From positions 1 through 64,000 of the forward strand of contig DF237320.1 in the NCBI GenBank assembly GCA_000708835.1: a stretch of DNA of 64,000 nt. The letters are read 5' to 3'. Position 1 is the stretch's first letter. Every line of letters begins with the position of its first letter. The stretch comes from Klebsormidium nitens (lineage: Eukaryota; Plantae; Klebsormidiophyceae). The notes under the pieces were generated by a model, which ran no database searches, was not told where the DNA came from, and saw only the letters and a program-made list of their open reading frames with translations. Of the stretch, positions 1 through 64,000 are shown in pieces. The position numbers were made by a program, and so were the translations under genes.

Positions 1-2657
1 AGACTATGGCGCACGTCCACCAAAAATCGCTTCCAAGTCATTGATAAGATATTATGCAATTCTCCTTTCTCGGAGGGTTTCAGGATGTTGGGCAGCCGTG
101 CGAATGGTCGAGTGGTTTGACGAGACATCGAGCACCCGAGTTTATACTATGTTGGAATTTGGTTCAAAAAGACGGGGTCCGCCGAACGTGAAGAACACTT
201 CGCTCATCTTTGCTGACGTGGCATCACTACGGCTGTCGACGCTGCTCCCTTCTCCCGTCATGCAGCCCCTACGCCAATCTGCGGAATGTCTACAAGGATG
301 CAGTTGGCAACCAGATTGTCAGCATGAAGAAGTCAGACTTGTAGTCAGAGCTTGCGCAGCGGGCAAGTCTGATTTGGAGTAACCTACATGGACCGCACCA
401 CGTGCTGAGCATCGCCAGCCCGGCGATACTCCGGATCCGCTTTGGCCCAAACAGCAACCGGGCTGACACACTCTTCCTGTACAGCGCTGGGAGGTAGGCT
501 CATTCGCAACGGGGTTGCTCTGAAAGTTACCACTTTTGATAGCTGGTCTCCTTTATGAGCCATATAGAAGATTGGATCCTGTAGCTGGAGTCTGCATTTG
601 GAATCACTTTGGCTGTTTGGCTGCCTAGCATGTGCACGTTGGTCAAAGGTTTAATAAGAACGTTGAGACGTCCTTAGGGAGTTTTTCTAGGGGTTTGTAA
701 GCAAGCCTGAGACACACACCATTCATTTCCGAGCGATGCATTTCTCAACAATTTTTCCGCTGGCCGACTTTTGATGTATTTCCTCCTCTCTTTTGTGTTG
801 CAGCGACATGAATTTCGACGTGGAGATCGTGCCGGAAGTCCGGGCAGGCTCAGTCCGTGAAGAAGTCATTCGGATTTTAGAGAGCCCACTCACAGAGTAG
901 GTCAAAGTGCCGCCCGATCTGAAACATTGTAACAAAGTTATTCGCTCTTCACTACGGCTCAGTGCGAAGTACAGTCGGGGACATTCACTTACCAAGAGGT
1001 ATCGCTCACTTAGGCTCGTGCATGAGATGTTGGAACTGGAACGCATAATGAATGCGCGGAACCTTTGGAGGGCTTCCAACGAGGTATCGTTGTCAGCGTG
1101 GCGCCGGCAGTGGTTATCGAATTTAGATGCAGCGTGCAAAGATTTGTCCAGCAGAGCATGCCTCTGCAATTCCATCTTCCTTATTGTTGCCCACGTATAC
1201 CCATAGCGAGAGCGCAGAATAGTGCACGAGTCGTCCAAAGTGATATGCAGTGCAAAAGCCTAGGGCGCGCGTGCGGCCGCCCAATGACGCTTGCGCGGCC
1301 CGCATAGGCATGATGATGTATGAGTACGCGGCGGTGACAAGTTATGGCCCCCTTCAAACGCGCCGGCAGCAAGCCAACTGTCAAAGCGGTAAACTGCTGT
1401 CGTTGATCCTAAGATAGGAATGCTACCTAAGATCAGGACTTCCGGATCCTAATCTCCATATCCCCGCTCCCTTCGGTGACGGCGGCGTTAGTACTCAGTC
1501 ACTCTGTGGCACGCGCCCGGTGACTCGGAAGCGCAGCGCAGGCCGGTGGCCCAGGCACACTAATGAGTGACTGACTTAGACCCGGCTCAGCTATAAGCTA
1601 AAAGGCTTACTAATTTACCGACGGCCCTTGAGTTGGCAGGCTATTCGTTGACCTTAACGACATCGACGATAATTGTTATTGTTACTTAGCTAGGTCATTG
1701 AATGCATGGGACATGAGCCTGAGTAGATAAACTTCAAGGGGTACTCTAGCTCAAAGATCATTCAATCCGCCTGTGATAAGTAGCTCTTAAGAAGCTCGTG
1801 CTGTGATCGTAGTGGTGGTTTTCTTGTGCAGTCATGTTTGAGGTGCAGCGCCGGCCAGACTTGCCGCGCACCGGGCAGGCGCGATTGGACTCAATTGCAT
1901 TGGATGCATTACTAAGTTTTGCATCACGCGCATTGCATATTCTCGTGATGAAATTGCGGCGGCCATGCAATGCATGAACACCGATTGCAAGATACTCGAT
2001 CGTGTACATCGCTTCGCATGCATGGCGCGGCTCACTAGTCCCGTTAGTATACATGTATGCATGCCACGGTCAATGCAGCGAGCCTGGCTCGAGGGTTCAT
2101 CCCATCCATACATGTAGATGTTGTCGGAGGTGCGGACTGCTACGATCCATGCATGAGCGGCGCAAAAGAGTGTACTGATAGGCCGCCCCTTGATGAGTCA
2201 CTGTCGCTTTGAGAATCGACGCAAACAGCCGTCATTGCATAAAAACCAGGCCTCCTAAAGTTACATATTGTGGACAATTGTAATCGCGCCATCCGCTCTA
2301 GTCTGGCATGCAACATGGCATCATTGGCGATGCATAATCGCCATCGTGTTAGGCCGACCTAACCACACGTCATTAGAAATTGATACTCAAACCTCCTGCG
2401 TTCAAATACGTATACGTGGAAGGATTTTTCTTGCTGGATGCATCCTCGATGCCGACCAGTGTGACAGATAGTGTGACAAATTAATCTATCCTGGTCTTGT
2501 CCTGATCTTGTCTGAGCAATGCATGGGCCCGATGTACTGCTCCAGCGACCTTGGAAAAACCTCGTAGATCAGAGTCAACGGTCTTCCGTCATGGTAGAAA
2601 ACACACTGCCGGCTCCAAAATGGCCCACTGAACTCCGAAGCCTTTGCAAAAGATGCC

Positions 2658-3089
2658 TTGTGTCAACGTGACTTACGAGCGAGAGAGACACCCCAGCAAA
2701 AAGTTTGGAAAGATCATATCCACGTTCCAAGACAACGCGCGGAAGAGGTTCGCTATTCCGGATGGTCATCCGAAAATGTGATTGACAGAATAAAACGCCG
2801 TTTTCCAGCTGCCGCAATTGCACACCTCCGCAGCACGGGTGCGTGCGACGACCCCAGAGCTCTATCCTAGCCGTCGCTGTTTCGGTGGTTCATGCAAGTG
2901 GGGGGATTCTTGAGCTGGTCGAGCGACAATGTCATCGAGTTCTTCCAGGAGTTTCTGAATAAAGATCAGGACAAACTTGGGGAGCTCAGGCTCAAAGGCG
3001 CGCTTTCGAGGCGCATCTGCGCCGAGGCAATCCAGGATTGCAAGACACTAACCTCCCTGGCGCCGGCGCTTGGCGCAGTCGGCGGTTGA
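2658..3089 (+). pseudogene. Two short SAM-domain-like coding fragments in separate ORFs
   Basis: Similar motifs WSSENVIDRIKRRF and WSSDNVIEFFQEFLNKDQDKLGELRLKG resemble the W-S-x-x-x-V start of SAM domains; separated by a stop; no clear splice model. Confidence 0.25.
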
Positions 3090-3304
3090 GTTGGTTGTAC
3101 CGTGGAGCAGGCCATCACCTCTGAGCCCCAAACCGGGTTCGATTGCTGAAGGAGAAAGGAGCGCACGAAAGTCAAGAAGCAACCTATCGAAATCTTACAT
3201 ATACAAACACTCAATGCAAACTGACAATTTATGTTTATTTATGCTTTTCGAATGGAGTCCTAAAATGACCGGCATGGCTTTTGGGCGGGCTGACTGATGG
3301 TCGG

Positions 3305-4050
3305 CTGGGCCCTTGTCCAAACTGTCCAAGCTCTTGGCAGACTTTTTCAAAACGGAGTCGTGATGACGTCAGCAATCGTCCATGCCGGATAGAATGCGCG
3401 TGTAGTCGACAGCACGGACCCTTCCCTTGTCCAAACTGTCCGAGCTCTGAGAAATTTTCTCTGGAGTCCATTCTTGATGACGTCATCAAGCAAAACGGAC
3501 ATACTCAAAAGTCCACACGAGAAAAAGACGCCATCTCCAGCACTTTTTGGCGTGGGCAGCAGCGCGGGAAAGAGCGGACGAACATGGGACGCATCTAAGT
3601 TGGAGTTCCTTACCGCGAGGACTGCGGAACGGATGGAATCGCCAGGTTCTGCGCCTAGCTTGGAGGCGGAGGCCTCGGGAGCTGCGGCCGCCTCTGCAGG
3701 GGGGGCAAGGGGGGCGGCGCTGTCACCCTCTCCCGCGGCCGTGGTGGAGGCTGGGGGGGATGCGCCTTGCGAAGAGGCGAGAGTGAGAAAGAGACGTCAG
3801 ACGCGACTGTCGGAAGCGAAAGGCGACCATATGTCCCTCCCCTTGTCCAAACTGTCCGAGCTCTGGGCAAACTTTTCTAAAGTCCATTCTTGATGACGTC
3901 ATCAAGCAAAACGGACATACTCAAAGCCCGCAAGTCAGCGCTTTTTGGTGCGGGGAGCGGCACGGCGCGGGAAAGCGGACGACCTCAACGGCCTGCCAGC
4001 CTTCGAAGGGACGGACATTTACGCATCTAGGTTGGAGTAAAGCGAAAGGC
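3305..4050 (+). repeat. Left group of ~110-bp repeat family (3 copies near 3305, 3420, 3838), plus ~200-bp direct duplication 3420-3610 / 3835-4040
   Basis: Recurrent CCTTGTCCAAACTGTCC(A/G)AGCTC...GATGACGTCA; copies 2 and 3 both continue GATGACGTCATCAAGCAAAACGGACATACTCAAA and ACGCATCTA(A/G)GTTGGAGT. Confidence 0.9.
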
Positions 4051-4414
4051 GACGATGTATTGCCAGAGCACTTTAGTGAGTTCCCCCACATATTCTCGAA
4101 CCTCTAATGAAGATGGATGTGGAATACATCATGAAGAAAAAGAACACTTTCAAGAGGTTGTAAATGAGTTTGTACACAAACTTTACCACCGCTTCTACGA
4201 ATCCACCACTTTCTAAACAATTAGAACTCAAAAGTACTGGCCTTATGTGCGACCCGATTGGTTACACCTCAGCAATTCCCTAAAAGGAGGTGATCTGTAC
4301 ATCTCGTGTGCACTCTACTCGACTTGAAGCAAGTGAAGTCTTTTGAGGGGGGGAGGGGGCCCGAACGACACTCATCGATCGTATTCGCACTTCCGGAGAT
4401 TGATGGAGACTCAC

Positions 4415-5650
4415 CCGCCCGCCCATTGGCGGTGGTGGCCACACGATCATGCACTTATCGGTGAACTCGTCCCTGAGGCGTGGGTCCAACTCGGCCGGGT
4501 CGACGAGGTCGGGCCAGCCGTCGCCGACAGAGTCGAACCAGCCGTCGTCGTGCTCCGACGACGAGCGGGCGGCGTCCCTACTGTTCACCTCGGCCTCCAT
4601 GTCGGCCGAAGGGGGGGCCCCGTCCGAGGAAGAGTCGCATGCGAAGCTAGAAAAGGGGTACGGCGCCGGCCCCAATTGCTGACGAGACAACGCGATATCA
4701 ACGCTGGACATTCAGATATTCACAGTGCCAAGCAGATTCCCTCTCCGAGCTACTCTGATGATGGGCGGCAAGAAGCTGCTGTCGGGCAAGTACCGCATCA
4801 CTTGAATCTGGACTTTTGAATAGACTATCGAGCGGAAATTGGCGGGTCCATTCTGGCAACGACCCACTGAAGTAAAAGAGCTCACCTCCATCCCCGAAAC
4901 CTCCATATTTGAATCTCCTCCTCCACTCTCCGCAGGGGTCGGGCGCAGCTGCGACAGAGAAGGGCCTGAGCTTGAGGCAGAATCCGCACTGCCCGGCAAA
5001 TCGTCTGATGAGGGCCCCGGGTTGCTTTCGACGCAGCCAATCATCAAGAGAGTCGCTGCAGATGTTGAAAAAGAGGACCGTCAGAGGATAGTGCGATGCT
5101 CAACTCAATAGCGGCTTCGAAAATGGGACGGAAAAAACTTTCACTGCAGTCGGGAAAAGAGCAAACACAGCTGAAGGCAGGGGAATGCACGACGCTTGAA
5201 TCAGTCACTTACCAAGGAGCGCACGGCTCATGGGTTCCGTGGAGGAACCCATGAGCCCTTTGAAGGTCCGCTTGTCGAAACCTACAGAAGGCAATGACCG
5301 CCGCGAGTCATATGCCAAACCCTCGCCGAAGAAGATGGCCAGCATGGGGTGGCTGCGCAGGGCCAAACTGCTGTAGAAGCGATTCACAATGCTATCCAAG
5401 CAACAACGATGCAGGAAGTTGGTCGAAAGTCACGTACAGCCTTCAAATAGGACTTGATGTCATGAGATACGGGTCAAGTCGGAGCTTTACTGCTCAAATA
5501 AGGCCCCGAGGATTGCAGTTCCGAGATCACCCCACCTGGCAGAGCAAGCGTGTGCCTCTGGCGATTCTGCGTGAGAGCTGGCCTCGTCCATCTTCCGCAG
5601 CTCCTCTTCCCATGCTTCTAGACGGCGCTGCATTCGATCCTCGACCCAAA
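4415..5650 (-). CDS. Spliced gene of unknown function with 2A/StopGo-like motif. Exons 5650-5536, 5370-5213, 5055-4886, 4678-4415; probable upstream exon ending 6643; 3' end unresolved
   Basis: Four consecutive phase-compatible exons (phases 1/2/1/0/0) with canonical GT-AG sites. Product reads WVEDRMQRRLEAWEEELRKMDEA...EPMSRALLATLLMIGCVESNPGPSSDD...DGWFDSVGDGWPDLVDP...CMIVWPPPPMGGR. Confidence 0.55.
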
Positions 5651-5695
5651 CTGCAGAGAAAAAGCTCGAACAACTTGAACAGGGAGGGGGGCCTG

Positions 5696-6092
5696 TGTGC
5701 CATTACAACTGTATCTACTGGAGATGGTTGTTCGCTGACGTCATCAAGACTGGATCCCAGAAACATTTGCAAAAAGTTTGGACACCTCCGACAAAGGAGG
5801 TCTGTGCAATCGATTACATTTGCATTATACTCGGGATGGCTCACTGCTGACGTCATCAAAGACTGAAGCCCTGGAACATTTGCAAAAAGCTTGGACACCT
5901 CGGACAAAGGAGGTCTGTGCAATCGATTACAACTACATGTTCCCGGGATGGCTAACTGCTGACGTCATCAAGACTGAATTCCAAAAGGTTTGCAAAGATC
6001 TTGGACACCTTGGACAAAGGGAGCCTGTGCAATCGAATACAGAAATACATATGCATTATACTCGAGATGGTCAGTTGCTGACATCATCACCT
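5696..6092 (-). repeat. Right tandem array, ~3.6 copies of the same ~110-bp family, inverted relative to the left group
   Basis: Units start TGTGC at 5696, 5803, 5916, 6026. Core CTGACGTCATCAAGACT...TTGGACACCT(T/C)GGACAAAGG matches the reverse complement of the 3305-3900 units. Confidence 0.9.
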
Positions 6093-6360
6093 GCGCGCTC
6101 TTTGTCGATGCGGAAGAAGCCGTTGTTCTCAAAAACCAAGTGCTCCCTGCAGAGGTATCTTACGGTTCCGCCCTCCTTCCTTCCGCAAAATCCAAACTCT
6201 GCGGTCGCTCCGCACTCGCGGCAGTGAAGGCTGTACGGGTCTGGGGGCGGCGGCAGGGACGAGTGCGAATGTTAGGATGCAGTCGAAATGCGTTGCTTCA
6301 GACAAGAGAAGACGAGACACGCTACGGATCTTAACACCGTTAGAGGGGAGCCTGTAACGG

Positions 6361-6483
6361 NNNNNNNNNNNNNNNNNNNNNNNNNNNNNNNNNNNNNNNN
6401 NNNNNNNNNNNNNNNNNNNNNNNNNNNNNNNNNNNNNNNNNNNNNNNNNNNNNNNNNNNNNNNNNNNNNNNNNNNNNNNNNNN
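6361..6483. other. Assembly gap (N)
   Basis: N run. Confidence 1.
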
Positions 6484-7334
6484 GGTCGGCTTCCGTACCG
6501 TTACAGAGCCCGAGCTGAGCGACATTGACGGCAGCGACGTCGCAAAACAGTTCATGATTGAGCTCGAAAAAGAACTGGACCTTTCTGTTGACGTGGGGCG
6601 TTCCCCCAGCTACCAGCTGAAACGTACCAGGTCCAAACTCACCTTCTGCAGTGGGTACAACGAGGGACCAGGCAACGCGCCGCTTCGCAGCCTTGTCCAC
6701 CCTTGCAGACGAGCGGCGAGGAGACATTGGCGGGGGCAAACGAGCAGCCTCCCCCTTGTCCTTCTGGACCCTCTTGCGGCGCGGGGCATGTCAGGTTCGG
6801 GGCGCGCATTGACAGCAGCAATGAGAGCCTCCTGTTTCTCAGAGCTGATCTCTATGCGGCTTCTGTACTCGGCGGCGCGCGCATGGCATGCCGCTTGACA
6901 CACCCGATGGTCGGACTTGGTCCTTCCCTTTGGGCGAGTCCTCGCCATGTTCCAATCACCTAACTGCGGCACAGAACAAGAAAAAGCAGACAATTACGAC
7001 TGAAAGCTGAGTTGAGCCACGCAACCAGAAGGCTGGCGCTCTATTTGAAGACGTAGGCCTGCTTGAACTCAGTAACAAAGAAGTCACTCAAGAAAGTGAC
7101 AATGACTGAAGTGCAGAAAGACGGCGGCGCAGAGATCTGATTGCGTCTGCTTCCTTCGAACAACATTTCATTAGCTCAGAATGATCAAGTAAGTAACCCC
7201 GAGTTGGGACCTTGTCAATTGGGCTCCCAACAAACAGATGCTAGCTGTTCAACATTGTGCGACGACCAGGCAAGCAGAGACGGTAGCTTTTTTGACCTCC
7301 TAGCAGATCTGATTTGGTACACAGTCAAATGACC

Positions 7335-9735
7335 TTAATGATGCTCAATGCCGTAAACCGTGAGCTGCGCCCTCATGCCAAGCTCACATGCTCGGACAAC
7401 GCTTGATGTGTGCCAGCTGTTCTTCATCTCGACGACATCCTCAAAGTCTGCCTGCGCTATGTTGGCATTTGCGATGCAATTTGCAATATATTCCAGGACC
7501 AACCTTCCCGTTGTAATGATGTTGACAGGCGCCCCTGCTGATGGCTGTGCGCTGTTCGGCCGGAATCCTACAATGGATTGAAAAGAAGCCCAATCAATTT
7601 GGATATAAACCGAAGAGGCGTCATGCAAGCAATCCAGCCCTGTTTCTCCATACATTCTAAGTAAAACTCTTCTGCATTCAAAGTCTCTAAAATTATGCAA
7701 CATCCTAAGCTGAAGCAATATGCCGGACTAGTATGCGTCAGAAAAGCTGCTGAACATTGTCAAAGGAAAGGTACATCTTACAGGCATCCAACAGTCAGTA
7801 AGCAATTTGGTGCGCAACAGGTTCTAGGCTACCGTGTAATGCTTCGCCTGATCTGGCAGGTTGTTGAATTGAGAGATTGATGAAAATAGAATGTTTCATT
7901 CTGAGGACAACTCAGCAGGCTGATGCACTGGCTCCTTGCAAGAGAACGATGTTTCAGTAAAGTTCCAAGTCACAGGTTAACAAACAGGGAAGCAGAATTT
8001 GTGATATTTGAACCAGCATCATTCAAGAAAGCACTGAAAGCCCACTGGACTAGCCTGAAATGATCAAGCAGACAATTCCGAAAGCTCCTCATGTCAAGAC
8101 TGCAAGCAGCCTGAGTACTTCCTCGCAAGCTACTTCCACCTGCTAATGCAAAAACCCGCTCTGCCCTCTTTCGCATGCATGCGAAAAAACGAACCCCCAC
8201 ATCTTAACATGTCACACACGCTTTACCTACCTGCATGTCACCAGAGCATGTCACCAACCAGAGCACCCCATAAATAAGCGCCCTCAGGCTTAACACACAC
8301 AAACTGATGTCCGTGAAGATCTTCTGCTTTCCACTTGAAGAGCGCACCGGCAAAGGAGAGCAGTGAAAAAGGTATAGAGAGCAAAGGCGCTTACCACAGG
8401 TTCTGGTGCGCGCTCCTCTCTTTTCCAAAGTCGAGGCCCTTGATGCTCCTTCCAATTGCTAAGCTTCTTCCAGAACCATATCAAGAAATGGACCCACAAT
8501 TTCCCCAAAAAACAGGGCACTTCAGAAAGGGTAAGACCTGCCGCAGGACGCCGCAAGGCGCCATTGCGCGCCACTGCCACCTGTCCCTAAACCACCTTCA
8601 GATTGCTGCTGAGTCAGATTGCTCCAAGCCACCACACGAACTTCTGCCTGCCAGCACACTACGAGAGCCAACTTGCTGCTACGATTGAAACTAGGAGTTT
8701 CCACTGGCAAGGCGGAAAGGGAGGGAGTGCCCTGGGATTTTCAGGTTTTAGGGCCTACCACAAACCAGATCAAGGAGACAAGTGGCGCCGGGAATGCCAG
8801 CTGGCTCTGCCCACAGCCCACAGTGCAGTGCACACCTGACCTGGGTACCTGCTTGGGCTGAAGGCACCATTACCATAGACTTGCCGCCGAGGGAGGGCCA
8901 GAGTTCGGTAATGGCTGTGGCCAGTCCCTTATGGCACCTATTCCCGGAAGGTCCAGGCCCGGGGCCGGACTGGGTTAGTGAAAATGCAACATGAAATCGA
9001 GACCTACCGGTATCTGCCGGAGCGGGGCGACGTCCAACCATTGTCGCTTCAGCCTGCGCCAAGGTCGCAGGACCATGTGGCCCACGTGGAATGACGTCTA
9101 GCACAGGACTCGGCGACTCGGGATTTGGTCCGCGGTGCAGCATGGGCTGCCGGCCAGTGCAGGTCATTCGTTCAGGAGTCTAGCTTGACTTCCAAAGAGT
9201 CATTCAGCAGCAGTCACCAGCTGGCTGCCTCGATCAGCTGCGCTTTCTGAAGAGCGTCCTCATCTCCTGCAACAAGCGCCGGTAGCGTCTGCTTCACGTT
9301 TGCTGTGCACAGCTTGCCGAATAAACTGGCAACGAACAACGATTTCTGGGTCCATTTGACATCAAGCGAAGAGCTAGGATCCAGGAAACATTGTGGTACT
9401 GAGCATCACCGTTCAATATTACAGAATCTTTTTCTGCATTCATTTTTTCTTGATCAGCTGAGCTGCGCGCATTCGGAATGCTCCTCAGATCTCAATTCAA
9501 ATATCAAATTCCAGTGGGATTAAGGCATCGTCGTTTTGAGTTGCTGTGCTAGTGGCTCTTTCTTCAGCGAGTTGAAAGATCGATGGGTGAAAACCTCAAG
9601 TCTAAAGGCTACGAAGAGCCCATCCATCCCTCTGCAGATCGATGTGACATCGATTGTTAACTGCGCGCTTGTCTGACGACAATCGATTGGAGGTGCTAGG
9701 CCAGCTTCTTGGGTTGTGGTAGCCGCATTGTCCAT
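7335..9735 (-). other. Scattered minus-strand coding-like fragments; possible unresolved or decayed gene
   Basis: ORFs 7335-7718 (…VNIITTGRLVLEYIANCIANANIAQADFEDVVEMK…), 8748-9167 and 9520-9735 read protein-like, but there is no recognisable domain and no consistent splice path. Confidence 0.2.
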
Positions 9736-9972
9736 TACTCATTGCTACATTGCAACAAGCTTGTCAGCAGCACTCGACCCCGGATTGAAGCTAGACAGCA
9801 TTATGTGGACACTTCCCATCGGCGCCGGTTAGGAAGCAAACAAAGAAGGGTCAGGAGTTAGCATGGTGCTAGACCCTGCCCACATTTTTGTCCAGATATT
9901 CCACTCTATGGAAGCCACAACTGGTGTTCATTGAGTAGGATATTAGCGGGATTTCTGGTCACTTTTGCAAGG

Positions 9973-12900
9973 ATGGACAACAGATCCGTTGGATTGAGTC
10001 CCAAGAAAGATGCAGCGGAGAATGAGAGGTTTGTGCCTTATCACGAGGCGCCATTTGGCGAGAGGCTGATGACGCGGGGCAACCTGAGGCTGATGCTCAG
10101 TGCTGGGGCGACACTCACTCTGGCAATCATGGGAAGGTACAGGCCTCTGTGCAGATCCCCTCTATGTGAAACAGTGACATCCCTGAGCTCCGGACTGCTC
10201 GATTGTGACCATTTCCCACTTATCCACATCCGTAGAAATGATGACACCAGGCCAGACAGTGCGCTGTGATGTCTGACAATGTGCTTGGTGTGTCTTTGTT
10301 CTGCCCTTGCTGTCTTGGACCATCTTATGACATGGACATAGGAGACGCCTGGTTGCCCGCAAATAAGGCCCTTGGACAGCCTGCACGCTGCACTTTGTTG
10401 GGTGTTCACATCGTTTCATGATACATGGTTACATGACGACAGACTCTTGCGAGTTTTTTTGTGAAAGGGAGGAAATGAGTATCACATTTCTCACAAGAAG
10501 AACGTGATCTTGCTACGTTTTGAAGTGTTCAGCTCGTGGAACCTTCTCATTTTGCAAACAAAGAAGAAGCCTGAACATATCTTAATTTGATTTTGCACAC
10601 AGAAACAATGCTCTCTTGAGTGTAGCTGCGACCTCTGCCTCCCATTTCTCATTTCCTTCACGGTTGGCACAACACCGGCCTGCGCCATTCTTACCTTCTT
10701 GCCCCCTTGTCAACACCCTTATCCTGGCTACCACCACCAACACAGAAGACCACAAGCACATTCATATTTTCCTTGTCCAGCGCCGTCCTCCCCGTGTCGT
10801 CCGCGTTTGCGAGCACGGGCATCATCTGCTCCGTCCTGCTCATGGTGGTGGTCGCTCTCGCCAACTCGTACACGAGCGACATGCTGCTGCGCCAGGCGTA
10901 CGTGGCAGAGAAGACCGACTACGAGGACCTCGCATATGCAGTCGGGGGGGAGCTCTGGAGGGTGGGGCCATTTCTAAAGATCAGCTTTGAGGGTTTTGGT
11001 CAGGGCTTTAGTACGGCTAGATTTGATGGCCCAGCTGCTTGTGAAACGCACCTCTGCAGTTGTTTCGGGTGATTCTATCGGCTGGCATGCTTCCAAGGCC
11101 GTAAGTTGGGGTTTTCCATCTTGTACGATGTTGTTGGGACGGTTCCAAAGCAGTCCGTTCACTTGAGCAGTGAGGACGAAGGGAAAAGACTTTCGGCTGG
11201 CCGTGTTGAACCCGGTGGACCACCCACTTTTAATTCGCAAACAATCGAAGCAGAGAGCAACTGATATCTTACCAGGTTATTGAAAGTCTTGTTCACTTAT
11301 TTTGTTGCACCACTGTTGCTCCTTTTCCAGGTTGTCACTCAGCTGTCTATCATCGTTCTGATGATGGGGACCTTAGTTGGTGGGATCGAGCAAGTGGGCC
11401 AGGTAAGCCAGTACAAGCCAACTGGTTCTTGAGTTCTCTAGGCCCCAAATCACCCGGTCACTGTTCCGCAAGAATAGCGTCCAAGAAGCTATTTGATCCG
11501 TTCGCAAGCACAGCTCGCAATAGTAAGTGCGGAAACTCCAACCAAAGGTAGCTTCTAGCAAGTATTTTTTGACACTGAACCCCCAACAGTCAACGAGAAG
11601 CACACAAAGTCAGGACGAAACCTTGAAGTAGCCCCGTCGGATGCATGAGAGAGGTGTGAATTCTCTCAGAGCATGATCCCCTTACTCCCGCCCGGCTTAC
11701 CGCTTGATAGTTGTCACGTCACTCCCTCGTTCGTCGCGTGCAGGCCGGCTCTACTGCTCTGACCAACTTCGGGGGAGACTCCATCCCCACGTGGTTGACC
11801 GACGACGGCAAGGGCCGCTTCATTATGGCGGCCACAGTGCTCGTGGTGGTCTTTCCGCTGTGCCTCATCAAACAGCTCCGCCAGGTGGGCGCTGCTCTGC
11901 TTTTCATTTACTTTGCACGCACTTGAGATCGCAATGCTTTGCTAGAACCACCCCCTCTCGTCCTGCCCTTCTTTGCGCTGTTATGCGATATCTGTTTCGA
12001 TGCCGTGCCTTGGGAAACGGCGTCGGAAATTCCACTCAAGTCCGTACTCGCCAAGCCGTGAGATAGGCTGCGAGCATCCACAGCAGTCAAAGGAGGGGCT
12101 TGACAACGTCTTGGCCGATCAGCAGGTCTTGTGACCCTGTCTTAAAAGCATTAACCCTTCGTGGGTGACCCTGTCTTAAAAGCATTAACCCTTCGTGGGT
12201 TCTTATTTCGTGCAAGGCCACCCTCTCGAAGGGAACGCTTACCGAATCCGGTTTCCTTTCCAGTCACTCAAACCAGCTTCGAAAGAGGCTTCGTTTCGAG
12301 GTCTTCCGGCCCTGAAACTTCCGAAGAGACTGCGAGCCCGTGCTTCTGACATTCTGTTGCGCCTTTTGTATTTCAGCTCGAGTACGTGGGCTGGGCCGGT
12401 GTCGCGATCGTCATCTGGCTCATGATTGCGGTCATGGTTGACTCGATCTCGGCTGGCCTCCCCGCGGTGGGCAACGATCTGCCGGTAGTGGGCTTCATCA
12501 GCCTCAGTGAGTGTAGCCCCGGCCGCTTCTTCTCCCCCTAAAACTGGACGCTGGAAGGAAGAGCGATACAATAAGCCGTGAGTGCAGAGGCAAATGCAAA
12601 TCGGTGACATAACAGTGCGTTGCCGTCCTGGTGAAGCCGACGCTCTTGATAAAACCTCGGCACTAGAAAGTAGGACAAGGGACGGGCTGTCCGGTTTTTT
12701 GTGAACGTGAACACGGCAAGGTCGACGAAGAGGCGGGGAACGTCGTTGAGGTACTGCGGGCATGTAAAATCCAGACATGCTACCAGTCGTTCGAAAGGAA
12801 TCGACCGCGGTCAGCCCGTTCGGGTCAGCGGTCACAAGGACGGCTCTCCAATCCGGCGCTGAGTTTGCTCGTCATTTATGCAATACAACAGCAAAACTGT

Positions 12901-15900
12901 TATGAATCTTCGCGGTTCTGCTCTCTTAAAGCGCCACGTGACCCATTCCTGCAGGCGCCGTGTGCGGGGCCGTTTCTACATTCGGCTTCGCGTTCTACAT
13001 CCAACCCGTTCTGATGCCCATGATCGCCGAGATGCCTCGGGGCAAGTACGGCGTCAAGATGCTGGGCTGGTCGAACCGCTTTGTGGTGCTCGGTGAGTGA
13101 CCCCGAGACGTCTAGAAGAAAGTGCTGCAACTCTGCAGGAAACGGGTTGAACAGGGTGGCTTCGAATAAGCACTTGCGTTCAAGGACTTCAACCTCAGTC
13201 CAGGTCATGGGGTCCGCCGCAAACGTCGTTGCTTATGCATCTTGTCTCTTGTCTAAAGCAGAGCCTCTCTGCTCCGAAGTGCCCAGAACGAGCTCGTCGC
13301 CGGTTGTTCTGCACTGATTGTCGACGCTGCAGAGCCGTTCGTGACCCTGAATTACGGCGATCCCCTTCTCCTCGACTTCTCGTTTCTTTGCTGGATCCGA
13401 ACGTCACATTTCTTGCCGTTCCCCCGCAGTGAACGCCTTTGTGACCTACTTCATTCTGGGCTTCTTCGGCGCGGCTCGGTACGGCGCAGACACCGAGGGC
13501 AACATTCTGCAGAACGCATGGATCGGGGGGGGCGTCTGGCAAGGCCTGCTCAACGTCGCCATGTGCTGTAAGCCCGCCAAGTCTGTCTTGCACCGTCCGC
13601 CCTTCTGCGGTTGCTGGGCACCTCTGACAAGAGCCGCTGTATGTAGCGGACTCCACTGCATGAGTCCGCCAAAATGCGTCTGCTTTACGCATCAATCTTA
13701 CCGGGGCAGTATACGAAGAGACGTGCAAGTACCACAGAAGCCGACTAAGAGTACGAGGACTTTTTGTGAACATGACATCCAGGCACTAGTGCATCTTTCT
13801 ATGCCAATGTCTGCGAGGTTTTGATGCGTATATGGTCGAGCTTAGCGTGCTGAAAGACAACGAACGACCTGCTGGTGGCGTCGTACTCCTTTTCCATAAG
13901 CCGTCTTCTTGAAGACATCAGAAGCAGGAGCGAGGACAGCCGTTGGCAAACCTCTCACACTAACAAAAGCGTGCCGCTTCCCAACCTAGACATAGCTTTT
14001 TCTTGCCGTTTTAACACCCTGAAAAAGTCCCCCTTTTGATCGCGGTGACTTTTTCCCTCTGATCTCTCGCAATCCGTTCCAATCTATGACTTGCTTCTGT
14101 TCCCCCCATTTCAAACCCTGGATTGAAGAAAGGGCAACGAGAGCAAAATTGGGCCATCAAGCACGCGGGGCTTCTCCGATGCTCTCCGTGATTGGCTATA
14201 TGCTGACGGACCGCTCTCATCCCCATTCTCATAGTGTACCTGGCGGTGTCCCTCCCCCCAATCGAGTTCCCGACGCGCCACACGCTCGACATCTGGCTGG
14301 TCAAACTGCTGACCGCGGTGGGCGTTGAGGACGCGGCCCACCGGTTCCGCTGGGGGCGACACCTCACTCTGACGACGCTTATCTTGGGCGTCGCCCTGGG
14401 CATCTCGGAGGCGATCCCCGATAACTCGGCCAAGGTGCTGCTCGTGACCGGGGCCACTGGAGTGTGCATGGTGTCGTACGTCATCCCCGTGGGGAACCAC
14501 CTCATGCTCTACTTCGGAGTGTAAGTCCCGGCTCCTCTAGTTGGTTTTGGGTCCTTCAGGGCAGCGCGTTTCGTCGTTTCTCTTGTCCCGTGCTTACGAG
14601 GAATCTGCGGGGAACCAGTCGGTCAGCTTCATATAGCGACGTATTTGAACCTTGCAATCAGCTCTGCTCGGCAAAGGAACTCGGAAAAAGAGGTTGATCT
14701 TGATGAACAAGACTAGTGGCTGTTTCCGCGCTCGATGAACCAAAAGATTCTCCGCAAAAGAAGTCATTTAAGGAACTCGATGTGGGACACCTATTCTTCC
14801 TTTTGGGTTCTGTAACAAGAACGGCGCTTACCACTCGAGATGCACTGCAGCTTGTTTCTGCCGCAAGGGCGTTCCGCTGCAAACAAGGGGCTTCTCTCCA
14901 TGGCAATATTAATCCTCGATGACATCCAAAGCAGTTATTGGCTAAGTGAATTGGGGTGTGCTGATCTTTTGGGACAGCTTTCAAAGAGGCCCCTCTTGAT
15001 TTTAGGCCCCACTGCCGCTATCCGTGCCTGATCGCATCGAGAGCGTGTGCTTGCAGTGCCCGGTGTCAGCGCCGGCTCAAGGCAGAGCTGATGCGGAACT
15101 TGTCCCTGCACGGGGGAGACGTCTCCGTGCACTCGCAGGTGGGCTCAAACGTCCGATTGCTTTTTTAAGATGCTCCGCCCGCCCGATTCCGCGGCTCCAG
15201 CATCGGCTCACAAATCGGTATTGTAGGTGTTGGCATTGTGCTGGCTTTCCAGCACGGTTGCATAAGCGTCCAATCCCGTACATCCAGACGTACATAGAAA
15301 AGGTTTGCTTCCTATGCTGGCCCTTCGGCACACGAAGGAACGAGACTTTCTTGTTAGGCGTCTCGAGAGGAAGGTTTATGAGCGGCTTCTGTGCCAGGCG
15401 TCAGTAGGACGAGGAGAAAGCGTGTATCACACATCGATCCGCCTCACGATTCGCAAAGTGATGTACTATGAGACACTGAGAGTCATAAGACGAGGACTAT
15501 TCTCCAGAATCTGCTTGCAAGACAAAACATAACCTTCTTAAGAGGACCGCGAGAACCCGTTCGCTTTCGTCAGCAGATTCTCGCAAATAGTCGTGTGGCA
15601 GAGCAAGCTCTCCTTCTGCTGCAAATGTTCCATTTTTGATGGCGCTGAGGCGGTTCCTTCCTAATGAGTCGCTCGATTGCACCTTCCCATCAAACCCAAA
15701 TTTCGGGGTAGGTCAAGATCTTCTCTATAACGAAGTCAAACACCTTGTCCAGTAATCAAAACCCCCCCTCCGCTTTGCCCTCCCCCAGTACCGCGGCCAC
15801 GTCCTGCTCAAGGAGCTCCAGAACCTGGCCGTGCCTCTGAAAGACGCGCTCCCCCCCCTGGGCCCCAACTCCGAAAATGGCCCCCCCAACGTGCTCGAGT

Positions 15901-16037
15901 ACCGCAAAGAGCCCAGTTACCCCGGGGTGTTTGGGACGTTGTACGAGGCAGTCACGCAAGTGGGCGCCCCGCTTCTAGTTCTCGCCGTCGGGGTCTTCTG
16001 CAGCGTCGCCGCGCTAACAACCATCAACACACTGTAA
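9973..16037 (+). CDS. Amino-acid transporter, Aa_trans/AAAP family (AVT/SLC38-like). Exons 9973-10136, 10781-10961, 11331-11402, 11744-11884, 12377-12506, 12955-13092, 13430-13567, 14235-14520, 15057-15138, 15789-16037
   Basis: Phase-consistent GT-AG model. TM1 motif TLAIMGSAVLPVSSAF, then YEDLAYAVGG, FPLCLIKQL, FGFAFYIQPVLMPM, GFFGAARYG, GNILQN, VTGATGVCMVSYVIP; about 11 hydrophobic segments. Confidence 0.9.
12131..12198. repeat. Perfect 34-bp tandem duplication in transporter intron 4
   Basis: GTGACCCTGTCTTAAAAGCATTAACCCTTCGTGG x2. Confidence 0.95.
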
Positions 16038-17694
16038 AATGAGCAACTGGTCTTGTGGTAAACTCGGTAATCCAGTGCCAGCGCTTTCGGTCCTCTGCTT
16101 AGTATCATGAGCGCGCACAGATTTACCGGATCAGCGCAATCAAACCTCTGCTTGGTGGAAAGAGGCGCGCTTTCGACAGCCGAGTATGTATATGTGACAA
16201 TAAATGTAGGTCAGCATGACTCTCACTTAAGTTAGCTCCTTGCATGTAAGCGTCAAAGGGGCGTAGAATTCTGTAAGAGGCACACGAATCCACAACATTG
16301 CAAGCAGGGGTTGCAGCGAAAACCTCGCGCCCTTGGCTACAGCCTGCTCTAGCTGTCTAAACCGTCAGCTTCATGCAGTCGTCAAAAGGGGACAGGAACG
16401 TATATACAATTTTAGCTTAAGCTTATCAAATAGTATACAGGCTTTGATTTGGTCAAGCGCGTGTTGACAACTAGCAACTGAGGGACTATTACACAAGCAT
16501 ATGCGCAGAAGTATATGGTATGCCCTCAACGGTTCCATGCATCCTATGATTGGTAATTTGTTCATATATACATACAGATCGATCCATTCCAATTTGAGTG
16601 ACCGTCAGCTAGGTGTGATTCTGAATTAATAACAAATGCATCGTCATGGTCACCCGGTGACCCCGGCCACCCACTTGCCAAAGTAACCGGCCGTGCTGGT
16701 TACGACTGCATGGAAGTTGCCGATTGGTGGCATGAAGGAGGGAGCGGAGACTCGAGCTAGCAATCATTCTAGCTTTGCAGAAAACAGTGAGCGTACGCGG
16801 GTCTGATATACGGTATCCTGAGGATGGCCGCCCGTTTGTCAGCGTAGTCACTTTCAGAGTTCCGACAAGGGGCTTTTTACATGAGCATGAGTGGGGAAGA
16901 TGTCCCGAAGATGACTCGTAGGAACTTGACATCACGGATCTTATGTAACTCACTAGCTGGGCAAGAAGTTCCAAGGTTCCTGCCAGCGCTCGCCGAGAGT
17001 CCATTTACAAGCATGACAAAAATATATACCGGGATGCAGTGCGCCGGCCAATAAAAGAAGCCTCCAAATGTCTTGTATTTAAAGAAGTGTCTCAGTCAAG
17101 CCTAATAGCGGATTATGTAAGCGACAGCGAATGCATTATATCTAGCGGTCCTCTATCTCGAGGCAACCAAAATCGAACTTTGGTACTAACAAAGGAGTCC
17201 TAGTGACTGCTAGCACACTACAGCAGCACATCGAAAAAGTGTGTTTGACTACAGCGTCTGCTAAACAAGGCGCCGAGCCTACTTGTAAAGAAAACACTCG
17301 AGTGCAAGACTCGACGGGCACCATACTCCAGTTCCAATCCAGCAGACGTTTTCCTAGATTAACACGCTAGAGCTGGAATTTGTTCGGCCTAGTGGCCCGA
17401 GATGGTTTAGTACACGATTGTAACCCCAATCACACTTCACGACGTCGTACTTACAGGTTCCTGACGGACCGAGACTCACAGATTCCAGCGTGAGACACAG
17501 TTCCACCCAAGTTTGTCTTGACAGCACTTCACAGCGTATTTACCTTGCTTATAATCACAGCCTACTGATTAGGGCTTGTAGTACGATTCAAGAGCCACCT
17601 TTTGACACTCCTCCGCCGGCTATTCTTGGGGAGCGTCAAAAGGCAACGCCTGGACGGTAGCTTCGCTTCACAGCGGGGAACAGCCAGCCCGCGT

Positions 17695-19591
17695 CTAGCA
17701 ACAATACTCGGCGGGCACGCAGCACCCAATAACCTGATTGACGCAACCCGGGCACTGTTGTGCCCGAAAGTTGCTGCCAGTTTCGGGGCTGTTGCAAGGG
17801 AACTGGCCCACCGGGTCCGTGAGGCATCGAACTGGAAGATAGAGCACATGATTGGGTTTGGGTTGGCATCAGGGTTGGAGATAGGATAGGAGCGGGATAT
17901 AGGAGCCTGGAAAGCTCAAACAGCGGCGACTGCTGCCGGTGTTTTAAGTCACAAATTGCAAGGCAAGCTTAAACAGGGGCGCGTTGCAAATACAGCAGAC
18001 TGCCACAAGGAATTAGAGGACTGCAGGAGACTGGCCGATGCAGTGGGTCCACAGGTGAGCAACCCTCCTTATTCTGAGACACAGTACTGGCAGATCAGAG
18101 AGCCGTAATTGGGACGGTTGTCCTTGTCTGAACGAACCGAAGCAGCTTGAACTTATCAGGGTTGTTCGCGAGCTTGGAAACCGGCGTGAAGGGGTTTTCT
18201 AGCCACTTGATTTGGCGGTGAGCTTCAATCAGTCCGTGTAGTTAGCGTGATGAGGGCATCCGGTAAATAAGAGTAAAACTTCAGTGCAACACCAGAGTAG
18301 ACTGCGTGTCAAGAATGAAAGGGTGCATGAAGGTGTCCGTCTTGCTCACTGCAAGTGGTCCTCTCGAGGTTGGTGCCTTGTTCAATGTTGCACTTGCGGC
18401 AGGCCCTGGACCCCGAGTTGGGAGCGATGCTCAGATCCGGGCATGCCTTGCAGACAGAAGTCCTGGGGGATCCCCCTGCGGAGTAAGTCCCGGGGCCGCA
18501 GATGGTGCAGTCAGGGCCCGCATGACCGGGCGCACATGAACAGCTGGCGGCGCCCGCTTTGCTTATGAAGCCGGGGGCGCAGGGCTGGCAGGTCGTACTA
18601 GCGGGGGGGACCCCCCCGGCGAGAATGTGTTTGCGGTGCACACGTCGCAGTTGCTGCCGCCGGTGCCGGGGGGGCAGACGCAACCTGGGACAAGGAAGAG
18701 AGGAAAATCAATATCTAGAGAAATGCGAGGAGATCGGATGCAGGTTTTCAATCTGCAGGAGCTAATTAGCTGGTGAGAAAGAAGTGGCCTGCAATGCCGT
18801 TGCACACTGAGTCTGCAAGGCATTCCTCTGCAAGACCTGTCCCGCCTGCCAAAAGCAGCTGGCAATGCGTCATTGATGTTGGTTGTGTAGTGTAATGATC
18901 GACAGGTGCTTTCTGGTGATTCTTTTTGGTGAATGGGAAAAGAACCAACACAGCTCAAGCACGTTCTCTGCCTGACAAAAGGAGACGCACCAGTTACGAA
19001 GCAACCATCTGTTCGACAACGGTTCAGGACTGATACGGCGTCCAGCCTTTGCCTATTTTATCCTTGCAATCTCAAGCACTCTGCAAAGAAGCTTGACTAC
19101 TTCGGGAGTTTCTAGAGGTTGTTTTGGGAACGAAGAAAGTCTGAACGAGCCAGCACGAGTCACTTTTTAGCTCTAGCACTCCCAGCATGCAAAGTCACAT
19201 GCCCCTAGCTTCCTGCGGAGCGGGTATGTAGGCCAAACAATTCAACATACTGCGACAAGCAGATGGAGCCTTCTGCTGAGAAATATCATAACAGCACTCC
19301 ACCTGACGCAGCGCTGAGCTCGGGCTCTCTGCAGCATGTCATAATTGAGAGTCGGGGGTTTTGGGGCCACTCACCAGCTTGCACCGCAAGCAGCGTTCTG
19401 GAGACATGGTCAGCAAGCTCCTGGTCGAGGTCTGCTTCAAAGAAACCGCTGGCGTCCGGAAGGCTGGCTGCGCCGGAGGCGTCCAGCTGGTCGCCCTGCA
19501 CCAGGCGTGCGGATGCGTGGCCCACTCCCAGGAGGACCGCGGAGATGACGAGAAGCACAAAAGCGGAGCGGTTCAAAGTGTTGGACGCCAT
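17695..19591 (-). CDS. Secreted cysteine-rich preproprotein with GCC2_GCC3/TNFR-like repeats. Exons 19591-19375, 18684-18350, 17831-17695; one 1-nt frameshift near 18605
   Basis: Signal peptide MASNTLNRSAFVLLVISAVLLGVGHASA, acidic pro-region ending SRTLLA, repeats CDVCTANTFSPGG..CQPC and CTICGPGTYSAGG..CKACP, tail CIRCLTDPVGQFPCNSPETGSNFRAQQCPGCVNQVIGCCVPAEYCC*. Introns are phase 1. The frameshift lies in a G7-T-C7 run. Confidence 0.75.
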
Positions 19592-20392
19592 TTGAGAGAG
19601 CTGGTGTAGGGAAGGGAGCTAGGGAGGAGGTCGGATTGGTGAGGCTGTGCGGTGAAGGGTAATTGTTCAAATGCTGGGAACTGAAAGCGGTATATATACT
19701 CCAACGACGAGGCGGATCTTGGGCTCAACTTTGTGTGAGTTTGCCTCCACACCTGATCCGCCGGGGCATGCCGTCGCCCGGCATCCCTGTCACACGTTGG
19801 AAGTGATCATGATGCATTATGCATAACCACCCATCTCCTCAGAATTCCAAGCTGGAGGGAAATATGAAATATATAGGTATATTATCACATATATATATAT
19901 TGAGTGTTGATCTGCATCTATGTACGTATTTACCAATGTCCGGCCATTTTCTCAAGAGATCCGGTCTTGCAGACCGGAGCTGAGGAGCTCCAAGTCCAAA
20001 CTCAGCCCGGCAGCTAAGTCGACTGCTGAGCTCTCGCGGGCGCCCAGAATTCTGTGGTTACGAGTCAATTAATGGCCAAACTACTTTTCCGTTCCCTGAA
20101 CATTTCAAAAAGAAAAGACTTCGAAAAGCTGAGTGACGTGGTCGGGAAAACGTTCGTTTTCCGACGCCTTGAATCCACGTTTGAGGCCGGCCGAGAAGTG
20201 GGTGATTGAGCCCGGCCCTTCAAGGGCGCCCCCGGATCCCAAGGCCGTTGGTCCCGGGCCGGGCCTATCGTGACCCCTGCTTCAATTTGCCGGCCAGAGT
20301 ATATATATGTAGCGGATCCGGTGGCTCGCAGAGCTCATGAGAATCAAACTTTTCCCCTTGAACTTGGGAGCTTATTGATCCAATTGTTGAAA

Positions 20393-21241
20393 CGCGTATG
20401 CAATGTTGGATAACCACGCATCATACATCAAGTCCTCGACCGAGGGTCTTCCGAGGAAGCTTCGAGGACTCTCGACTGCTATTAACGAGTTATCGCTTAT
20501 AACCTCAAGTGCATTATACATAAGCGAGCCTGCAGCTACGCCGAGTAACTACGATCGCCGCCGATCGGCGAGCTGAGCTGGAGGTACGGTACGTAACGGT
20601 AGTATGGCATTTACTCTTGGCAGTATTGCATGATGCACCGCGGGTAAGCTAGGTCTTTAGCCTCGTGCCCTGCACTGTGCAGCCTGCCAGTTACCTAGAC
20701 ACCTAAACGTGCAGTCCACCTTCTTGTTAGAATATCGCCAGCCTAGCTACTGAAACAGTAGCCAGGTACAGTCAGCAGTCTTCTGACCGTACGATGTTGA
20801 TAACACTGACTTCGACCGTCGATATGACAAGCAGAGGGGGGCGCGTATGCAATGTTGGATAAACCACGCATCATGCATCAAGTCTTCGACCGAGGGTCTT
20901 CCGAGGAAGCTTCGAGGACTCTCGACTGCTAAACGAGTTCTCGCCAGGGGTTCTAGCAGATTTTTCCCGCTTAATTATAATCTCAAGTGCATAATACATA
21001 AGCGAGCCTGCAGCTACGCCGAGTAACTACGATCGGCGAGCTGAGCTGGAGGTACGGTACTAGGTACTAGGTAGTAGGTAGTATGGCAATAATTACTCCT
21101 GGCAGTAATGCATGATGCACCGCGGGTAAGCTAGGCCCGTCTTTAGCCTCGTGCCCTAGTTGCCTAGACACCTAAACGTGTCCACCTTCTTGTTAGAATA
21201 TCGGCAGTCTAGTTACTGAAACAGCAGCTAGGTACAGTCAG
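20393..21241 (+). repeat. Direct duplication of ~390 bp (20393-20775 and 20842-21241)
   Basis: Both copies begin CGCGTATGCAATGTTGGATAA and end GGTACAGTCAG, with long near-identical blocks and small indels. Confidence 0.95.
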
Positions 21242-21369
21242 GTTTAAGGTCACTGGTGCAAGAGGCACAAAGCTGCTGAATAAATTTTGGTAGAAGCGGA
21301 CGCGGTACTCGACGGTTCGGACGCTGTCGGACACTCAAACCTGGTCGGGTAGCCTTCAAGCACACTAAA

Positions 21370-21509
21370 ACCCTAAGACCAATGGCTTTGCCGTTAGTGG
21401 TAACCCTAATCGTAGAGCAGTCGAAGGAAAAAGATGTAACCCTAACAAACTGTCACAGGGAAGGGGCGTAACCCTAACACACAGTCAGTGCTTTGTGACT
21501 TGACCCTAA
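21370..21509 (+). repeat. Five phased ACCCTAA (telobox/telomere-like) motifs
   Basis: ACCCTAA at 21370, 21403, 21439, 21471, 21503; spacing 33, 36, 32, 32 with unrelated spacers. Confidence 0.7.
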
Positions 21510-21669
21510 GGCTAGTACGAGTGCCCGGTTGAAGTCGTGGTACTAGGTCCGTCCTCGTACGGATTCTCCGCAGTGCGTACCGTTTAGTCGATCGACGGTC
21601 TCGATCGTCCGTCTCCAACTCTACCAAACTTTATTCGGGAACTTTGTCCCTTTTGCGTCACTGGTGCGT

Positions 21670-22578
21670 GTCGAACTTCCCTAATTCGGAGATTCAAATT
21701 CCTATTGCCCGTATTTGAGAATTATGAAGACGTCTTCGTTCATATCTCGAGCTTCGCTTCATCTTTTTGAGATTCGTCTTTTGCATGAGCAAGGACACAT
21801 GAGATTCTATCTATAGAGCTCTAGTCGGCAGACATGAGGTACTCTGACTACATGCCACGACATGCTCAAAACATGCTTTTTGGGGCGTTTTGAAGCAGCG
21901 GGCACGTTTACGTATCGGCACCCGGGGACCGTCTGACCAAAATTTTTGGAATGAGCAAGGGGGGAACTTGTCGTTCTACCAGTAAAGACTTGTTTGGAAC
22001 ATTCCCCAACAAACTTTGACTGAGGAATTTTCGATGGGCACCATCACTTTTGGACAGAAGCGCAAAAACCTGTGAAATCGGCGCTCCGCCGAGANNNNNN
22101 NNNNNNNNNNNNNNCCTAGTCCCCTGTGTGCCTTGCCTCCCACGACTCATCACTTTTGGACAGAAGCGCAAAAACCTGTGAAATCGGCGCTCCGCCGAGA
22201 AGTGATGGTGCCCATCGAAAATTCCTCAGTCAAAATTTGTTGGGGAATGTTCCAAACAAGTCTTTACTGGTAGAATGCAAGTTCCCCCCTTTCTCATTCC
22301 AAATTTTTTGGTCAGACGGTCCCGGGTGCCGATACGTAAACGTGCCCGCTGCTTCAAAACGCCCCAAATAGCATGTTTTGAGCATGTCGTGGCATGTACT
22401 CAGAGTACCTGATTTCTGCCGACTAGAGCTCTATAGATAGAATTTCATGTGTCCTTGCTCATGCAAAAGACGAATCTCAAAAAGATGAAGCGAAGCTCGA
22501 GATATGAACGAAGACGTCTGGCATAATTCTCAACTACGGGCAATAGGGTTTTGAATCTCCGAATTAGGGAAGTTCGAC
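21670..22578. mobile_element. Foldback / non-autonomous DNA element with ~380-bp inverted repeats
   Basis: Left arm GTCGAACTTCCCTAATTCGGAGATTCAAA… (21670-22049) is the near-perfect reverse complement of the right arm …GAATCTCCGAATTAGGGAAGTTCGAC (22201-22578). No coding capacity, no TSD seen; 20-nt gap at 22095-22114 in the centre. Confidence 0.8.
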
Positions 22579-23763
22579 CTTAAATCAAAAGCGTTGGACG
22601 TTTCTTTTCATCTTTTCTTCTTTCGGGGCCACGCGCGATTGAGCGGCCCGCAAGCAACACGCCCGAATGGGGGCGAATGAGTCGTACCAGGCAGAATGTT
22701 GTCACTACTCGGAGCAGGGAAGGCAGAATGCTGTGATGCTATTCATCGGAAGGCCACGTACCAGCCTGATCCACAAACTCTATCTGTATGTTTCGCTTTG
22801 GGCAATGCAAAGCTATAACTATATCAACCTCTTACTGTTAGCCTGTGTTCGACACACGGAACTCATCCGCATCGGACATTACGAACTTCGGAAATCACAA
22901 AGTACGCTGTTTGTTCATGGTGGGATGCATCCCAAGAAGCAAACTACATCTTAGACTTCTACAGACGCACACGAATGACGCAAGCTCGACACTGGGACAC
23001 TGGGCCTCTGAGTCTGATTACGGCCCGGCCGGCTGGACGAACCAGTGCTGCAAAGCTAGCCGCTGATTCTGCAATCATCGAATGACGCCGCTTGCAAACG
23101 TCACTTGGCTAGCTCGGCGACGTCATAAGTGCTCGATCGCCTCGGAGCCTCGTGATGACGGTGTATTTAGCTCAACATGCTCAAGTTAGTCTGCAAGCTT
23201 AGCGACTGCATGCCAGAGACCGGCCAGGCTATACATGATAAAGTATATGATGCGCATGCAGGCATTGCTTACGGGTACGTCGGATAAAATGTGGTTACCA
23301 ACCATTCTGGTGTGCATATCGTCGATCTTCACATATACCGTCAGATACCGCTATAGCTAATGCACGATCGATCGGAATCAGTTACAGTGCTCAACTATCA
23401 TGTCGTACGGTACTTTCTAGCGAAAACGAATCATTGAATGTGAGATTGGCCAGCTGGTCCGCCGCCGGAATAGGCGATTGACAAACTTTGGCCAGACTCA
23501 GATCAAATTGTATGCAACTAGCTTGGCGGTCACGGTATTCGAAGTTCCGTATTGCTCATTTAGCAAACAACTAGAGATCGCCGATCGTAAGAGATTGGTT
23601 TGTCAAACTTTAGATCCAGTCCTTTTGTCGACTAGCCTGAGGCGCTCCTAATTAGCTAGCTGGTGTAGTCAGGTGGCTGCTGTGACACTCATATCCATTC
23701 AGATCACTCACTCACTGATCTGTTCAGATTCTGAACAGAAGCGTTTTACTCTGTGGACTTTGC

Positions 23764-25968
23764 CTATCCCAACCTTGAAGGATTGACAAATGCCCATTCA
23801 GCACCTGGAGGCCACCATCGCCAGTTTGGTTCCAAGTGGAACAATCGGAACCCTGCGGACTCCAACTCCCTAAGGAACGTGTCAACAATCTTATGATCGT
23901 CTTTGTCTACGGCAGCCCCGTTGTGAGTCTCCACTAGAAACTGACCAATAGGTGGATTAGAGACTGGCCGCGTCAAAATTGACTTGAAGCTTGTGTACTC
24001 GCATCTCTCGCAATCGACTTTCAGCACATCCACAAAGGTGTGGCCGAGATTCAGCATGATGTCCGTCAGGCTGTAAACATTGTTATCCTGCACAGTGACA
24101 AGCCAAGTAAACCAAACATGTACCTTGTGAGCGGTAACGTGGTGTTGATGAGCTGCACAATTTCTGCCACAGCCGAGTAGAAAGATCCCGCTCCTTTGCT
24201 CTCAGATTTTCTAAGATGGAAGCTGCCAGCGGAATCCTCTGTACTGCCAATGGGGCAGGGTCCCGGGACGAAGTCTACATGTTCTTCTCAGATTTTATTG
24301 AAGCATGTGTTCCGATCTAGTCAGCAGATTCGAGAAGCTAGAGAAAATCGGACCAAGTCTAAGGTGGATTGCCGCACACGTTACTTGCCTGATTCGTTTC
24401 TTCTGCAAGGCACCAGGGGTGGAAAATGAGGCGCGGGGACAGGCTGGTCACTTTCGCAATGTCCGCCTCCTTCAATGTGCAATCGAAAACGTGGACCTCT
24501 GCTCCAGTAACGCCGATCAATTCCATTTCAAAATCTGTCTGCGCGTTGCTCCCTATACTGTAGATAATGCTTTGTTCGTTAAGCCTGTGCGCATTGCACA
24601 CCCACTTTCCGCCGTCCCCCATCAAACCGTACCGGACTTCGTGGTAGCATGGATAGATGGGCACCCAGTATTCCATAAGTTCCTTTAGGTAGACTTCCTG
24701 CAACGAAAGAAACTTACTCAGGAAGCTTCGGACGCGCCACTGAGGGTTGTCATGCTTGTATTAGCCACTTGCAAGTCCTGATGTCCAGATTGACTGAGAT
24801 CCATGGCTTCTATGACCCATCTTATGGTTGATGTGATGCTAATCTTGGAGGCAAAGAGCACTGGCACGTGGTCTACGGAAACGGTGTCCTTTCTGGGATG
24901 GAGAGTTAGACAGATCATGGGGTGCAAGGTGAACCCATTGAGGCCCCTCCAACAACAAACTTACAACTCGAAGAAAGAAACAATTCCTCAATTTCATTCG
25001 AAATAAGTCAAGAAACCAAAGCATTTTTGCACCCTACCATTCAGTGATCGATCTGTAAAGATGAATTGCTGTATGGATCTTTGTATACGTGCTCTCACCT
25101 TCGCGTCTTTAATATGACCGGTGTGCCAGGGACTGATGTAGCTCTCCCTTCGGATGATGTTCTCCTCCATTGTTTGGATCGCTTCTCTAAGCAATCGCTC
25201 ATGCTGCGCCTCAGAATCCCATGAAGCTGCACGAAGCGATAGCGTTGATGCACATGGTCTCTAGATAGAGGATGCACACTCACAGCGAAAAGGGGGAAAG
25301 GTCAAGCTGCTGTTTTGGAGGAGAGGCATGCGCAGATAAGATGATACTTGAGCTGAAAACTTTTGTGTCAGGATGTTCAATAGCGTGGCAATGCTGCAAC
25401 TTTAATGGGCGTAGACCAAATGACTGCCCCAACAGCCAGCATGCAAGTTAACAGCTAGTTCTCTAAAAGTTTGTCCTCAACAACAGTGACTAGGCCAGTT
25501 GGCCGTCGAACACTCAGCATTCAACAATGCAGGTTGCAAAGACTACGTTAGTGCATTTCACACTTTCTGGAATCTTCAGTCTTCAGACTTAGCTCAGAGA
25601 ACCGAGGTGCCCGGACCTGATCTGTCAGTGGAAGCTTCAGGAGCTGAACATTTCATGCTTATACGCACCGCTGTTGATCCGACAGGGCCTCATTTTATAG
25701 ACCCACCTTTCACATCAAATCCTCTGCCTGCCAGCATGTGAAGCCCTTGCTGCACAGCGGAGTGTGGAAAGATCCCTGCTGAGTAGCCGGCTCCTCCACT
25801 TTCTGACGCTCTCGTGCCGTACGGGATGACGGCGACAAGCAGAATGCCCAACACTAAGCAGCTTGCAGCAATTATGACAGGTCGTTGTAGCCAGGGCTCA
25901 CAGGTGAACCCCATGAGCGGCAACTTAGGGCTGCCGCTTGCAGAGCGATTGTTGGCCGCCATGCTCAT
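23764..25968 (-). CDS. Type-II membrane SAM-dependent methyltransferase (Methyltransf_22 / METTL24-like), paralogue 1. Exons 25968-25707, 25226-25099, 24697-24389, 24087-23764
   Basis: N-terminal TM PVIIAASCLVLGILLVAVIPY; motifs RYGLMGDGGKWVC, IYSIGSNAQTDFE, EVHVFD, VDVLKVDCERCEY, QFLVETH, FRLFHLEPN; third intron is GC-AG. Confidence 0.88.
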
Positions 25969-27152
25969 GGATTCATAAAGCAGATCTCAAAATCCAAAAA
26001 TCGAGAGTGCTGAAGGCTGAAGCAGGTTTCAAAGAGGCCTCAATGCTGTGGAGTCCCAAATTCTCAAGATCTCAGCACTGGGTGGGACGATTAGTCCATA
26101 TTGCCACCCAATCACGTCATCTTCCTGACTCAAGTACACGCTTGTAAGCGCACCCTCTGCTGTCGCCTGGCATTGTGGCACCCTGCCTTTTCCCTACTTG
26201 CTGGCTGGCCTGGCGCCAGTGGGCAATTCGTGACTGAACACACCGTATTTGTAATCTGCTTTCCACTGTGGCTCCGCCCTTCTTTTCACAGTATCTGGGG
26301 CGAAACTGGGCAACTTCATGTGCGCATATATAAATAACGTGACATTATGGGGACGGCATGCTTATACGTACATTGAAACACAAACGTGACGGGCAGCTCC
26401 CGTTTCAAAAGGCGTATTAGGCCCGTCACCTTTTTCGAATTTGTATCAAGGCGGCTTCACAAGTTTTCTCCCCCTCCCGACCTCGGTCAAGGGGGTCGGG
26501 GCCTCTCAGCCTCGCGCACAAACCACCGGGGTATGACCCTGCGACCCCCCTCGTAGAGGCTCCGGTTGCGATTTCCCGACTCATGTTAGCATAAATCAAT
26601 CAAATGTCTCTAGGTTGGAAAAAATCAAGGCGGCTTCACAGAAATTAAACCGGTTATCGGACAGTGACGCCTTCGTTCAATACAGCGGAGGAAGGCCGTT
26701 TTCTCACAGCCACTGCCACTGGTCCGCATGAATATATTAAACTGCAAATTTGATTATTGCTTATATCACAGAGCAGCAGAAGCAGCAACTTCTGCCACTG
26801 GAATTGCAGCTTCTCCGAAGTTCTCGGACTCGATCCATCATCTTGATTCTTCAATTGTGCAAGTTGCAACTTCCATCACAACTCACGAGTCGATCTTTGC
26901 GGCTGGCCTGCCTCACATGGCTTCTTTAAGGGACTCTCCTTTTGAGTAGAAGTTTCACATTTCTTCAAAACCACTCTTAAAGGCACTAGGATACACTTTC
27001 ACCTTTCAACCCACAAAGGTGTGTGACTTCCTCTGCCACCACTGTCGGTGCTTCCTCTAGGTGTCCCCAATTCTAGACTCTAGCCTAGAAGAAGAGCATT
27101 GGGTAGGGTACTGCCGGCAATTGACGCAGCAGAAGCCTTGATTGTGTTGAAC

Positions 27153-30100
27153 ATGGTGGCTGCGCTCACAAACGAGTGCAGCGTGTACAAGGAGCGCAAG
27201 AGCCGCCGGTGGTTTGTTTGCCAGGAGGACAATGAATCCCCTCTCATCTGCAAAACCTGCAATGCAACAGATGCAAAGAGAAAATCAGAGCCCCCGCCCC
27301 CTCTGATGTGTACGATCGTCCAAAAGGGTGGCAAAACGATTGGGTACGCGCGTCCCAACCCTGAAGCAACAATCAAGAGGTCTGCAGCAATCTTTAGGGC
27401 TTCACAAGACGAGGCGCAGGGTGTGATTGAGACCACAAGCATCTCACCAACCGCTGAGAACCTTGGCAAGACATCAGTCAAGCTCAAGGACTCGGCCCCG
27501 GAAGAAAATGCATCGGCGCCTGAGAAAGTGGCCGCATTGGGTGGGCAGCAAGAGGGAAGCGCGGTGCCAATGGACTTGCCCTCGTCAGCCGGGCAGGAAA
27601 GCGAGCAGCACAGAGGAGAAGAAGCGGGAGCAGTTCAGAGGGGAGGGGTTCTCGCTCCAGCCGGCGTGCAAGAGTGGGACTTGCGCACTGCGGCAGTCCT
27701 GAGGATGTGGAGGGTGCACGTCGGAGCAAACGGCGCCTCGGCCAGATGAGCAGCATGACATTAGATGGAGAGCACTTTGGTGCAAAGCATGCGAAAAGAA
27801 AGACGGCGGTGGAAGCAGAGGTGGAAGTCGAGGCGCCAGAGAAGAAGCGATCGCTTCGGGAGATTCACAAGCGCTCCGCAAAGCGAGGGCCTGATCCCAC
27901 CCCAGACAGTGCCCTTGCAGCAGAACACTCGGAGGAAGAATGTGATGTGGACATTGAGGGGGCCGCTGACGCTGTGGGGCAGCAGTGCGTTGGGTGCGGG
28001 GTGACGGAGTCGAGGAGGTGGTATGGGGGCGGGAACACGTGCAGCAAGTGTTACAACCGCGAGTACGAAAGGAACAGGAGGGCGCGGAGCGGGGGCAATT
28101 CAGCGGAGGGGAGCGTGCCGCACAACGAGGGGCCAACAGTCGCAGCACTGGAGCCTTCCCCAAATCAGGGTTTGCAGAAGGAGACAGAAAGCAGTGAACC
28201 CACTGGAGACTTGAAGCGGAAACGAGGGAGGCCGCCAGTGGGTGCGCCCAAGTCCTCAGGCAAGAAGGAGGTGGCGGCAGAAGCGTACGAACCTGGGCGG
28301 TGCGCTGACTGCGGAACACGCCGGAAGACACCCCAATGGCATGCGGGCGCAGGGGGAGCGAAGACGCAGTGCCAAAAGTGCCACGACCAGGGACCCGGGG
28401 GGGTTTGTCACCAGTGCGGGGGTNNNNNNNNNNNNNNNNNNNNNNNNNNNNNNNNNNNNNNNNNNNNNNNNNNNNNNNNNNNNNNNNNNNNNNNNNNNNN
28501 NNNNNNNNNNNNNNNNNNNNNNNNNNNNNNNNNNNNNNNNNNNNNNNNNNNNNNNNNNNNNNNNNNNNNNNNNNNNNNNNNNNNNNNNNNNNNNNNNNNN
28601 NNNNNNNNNNNNNNNNNNNNNNNNNNNNNNNNNNNNNNNNNNNNNNNNNNNNNNNNNNNNNNNNNNNNNNNNNNNNNNNNNNNNNNNNNNNNNNNNNNNN
28701 NNNNNNNNNNNNNNNNNNNNNNNNNNNNNNNNNNNNNNNNNNNNNNNNNNNNNNNNNNNNNNNNNNNNNNNNNNNNNNNNNNNNNNNNNNNNNNNNNNNN
28801 NNNNNNNNNNNNNNNNNNNNNNNNNNNNNNNNNNNNNNNNNNNNNNNNNNNNNNNNNNNNNNNNNNNNNNNNNNNNNNNNNNNNNNNNNNNNNNNNNNNN
28901 NNNNNNNNNNNNNNNNNNNNNNNNNNNNNNNNNNNNNNNNNNNNNNNNNNNNNNNNNNNNNNNNNNNNNNNNNNNNNNNNNNNNNNNNNNNNNNNNNNNN
29001 NNNNNNNNNNNNNNNNNNNNNNNNNNAAAAGGGGCCTGAAGAGCCGAAGCCCACTTGCACCTCGTGCTATGCTATGCTCTCCACAGCGAAAGAGGATGGG
29101 CCTTCACCAAACGCAGCCGGGGGTAAAATACCGTCGCCAGAGATGAAGGCTGCCCCGGAAAAGGTTCCTGGGGAGGGGATCCCCCTGACTGGCGCGCTTG
29201 TGAGTCGGCGGGTTGAAGTCTGGTGCCCTATTGACAACAGGTAAGGCTTGCCCCAGTTTTGCATCGTGCATGTCAGCTTTCAACCAAATGGGATGTCCTC
29301 TTGGTGTGCCCCTCTGCCGCTTGTGGTTGGCCCGACATCCTTCAAAGTGGTTGGGTCTCCAGTTGTTGCCTGCTGCTGAGTTTTGCATGCTCTCACTAGA
29401 GCGTTACCTTGTTTGATTCTGTGGCCGTCTTGGCTGTTGTGAACAAGGCTCCACTGGAGTGTTCAGGCCAATTGCTCGCTTTGATGGTTTGGATGTATCT
29501 CTGAAACAGGTGCCTTGCCTTTGAACGTCGCTCTTGATACATCGAGGTCCCTCTGTGCTAAGTTTCAGTGTTTAAAACCGCATAGGCCTGGTTGCTATCA
29601 ATCTGAACCATCCTTCGTACGCTTTGCTTTCAATTGTCGCCCATGTTGAGGGTCTTATGCAGACAGGCGCTGCGACAGTACTGTCAGGAAACCTTCTCAG
29701 AGGCCAAACAATGCCTCTGGCAGCAATTTGATGCTCAAGATTGGAGATCGATGCTGCTGAGCCTTGGTATATGACCGTGTTTATAACAAAATTGCTGTCT
29801 GATCGAAGGCTTTGCTCAATTGCAGATTCAATGCGGGCCGAGTTGTGCGCTTCACCAACTACAACAAATGGCACCAGGTACGGTCGCCAGCTCTGTCTTA
29901 TTTGTCCACTTCTGGGTCACTTTCTCCAGGAAGGCCATGAGGAAGCTGCGGATTTTATGCTGGTGTTGTACTTACATTTCGTGGAGAGCCCGACTGTAGT
30001 AGTTGAGGAGAGCCCTTCGCGAAGACTGAGTTATTATCGTTCAACACCAAAAGATGCTTTCCCCATTCGTTATGCAGCGAAGGAAACTTTCACAACATTT

Positions 30101-33100
30101 CCACTCTTTATCTTCTGTCGTAAAATTTGTCCCGCACAAGCAGCCCAATCTAGAAAACAATCCTAATTTGTGCGTCATTCAGAGCTGAACGGTTCACTAA
30201 GAAGGCTCTTTTGACCAGCGTCTTTCTCTCCGCGTTCTCTTTCCAATCTCAGGCGCCCAGTCAAACTTTCACGGTTCCCAGGCGTGCTGAATGGCAACGT
30301 TTGCATCACTCTGTCATATCTTGACGTGTGAGCCATAGGCTGGAGGCTTGACATGGACATTTTCAATTTCCTGGCAGGTGCGGTACGACGATGGAACCAA
30401 GGAGGTCCTGAATCTCGCAAAAGAGCGGTGGAAGCTTCTCCCACGAAATCACGAGAACGGAGATGAGAAACAAAGGACGAGCGAAAAGAAGGGGCCAGAA
30501 CAAGACGAGGGGCCGGAAGAAAAGGGGGCTTCAGGAGAAGTGGCGATGCGGGGAGGCGATGCTGACGGGGAAGACTCTGGAGTGGACAGCAGCCTGCCCA
30601 TTAGCAACTGGGCAAAACACGCAATTGGGACCTCCAAGCTGAACGCGAAGCGCAAGAAGGCACAACGGAAAGAAGCCGCTGCCGATGCGCCAGGCAAAAG
30701 CGGCCGCCGTGAAGTGGGGGGTCCGGCAACGCGCTTTGGATCTGGGGGCGTGAACGCAAAAGAGGGAGGGGCAGGGGGGGTGCTTGCGGCTGAGAGTGGG
30801 CCCCCCTGTTTCGGGAAAGCTCCGGCGATGTTGGGGGAGGTCTTGGAGCTGGTGTTCGAAAAGGAGCGGCGGGAGGGCGCTGCAAACGAGCTGGAGGGCG
30901 GGCCTGAAGGGCTGAGAAAGCCATCGGGAGGGGGGCTGCAAATGAGCGGCGACAAAACGGCCAGGAGCGGAGCCGGAGAATGGGCAAGCGGTGCGGCTGT
31001 GGGTGCAGGCCAAGGGGACACGGTACCAGAGGACGCGTCTCACGAGCAAGATCCATCTCGAGGCTTGGTGAGCGGGACGTTGTCTAAATCCTGGGAAGCT
31101 CTCGTCTCCTTCATTGAACAGCTTCCCAGGTCCTCTTTTTCTCTAGATCTGAGGATAAGTCGATTCTGAGAGTAGCGGCTAGCCCTTCTTTGCAGCAGGT
31201 TTTTTAGCCTAGGGATGCTTTCCCTTTGGCGTTAGTCCTTTGGGCCGGGCTTTTCCGCGGGTTTCCGAGCTGGATTCGGCTCCTCCGAGCATGCTGTCGT
31301 CAATCTTCTTACACTTTGTTTCTCGGTGATCGACCCCCGTGACTTCTTGAGCGCTCAAATTGGTTGTTTCAGCCTTTGGTGAGGTTTAAAGTATACTACG
31401 ATACCTGCGTTTCTGGCAAGAATGGAAACCAGGATGGCACGTCAGTACGTGCTTGACAGATGGCGGATCGATATGTGTGTTTATGGAGCCCAAAAGAGCT
31501 TGTTCCGGGAGCACACGAACTTCCTTCGAGGAACTGAGCTTCGTCGAGGAAGAAGAAACGGGTTTGTCCATTGGAGAAGAGCCCTGGTGTCATTGGACTA
31601 CGGGTTCTCTTTCAATCAGGTTGAGTTGCATCCATGCTGCTGCGACAGGTGGGAATGAATGCTTCTCGAAGACGCGCAGATGTTTTGCATATCTTGCTCC
31701 TTAGTCCGCCGCATGTCGTCAGGAGTTGAAGAATTTCGTTCAGGTCGTGCATCTGTCGAATCCAGGAGTCAAGTGGAAGCTGGTAGACCTCGAGGATGAC
31801 TATCTCAAGACCAAAACTGCAATTTCGCAAAGCATTCTTGCACCTATTCAGACACTTTCACCAGTCGTTCCAAGTACTTCGTCTGTACGTATTCTTATTG
31901 GCTTGAGTCTTCCTTTGGCCCCACGATCAGAACGTCTGAGTTCATTCGACGTGTCTGACTGTATTTTCAACTCTGTATCACCAGCGTTTTTAAGTCCTCT
32001 TAACCCTTCCTCTTGCTGACACGCTTCTCGCTTCTAGCTAAGCACGTTTGTCGTGGGATAGCTATCTCAGCTGAGTCAACAATCGTGAACAAGCAAGCCA
32101 CTTGGCCTTACCCGTTTCCTTGTAATTCTACAGGCCAGCGGACGCGTCGCACCTACTATCCCGCCCTCTGAGCTTCCCGACCGGAAAGTCGCTGACGGAC
32201 CCCTTCCTCAGGATGCGGGGCGTGGGCGCAGCTCAGAAGTGGTCGAGGAGAAGCCTGGAGTTACAGCAGACACACCAACCGCAGCGGCTGGAGGCGACGG
32301 TCCCCCTTCGACCAATGCGGTGGACGATTCACTCAAGGCCCAACCCAAGCCCTCGGACGTGAAAGACCTGCAGTCGGATGGACTGCGGACGGCAACAGCA
32401 GAACCGAAGGGTGCGCGGGCGGATGAGACGCAGATTGAAGACCTGCGAAGTGAAGAAGCGGAGCTCGACGAACGGCAGAAGGGAGGAGTGGCTGAGGGGC
32501 CACGTGGCAGCAGCAGGAAGCGGTGCGCGTCGTGCGGGGTGACCAAGTCGAGGCGGTGGTACGGCGCGTCAGCAGGCACGCGCAAGTGCAGCAAGTGCTA
32601 TGACAGAGATCACGGGTCGAAGAACAAAGCGCGGAAGGGGAGCGGTGGGGAGAAGAAGAATGTGCCTGGCGATGAGGAAGGCGGGTCTGGAGGGCTCACG
32701 AAGAGTCGTAAGCGCCAGCGTAAAGACGGTCTCACCGCTGGGGAGGCGAAGACGGCGGGCGCTGCTGTTGGTGGCGCGGAAGTACAGCCTGGAGGCGTCA
32801 CTAAGAAGGGGCGGAAAGCCGGAATAACGGACGGGGTGAAAAGAGAGGAGGAGGAAGAGACGGAAGGCGCTGCTGAGGAGGAAGAGGTGGTGACGAAGGG
32901 CGGAGCTAAAAGAGGGAGGAGGGAGAAGTCACGAGACGGTGTGAGAGGAGAGACGGCCGAAGGGGCTCAAGGCGCCATTGACGGGGGTGCAAAGGCGGAT
33001 GCGGACATCAAGGTTCCGAAGGCAGGAAACAAGATTCGATCAGGGAAGGGCACGGACCTGGGGGAGGAACAGGGAACGGAGGGCGCTGCAAAACGTGGGG

Positions 33101-36100
33101 AGGCGGTAGAGGTGGCAGGCACGTTCCAGGGGCAAATGAGTTCGAAAAAAGGCAGCGATGCAGAGGGGGGGAGTGCGCCCGTGTTAGGGACTGAGCCGGG
33201 GGATCCCCCTGCAGGACAGGGCCTGCAAGGCTTCGTTGGCAAAGTGTCGGAGGGTTTGTTTGAAGCGGGGAAAGAACGTGTGGCAAAGGCGGATTGGGGC
33301 GAACGGCGGGAAGGTGCAGACAATGGGGCAAGCGATGCAGGGACGGGGACAGATGGGCACGCGGCCGACGCTGACAGGGAAGGCGTGGTGAAGGGGATGG
33401 CAGGGGTTTCTCGCAAGGAGAGCTTCTACAAAGGATTGGTAAGAAACTGATGCTGGTCGAGTCCTGCTTCGTGAGATTCAGAAGGTGCTTTGAACCCCAG
33501 GAACTATCTGGTTCTTAGAGCTTGCTTCTCTTTGTTGGTCGCTTGGGCGAGGGGGCAGAATGGAACGAAGTGCGTCATACCCCATGCGACTTGCTTCTGG
33601 TGTCCATGCTTTCTGTGGATCACATGTTTCTTCGCCAGTCTTCGTTAGCCAAAACCTTAAAAGCGGTCAGCAATTGCTTCTTTTGCTCCTCTGCATCCTC
33701 TGCAAATCTCGCAGGGGAAAATAAAAGTGTTGGAAGCCATTTCGTCAGAGGTGTTGCACTCGTCAGTTAGCGGCGCTCGACTGATGCTGGAAGGGTCTGT
33801 CTGGTATCGTAGCCGAGTGGCTCTGTAAGCTACGAGCAAGGAAAGCTCAGTGCCAGCGAGCAGACACGAGATGTGCCATTAGCAATCACTTCTGTTGTTG
33901 TTGACAGCTTCCTTCTGTGCGCCTGGGGTCTGCAACCGGTTAAGATATAGACTTTTCATCCTGCCTCGCATTGTGGAAAGACTGGAGAGCCTGCTTTCGG
34001 AATCGCGATGACATTCTACACTTCTACACTTCTACCTATTCAGCGTTTTAGAGGGGGTCTGCTTTTGAAGTAGCCATTCAAGGTTGTCTCAATGCAACAT
34101 GTGGTTGTTCAGACGTGCAATGGAAGAATTACCTCCGCATCCTTTTTCTTATTATCAGGACATGTATCTCATCTACACTGAGAAGGGATTTGCGGTCCTT
34201 CTCCTCTCTTCACTCCAACTCCGAGGAACCCGGATTTGGGCACGGCGACGTAATTGCAAATTCTGCCGTTTTGGGTCGGGGAAAAGCGTTCGTGAAGTCC
34301 TTTCCGTTCATTGATGTCTGCGGCACCACTTGCTGACGGCAAGTCTCCCGTTTTATCTGCAGGAGTCAGCGCATGGTTCGCCTGTCCTTTCTCCCCCAAT
34401 CAAAGCTACCAACCGGCATTCTACTGCGGGAACAAATTCAACCCCAAGCACGGAAGCAGCAGCGCCCAAAGAAGATCTCCGATCGGCTCAACCCGGCAGC
34501 AAAGCGCTGGCAGAGAATGAGCCCGGGGATAGCGACCCGTTGGCACGTGAGAAGAAGCGGAGCAGCACGGAGAAGCCTTCCGGACAGCCTAGCGCGGAAG
34601 AAGCAGGCGGAGCCATCAGAGAGGGTGAGGGAAAGCTGGTCGCCCGGAAGAAGGCACTGGGACTGGCGGCCAAGTCGACAGAGGTAGCAGGGAAGGGCGA
34701 CCCGGCAGGTGGTGTCTCGGTAAAAGCAGCGGGAGTGGAGAGTGCTCGCACTGAGGAAGAGAGCGCCAGCGCGGCATTGAGGGGCGGCACCGTCAAGCCA
34801 GTGGGGAAGGGCGCTGGCCTGGACGTTGGGAAGGGTTCTGATGTCAACGCGGGGTTGGATGCTGACGGAACGAAGGAGGGGAGAGCCGACGGTTTAAATG
34901 AGGGAGAAGGGGACGTTGCATCGGACCAGAGCGCTGACACCCCAACGAAGAAAGATCTCCTGGCTGCAATTGAGCGGGAGCTGCAGGAGAGGGAGCGTGT
35001 GGTCGAGGCGAGCACCTTGCTCGGGGGTTCCCCCGCCGAGAAGCCGCCGAAGCACAGCTCAATGCCCCAGCCGGCGGTCCTGCACCTGGAGAATGAAACT
35101 GCTAGCCTCATTTCTGGGGGCCCGGATGTTCCTCCCAGGGCTGCTGACGTTGCTGCCGGGGCTGCTGACGCCACTGGGCGTTCCGGCGCTGACCATTCGG
35201 AGGAGCGGGTCCCTGCCGCAAATGGAACGGCGATGACCTCGCCCATCGCACAGCCGGAGCTGGGGTCAAAGGAGCGGACTGATGTGGGGCAGAGGGGCGA
35301 AGGTCTGGAGAGCGGGGCTGCTGACGTCACAGCGGAGGGATGTGCTGACGGCACACAGGGGGATAACGGGCCGGACAGGAAGGAGGACAATAACGGAGGG
35401 GAGCAAGGGCACAACTCTGGAGAGAACGGTGCGCAAGGACAACAAATACGGGGTTCGCAAGATCTCAGGGAAACGAGCGGAGGCGAAGCACCACGACCGA
35501 CCATTCAGGGCGACCAGGCTGGGCCTTCGCAGCAGGCAGCAAGAGGTGAAGCGCAGACCGTGGTTGCCGAAGCAAAGGGAAAGGCTCCGGCAGGTGCCAC
35601 GTGTCACACAGAGGTACCCCCTGCGACCGAGGCGCTCCAGCATGCCGAGCAGCTGCCGTCGCCCGCAAGCTATGGTTCCCTCTAGAAGGCATATGCAGAC
35701 AAGCTTTCCGAGCCGGAAAGCGGAGGACCGTCCGAAGAGCGCGCCGGCGGTGTGTCGTCAGCCTCTCCCGGGGTTCTGCAGGAGCGCCCAGGAACAATCC
35801 CCGAGCCCTGGGCTGAAATCGTCGGCGCTCTGAGGGGGCTGATCCGCGTGACCGAGGACAGTGGCCGGGTGGTCGCGGCGCGGTTGGACACGCTTCTCGA
35901 AGCGCTCGAGCCGGCGCAAGGGGGTGGAACGAGGCAGGGGGCCCAAACAACCAGGGCCGCAGCTTTTGAGGCCGGGGCGCCGAGCACTGGGCCTTCCCTC
36001 GGGGAAGCCACGCCTCCCGAAAGTCCTGGACAGGTCCCCGAGGCTGCCGCCCGGGGAGGTGAAGTCAGCAAAGGCCGGTCAGAGGAGTCGGGATGGGGGC

Positions 36101-36180
36101 AATGCAGCGCCCGGAAAGTCCTGAGGATGGTAGCTGGTAGTCAACTGGACCAGGCGAGTGCAGAATTTGAGTTGTTGTGA
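27153..36180 (+). CDS. Large low-complexity nuclear protein with multiple GATA-like zinc fingers, AT-hook and PDS5/MSH6-like Tudor domain. Approximate exons 27153-29240 (frameshift near 27670, gap 28424-29027), 29826-29877, 30378-31067, 31723-31884, 32134-33438, unresolved small exons 33.7-34.3 kb, 34363-35613, 35686-36180
   Basis: CVGCGVTESRRWYGGGNTCSKC, CADCGTRRKTPQWHAGAGGAKTQCQKC, CASCGVTKSRRWYGASAGTRKCSKC; KRKRGRPP; spliced Tudor LVSRRVEVWCPIDNR|FNAGRVVRFTNYNKWHQ|VRYDDGTKEVLNLAKERWKLL. Confidence 0.75.
28424..29027. other. Assembly gap inside the zinc-finger exon
   Basis: N run, flanked by CHQCGG on the left and CTSC on the right. Confidence 1.
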
Positions 36181-36798
36181 CCTCCCGAACCTTCGTTCTG
36201 CCTTTTAAGCTCGGTCGTTGCATGCGAGCTTCGACCGGACTGTTGGGCTTTGTGCTTTTCGTTTCAGAGAAAGGCAGTTATGTTTTGAAATGGGCTCGGC
36301 TGTGTGCACTGTGCGGCTGCGAAATCATGGAAAGATTCGTGATCCCAACAAGTGGCTCCCTTCGATAGCTGTTTGCTGCTCGTATACCGTCTCTGTCTCT
36401 GTCATCTTTATGCCGTCCACCCTTCTTAACAGAGATGCACAAAAAATGTATTGATTCAAAGCAAGAGACGTCGCCCGATATCACCCGACCAAGCGGCACG
36501 GAGATTGCTTGGCTAGAATTGTCACCTTCCGTCAAGTCCACACTGCAACGGCTGATTGCAAAGGTCGTGTCCGTACACTCTTCTCCTGTGGTATCGCTTT
36601 TTAGAGGATTGAGCTTGATTCACTCTGACCATCTTTGTTAAGGCCCTGTCTCCGGTGCATGGGGCTCGCCGAACCCTGATCGGAACGCTTTTCTTGCAGG
36701 AACACATAACGAGCTGCGCTGTGCGAGATGGCCTTTGGTTGCGAGGAGCTTGAGAGTCTATCCAATCAAGAATCTATCAGTCAAGAAGGCACGTGGCG

Positions 36799-37478
36799 NN
36801 NNNNNNNNNNNNNNNNNNNNNNNNNNNNNNNNNNNNNNNNNNNNNNNNNNNNNNNNNNNNNNNNNNNNNNNNNNNNNNNNNNNNNNNNNNNNNNNNNNNN
36901 NNNNNNNNNNNNNNNNNNNNNNNNNNNNNNNNNNNNNNNNNNNNNNNNNNNNNNNNNNNNNNNNNNNNNNNNNNNNNNNNNNNNNNNNNNNNNNNNNNNN
37001 NNNNNNNNNNNNNNNNNNNNNNNNNNNNNNNNNNNNNNNNNNNNNNNNNNNNNNNNNNNNNNNNNNNNNNNNNNNNNNNNNNNNNNNNNNNNNNNNNNNN
37101 NNNNNNNNNNNNNNNNNNNNNNNNNNNNNNNNNNNNNNNNNNNNNNNNNNNNNNNNNNNNNNNNNNNNNNNNNNNNNNNNNNNNNNNNNNNNNNNNNNNN
37201 NNNNNNNNNNNNNNNNNNNNNNNNNNNNNNNNNNNNNNNNNNNNNNNNNNNNNNNNNNNNNNNNNNNNNNNNNNNNNNNNNNNNNNNNNNNNNNNNNNNN
37301 NNNNNNNNNNNNNNNNNNNNNNNNNNNNNNNNNNNNNNNNNNNNNNNNNNNNNNNNNNNNNNNNNNNNNNNNNNNNNNNNNNNNNNNNNNNNNNNNNNNN
37401 NNNNNNNNNNNNNNNNNNNNNNNNNNNNNNNNNNNNNNNNNNNNNNNNNNNNNNNNNNNNNNNNNNNNNNNNNNNNNN
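36799..37478. other. Assembly gap flanked by an identical 17-bp direct repeat
   Basis: CAAGAAGGCACGTGGCG at 36782-36798 and 37479-37495. Confidence 0.95.
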
Positions 37479-39844
37479 CAAGAAGGCACGTGGCGAAGGA
37501 TCCTCCTGGTCCAGTATACGGTCCAAACAGCTGTGAGATACGTGGCGGCTACTACTTCCAGAGGGCATAAAGTCGTTGGGTTTGCTTTTGACACGTGACT
37601 GTAGATACGGGCTGCAAGGGGGTTTTGACAGGGACGTAAGTGCTTTGTGCCCAGTTTAGCCAAAGAGGGTACTTTTGACACAGTCAAGAGCATGTAGAAT
37701 TAGCTTAATCATACAGTAGTTCAGAGGACCCGTCTATCAACACTTGCAAATGTCAATCTGTCCTTTCCGGTGACATGCGTCTGTATCTTAGTAGAGAGGT
37801 CGCATTGCAAAATTTCTTGACAAGCGACTCTAAGAATTTTGACAACAGAATAACAACAATCAAACAAAGTCTACCCCGAAAGTGTGAAAGTGTTAGATCT
37901 TGGGTTAGTGGCTGAACTAGTACTCATAAACTTTGTGACTACATTACGAACGCACCTATCCGTTTACGGTTGGTCGACCATTGAGCGGCTAGGCGACCAG
38001 AACTTGTGCACGGTACGTCTCCAAAGTTCGAGAGGGCAACGCCCGGTCTGACTTGGCCCTTCTTAGAGGCATTGTACAGTAGAGTCCCACGAGATTGAAC
38101 TGGCTGATCGCTGGCAAACGTGCTAGCACGGTTCGAATCCTATCAGAACTGTCGACTTGACGGTGGCCCGAGGGTCTCAACTCGATGGCATCATTGCAAC
38201 GAATCAAACTAGCTCCCTCAGGGCTTGTGCACTAGGCTCACGGCAAACTCGAATGCCGGGCCGGACTCACTGTGACGCATCGGTACCGTCCCGTAAGTCA
38301 GTGTTCAAGGTACTACTACCCCCCAACTTGGACGATTTGCAATCAGCTGAACCTTCTTGTCCAATGAGATATCTGATTCGCTTGCATCTATCATCATTGT
38401 CATTCGATTGTGATACTGATGCACAACTAGCTAACCGACAGCCGCGGCCGCTGCCAGTGCGCGTGGCAGGCACGTGGCTATATGTACGTGTGGATATGAC
38501 CGCATGACGTAAGACATTTCATTTAAGTGATATGTAGCTGCCAGAGACTCTGAGATCAGCCGCCACTGATCATGCAAATGGCAGATCGAACTTAGTAGAC
38601 GGTTTGAGCTCACTGGCAGCTTCCGATCCGGCGTAGTGAATCACTGCAGCCTTTCGATTAGCCAAATAATCAGTCACGGTGGCCCCATGCATATAGTGCC
38701 GCGATGCCGCCGCGTGATACGGCCTGTAGGCCAGAATTGGCAATGAATTGTTGTTTTAACGTATACAGGGCGGGCCGGGCGGCCCGCCGCGATCCGACAT
38801 GACAGTTTTAGTATCGATTGGTATGCACCTTGAACGGCACTAGGCCGGCCAGCGCGCTTTCAACTTAAGACTCGAGCAACGTGCGCGCGGGTTTCCAACG
38901 CATACATAGCTGGTGGCGCGCCACCCGCATGGGCCGCGGGCTCGACCGTCCCAAACAATCAGTCAATGAATCGACCCGGGACGGAGGGACGTACTACGGG
39001 AAACCCCAATGGATGCTTCTCTCTTTGAATAAGAGGGGTGACGCCACGACCTTCCCTCCTTCTTCCCCTCTTCTCCTCACGGACGAAGAAAGCCATTCTC
39101 TCCTCTGACATTCAGGCAAATCTGCCAGTCACAATCATAATAATGTGAGATTGTTCGACGAGCTTCAATTGCTTTTGGAAAAAGCCATAGCGAGACACGT
39201 GCGCCGCTGCTTGTAGTCCAGCCTTTGGTGTCGGGCAAAGATATGAACGTCATTGCACTTCCTGGGTTGAAACCACAAGCAATCGAAGCTGATGTTTATC
39301 TACTCAATTCTGCCCTGACTGCAAGTCGTTGCAGGTTGTCGGCATATATGGCAGGTAAACAGCTTGTGACATTGACAGCTTGTAACTTTGACAACAGAAG
39401 CCTTTTCCAGTGTTGGTCGGAAAAGAACAGGTTCAATGGGGCGATCCTGATGAAAGTCGTAGCAGAAGTCTTGAAGGGCCTTTCTCTAAAAGACGTAACC
39501 TGGGTGAACTTCTAGGTAGCTATAGCTGGCTTTGCCCCCATATCAGCACGTGAGGTCCTCCTTGTAGCTGGAAGTCGTCTGGGTCTTCTCATGTTTCTAC
39601 TTTGTTAGCGAAAGGCACCACCATCAGGGCACTCCCCTCAGACGAGCCTTCTCTGTGGAAGCATCTTAGGCAAGCTACCAGGAGATTCGTTAACCAGCAA
39701 AGCTCTTGCTGAATGGTTAAAAGAGCTTCTCTCTTTGACCAATGGATGTATAATTAGTACTAGATGCATCTAGGCCCCGCTTCATGGAAGACAGATACAT
39801 TAGACGCGGTGTCTGAACAGCTCTTCACATTCGAATTCGTACAG

Positions 39845-42800
39845 TTTCGGCGATCATTGTCACCATTGAGTGGAAGGTGCCCATCTCTTTGACGGACACC
39901 GTCATCATTGGGGACACCATCATTTGGAGCTGGGCCGACACCGCCCCCCACGACCTCACCTGTAAGCTCCTTCATGAGGCTGGCATAGTGTCAATTGAAC
40001 GAAGCAAACCTGCCAGTTTGAGAGCCTCTTGCCTTAAGATTCTTTCTCTTGGAGGACAGACTCTGGCTATCAACCCGCGTTTTCGATGCTTCATTTCCTT
40101 ATCTAGCTGTCCAGGTTTCCGTGACCATGTTCCAACATTTGCACGTGACTCCACAAATCAGAGATATACACCAAACCATTGGGGAGGCGTTCCGTGGCTA
40201 AAAATCACGCCTCCTCAGGCTTTCCCCTACTCCTCTGCAGTTCTGACTTACCCCGCTGGCTTTACTAGCATTGCGACCAACGGTGTAGAGGGGCTCATGA
40301 TCCCCACTACGCCAGTCCGGGGGCCTGTCAATGTGAGTTTCCATCCCAGTCTACCAGGGGAGTACACCTACCGGTACAGTGTTCACTCTTCCATGACTGG
40401 AACACTCACAGTGCTGGATAAGCATTGTAGTCGCAAGTACAGTGTCTATTAGAGCAAAGGGTTCAATTTGAACGGTAGTGACCAAAACGTCTAGATGGCC
40501 AGAATGTCTAGATGTGCTGATCAGAAGTCATTGATCATCTTTTCGAATGTGGATATGGGTCACACCGTGACTGGGCAACGTCACTCGGTCGAAGGGAACG
40601 TTTGACTACTTAAACTGTAATGATTCAACTCCAAGCCTAGGATTCTTGACACGATTCGGGCCGAGCCACGTGCAGGTGGTTTTGGGAGCTCCGAGTCGCT
40701 CTTCAGCACTCGTTGGGGGGGTATTGCTGATGCACCGTTGGATCGAGTTTCCTGTTTGCTGACGGTCGGATCTGCAGATCTGAAACTCGTTCTTGCGTAC
40801 ACGAAGAGTGAACACGGTTGAACAGGCACCGTAGCCTGCGCGCTGAAGCTCACAGCATTTCACATGCATGGCCTCTGACCACTTCTTATTGCCGTGCAGC
40901 GTCGGCGGTTGTAGTCACGTATGCCTGGAAGGTGCCAACCATTCTGACCAACACCATCAATCTCGGGGACACTGTCGTTTGGAACTGGGCCGACAGCGGC
41001 CCCCATGACGTTACCTGTAAGATCCTACTAATTTTAGTGTCAACTCAATCACTGCAGCAGATCTGCCACCGTGTAGATCCGCGGTTTTGGTCCTTTTCCG
41101 TATAGTTAGCTGGCCCTTTTTGACCCACCGAGTTTCTCACACACCGTCAGTGCAATCCAGTCAAGAGTGGTCAGGGCTTGATGGGCTTGAACCTTTCAAT
41201 CCTGGCCCCCTTCATTGTATCGAAGATCCCTACCGTTCAATCAGAGCTTTGAATCGCTTGAGACCCTTTTCAAACCTTGATATTACGTCAGTTTGACCCG
41301 GCGCACCCTCTCACGCTCCGTCTTCTCACCCCCTCTAAATCTGTCTTTCGTATCGTGACCATGTTTCGACCGTGGAGATGTTTCTTCACCTCTACAAGAC
41401 CCACAATACCCAAGATCGTGACCCTTCTCTTCTTCCTTTGCATTTTTGACCTATCCCACTGCATTTACCGGTATTGCCATCGACGGAGTGGTGGGGCTCA
41501 CAGTCCCTCCCATACCAGTCAAGGCCCCCTATAACGTGACTTTCCACCCCACTCTGCCTGGGACGTACTCCTACAGATGCAGCGTCCATTCGTCTATGAC
41601 GGGAACGCTCACAGTGCTCGGTAAGCCCCGGGTCGGATTGAGCTGGAAAGAGGGTGTATTCAAAACGAAGGAATAAAGACTTCTTTATCTACTGTCAAAA
41701 AATAAAAACGTGCGTTTGGATTTGAGATCATATGTGAGCAGACCAGGGTCGTTTGGGGAGCGGACTCCAAGTGCCAAACGTTACCCTATGGAGTTCAGCG
41801 ACGTCTCTTCATTTGCTGGTTCATAGTCGCCTCCGTTAATCATCACGACCCAGACCGGCAGCTTTGAGCTTTCTAAGCTTTGTACTAATTTCAAAAATGA
41901 CAGAAGTAGTCTGAGAGGGGTCAACTTGAACTTCGTCTCTTCTGAGAGTTTCTCTTGATCAACTTGTGCTTCAAAGAATTGGAGAATACGCAAACGTGAA
42001 ACTATACATCTCCGGCTCGAAACCACAGATTGCTTTGATCTCCGAGTTCCCTCTACAAGATCTAAGTTACTGGTTCAGGCCGCCTCACTGGGCCGTGGAC
42101 TTCCAATATGGCCACGGAACGCTGATTCAGACAATCGGTGACCTGAGAAAACAAGCTTTGAAAAGTGACGTTACCATCTGTGCAGGTCCTGACGTGGGCA
42201 ATATGACGCTCGGAGGCGCCACCATCACATCATCCACACCTGTACCGCTCCCATCTCCCCCCTCCAGTTCAAAAACGTTTCCAACGACAATCGCAGTTGC
42301 GGGCGGTATCGCTGCCGCAGCCATTATCATAGAAGCCTTAGCTCTTGCGTTGCTTCGCTGGAAAAGGCAGAGGAGTCGCCGACGTCCTTCCGCTAGGCCC
42401 TTGGACTCTGATGGAAAGGCTTTCGATCCCACGCAAGCCCCAACGTTGCCTGCTCGAGGGAGTTCCGGGCCGGTGTCGAGAGGGCTGCTTGACAATTGGT
42501 CCGACAGCGGACGTCAACCTGGGCCGGTCCTCTCGGATTCGTACTTGGAAGAGAGAACTCCGAAACCCCAACCGACTCAATTGGGAATGACTCAAAGGCC
42601 GCCAAAACCTGAGTTGCAAGAGCAATATACGCTGCGGCAGCTTCAAGCGGCCACCAATCATTTTTCAGAGGCTAGCGTCATCGGCGGCGGCTCATTTGGC
42701 GTGGTCTGCGAAGGTGTTCTAGCGGATGGTTCGGTGGTGGCTGTAAAGCGGTTGAGGAAGCGATTCGGCATCCGCCAGAGTGAAGAGAAGTTGTGGAGAA

Positions 42801-43720
42801 CGGAGGTGGACGCCCTTGGCAAGATGAGGCAAAAGAACCTGGTGTCACTTCTGGGAGTGTGCCTGGAAGGGGACGAGCGGCTGCTCGTATTTGAGTTCTT
42901 TCCCAGAGGTAGCCTGAACAGGCGGCTGCATGAACCTCGGGAAGAGGAGCCCGTCCTTACGTGGGCAGAGCGCATGTGCATTATCCGCGGCATCTGCCGA
43001 GGCCTGTCTTATCTTCATCACGACCTCCGGCCTCCAATGTTGCACAGGGACATCAACGCCGCCAATGTTTTGTTAACGGACGAGGAACCGTTGGAGGCCT
43101 GTATCGCAGACTTCGGCCTCGCGCACTTTGTGCAAGACGTGGGAACGAATACTTCGACCATGGTAAAGGGCACGGTTCCTTACATGGCCCCCGAATATCT
43201 GCACGGTGGGGCGCGGTTCCTCTCGCCAAAGTGCGACGTTTACAGTTTGGAATCCTCCTCTTGGAAATAATAAGCGGACAGCCAGTGGTGAGGCAACGAG
43301 AAGACGGCACAGTTGAGCGCCTCTCAAAGCTGGCCGCCAAGTTGGTCGGGCTAAGAAGGGAGTTCGAATGGTGGATCCGAAGTTGGGAACGGAGTACGAT
43401 ACGCAGGAGGCGATGTGCTGTATCCACGTGGCCATGGCATGTCTCAGAAACAAAGTGCCAACAAGCGACCAACCATGGAGCAGGTTGCCATAGATATAAC
43501 TCAGGAAGTATTGCGGCGAAGCGACTTCTTGGCGGAAGATTCGGGATCAGAAGTCTCGACGTTCCTGCAGGGTACTGGGACGGATTCTGGATCTGGGTCG
43601 TCCCCGTTTCTTTCAAGAGCTAGGACCACCTGGTCTGCTGCAAGATTTATTACTCCTAGGTCGAAGCAGCTAGGCCTGAGCTTTATAGCAACCTCGTCAC
43701 AAGGAGGCCCGGCCTCCTGA
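39845..43720 (+). pseudogene. Receptor-like kinase (RLK/Pelle) with two tandem cupredoxin (plastocyanin/amicyanin-like) ectodomain modules, probably decayed. Exons 39845-39961, 40241-40417, 40900-41016, 41444-41620, 42186-43720; signal-peptide exon not found
   Basis: Module 2: WKVP…GDTVVWNWADSGPHDVT…PGTYSYRCSVHSSMTGTLTV. TM IAVAGGIAAAAIIIEALALALL followed by RWKRQR. Kinase YTLRQLQAATNHFS, GGGSFG, VAVKRL, HRDINAAN, DFGLA, GTVPYMAPEY. Lesions: donor GT>AT (40418), acceptor AG>AT (41443), three -1 frameshifts (~43247, ~43368, ~43460). Confidence 0.82.
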
Positions 43721-44445
43721 AAAACCTTGAAGTAATTCTTCAGCAGCCTGATTAGCGTCAGCGCATGATGTGCCTTTGGTCGCTCTCCTTATGATATACT
43801 TCTCTCATGATTCAAGACATTTGGAGTGGCTCTGTTCGTCCTTCTAGTCTCATAGCATTCGAATGCATCTGATTGATACCGTGGTGCTTTGTCGTTGCGT
43901 GAGGTCACAATGGTCTTTTTGATGCTGCGCGCCAGACCGTCGATCAATTGAGAGGATGGTGGCCTAGCTAAACAGTTTAAAAAAAAAGAGTGTATCATGC
44001 ATGTCCAACCGATCCGATCGAATATGGTTCAGTGCGCACGCATACGAAGTGCGCCGCAAAAAGTTCGTAAGTTTCAAAACAGACACCATCAATCTGATGT
44101 AACTTGGTGCGTGCTCTAAACGGCGACACTGACCCGGTATCTGTGACCGTCGCGTACATCCGGCCAGTTTGACACTCGTTAGTGAATATGCTGTGGAAAT
44201 GTGACTCAGTGACTGAAGTTTTCACGCGGCTTGCTTTAAATTCGTGCGCCAGCACGCAAGAGAATGATGTCACGCAGATCAGGCCGTATAATGCGCATGC
44301 TTGGCTTTCCAGGTACGTCACTCGCGCCCGGTACTTTAGTCTGGAGAAAGCAGACCGGCGGCGCTCAAACGAGACCCAAGTGTGTTTGAGACCCAAGCAT
44401 CTGAAGTCCTTGTTGCAATCTTCCTCGTCTGTACAGACAAATAGC

Positions 44446-46428
44446 TTCCCCCGATCGAGTTCCCGACCCGCCACACGCTCGACATGTGGCTGGTCAAACT
44501 GCTGACCGCGGTGGGCGTCGAAGCCGCGGCACACCAATTCCGCTGCTGGGGACGACACATCACACTGACGACGCTTATCTTGGGCGTCGCCCTGGGCATC
44601 TCGGAGGCAATCCCCGACAACTCGGCCAAAGTGCTGCTAGTGACCGGGGCCACCGGGGTGTGCATGCCAGGTGTCGTACGTCATACCCGTGGGAAACCAC
44701 CTCATGCTCTACTTTGAAATGTAAGTGCCGCCGCCTCTAGTTGAAATTGGGTCCCTTGTCGCGTTGCTCTGCTAATGGCAACTGGTCTTCTCATTTTTTA
44801 ATATGAGAATCGAAGCAATCTGACAAGATTGAGTTGGTCAAGCTGGATTGACTGCCGGTGCTGGAAGCTTCGCGGAAAGGGTCTGCACCCACCGGAAAGT
44901 GGCTAAAGTCCTAGGATGCTGTCCATGCCAGCGTGGAAAGGGGTGGAACCCTGTCAAAAGTCCCAACAGTTGGTCGATACGCCAATCTTCAGCTGCTACG
45001 CTAACATGATCCGTTTGCCAGCCTCTACGGTTTAAGGGGTTCCTAAGTATCACTGTTCCGAGATTTAAGAAGAGAGAATTCTTACGAGAAGACGTCGAGT
45101 GGGCCTGCTTGTGCGCTCGGCAGCTGAGCAGCTTTGGGGGCAAGGTGTCTTTTCTACGGATATGCAAGCGTGAAGCACACTCCCTTTTTTTTCATTCATG
45201 AAAGTGGATGTCCCTCACAAGCGGAGACAGTGCATTGAAGCGTTCCTTTCGTACGACGTAATGATCGTCTGCTCTATAACATTTGAAACCTTCGTCTCCA
45301 CGCACGAAGACTCTGCGCAGACACGAAAACGTTTTTCTCAGGGCGAATGATCTGGATGTCTTAGACTCTCAAGGACAGCTTCCCTAAGCCCCCTCTTTTA
45401 GGCCCCAGTGGCTTCGCTTCCCGTGCCTATTCGCATCCAGACTTCAAGCTTTGTGTTTGCAGCACCCGGTGTCAGCGCCGGCTCAAAGCGGAGCTGATGC
45501 GGAACTTGTCCCTGCACGGAGGAGACGTCTCCGTGCACTCGCAGGTGGTCTCAAGCACCGGCTTAGTCGACCGGTTGCGTCTGCGGGATGCCCCGCCTGG
45601 TCGAAAGCGCTGCTCCAGCATCTTTTTGAATACCGGTCTTAAGATTTCTTGAAGGAGGACTGTGTTTGCTAGTACGGCACGATTCACAGGCGTTCCACCT
45701 TGCTCGTCTCCGCAATTGACCGGTTGCTGAAATGTCTGCCGTTTAGCCGAGGACCGATGAAGTCCTTGTTAAGCGGTTCAACATGGTATGTGATCAGCTT
45801 GAGTGCGATATTCAAGGAGGACGGAACGAGCAGCTAGATCCCACATCATTTGCCTCGACTCTGAACCAGTAATGGCCTCCGCAACCCCGGGCCAAGTCCC
45901 TCTGAAAGATGGTTCGTCTCTTTCAGAGTGACCACTGCTTTGAATCCGGCGAGCAAATCAGCGAGTTCTTTGGAGTGATCGTGGGGGACAGCAAGCTCTC
46001 CACCTGCTTAAAACGAGCGTCCAACAGGCGCTGGGGCGGTCCCTTGAAAGGTGTTGATCCTTTCCTTCTCATCATCCCTCGTCATTTCCCGGATTAAGAT
46101 CTTCTGTACATTGAAGCCAAACAGCTTTAACCAACACCTAATCATCGATGATATGGTCCCTCGCTTTGCCCTCGCCCAGTACCGCGGCCACGTGCTGCTC
46201 AAGGAGCTTCAGAACCTGGCCGTGCCTCTGAAAGAGGCGCTCCCCCCCCTGGGCCCCAACTCCGAAAACGGCCCCCCCAACGTGCTCGAGTATCGCAAAA
46301 AGCCCACTTACCCCGGGGCGTTCGGGACGCTGTACGAGGCCGTCACGCAAGTGGGCGCCCCGCTTCTAGTCCTCGCCGTCGGCGTCTTCTGCAGCGTCGC
46401 TGCGCTGACAACCATCAACACACTGTAA
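44446..46428 (+). pseudogene. 5'-truncated paralogue of the amino-acid transporter (equivalents of exons 8-10 only)
   Basis: High identity to 14250-16037; starts mid-exon 8; 4-nt CCAG insertion after GTGTGCATG (~44669) shifts the frame; exons 1-7 not present upstream. Confidence 0.88.
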
Positions 46429-47650
46429 AATAAGGGCAAGTATCGGTGATAAACTTACGATTCCAGTGCCAGCGCTTTCGGCCCTCTGCTTAGTACTGTC
46501 CGACAGGGTGCACAGTTTTTACTGATGGAAATAAGTCTGCTTGGTGGAAAGAGGCGCACTTTCGACAGCCGAGTAAATATATGGGGAGAAGAAGTAGGTC
46601 GATACGATTTCTTATTTAAGTTAGCCACTTGTAAGCGTCAAAAGGGCGAGTTAATTTCTGTAGGAAGAGGCAGACGGATCCACAACAAAGCATGCAGGGA
46701 TCGCAGACAAGAAGTCGCACCCTTGGCTACAGCTCTAGCAGTCTAGGCCGTTGGCTTCAGTCGTCAAACGTGGACAGGAACGTATATACGATAGTGTGAG
46801 GTGAAAAGGAGTCGGGGTCATGATGTTAAATGCATCCCGGCTTTTGCACACAGAATTTGATATTTGGCTATATGCCATAGAGTGTCATATGCAGATTCCG
46901 TTACGTGACAGTGACTGTACGACGGCTGCCGCAATTGCCAAGTTGGGCAAATGCATGCACTGAATAAGGCTTATGCGCGATATGACCGGGTGCCGGCCCG
47001 GCCCGGCCCGGTCCGGTTTCGCTTGGCGCGCCATGCCGCCCTCACCGTACATGCGGCATCGCCGGAGTTGGTCAAGCGAGTTCTGAAGAACCATAGTTGA
47101 AGCCTTGAAGGACTCTGTACAAGCAGGAGTATGCCCTCAACATTCAGGTTGCATGAATGATGATTGATGTTTTCTTCTTACGCGTACAATCAATCCTTTC
47201 CGACTCAACAGCTAGTGGATTCTGAATACGAAATGCATCATTGCATGGTCACCGTCCCGGTGACCGTACAGTACTGGCCACTGCCACAAGGAATCGAGAG
47301 GACTGCAGGAAACTGGCCGATATGCAGTGGGATTACATGGATGAGCAACCCTCCTCATTCTGAGACTCAGTGGCAGATCAGAGAGCCGTGACGGTCGTCC
47401 TTGTTTGAACGAACCGAAGCAGCTCTAAACCAATCAAGGTTGTTCGCGAGCTAGGAAACAGGCGTGAAGGGGTTTCTAGCCTTTTGATTGGGAGGTGAGC
47501 TTGAACCAGTCCGTGTTATAATCAGCTTCATGAAGACATCCGGCTTGAGTTATAGATCCACAGTCACGTAACTCAGAATGAAACGTGTAACGGAGTACCC
47601 TGCGCGCGTGCTAGAGGGAAAGCAAGAACCAAGATATCCGTCTTGCTCAC

Positions 47651-48981
47651 TGCAAGTGGTCCTCTTGAGGTTGGGCCCAGAGTCAGAGCGGCACTTCTGG
47701 CAGGCCTTGGCCCCCGAGTTGGGAGCGATGCTCAGATCTGGGCATGGCTTGCAGGTAGAAGTCTTGGCGGATCCCCCTCTGGCGTAAGTCCCCGGGCCGC
47801 AGATGGCACAGTCACGGCCCGCATGACCGGGCGCACATGATGCACAGCTGGCGGCGCCCGCTCCGGATGTGAAGCCAAGGCGCAGGGCTGGCAGGTTGTA
47901 TTGGCGGGGCATCCCCCAGGCCGCGAGAATGTGTTTTTGGTGCAAACGTTGCAGTTGCTGCCACCTGTGCCGCGGGGGCAGACGCAACCTGGGAAGGGAA
48001 TTTGAAAAGGTGAAGGAGAGTGAGAGAGTTGACCAATGTAATCAGGGAGGGGATATTTATACATGTTGTGAATGGAGGAGCTTTCTGGGTTCCTCTTGCC
48101 GTCGAGCTGGCTGTTGCACGTCAACCATCGTACCACAAGATCTAGTATTTGCCAGCCAAAGACAGCTATCATCAATGCTTCAGGCAGCCACTGCCGAAAC
48201 TTGTTGTGGTAGAAGTAGTCAATTGGTGCCTTTTGGTGACTCATGGACGGGCAGCCTGGCTGAACCAACATACAGTCACGATCTGTGCATTGCAACCAGG
48301 AGAAAGGCAGCAATGCAACGATCTGGTTAGACGACCTACTTGACATTAGGAACGGCTACAACGTCACCCTTTTGCTAGCTTTCCATACTTGCGAACAGAA
48401 GAACTTTGCGAAGAGAAGCATAAGATGCGAAAATTGCCTCATGCAGGAGTTTGTTTATACTATACATTTTGAAAGAGGGTCTAGGCGAGCCACCAGTGCT
48501 TCTAAAGCTGAAGCTAGCTCTAGCACTCTCTTAATTACAAGCGACCCAGTTCACTTGCTACTTCCTGCGAGCGTCAATCATGAGTGTCTAACCCCAAAAC
48601 TCTGACGTAATATTGCAGAAAATTTGCAGCTGCAGCCGTCGTTTGCAAACAACAAAACTACAATCTAAACTGCAAAGCTCGCTGGGTTCCATGCATCAAA
48701 GCAAACAACGAAGACCTAGTAGAAAGACAATGAAAGACCCGGGAGGTTTGGGGCCAATCACCAGCTCGCATGACCGCAAGCAGCGTTCTCGACACATGGT
48801 CAGCAAGCTCCTGCATGGTCGAGGTTGGCTTCAACGAGCTCGCTGGCGTCCGGAAGGGAGCCGGAAGGCTGGCTGCGGAGGCGTCAAGATCGCCCTGAAC
48901 CAGGCGTGCGGATGCGTGGCCCGCTCCCAGCAGGACTCCTGCGGAGATCACGAACAGCAGCGCAAGAGTAACGCACTTCAT
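47651..48981 (-). pseudogene. Decayed paralogue of the secreted Cys-rich protein (exons 48981-48762, 47988-47651; last exon absent)
   Basis: Signal peptide MKCVTLALLFVISAGVLLGAGHASA; 1-nt deletion near 47880; sequence equivalent to ~16680-18000, including exon 3, is missing; TATA region not retained. Confidence 0.82.
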
Positions 48982-49119
48982 CGTGCTGCTGGACGTCAAA
49001 CGAAAGGGCTGGCGTAGGGAGTCCGAAAGGAGCTAGGGACAAAGTCGAGGTTGTGAGCGGTGCGATGAATGGTTTGAAGTTCTGTTTTTGTAATCTGAAA
49101 GCGGTTCAATTACGCTGGA

Positions 49120-50150
49120 TTGCGTGGTGCTACCGAGCGAGTAGAAGGACCCCGTCCAGAGCTCCCTCCGCCGACTACGGATGACGTCATCTCCAGGGTC
49201 AGAGCTCCCCCCAGTGCAGACAGGCGCCCGGTACATCAGCGTCTTGGAACCCCGGCACAGAGCCCTGAGCGCCGTCCCATCTCGGAGCGGCTAACTGTTC
49301 CAGTGCAGGGGGAGCGGGTGCGGGTCGCAGACCGCCTCGGGCCAACCAACCGGTCCAATCTGCAAAATCGTTTAGGCACCCCTAACCCTTCTCCCCCTAC
49401 AGGGCCTATCGAGTCTAGCCCCGGGCATCGATTGCTGGCTTTGGCCGCAGAAACAGAGGACCGGGAGGCGATCGAGCTGGGCAGCCAACTCGAAGGGTTC
49501 CCCTCCCCGACACTCGCCCCCCGATCCCGAGTTCGAGTTCGGTCCCGTTACCCAGATGAGAGCGCTCAGCCCAAGCGCTCCCGGTTTGATCAGCCCCTTG
49601 CAGACTCCTCGGCACTCGGAGCCGAGCTTCTTTACATCTCCGCTCAGCGTCGCCTGCAGCAGCTGCAGCTTATCGCAAAGACTTGGGGTTTGCACTGCGA
49701 CGACCCCGATAACATTTGTCTGGGGCGGTCGAGGGACTTGAGTTGGATGGAGAACATTCAGGCGGAGATTGCGGAAGCAGAGGCGACAGTCGCTAGCACC
49801 AAGCATGGAAGGCAGACTTCGCAAAGGCGCGGGAAGTGGTGCAGGCGAAAGCCGCCGCAGTGTCCTCTGTGTCCACAGTGACTCTCGGGGCGGAGTTTAA
49901 GCCGCTCAAAGGGAAGCGCCCCGCGAACAGGCGCGGGGGCAAGGGTAAGAAAGGGGCTTCGCGCCCCTTCTCGGGAAAAAGGGATGTGGGACAAAACGGC
50001 TCCAGAACGACCCCTCTGAAGAGGTCGTCCACAACTTCTACTTCAGTCGTCACTACGGCTGCGATTTCGACCTCCATCCGGACGGTCTCCCGGAAGTCGC
50101 GCTGGGACGTCTGATCTTCTTCGCCTTCGTTTTCTCTACAAACAGTAAGT
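49120..50150 (+). mobile_element. Intronless, frameshifted Pro/Arg-rich ORF at the duplication breakpoint; possible gag/ORF1-like remnant
   Basis: Homology to 19600-19691 stops at CTGAAAGCGGT (~49104). It is followed by a 253-aa ORF with repeated RL(G/T) motifs and a helical segment that continues in shifted frames. No RT, integrase or transposase motif is seen. Confidence 0.35.
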
Positions 50151-52093
50151 CTCTTTTCCTTCTCGCTCCGGGACAAGCTCTCAGCGAGGGGATAGAGAAT
50201 ACAGTTGTGCTCTCCGAATACTCCCGCCCTCTGCGGAAGTCCCACCAGGATTGCGCGCGTATAAGATTGTCACACGTGGCATGAAGACACTTGCTGCTGC
50301 AGGGACAGGTGTGCGCGCTAAGCCGCGGCGCGGTATAAGTTCGACTTGCAGAGTGCGGAGTCTCCGTCTTTCAGGGTTTAGCACAGGGAATCTTTAGTGA
50401 CCACGCGCAACTCCGGAGAGCCGCACGACGGCTTACTCGATGTCGGAGTACCGTAGATCGATAGGCAGGAACCCGACCGTTAGTAGATACAAGTCGAAAG
50501 GCCTCGCAGAGAGAGAAGTTAGCTCTCTGCATTAGTAGCGCCGATTGGGCAAACTTAATTCAATATCTCATTGAGAACCTGCGCTAAGATTTGCTTGGTC
50601 TATCGTGCAGGTTCTCTACGGGGCCTCCTTCCGGAGTCTTCCCCGAGTCCCGGCGACCCAGTCATTGTGGCGCGCAAAGATGTAGTGCGCGCGCAGATTT
50701 GGAAGTCTGTCGAACAATCTAGAGTATTTGATAAAAGGAAGCTTCTAGTTACTAGCTACGTGGCATACATGCCTTACTTTCTAGAACGTTCATATGCATT
50801 ATGGTCTACAGTAGCGAAATAGACTGGGTACGTCACCTTCTATAAGCTATAAGATGTAGAAGGATGTTTGCAGACTGAGCACAGACCATGACTTTGATAG
50901 GAAGGCGCATAAGCTATCGTTCAGCTTAGGACTATAAAAGGACTGCCGAGATCCTTGTGGACGTCTCATTTCTCATTTGTAAAGATCCGTATTCCCGTTC
51001 ACACAGCTTCCGAAAAAGTTTTCGCTTCCGCACATACTTGTTTGATAGCAGACTTTGGTAGTCACACATACATAAATAAGGGTCTTTTAGACCTGGGGGA
51101 AAGGCCGCACAACACTTCGGCTAGAATCGATAGAAGTTTTGAAAACTTTGCAGAACTTTAGCTCATTCCTTGTGTTTTTTCAGATTTCCTAGCTTTTGGG
51201 GTAGAGCGCAGAGGCGCTAAGCAGAGCAGGAACAGGGGATCCGCAGCAGCACAGCCCAAGGGGCTAGTGCGCTGTGTAAAGCACTAAGACATTCTGTGTG
51301 GCTTTACTAAAGGCAGGACGCCTTGTTATATCTCAGGTATTGTTGCCCCTCATTGCATGGGTGCTGCGTGACTACTGTCGCTGCGCACAGTCTCCGTAGG
51401 AAGAATGCTCATGGCCATGATCAGGGAAGTACCCTTGTGATGGTATGACATGAGATGCGCCTCCCCGAGCACAAGTTTGAAGTGCATTGCTTGTATGAGT
51501 GATTGAATGAACCGGGATGATGAACTTATGAAAGCTTCGCACATGTAATTGCAGCCTAAAAGCTGCTAAAAGCAAGTGGTATGGGACACTTGTGCATTTG
51601 CTGAGAGCTACTAGGTTCCGGAGAGCTATGGCCTGAAAGGCACGCTACGCACACAAATTCCGCTGCGCAGGCGACTTCAAGTTGCGGCGGCTGAGCGCGC
51701 AGGCCTTATAAGCCATGGCCGCGTCGCTCCGCACGCGCTAGTGCGCCGAAACTCGATCGCCCCTGCCACGTGGCACTTAAACCCCGAGAGTGGGCAGTGG
51801 CCAGAGGGGGGTGTTCTCTAGAGAATACATGGGCCCTACTGTAGTAACTGCACGGTCTGCCGACCTGTACGGTCAAGCCTGCCGAACTTTAACCCTAGCA
51901 AAGACCGTGACGGCGGCGGTCGACATCATTGCTTAATTAGTTGGCGAGACCATGTGTACTAGCGCGGCCGCGCCGCCCGGCCTCACAGAGTTAAGTTACC
52001 TGACCGAACAGCGCCGGTTCTCAGGGTCAGGTCAGGTCATGCAGTTCTTGCCTTCTATGCTTTTAGTAAATGTAAGATTGAATCTGCAAGGAC

Positions 52094-52386
52094 TCGGCCC
52101 TGGAACCGGCATTTTTTGGGTTCGGAAATTCCAGATTCCAAGCGTCAAATAAGCCGATATTCCAGATTCCTGAGATCCAAAAATGCCAGATTCCTTAAAA
52201 ATGCTTCAAAATTTCCGGAAAAAGCTCTTGGTTTTGGAGGATTTCTAGATGCCACATTCCAGTTTTCCGTGATTCTCTTAAATTTTTAGAGATGCCAAAT
52301 TCCTTCAAAAAATTTAGGCCGTATGCCAGATTCCTGGCCCCAAAATATGGAAAATGCCGATGCCAAGATTCCGGTTCCAGGGCCGA
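52094..52386. mobile_element. 293-bp MITE, 16-bp perfect TIRs, 6-bp TSD
   Basis: AAGGAC|TCGGCCCTGGAACCGG…CCGGTTCCAGGGCCGA|AAGGAC; interior has about 7 degenerate (T/G)CCAGATTCC repeats. Confidence 0.88.
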
Positions 52387-52831
52387 AAGGACGATCGATG
52401 AACACGGCCCGCTCAGGCTAGCACTTAGCTTTCATTGCACATTATCATTTCAGGATCGGCTGGGACGTCCTAAACATATATATATATCCACGAAGCCAGC
52501 AGCTGCAGCAAACGGTGGGGGATCAGCGCTGAGTCATCATCGAGCGACCCGATTCTATATAACATCCAGCAATCCAGGCGACTCCGGATCAAAGCCGAGG
52601 GATGCACCTGAGGCTGATTGTGACGGGATGGGATTTGGCTGTGTATCCACCCTGCCAGCTCGTTGATCCGTTGAGATCTTGCATGCCAGTGAGTTGAAAG
52701 ATCTGATCCTGTTTTGAAGCTCTAAGATCAGACTTCAAATCTGAGAGAGTCTCTAGTGAGGATGCTAAATATAACCAGCTTCAACATTGCATACATGAAA
52801 CTATGAGGATTGGTTCGACTTCCAATGCTTG

Positions 52832-55117
52832 ATGACTGACACCATGAATCGCTCCGCTGCAAACGTCAGCCCTAAATCGCCGCTTGAGATTTCCCTTTCT
52901 GAGGACTGGCTGCGGCAACCTGTCATCGTTGCTGTTATAGTACTGGTGGGCTTTTGTGTCTTCGTGGCCATTCCGTATAGCATGGGAGGGTTGGAGGGCG
53001 GAGGAGCCGGCTACTCAACAGCGATTTCAACTCACTCCGCTGTGCGTCAAGGGCTCCACATGCTGGCGGGCAGAGGGTTTGACGTAAAAGGTGGGGCTCA
53101 AGATTAGTCCAGGCCCTTCTAGCCTACTTGTCTGGGTGAATCAAGATCAAATAAGAGATGCTCCTTTTCATCCTTCTTCGCATAGAATGACTTCTGAGCA
53201 CCCTGATTAAAGCTAATTCAAAATGCTTAAATAAGGGCCTCACTTGATTGCTTATGCCTTGTTGCAAGCTGCATTGCAGTTTCTGAGTAGGTCGAACTAG
53301 TGTAGTAACCTGGTCGTTCATCAAGAGGAGGCTCACACCGGATCTAGGATCCAAAGCTAAATTTCAGGGCAGTCAAGCCTCCACTTTAACCAATCTGCAA
53401 AGATTACAGATGTACAACATCTTATAGACAGAGTATCTTGCAAGATGAGAAGCTCGCTAGCTGTGTCTGGGTACCTCTTCTTCTCTAACAAATGCTTGAT
53501 CTCTTATACAAAAGGTACCGTTTTGCCATTCTGCTTCATCCAGACGTGCTCTGCCTCAACACTGTTGCTTTGATGTAGCGCCGTACGATGCTGAGGCGCA
53601 GCATGAGCAGCTTCTCAAACAAGCGATTCAAACCATGGAGGAAAATATTGTTCGGAGGGAGGGCTATGTAAGCCCCTGGCACAGCGGCCACATCAAAGAC
53701 CAGAAGGTGAGAGCACTGATCAGGAGAAAGGAAACATCGAATGTGAATCCTGATCAAAGCGTAACTGGTAGGGTGCTAGCATGATTACTTTGTTTCAGGC
53801 TATCACTTTTGTCTGCAAGTCTTGAAACTTTACGAACTACTTGGAGGCCTCAAGGGGTCCTCCTTGCAACCCACGATCTCTCTGCTTCCTGAAAATGACA
53901 AAGCATACTGATTCACATGGATCAGCCAGCTAGCTTTGTAGCCTCAGTATGATCAGAAGACAAATTCGTCCGAAGAGTCTGGTCTTGTCAGACGGGCTCA
54001 TTTGATTGAAATGTCAAGGCCCTCCAGTGAGACTTGGAACAATATGCTTTTGATCACTGGACGGCTTGATATGTACTTGAAAAGTGGTTGACAATCACGG
54101 CAGACCTTCTGACACTGGCATCCGCACCCTCATTGGCACGGGTGGAGCATCTTAGAACCGTGTCTATTGCAGGAGGTCTACCTGAAGGAGCTGCTGGAGT
54201 ACTGGGTGCCCATCTATCCATGCTACCGCGAAGTCCGCTACGGTCTGATGGGCGATGGCGGCAAGTGGTTGTGCAATGCGCACCGGCTCAACGAGCAAAG
54301 CGTCATCTACAGCATAGGGAGCAATGCGCAGACGGACTTCGAAATGGAACTGATCGGTGCCACTGGAGCGGAGGTCCACGTCTTCGATTGCACATTGAAG
54401 GAGGCAGACGTGGTCAAAGTGTCCAGCCTGTCCCCGCTACTGTTCTTCCACCCCTGGTGCCTCGCAGAGAAAACGAATCTGGCAAGTGACGTGTGCGACA
54501 TTTGAGTTCGCCTCCAAAGCTGTTCCACTGCAGTGCGCTGGTTGGAAGTGCGGTGTACGTTAGGGACCGACCGATGGTTCAACATGAAGGAGAAATCAGA
54601 TTGCGTACTCTTACGTTCGGACCTGCAGTTGTCGACAACCTGAGGATCAATGTCAAAAAACTGCGTGGACGCTGTAAATCTGGAGTCCACAGTGAAGCGT
54701 GACTTGAATCCACCTTTTGGCTGTGGCGAAGACATTTGCACCTGATCACACCTTTGTATCACTGACAAAGTCCGCCCACATGGTTGTGTGCAGGAGAAAA
54801 ACGTTTACAGCCTGACGGACATTATGTTCAACCTCGGCCACCCGTTTCTGGACGTGCTGAAAGTTGACTGCGAGAGATGCGAGTTTACCAGCTTCAAGTC
54901 CTTCTTGTCACGCCTGGTCTATGAGCGCTCCAATCCACCTGTCGGTCAGTTTCTGGTGGAGACCCATAACGATGCCAGAGACGACCACAAACTTGTTGAC
55001 ACGTTCCTGAGGGAGTTGGAGACCGCGGGGTTTCGGCTGTTCCATATGGAACCCAATTGGCGCTGGTGGCCGCAAGGCGCCGAATGGGCGTTTGTGAATC
55101 CGTCAAGATTGAAATAG
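52832..55117 (+). CDS. Type-II membrane Methyltransf_22 / METTL24-like methyltransferase, paralogue 2. Exons 52832-53090, 53579-53706, 54173-54481, 54794-55117
   Basis: Same intron positions and phases as paralogue 1; TM PVIVAVIVLVGFCVFVAIPY; GDGGKWLC, YSIGSN, LDVLKVDCERCEF; reading frame intact. Confidence 0.9.
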
Positions 55118-56545
55118 GCGAAGCGTGTAAGCATCAATGTCGCATCCCAAGTTGGTCAATCAAAAGGAACAGTTTGAATAGGAAGCAGAAGTACAGACGC
55201 CCCCGATCTGCCCACGTACACAAAGCAGCCTACTCGTGAAAAAAACTGAGCCACGCAAAAACGTTTGTTGTTTGGATTAGCTGATTGACCACAGCCATTT
55301 TGACGGTATCCAAAGCCTCGATCCAGATAAATGATTTAGTCATACGTGGAAGGTCACACATTTATCGTTTAGTACGTTTTAAATATAGTAGCGAGTATTG
55401 AACACCATGTGCAGGGCCGGGTGTATTGTTTTAAGCGACCTTTGGCTGGACTAGGTTCGATCAAAATAAAGCGGAACAGGCTCGTATATTCACTCTCATG
55501 GACATAGTTCCCTTGTCTATAAAGGATTCAACTTAACACTAGTTGCGCCTTCATGTATAATATGCTGCAAATTTGAAGACAGAATACGCTCACCATTCTA
55601 AGCATGTTCGGAGAGCCTTGATTCGCGGAGCAAAAGTTGAAAACGAGAGCCTCTGCCACGTTACGTCGATGGACTAGATATTCCACTCATGATGGTACAT
55701 CAAGTTCAATATTATGTTGAAGCTCATACGTCCAGACTCACCAGGCTACCGCGGCTCAGCGGGCCATTTTACATTGTCTTATGCTTACGGCCTACCCTAT
55801 GCGTTCATTTGGCCAAATATACATGCACTGAGTCAGCAGGTTACCAGGACTCGGATGCATCAGAAATCACCGGGGTAAAGGCCATTGAGCCACCGTGACG
55901 GCGTCCGCCTGAATAACTCGGTGTACATGAGGACTTACTAGCTGGCCATCTCAGTTCTCTCTAAAGTTCTCTAAGTTTTAAATCCGTCATACACGATCAG
56001 TAGGTAGCGGACGTTGTCTTCTCAAGCGGGCCCCCCTAGCTAAGTTGGTGTCCAACGATTTGCTGTCAGGCGGCTAGTAAGCAACCTCAACGTCTCCACT
56101 GTCAAGCTGTTCACTATATGCTCGAAAAGAACGGCTCGCTGTGATTAGATTGTTAGCCTGGGGACTCACTTGCACTCCGTTTGCAGTACATCAGCGGACT
56201 GTGAGGTTGAAGTTTCTTTGCATGCCGCTATAAAAGGTCCCCGAGAAGCGTGAACGACACAAGAGCAGGGCAGCTAGCGAGCTAGGCGGCTACCATGCAG
56301 CAAGCTCTAAACGTTGCAAACCGAACGACCTTCAATATCTAGCGGCCCAGATCCGCCTCGCGCTGGGCCAGAAAAGCTTCCGCGAGTCAAATTATCATGC
56401 TCAATTAACTCTATAAATAAGGAGTCTGCACGTGACGCAAAAGAAATTTCAAGCGCCGAAAGCGGCGCGCGCGCGCCGCTCGGCCATCAAGGTCACCGGC
56501 CGCGTACGCTCAAGGACAATCAAGCTTTACTTAATTTTGTTTTGA

Positions 56546-56821
56546 TTGGCATGCCGATGCTCATCCTTAGTGATCGGCGGTGTCGTTTCAGGCCTGCACG
56601 TGAGAGATTATTATTATTCAAACAAGCTGCCGCACTTGCTGACCCACCGTGACTTCACGCCCGAGTTGCTTGAACGCACCCCGGCGCCTCGCATGCTGTT
56701 CGTGCACAAGCGACTACACGATGCTCAAAATCATGCGCCATGGCACGTACTCGGCTATACGTATCCGCTTAATCATGAACCCCGTATGCAAAGTTCAGTA
56801 GCACGTACCATGCTTGCGTAA
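56546..56821 (+). other. Short coding-like ORF, unknown
   Basis: VIGGVVSGLHVRDYYYSNKLPHLLTHRDFTPELLERTP… reads protein-like; no ATG-led model or domain recognised. Confidence 0.2.
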
Positions 56822-57249
56822 GTGAGATTTGATATCAAATAATGCCGAATTTGGGAATCTGCACATTGATGCACTAGCGAAGATTCTCGATCGAGCGCAC
56901 GTTAATTCATCAATTTGCGCTTGAGTTCGGCCGTCCTGCTTAAGCGCCGCGCCAACTTGAAGCTGGTGACTTGATTCAATCCGCAACAAGCGCTCAGATC
57001 ACTGTTCATTACTGCCTTCCTCCCGAATAAGATGAAAGGCCCGACGAACTTGAGAATTCAACTGTCAGGCGACTCTTACAAACAACCTTGCCTGGAATTA
57101 TATGAGATCGCGAACTTGAACAACTTCGTGAGGAATAAGTCACAGCTTTGGGACAACCACCGACCATTAGAAGAGCCTTTCTGCACGTCTGTACAAGAAC
57201 CACGGATTGGAAACCACGCAAGAGTGTCGTCAAAGCCGTAAGGGAAGAA

Positions 57250-58326
57250 TTAATCGAATTTGTCTCTCAATTCTTTCAACACAAAGAGCTCGTTCACTTG
57301 GCAATACTGCAGTACACGAGATCTTTCATTGGGGTACTTCACGCTGAGGTTGTATCTGCGGGTAATCTCGTACTCAATCTTCTGTTGAGCGGGTGTAAAT
57401 CTCGACGGATCCTGCTTCGTTTTCACTAGATACATAGACCGATTGTAGCTAAGCCTTTCGATCGGCTTCTCTCGCCACATCTCCTTCTGCAGTTTCTCTG
57501 GATTGAAATGCGTGTCGAGAGCGAGAAGGCGGCTATACCAGTAGTCCGGCGCGCAAGCCAGCTCCGCTGTCTGATTCAGCGCCGACATCATGGTCCTCAT
57601 TGTCCCCACCAAGTGCCGATCTTGAAATCCGCCATAGTCTTCTTCGATGGGCATATAAACCTGCCCATCTTCTATCGAGTCAAAGATGTTCTGATGCTCG
57701 CACAGGTATAGCTCGTCAGGCCGCGAGTAAACGACGTAGTCGTACTTATCCAGCAGGTTGAAGTACGCCAGCTTTTGCTGCGTGAACCAGCGGTACGCGA
57801 GGATGATCCCAGTGGCGGTTCCGTGTCTGCAACCCCCCAGGCCCCCCATGAAAAACCCTTGAACCCCGCACACTTTTCGCCACGTGCTGTTGCCAGCCGG
57901 ATTATCAGTGCACGTCGTGGCAACCTCGTCCCAGACCAGCCCCCAGTCCGCGTACTCGGGCACCGTCCAGTCGTATTGGGCGACGCGGTGAAGAAGTGTA
58001 TCCTTACGATCCCCGCTGAAACATAGCGCCAGGTGTGCGTTGTACGGTTGCAGCAGATTCTTCACGAGGGACCGCCATGCCAGCTCCCCGCCGCGGGCCT
58101 GACCAAAGAGAACCACGAGGATGCGCGGGCGCTGCATCTCTTTCCGCATCCATAAATACGTCCGCTCAAGGTCTTTACTAAGCGAGTTCCGTAAGGTGCT
58201 CCTTCGAGAAGATTCAGGTGCGTCAATATTCCTAGCCGGAACTGGCGACGGGGCCTCCCGATGCTGGCGCCCGGCATCTTTGATATGAGGGTTCGCACCT
58301 TCGCCCGCGTGTTGGGATACAATCAC
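57250..58326 (-). CDS. Terminal exon of an uncharacterised, putative glycosyltransferase-like protein
   Basis: 358-codon open frame starting at a CTCCAG acceptor; motifs RILVVLFGQAR, YDYVVYSRPD and DYGGFQDRH, which I recall from an uncharacterised family thought to be GT-like. Upstream exon unresolved. Confidence 0.6.
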   Translation of the reverse strand: MIVSQHAGEGANPHIKDAGRQHREAPSPVPARNIDAPESSRRSTLRNSLSKDLERTYLWMRKEMQRPRILVVLFGQARGGELAWRSLVKNLLQPYNAHLALCFSGDRKDTLLHRVAQYDWTVPEYADWGLVWDEVATTCTDNPAGNSTWRKVCGVQGFFMGGLGGCRHGTATGIILAYRWFTQQKLAYFNLLDKYDYVVYSRPDELYLCEHQNIFDSIEDGQVYMPIEEDYGGFQDRHLVGTMRTMMSALNQTAELACAPDYWYSRLLALDTHFNPEKLQKEMWREKPIERLSYNRSMYLVKTKQDPSRFTPAQQKIEYEITRRYNLSVKYPNERSRVLQYCQVNELFVLKELRDKFD

Positions 58327-59393
58327 CTGGAGTTGGGCCGCAATATCATACAGCGTCGAAGTGCTGAGACAAGATCGGCACGGGACAGATTAGAACCTTG
58401 GAAGTAACAGCGGCAGTGCATGCTAAGACTAAAACAGTAGATGCTACTTCCCGTTACGACTTGTGGAGCCGAACTCTTGTTGTAGGAGATTTTTGAGAAG
58501 CGAAAAAGTTCGCCCATGGAAGGAAGGTCTCATCGGTTAAGTAAACATGACAGAATGTTTCATCTTTTCACCAAAAATCTTTTGGAAGCAAGGCCGCCCG
58601 TCAATGGCACAGTCAATTGCCGGTTTTCAATTGCGGAAGTTTCAAGGGGTTTCGTGTAAGCTAGTAGCTTCGAACGGAGCGGAAGGAGATCGTAGAACCA
58701 AATGTCTTGAGAATTGACCCAAAGGAGCAAAACTATTAGAGCTCCACTTTACGGTCTGCTAGACCTGCGTAACTTGTCAGGCCATAGATAAAAAATTACC
58801 GGTGAGGGGAAGGATGGCGAGCCCGTACAGAAGTATCAATTACTGACTTGGGAGCTGGTAGCCAGTAAGAGCAGGGTCCGGCCAGATGCGCAAGGGCCAT
58901 AATGTCCAACCATGCATAAACTCCTGGTCCAGAAGGTCTACTTTCAACATTCACTCCGCACTGCTTATGGCGCAATCTTTATCAGCTTCATTGTCTTTTC
59001 CTTATTGTGATTTGGACACAACGTAACAAGTGATGGTGGTGAGACGTACACATATTGCGGTGTTCCGCCACTACTAAAAAGACGCACAGCCCAAAAAAGC
59101 ACCGGTTTCGAATTACGAAGCTACTAAAAGATCTGCATTCCAAGCCTGATGCAGCTTTTTGTTGGATCTATTTTTCGGAGCTAGGCCACACTTGTGATCA
59201 GTCGCCAGGAAAAGTCAAACCAGAGAGCACTTCCAGCCACCCGGGAACTGTATACTCGTATCAAGGAAAGGATCCAATGACGTCACTTAACTTTGGGGCA
59301 GTAGAATACTGTAGTTCTAACATCATTTCGTGTCTCCCTTGCACAATCTTTTGAGAAACAGGATCAAAATTTATTTTGCGCCGCTTGCTCACC

Positions 59394-60477
59394 TTTGTGT
59401 CTTTACTCGAATCGGAGCTCTGTTCAAGCCAGCATCCTTCAGCTCCAGCAGGCTCTCAACGACGTCATCGACGTAAGCAAATGTGCGACGCCTATTTGCC
59501 CCACGCAAAGAGACAGATATGTACGCTGGATTATTGATTCCTTGTTGGATCAGATCTCGTATGGCCAAATCAGCAGCCGGCGTGGCCCCAAGCAAGACAT
59601 AATCGTGAGGGCCATATGCACAGTCTATTCTTAACACGCCAACTTTAAAATCCGCCGTCTTTTCCGAAGTGGCTTCGTTTTCTCCCATAGCTTTCATCCA
59701 ATTATGGGTGTTCGCTCCAGTTATGACAGGAGGCGGCAATATTCTGGACATATACCAGCCCGTTGGTATTGCTGCTGCCACATAGATATAATTGGGTATG
59801 CCGTTCCGCTTGCAGGAGTTCAAAGACAGTGTATTAATCAGGACGTTATCATCAAAGTACGGATCCGTGCCATCTTGGTCGTCAGCGACTCCCGTCATAA
59901 TAGCAAGGTGGTAGACATAGTCGGCTCCACGCAGGTATCTTTCCGAGCTCTCCCCTATCCTGAGGTCTGCATGACAGAAGTCTCGAGAGACGTTGATAGC
60001 CCAGGAACCATTTTCAATTTGGAGGTTTCGTAGCTGACCCCGCCATAGGTTATCGATAACTTTGATCTGCTCGCTCGGGACTACTCCGCTAAGCTTCTTG
60101 ACCAGATTGCTGCCGATAAAACCTGCACCACCGGTTACTATGAAGCGCGGCCGGGGCGTGTCTGGTTGAAAGAGACCATGAGCTTCGCCGTGGAAGGGAC
60201 ACCCCTTGCCAGCAATGTCTGGGAAGTCTGAATGCAGGATATCTCCCGCAGCTTCTGCTGCTGAATAGATCCGTTTGCTTGTGTATTTTTGATCAGGTTT
60301 CTGGGCTGGTTCAAAGTGTAGCCCTTGAAATACATTTTGCGCTTCCAGACTCCACCTGGAAGGTGGGCTCAAAAGCAGGGTGGAGGGCTCTGCCGCGTCC
60401 CGGAATCGCTGCAAGCCCAAGAAAAGAATACTGAGGGTCACCCCGAGGGGCAAGACGTAACCTTGCGAGAGACCCAT
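59394..60477 (-). CDS. Membrane-anchored NAD-dependent NDP-sugar epimerase/dehydratase-like protein (extended SDR); 3' exons unresolved
   Basis: ATG 60477 (MGLSQG), TM YVLPLGVTLSILFLGL, Rossmann motif FIVTGGAGFIGSNLV, VIDNLWRG, VYHLA, RTFAYVDDVVE; GTGAGC donor at 59393. Confidence 0.82.
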
Positions 60478-62276
60478 TGACCTGTAAGCTTCAACACATT
60501 TGCAGGCTAGCTTGCAATGCTTTCTCTTGCCTTGCAGCCTTACAAATACGAGAGACAACCTTCCATCCCCGTGCGTGTGGCAATGCTGTTTTGTGACGTG
60601 TAATAGCAGGAAGCTTGCGGTGTGACACAAGCGCAGGCCATAACAAGTGAAGAGATGCTCTAAACCAAAAATAAGGACCAGTGGGCCTAAATGTATCTAG
60701 CTTAGTCAAGCGGCGCGCCGGCCTTGGACGCACTGATTGAGAAGTCAACCGATCCGTTCAGGAGCAGATCAAGCAGCTGGACGTGGTATATGACAGACCA
60801 ATAGGCTCAGACTTCACTCCCATGCCAGACCTGATCAACAAGATTGTGCAATGCGGAGGTTCAGTCTAGTCAGCTCTTCCCTCACTCAGACTACGACTTC
60901 AAGTTGCAGATAGCTAGCTTCTGGGACGTCCTGTTAAAAATACCGGTATAACGTGTAGACTGTCCAATTGGGCTGCACCGGGGGCTGCACCAACAACAAA
61001 GATCTATTTCTGCAGCTCCTTATCGTCTTGTACTCAAAATCCCTTACTTACCGTAATCGGCTAAGAATGCATTGGAACCGCCGTGTCTGCAAACATGTGA
61101 GGGTTGAAACTCCGCAAGTGCATTGAATCTTAAGAAATTTCTCGACTCCAAAGCAAACGAACGAATCTACGATAATGACGTGACGCACGAATGCAGCCCG
61201 GCCGCGGAAGGACGTATTTCATGCGGCCCCAATGTCGGCGGGCCGGAGACGAAGTGCTTCATGCCTGTGATTGTTTCAGTCAACATAATCATGACCACAA
61301 CTTTGTGACCGCACAATATCAATTTTGAATAATTACTCAAGCTTTTAAGCTCGACAGATCCATTGAACCTTCAACCGGTCATGTCATTCTGTCATGCAGC
61401 GGCCTCCCCCAGTCGTACTGCAGATTCACTGAACCAGGTCCGGCGCATAAGGCATTTGACGGTCGCGATCGACACAATTGACGTCATCTATTTTATACTA
61501 CTAGTGTCTACTAGTGATCGCAATCGTCAGCTCACGTGCAGGTGTACGCAGATCGACGACATACCTAACTTAATATCACAAATGTACGCTTACAGCGCAT
61601 GCGGCCAGCTTGGGCCTCGCGGCCGGCGCACCGCTAACCCTTCCTACTTTTTACTGAACTTCTCAGCACACGCCATACCTAGAATATTGCCCTGTTTCTA
61701 CATAAATGGCCGTTTATCGTCGAAACCGGTGAATTTGGTGACGGGAGCGCGGGCAAGTGCGGCAGAATCTTGTGACGGATTAGCACGTACAGCACTTTAT
61801 CGAACGGAATCTACAGCCAAATGACGAGCCCGTCGAAAATGACTCCTCGGGAGTTCTCGATTGAGCGACCTTCCATGCTAATATATGTACATCTCTGTCG
61901 CCGGACTTTACAACTCAGGAAAAGGTGGATGAAAGAGAATTCGTATCGATCTGTTTTAACCGTACAGTCAACAGTAACCTACCGTAATTTTACCAATCGG
62001 TATAAGTTTGATTGACCTGGTAGGCAATCCCGGTAGACTGTACTGAAAGCAAACCGACCACTATACCCAGTCCAAAAGCTACCCGGCTACCCGGTAGCTA
62101 AGCTCGGTACTTCGTTCCGCGCTTCCGGCAACCGTGGTCCCCGACAATCTGTAGGCGGAGTTCAGTATCACATCGTAGATTATTTTTCAATCTCTAGCTA
62201 CTGCAACTACCGGTGATAGTCCCATCTGAGTAGGCTGACGTCGCTGTTCGACGGTACGGGTAAAACGACTGAGCCT

Positions 62277-62298
62277 GGCCGGCCGGCCGGCCGGCCGG
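62277..62298. repeat. (GGCC)5 self-complementary microsatellite
   Basis: GGCCGGCCGGCCGGCCGGCCGG. Confidence 0.95.
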
Positions 62299-63246
62299 CG
62301 CGCGAGCCGCTCAGCTAAGGCTTCAATATCATTGAAAGTTGCCGTCTTGCTGCGCCGCGGCCCCGGTCTGCCAGGCGCGGCGGGCAGGTCGAGCCTGGGT
62401 CACTATGTACCTACTAAGATGAAGTAATGGCAAAGTAGAGGAGTCCATACTAGGCAAGTAACTACAGTGGTACCCTCGGGAGGCGGCTGGCCGGGGTCTT
62501 CGAATGTCGTCTAATCGTCCATCTAACAAAGTGCGTTTAAGGCCGTCTCCGAGTCGGCGTGGAGCAACCCCAAGTAGAGTAGTAGCTCAGCCAATCACAG
62601 AGTGTGTTACCTGCATATACTAATAGACGAAGATCATTATGTGCTCACCCCGGTGGGGTAAAAACGGCGCGGGCCGGCACGGTTGTGCAGTCCTAGGGGC
62701 ATTTAATGATCGAGTGGCACGACTCGTCCTCAGGCAATTACCGATGAGCCGATATTGTGAGGGCGCCGAAGCCTCTGAGGCGGCCGTGAGTCCAAATAAG
62801 AAGAATATATAATGGGTTGTTGAGAATATCGCATCAAGCAAACAAGGCTTTTGAGGCCACCAGGAAACTTTCAGCAACAGTGGTCCTCCAGTGGTCAGTC
62901 GAAATTGATACGCTGCACAACAGTCTGCGTGTTGTTCGATCGAGCCTTCCGAGCCCGAGCTGTCATTTAGTCATACTACACTGCTAGCATCGCCACTAGC
63001 AAGGCCAGCTCAAGGTGAGCAACAATCTGGTAGATCCGCAAATGCGGACTCGAGCTCTACGGAGTCTGTAGATGGAGCTTCAGACCTATGAAGTCATTTC
63101 CTGACACTCACCACGATGCGCGGTACTATTTTCCATGCTCCTCATCTGAATTCAACGACCATCAAAATCTGAGGCAACCATCAATCAGTGCCCCTATCTG
63201 CGCCTAGTGTGCTGTTTAATTCCAAGCGGCTTGGCTGCTCAGCATC

Positions 63247-64000
63247 ATGGTTGATGCTGCTTGGCTGCCACCGGCGGTGCGCAGAGAGGCCACACAACGC
63301 CTTCTTCTGCTCTGCGTCATCACGGCTGTTGTTTTAGGGGGTCCTCTGCTGGTCACCAGTGGCGGCTGTCAGCTGGGGAGTCTTGCGAGCTTTCGAATCG
63401 CACAGATCGTCTTGGAGTCGAGTAACAGCGCTCCCGTCACTCCCAGCGGTCTGAGTCAACCAGAAGAGACACGAACTCACGCTTTAGCACTTCTGCGGGC
63501 GCAGTCCTGGGGCTCCGCCTTCCACCAAGCAAAGCTGCTGGAGACAGTTGGTTATATGGGCGAGGAGGAGCGGCCCACTGGGCTTTGCTACGAAAACCGA
63601 TCCATGGCGGATTTCACCATCCAAGCGGAAGATTTAAGAGCACAGAATGTCAGCACCTTTGTGCCCCTCTACTTCAACATTCAGGAAGCGAAGGCCCCCT
63701 CTCCCGGCAAACGTGGGCTTGGAGGCAAATACTTCTATATCAGTGTGGAAGGGAGGCCTTGGGCAGATCCTGGCACGGTGGTGCGCCTGCCACAGCCCCT
63801 TGTTTGGGATCACAGCAATGGATCTTACACGGTTGCCTTTGAAGTCTATGACGAGGACGTCACGTACAATATCACTGTTTCTCTGTGGCATGCGGGGTAT
63901 GCGGGGTACCTGGGGAATCTGAGGGATTTCCACTGGGGCGACTGCTGCCCAGCGCTGCCGCAGATGACATTCCTAGAGTCCTTCACCTTTTCTACCAGAA
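63247..64000 (+). CDS. Type-II membrane protein with filamin/Ig-like module resembling NXPE/PC-esterase-family N-termini; partial, runs off the window
   Basis: Open frame of 251 codons, absent from the ORF track presumably because it has no stop. MVDAAWL…, TM LLLLCVITAVVLGGPLLV, then GLGGKYFYISVEG…VWDHSNGSYTVAFEVYDEDVTYNITVSLWH. Confidence 0.7.
   Translation, partial: MVDAAWLPPAVRREATQRLLLLCVITAVVLGGPLLVTSGGCQLGSLASFRIAQIVLESSNSAPVTPSGLSQPEETRTHALALLRAQSWGSAFHQAKLLETVGYMGEEERPTGLCYENRSMADFTIQAEDLRAQNVSTFVPLYFNIQEAKAPSPGKRGLGGKYFYISVEGRPWADPGTVVRLPQPLVWDHSNGSYTVAFEVYDEDVTYNITVSLWHAGYAGYLGNLRDFHWGDCCPALPQMTFLESFTFSTR

Follow-up and report, generated by a model that had tools for sequence, protein, structure and literature searches.

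A probable chimeric receptor-kinase gene with tandem cupredoxin modules, in decay in Klebsormidium nitens

Layout of the locus

Within the 64 kb stretch of Klebsormidium nitens DNA that was analysed (the window), a word search identified the locus as the annotated gene KFL_003710060 (97% identity over 86% of the ORF). Two tandem two-exon modules are followed there by a transmembrane (TM) helix and an RLK/Pelle kinase, all on the forward strand. Module 1 consists of exon a (39845-39961), which encodes cupredoxin strands 1-3 and has its cag acceptor and gtaagc donor intact, and exon b (40241-40417). Module 2 is composed of exon a (40900-41016) and exon b (41444-41620), the latter with an intact donor GT at 41621-22. 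One further exon (42186-43720) encodes an extracellular stalk, the TM helix, a juxtamembrane segment and the kinase. All four module exons are phase 1-1, and the two modules, identical in 62 of 96 residues, match each other in tblastn far beyond chance (E 9e-14 between the a exons, 7e-24 between the b exons). Every part of the arrangement proposed in an earlier note on this DNA, homologous two-exon modules preceding a TM helix and an RLK/Pelle kinase, can thus be read in the sequence. With module queries, tblastn revealed no third copy within the window, and no RLK or copper protein was found among the neighbouring ORFs. Candidate extra copies at about 16.5-16.7 kb and at 58.3 kb were discarded, their matches being at chance level (E 0.1-2) and not reproduced by paralogue queries.

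The annotated protein (P0001, 482 aa) joins spliced module 1 to the end of module 2, followed by the TM helix and a kinase that is cut short. Its model begins with a start exon at 39349-39355 on the forward strand (ATGGCAG, then gtaaac), which codes for Met-Ala only and supplies no signal peptide; the protein starts MAV, continues SAIIV and runs straight into the domain. The open frame of this model passes through two cryptic splice sites, a donor at 40437 and an acceptor at 41576. The database entry ('hypothetical protein', kinase domain only) overlooks the ectodomain.

A hydrophobic helix at 42290-42358 (Kyte-Doolittle 19-residue mean up to 2.34), followed by RWKRQRSRRR, is the single TM helix between ectodomain and kinase. 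The kinase domain is recognized by Pfam (Pkinase 1e-33, PK_Tyr_Ser-Thr 8e-33), belongs to the RLK/Pelle group and retains the conserved C-terminal motif ARFITPR at 43640-60. Its best matches are Klebsormidium RLKs, followed by land-plant PERK, CRK and LRR-RLKs, and those Klebsormidium kinases that stand nearest have DUF642 or LRR ectodomains. Four such RLKs (P0002, P0003, P0008 and P0009) share with KFL_003710060 the kinase group (62-68% identity), the ...RF(V/I)TPR end and the coding of TM helix and kinase in one block, but differ from it in having other ectodomains (DUF642 or LRR) and in being intact, with the Lys of HRDxK and open frames. In a tree with two badly cut rows, the kinase falls among sequences of Klebsormidium and of Logan runs, while the six land-plant rows form a separate clade with 100/100 support. 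The Logan contig bearing the nearest kinase (L002, 80% protein identity) has an in-frame stop in the N-lobe, and another (L003) holds an exon-a-like piece; both belong to the sister runs SRR14092359/60, and no link between the two contigs was found.

Cupredoxin identity of the modules

Both modules belong to the amicyanin/plastocyanin family of blue-copper (cupredoxin) domains, an assignment based on a paralogue, on the family profile and on the predicted fold. In module 2 the type-1 ligand set is complete, with His at 41004-06, Cys at 41578-80, His at 41587-89 and Met at 41596-98, the last three forming a full Cys-x2-His-x2-Met loop (41578-98). In module 1 it is incomplete: His (39949-51) is followed in exon b by Tyr in place of Cys (40375-77), then by His (40384-86) and Met (40393-95). 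Both states had been recognized in the earlier note, and the C-x2-H-x2-M spacing, taken there as that of amicyanin, was matched in an alignment to amicyanin. Across a 40-sequence family alignment the His, Cys, His and Met positions are nearly invariant.

In profile searches the modules match PF00127 (Copper-bind), below the cut-off or by way of their paralogue, and not PF02298. For module 2 the Pfam search covered separate exons; exon b alone scored 16.6 bits on PF00127 (E 0.011, cut-off 21.2) and 19.1 bits on Cupredoxin_1 (E 1.4e-3, cut-off 27), in both cases over the C-terminal third of the profile only. Spliced module 1, represented by the database protein P0001, gave no Pfam match. In the proposed comparison with the Copper-bind and Cupredoxin profiles, the modules' own scores are thus sub-threshold or absent; the paralogue P0122 (KFL_001670020) reaches 29.2 bits on PF00127, above the cut-off. 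Searched against the PDB, the family profile gave E-values of 7e-20 to 1e-17 for amicyanins and of 1e-18 or weaker for plastocyanins.

Structure prediction agrees with this assignment. The AlphaFold2 model of spliced module 1 (P0001:3-101; pLDDT 82.9, pTM 0.73) is all-beta with ten strands, a Greek-key beta-sandwich of about 100 residues. Among its top 50 Foldseek matches in the PDB almost all are amicyanin, plastocyanin or pseudoazurin, the remainder being other cupredoxin-fold copper proteins, with probability 1.00 throughout and TM of about 0.45-0.71. Structural neighbours of residues 1-126 in the ESM Atlas are copper-bind clusters from bacteria and archaea, none of which includes a kinase. 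Together, the paralogue's score, the profile-to-PDB matches and the predicted fold uphold the cupredoxin identity that the note had assigned to the modules.

With amicyanin and plastocyanin the modules share the fold and the ligand order His ... Cys-x2-His-x2-Met, the loop having the length found in amicyanin. Those proteins, however, carry electrons as soluble single domains in the bacterial periplasm or the thylakoid lumen, whereas the modules belong to a eukaryotic secretory-pathway family, contain an insertion of 12-15 residues (the G-L-T-V-P-P-x-P-x-R-A-P region) and stand in tandem before the TM helix and kinase to which they are fused, module 1 being Cys-less and copper binding only predicted. 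In land plants, phytocyanins and early nodulin-like proteins (PF02298) likewise display an extracellular cupredoxin fold at the cell surface, but they represent a different cupredoxin family, GPI-anchored or secreted, with no kinase fusion.

Donor gene and decay of the reference copy

The nearest relatives of the modules are P0122 of K. nitens itself (63% identical to module 1) and its orthologue P0121, at 60-65% identity overall. Unlike KFL_003710060, these proteins (289-290 aa) possess a signal peptide and a single intact copper domain but neither TM helix nor kinase; their C-terminal region of about 170 residues, rich in N-glycosylation sites and without family assignment, is absent from the modules. 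The parent gene (contig L001) splits the domain at the same residue as the modules do (...PHDIQ / F / LTFP...), and only the exons can still be aligned, at 72-75% nucleotide identity. Because the donor gene shares the intron position, the ectodomain appears to have arisen by exon duplication at the DNA level, the likely donor being the KFL_001670020 lineage. Nei-Gojobori Ka/Ks ratios are 0.21 between the modules, 0.24 between module 1 and the parent and 0.19 between module 2 and the parent (Ks 1.0-1.4). This shows that both modules were long under purifying selection, so that the gene, or at least a tandem cupredoxin coding unit, would once have been functional.

The joining of the modules to the kinase is read from genomic DNA and the Augustus prediction, and the cupredoxin exons and the kinase might never have been one gene, a tandem remnant of a secreted cupredoxin merely lying upstream of an N-terminally truncated RLK. 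The modules' only close relative is indeed a secreted, kinase-less protein, no signal-peptide exon was found, and none of the 17 runs presumed to be RNA joins modules and kinase. We nevertheless judge this arrangement by accident improbable. All exons lie on the same strand in phase 1-1, and splicing from the intact module 2 donor at 41621 to the acceptor at 42185 keeps the frame (...TVLG-PDVG...), as annotated. Upstream of its helix the TM-kinase exon offers neither a start codon nor a signal sequence, and the modules lack the 170 C-terminal residues of the secreted protein. Moreover, a single 5.9 kb contig from a related organism carries the whole arrangement, and a coding unit must have persisted for long to give both modules a Ka/Ks of 0.2.

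The earlier note had regarded the locus as damaged and had pointed to the Cys>Tyr change in module 1. The damage proves heavier, extending to two splice sites, a Lys>Asn substitution, three frameshifts and a signal-peptide exon that was not found. The ancestral donor of module 1 (40418-19) reads AT for GT, as compared with ctcg/gtaagc in module 2 and gctg/gtgagc in the parent, and the ancestral acceptor of module 2 exon b (41442-43) reads AT for AG. Since both ancestral splice sites are lost (GT>AT, AG>AT), module 2 is not spliceable by ancestral sites. The catalytic loop (43043-66) is HRDINAAN, with Asn at 43055-57 where all paralogues have Lys. Frameshifts at 43245/46 (-1), 43368/69 (-1) and 43446-48 (+2) separate subdomains IX-XI; the frame is lost at a stop after DVYS, inside subdomain IX, and a complete catalytic core (HRDxK...N, DFG, APE and subdomains IX-XI in frame) is not present. 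Nor is a signal peptide, as type I topology demands, encoded by the annotated model: no exon in the region 37480-39844 combines an ATG with a hydrophobic core and a phase-1 donor, and the parent's signal peptide has no tblastn match in the window. An assembly gap at 36800-37479, 2.4 kb upstream, could hide the first exon. No words from the locus occur in 17 runs guessed to be K. nitens RNA.

Two related organisms (runs X5 and X7) lack all three kinase frameshifts. Both have an additional T after 43245 and another after 43368, and both miss 43446 and 43448; each change restores a paralogue-like reading (DVYSFGILLLE, REFELVDPKLG and CLEQSANKRPTMEQV). In one of the two organisms module 2 exon b is absent. 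This evidence comes from the listed rows, a minority, of difference tables and covers the frameshift sites.

It could be argued that the gene is functional as annotated, its 482 aa product acting as a receptor-like protein or pseudokinase scaffold with a Cys-less module, a TM helix and a truncated, dead kinase. One open frame is, after all, kept through the cryptic donor and acceptor, and cupredoxins devoid of copper are known to work on the surface of plant cells, among them some early nodulin-like proteins that are without copper ligands and partner receptor kinases (reviewed with other GPI-anchored partners in signalling, PMC6726743). We consider such a function unlikely, as the annotated model is without a signal peptide and ends in kinase subdomain IX at a stop made by a frameshift that two relatives do not have, the locus is represented in none of the 17 presumed RNA runs, and the gene models of this genome are Augustus predictions (PMC4052687). 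Still less credible is the idea that the lesions stem from faulty assembly or sequencing and that K. nitens possesses an intact two-module cupredoxin receptor kinase. In favour of this idea, the genome is a Newbler assembly of 454 and Illumina reads (PMC4052687), each -1 change falls within a T run, and the changes -1, -1 and +2 sum to zero. Against it, the T runs are just 3 and 1 long; contigs rebuilt from the same-strain DNA run X1 (word depth about 15), which may be the assembly's own source, reproduce the frameshifts and are identical to the reference over all 5.5 kb; the +2 change is not of homopolymer type and recurs in run X6, from an independent study of the same organism, which agrees with the window at 43446-48; and the altered splice sites, like Cys>Tyr and Lys>Asn, are substitutions, an error that 454 seldom makes.

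Probable history and relatives of the receptor

The earlier note had envisaged a family of copper- or redox-sensing receptor kinases in this lineage. No intact family was found. A profile search over 1.84 billion representatives gave 554 matches, the best 150 of which include no kinase, while distant fusions could lie among the other 404; below 1e-30 there were only KFL_003710060 and one secreted, kinase-less paralogue. A word search with residues 1-102, under full-length size limits, returned only P0121 and P0122. A word search with an alignment of the four exon-b peptides, directed at short ORFs of relatives, returned no match, and a metagenome scan yielded 21 loci at 29-47% identity, with no close relative of the modules among them. 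As to the intact cupredoxin-TM-kinase paralogues that had been suggested as a check, none was found, but the same locus exists free of the frameshifts in the two related organisms.

Taken together, the observations make it probable that KFL_003710060 is a chimeric receptor-kinase gene, specific to the Klebsormidium lineage, whose cupredoxin exons were copied from the gene of a secreted protein and which is now decaying in strain NIES-2285. Two cupredoxin exons with their intron would have been copied from a secreted amicyanin-like gene of the KFL_001670020 lineage, duplicated in tandem and set in phase before a TM-plus-kinase exon. The latter would belong to a group of Klebsormidium RLKs that otherwise have DUF642, LRR or further ectodomains. 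The modules would then have been kept for long by purifying selection before decay set in, and the present NIES-2285 copy is a pseudogene and probably silent. The ancestral protein, we infer, worked as a type I receptor whose copper domains provided a binding or redox-sensitive module on the cell surface.

Receptor kinases have diversified through ectodomain swaps, and streptophyte algae are where that began; KFL_003710060 would offer a clear, datable case of such a swap. As a pseudogene, the locus in the reference strain is of limited functional interest. It is conceivable, if rather doubtful, that related Klebsormidium-like organisms (coded B and C) keep a working receptor kinase with one or two blue-copper modules, the K. 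nitens copy being only recently dead. If so, the orthologue in B and C would be a cell-surface receptor reading copper, redox state or a cupredoxin-binding partner. An intact orthologue in a sister species, should one exist, would make a receptor kinase with a type-1 copper ectodomain tractable for the first time and would give a direct route to asking whether the algal relatives of plants sense copper or apoplastic redox via a kinase.

Cupredoxins had been said to fall outside the standard ectodomains of land-plant RLKs. This holds in so far as the combination is rare, but an in-silico census of 80 plant genomes lists 12 'Plastocyanin-like-RLK' entries among 40,418 RLK models (PMC9603095, Table 1). 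Members of that class resemble KFL_003710060 in placing a kinase model behind a copper-protein-like ectodomain; in the census they are counted and never characterised. Pairing of a cupredoxin with an RLK thus appears to be rare rather than unheard of.

Architecture of the locus and cupredoxin identity of its modules

The locus corresponds to the annotated Klebsormidium nitens gene KFL_003710060 ("hypothetical protein", 482 aa, P0001). The annotated protein matches the 434-residue ORF at 41966-43270 with 97% identity over 86% of the query, its sequence being that of the locus itself. Exon boundaries read from the sequence delimit two modules, each consisting of exons a and b (module 1, 39845-39961 and 40241-40417; module 2, 40900-41016 and 41444-41620), followed by a TM-kinase exon (42186-43720), and all exons of the locus have phase 1-1. 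The modules are identical in 62 of 96 residues and match each other with E values of 9e-14 and 7e-24; no third copy was found within the 64 kb window. The annotated model starts with an exon of 7 bases at 39349, encoding Met-Ala, runs through both exons of module 1 and seven read-through codons, is spliced by a cryptic donor (40437) and acceptor (41576) into the final 15 codons of module 2, and ends its TM-kinase exon at the stop at 43268. The earlier note's description of two modules, a TM helix and an RLK/Pelle kinase is correct on every point, and the His in PHDVT and the C-S-V-H-S-S-M loop of module 2, as well as the Cys>Tyr change in module 1, are indeed present in the sequence.

Both modules are cupredoxins. 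Exon b of module 2 is the sole exon with Pfam matches (Cupredoxin_1, 1.4e-3; Copper-bind, 0.011), which cover the last third of the profiles and lie under the cut-offs, and spliced module 1 has no Pfam match; among PDB sequences it is closest to a fern plastocyanin (E 0.048), then to amicyanins. A word search restricted to residues 1-102 returned two relatives, P0122 (KFL_001670020 of K. nitens, 289 aa, 63% identical to module 1) and P0121 (a 290-aa JGI protein labelled plastocyanin, 66% identical). Each has a signal peptide, a single His ... Cys-x2-His-x2-Met domain and an NxT-rich tail, and the copper domain of P0122 passes the PF00127 cut-off (29.2 bits vs 21.2). In a 40-row alignment from exhaustive search, Trp, His, Gly, Tyr, Cys, His, Met and Gly are near-invariant. 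The corresponding profile matches amicyanins in the PDB at 7e-20 to 1e-17, plastocyanins at 1e-18 and weaker and a nitrite-reductase-fused cupredoxin at 2e-23; in the printed profile alignment, the C-x2-H-x2-M spacing is common to amicyanin and the module family. The AlphaFold2 model of module 1 is all-beta (pLDDT 82.9, pTM 0.73), and of its 50 best Foldseek PDB matches, all with probability 1.00, nearly every one is an amicyanin, plastocyanin or pseudoazurin, and the others are copper proteins that also have the cupredoxin fold; the module 2 exons were searched and aligned as two separate sequences, so the whole-domain scan and the fold refer to module 1. Neighbours of the ESM Atlas model of P0001 include Copper-bind clusters. 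The blue-copper identity suggested by the earlier note is thus upheld by the score of the paralogue, the family profile and the fold model.

The C-terminal 170 residues of P0122 (119-289; 8445-9931 of its genomic locus, L001) are N-x-T rich and belong to no family, their sole match being a weak, sub-threshold one to DUF2844.

Origin of the ectodomain and affinities of the kinase

At its genomic locus, the copper domain of KFL_001670020 occupies two exons, whose boundary falls at the same residue as the one in either module (...PHDIQ | F | LTFP... in this parent lineage vs ...PHDLT | F | LTYP... in the module), and its first copper exon starts at the same Ser-Ala. From this common split and start we infer that the modules arose by copying exons 2 and 3 of the KFL_001670020 lineage at the DNA level, intron included; the signal-peptide exon and last three exons of that gene are absent from them. 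Module 1, module 2 and the parent are alignable in exons only, with 72-75% nucleotide identity. Exon-by-exon Nei-Gojobori Ka/Ks is 0.21 between the modules, 0.24 between module 1 and the parent and 0.19 between module 2 and the parent. Since Ks at the same time reaches 1.0-1.4, both modules were mostly under purifying selection in the past; by these values the module duplication must be old and the coding unit must have been functional for long.

The same cupredoxin family occurs in the streptophyte alga Mesotaenium endlicherianum. In model ME000243S04013 (P0128, 496 aa), long extensin-like linkers rich in Ser and Pro connect three cupredoxin domains (W-x-W-x-D ... C-x-x-H family). This protein has the look of a chimeric copper protein of the cell wall, and its linkers fit an extracellular or cell-wall setting of the family.

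The TM-kinase exon, which starts at 42186, first codes for a stalk rich in Ser and Pro and a hydrophobic helix (Kyte-Doolittle mean up to 2.34). Next come a basic stop-transfer, 170 juxtamembrane residues and the kinase (Pkinase, 1e-33). Nearest to this kinase are Klebsormidium proteins whose ectodomain is DUF642 or LRR or which have none recognised (62-68% identity); PERK, CRK and LRR-RLKs of land plants come next. In a maximum-likelihood tree, two rows of which are badly cut and on long branches, it pairs with the Logan-derived P0010 (support 89/92), surrounded by sequences from Klebsormidium and from Logan runs. Under midpoint rooting, the six rows from land plants fall inside this set as a clade of their own (100/100). 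The ...RF(V/I)TPR C-terminus common to this kinase group lies here at 43640-60, in the frame after the third frameshift. Two K. nitens proteins encoded outside the window, P0002 and P0008, are RLKs with a DUF642 (PF04862) ectodomain.

Damage in the reference strain

The locus is damaged, as the earlier note proposed, and probably dead in the reference strain; signal peptide, copper ligand, splice sites, catalytic loop and reading frame are all affected. Between the assembly gap at 36800-37479 and 39844, a search for an ATG exon having both a hydrophobic core and a phase-1 donor came up empty, the annotated N-terminus passes directly into the cupredoxin domain, and the parent's signal peptide has no match anywhere in the window. 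Module 1 carries Tyr in place of the Cys ligand. The donor after its exon b is AT (GT at the homologous site in module 2 and the parent), and the acceptor before exon b of module 2 is AT (AG in module 1 and the parent), the nearest AG upstream giving an in-frame stop; therefore the ancestral sites no longer allow inclusion of module 2, which alone has all the copper ligands. The catalytic loop reads HRDINAAN; its Asn stands at a position that is Lys in all paralogues inspected. In the C-lobe, comparison with contigs from two related organisms, X5 and X7 (roughly 90-95% alike), reveals three frameshifts. Both relatives have one T more after 43245 and again after 43368, and both are devoid of 43446 and 43448; this comparison covers the listed differences, the smaller part of all those of the two relatives (553 substitutions and 59 indels lie outside the list). 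Each of these changes converts the broken reading to the paralogue-like one, DVYSFGILLLEIISG, REFELVDPKLGTEYD and CLEQSANKRPTMEQV, and thus, measured against the ancestral state, the window carries shifts of -1, -1 and +2.

Could these lesions be assembly errors? The reference genome is a Newbler assembly of 454 and Illumina reads with Augustus gene models (PMC4052687), and two of the three frameshifts fall in T runs. Because these runs are one and three bases long, contigs from same-strain reads (X1, word depth about 15, possibly the assembly's own source) show no difference from the window across the full 5.5 kb, X6, a bisulfite-like run that a separate study made of this organism, has the window's reading at 43446-48, and the remaining splice, ligand and catalytic-loop lesions are substitutions, we consider the damage very probably real. 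Over 39000-44500, X6 differs by G>A and C>T only, as expected of bisulfite-treated DNA; since its contigs reach across the intron and the modules, methylation of the locus could be read from raw data.

Sampled words of the locus are absent from all 17 runs that carry the label of this species and were guessed to be RNA, which weakly suggests that it is silent.

The gap (N run) at 36800-37479 lies 2.4 kb upstream of module 1, with caagaaggcacgtggcg words on both flanks, and an upstream exon could be hidden inside. Elsewhere in the window, 32000-36000 has 58-61% G+C with strong positive GC and AT skew, the long + strand ORFs at 32239-33450 and 34330-35685 match no Pfam family, and a long - strand ORF at 59389-60630 encodes an NAD-dependent epimerase/dehydratase domain (PF01370, 3.6e-17), an ordinary neighbouring gene.

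Search for related receptors and possible ancestral function

In organism C, one of two related Klebsormidium-like organisms, a single 5.9 kb contig extends over 39376-43675; the joint arrangement of cupredoxins and kinase is therefore older than the divergence of these organisms. This contig skips 40988-41736, that is, the end of exon a and all of exon b of module 2; organism B has contigs over both exons.

A wider family of receptors with cupredoxin ectodomains, as proposed in the earlier note, was not demonstrable. A profile of the modules and paralogues gave 554 matches among 1.84 billion representatives, P0001 and P0122 alone below 1e-30 and the remainder from 2e-21; many top matches align in five or more stretches. 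The ten that were looked up came from transcriptomes of eukaryotes, from a gene model of Mesotaenium or from run and metagenome assemblies, and local phmmer with a Klebsormidium kinase domain detected a kinase in none of the best 150 of the 554. A metagenome scan returned matches of 29-47% identity only, and a word search for short ORFs with exon b found none. Taken together, these profile, kinase, metagenome and word searches leave one locus, its orthologues in close relatives and one secreted paralogue.

The nearest relative of the window's kinase is on Logan contig L002 (SRR14092359; 80% protein identity), where a stop in frame interrupts the N-lobe after the VAVK strand and before helix C (560-620); this copy may also be a pseudogene. 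Contig L003, from the sister run SRR14092360, carries a piece resembling exon a, its intron placed as in Klebsormidium, and no link between the two contigs was found. Within its positions 1-440, three successive partial starts of cupredoxin exon a follow each other about 150 bases apart, only the last being complete.

The literature passage cited mentions neither the copper domain nor the DUF642 kinase form. Table 1 of an in-silico census of 80 plant genomes (PMC9603095) gives 12 "Plastocyanin-like-RLK" models among 40,418 RLKs and does not follow them up; the combination is therefore rare and uncharacterised, yet not unprecedented on paper. An intact orthologue, if found, would raise the interest of the locus.

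The ancestral protein would have been a type I receptor, its two amicyanin-like domains facing the outside and its RLK/Pelle kinase the inside of the cell. These domains might plausibly have served as a redox- or copper-dependent switch; also plausible would be a rigid binding module, as in those copper-free early nodulin-like proteins that work with receptor kinases in land plants. Per-branch Ka/Ks of module 1, obtained by a three-way split of the pairwise values, is about 0.3; that its Cys was lost while constraint continued speaks slightly for a binding role, at least in this module.
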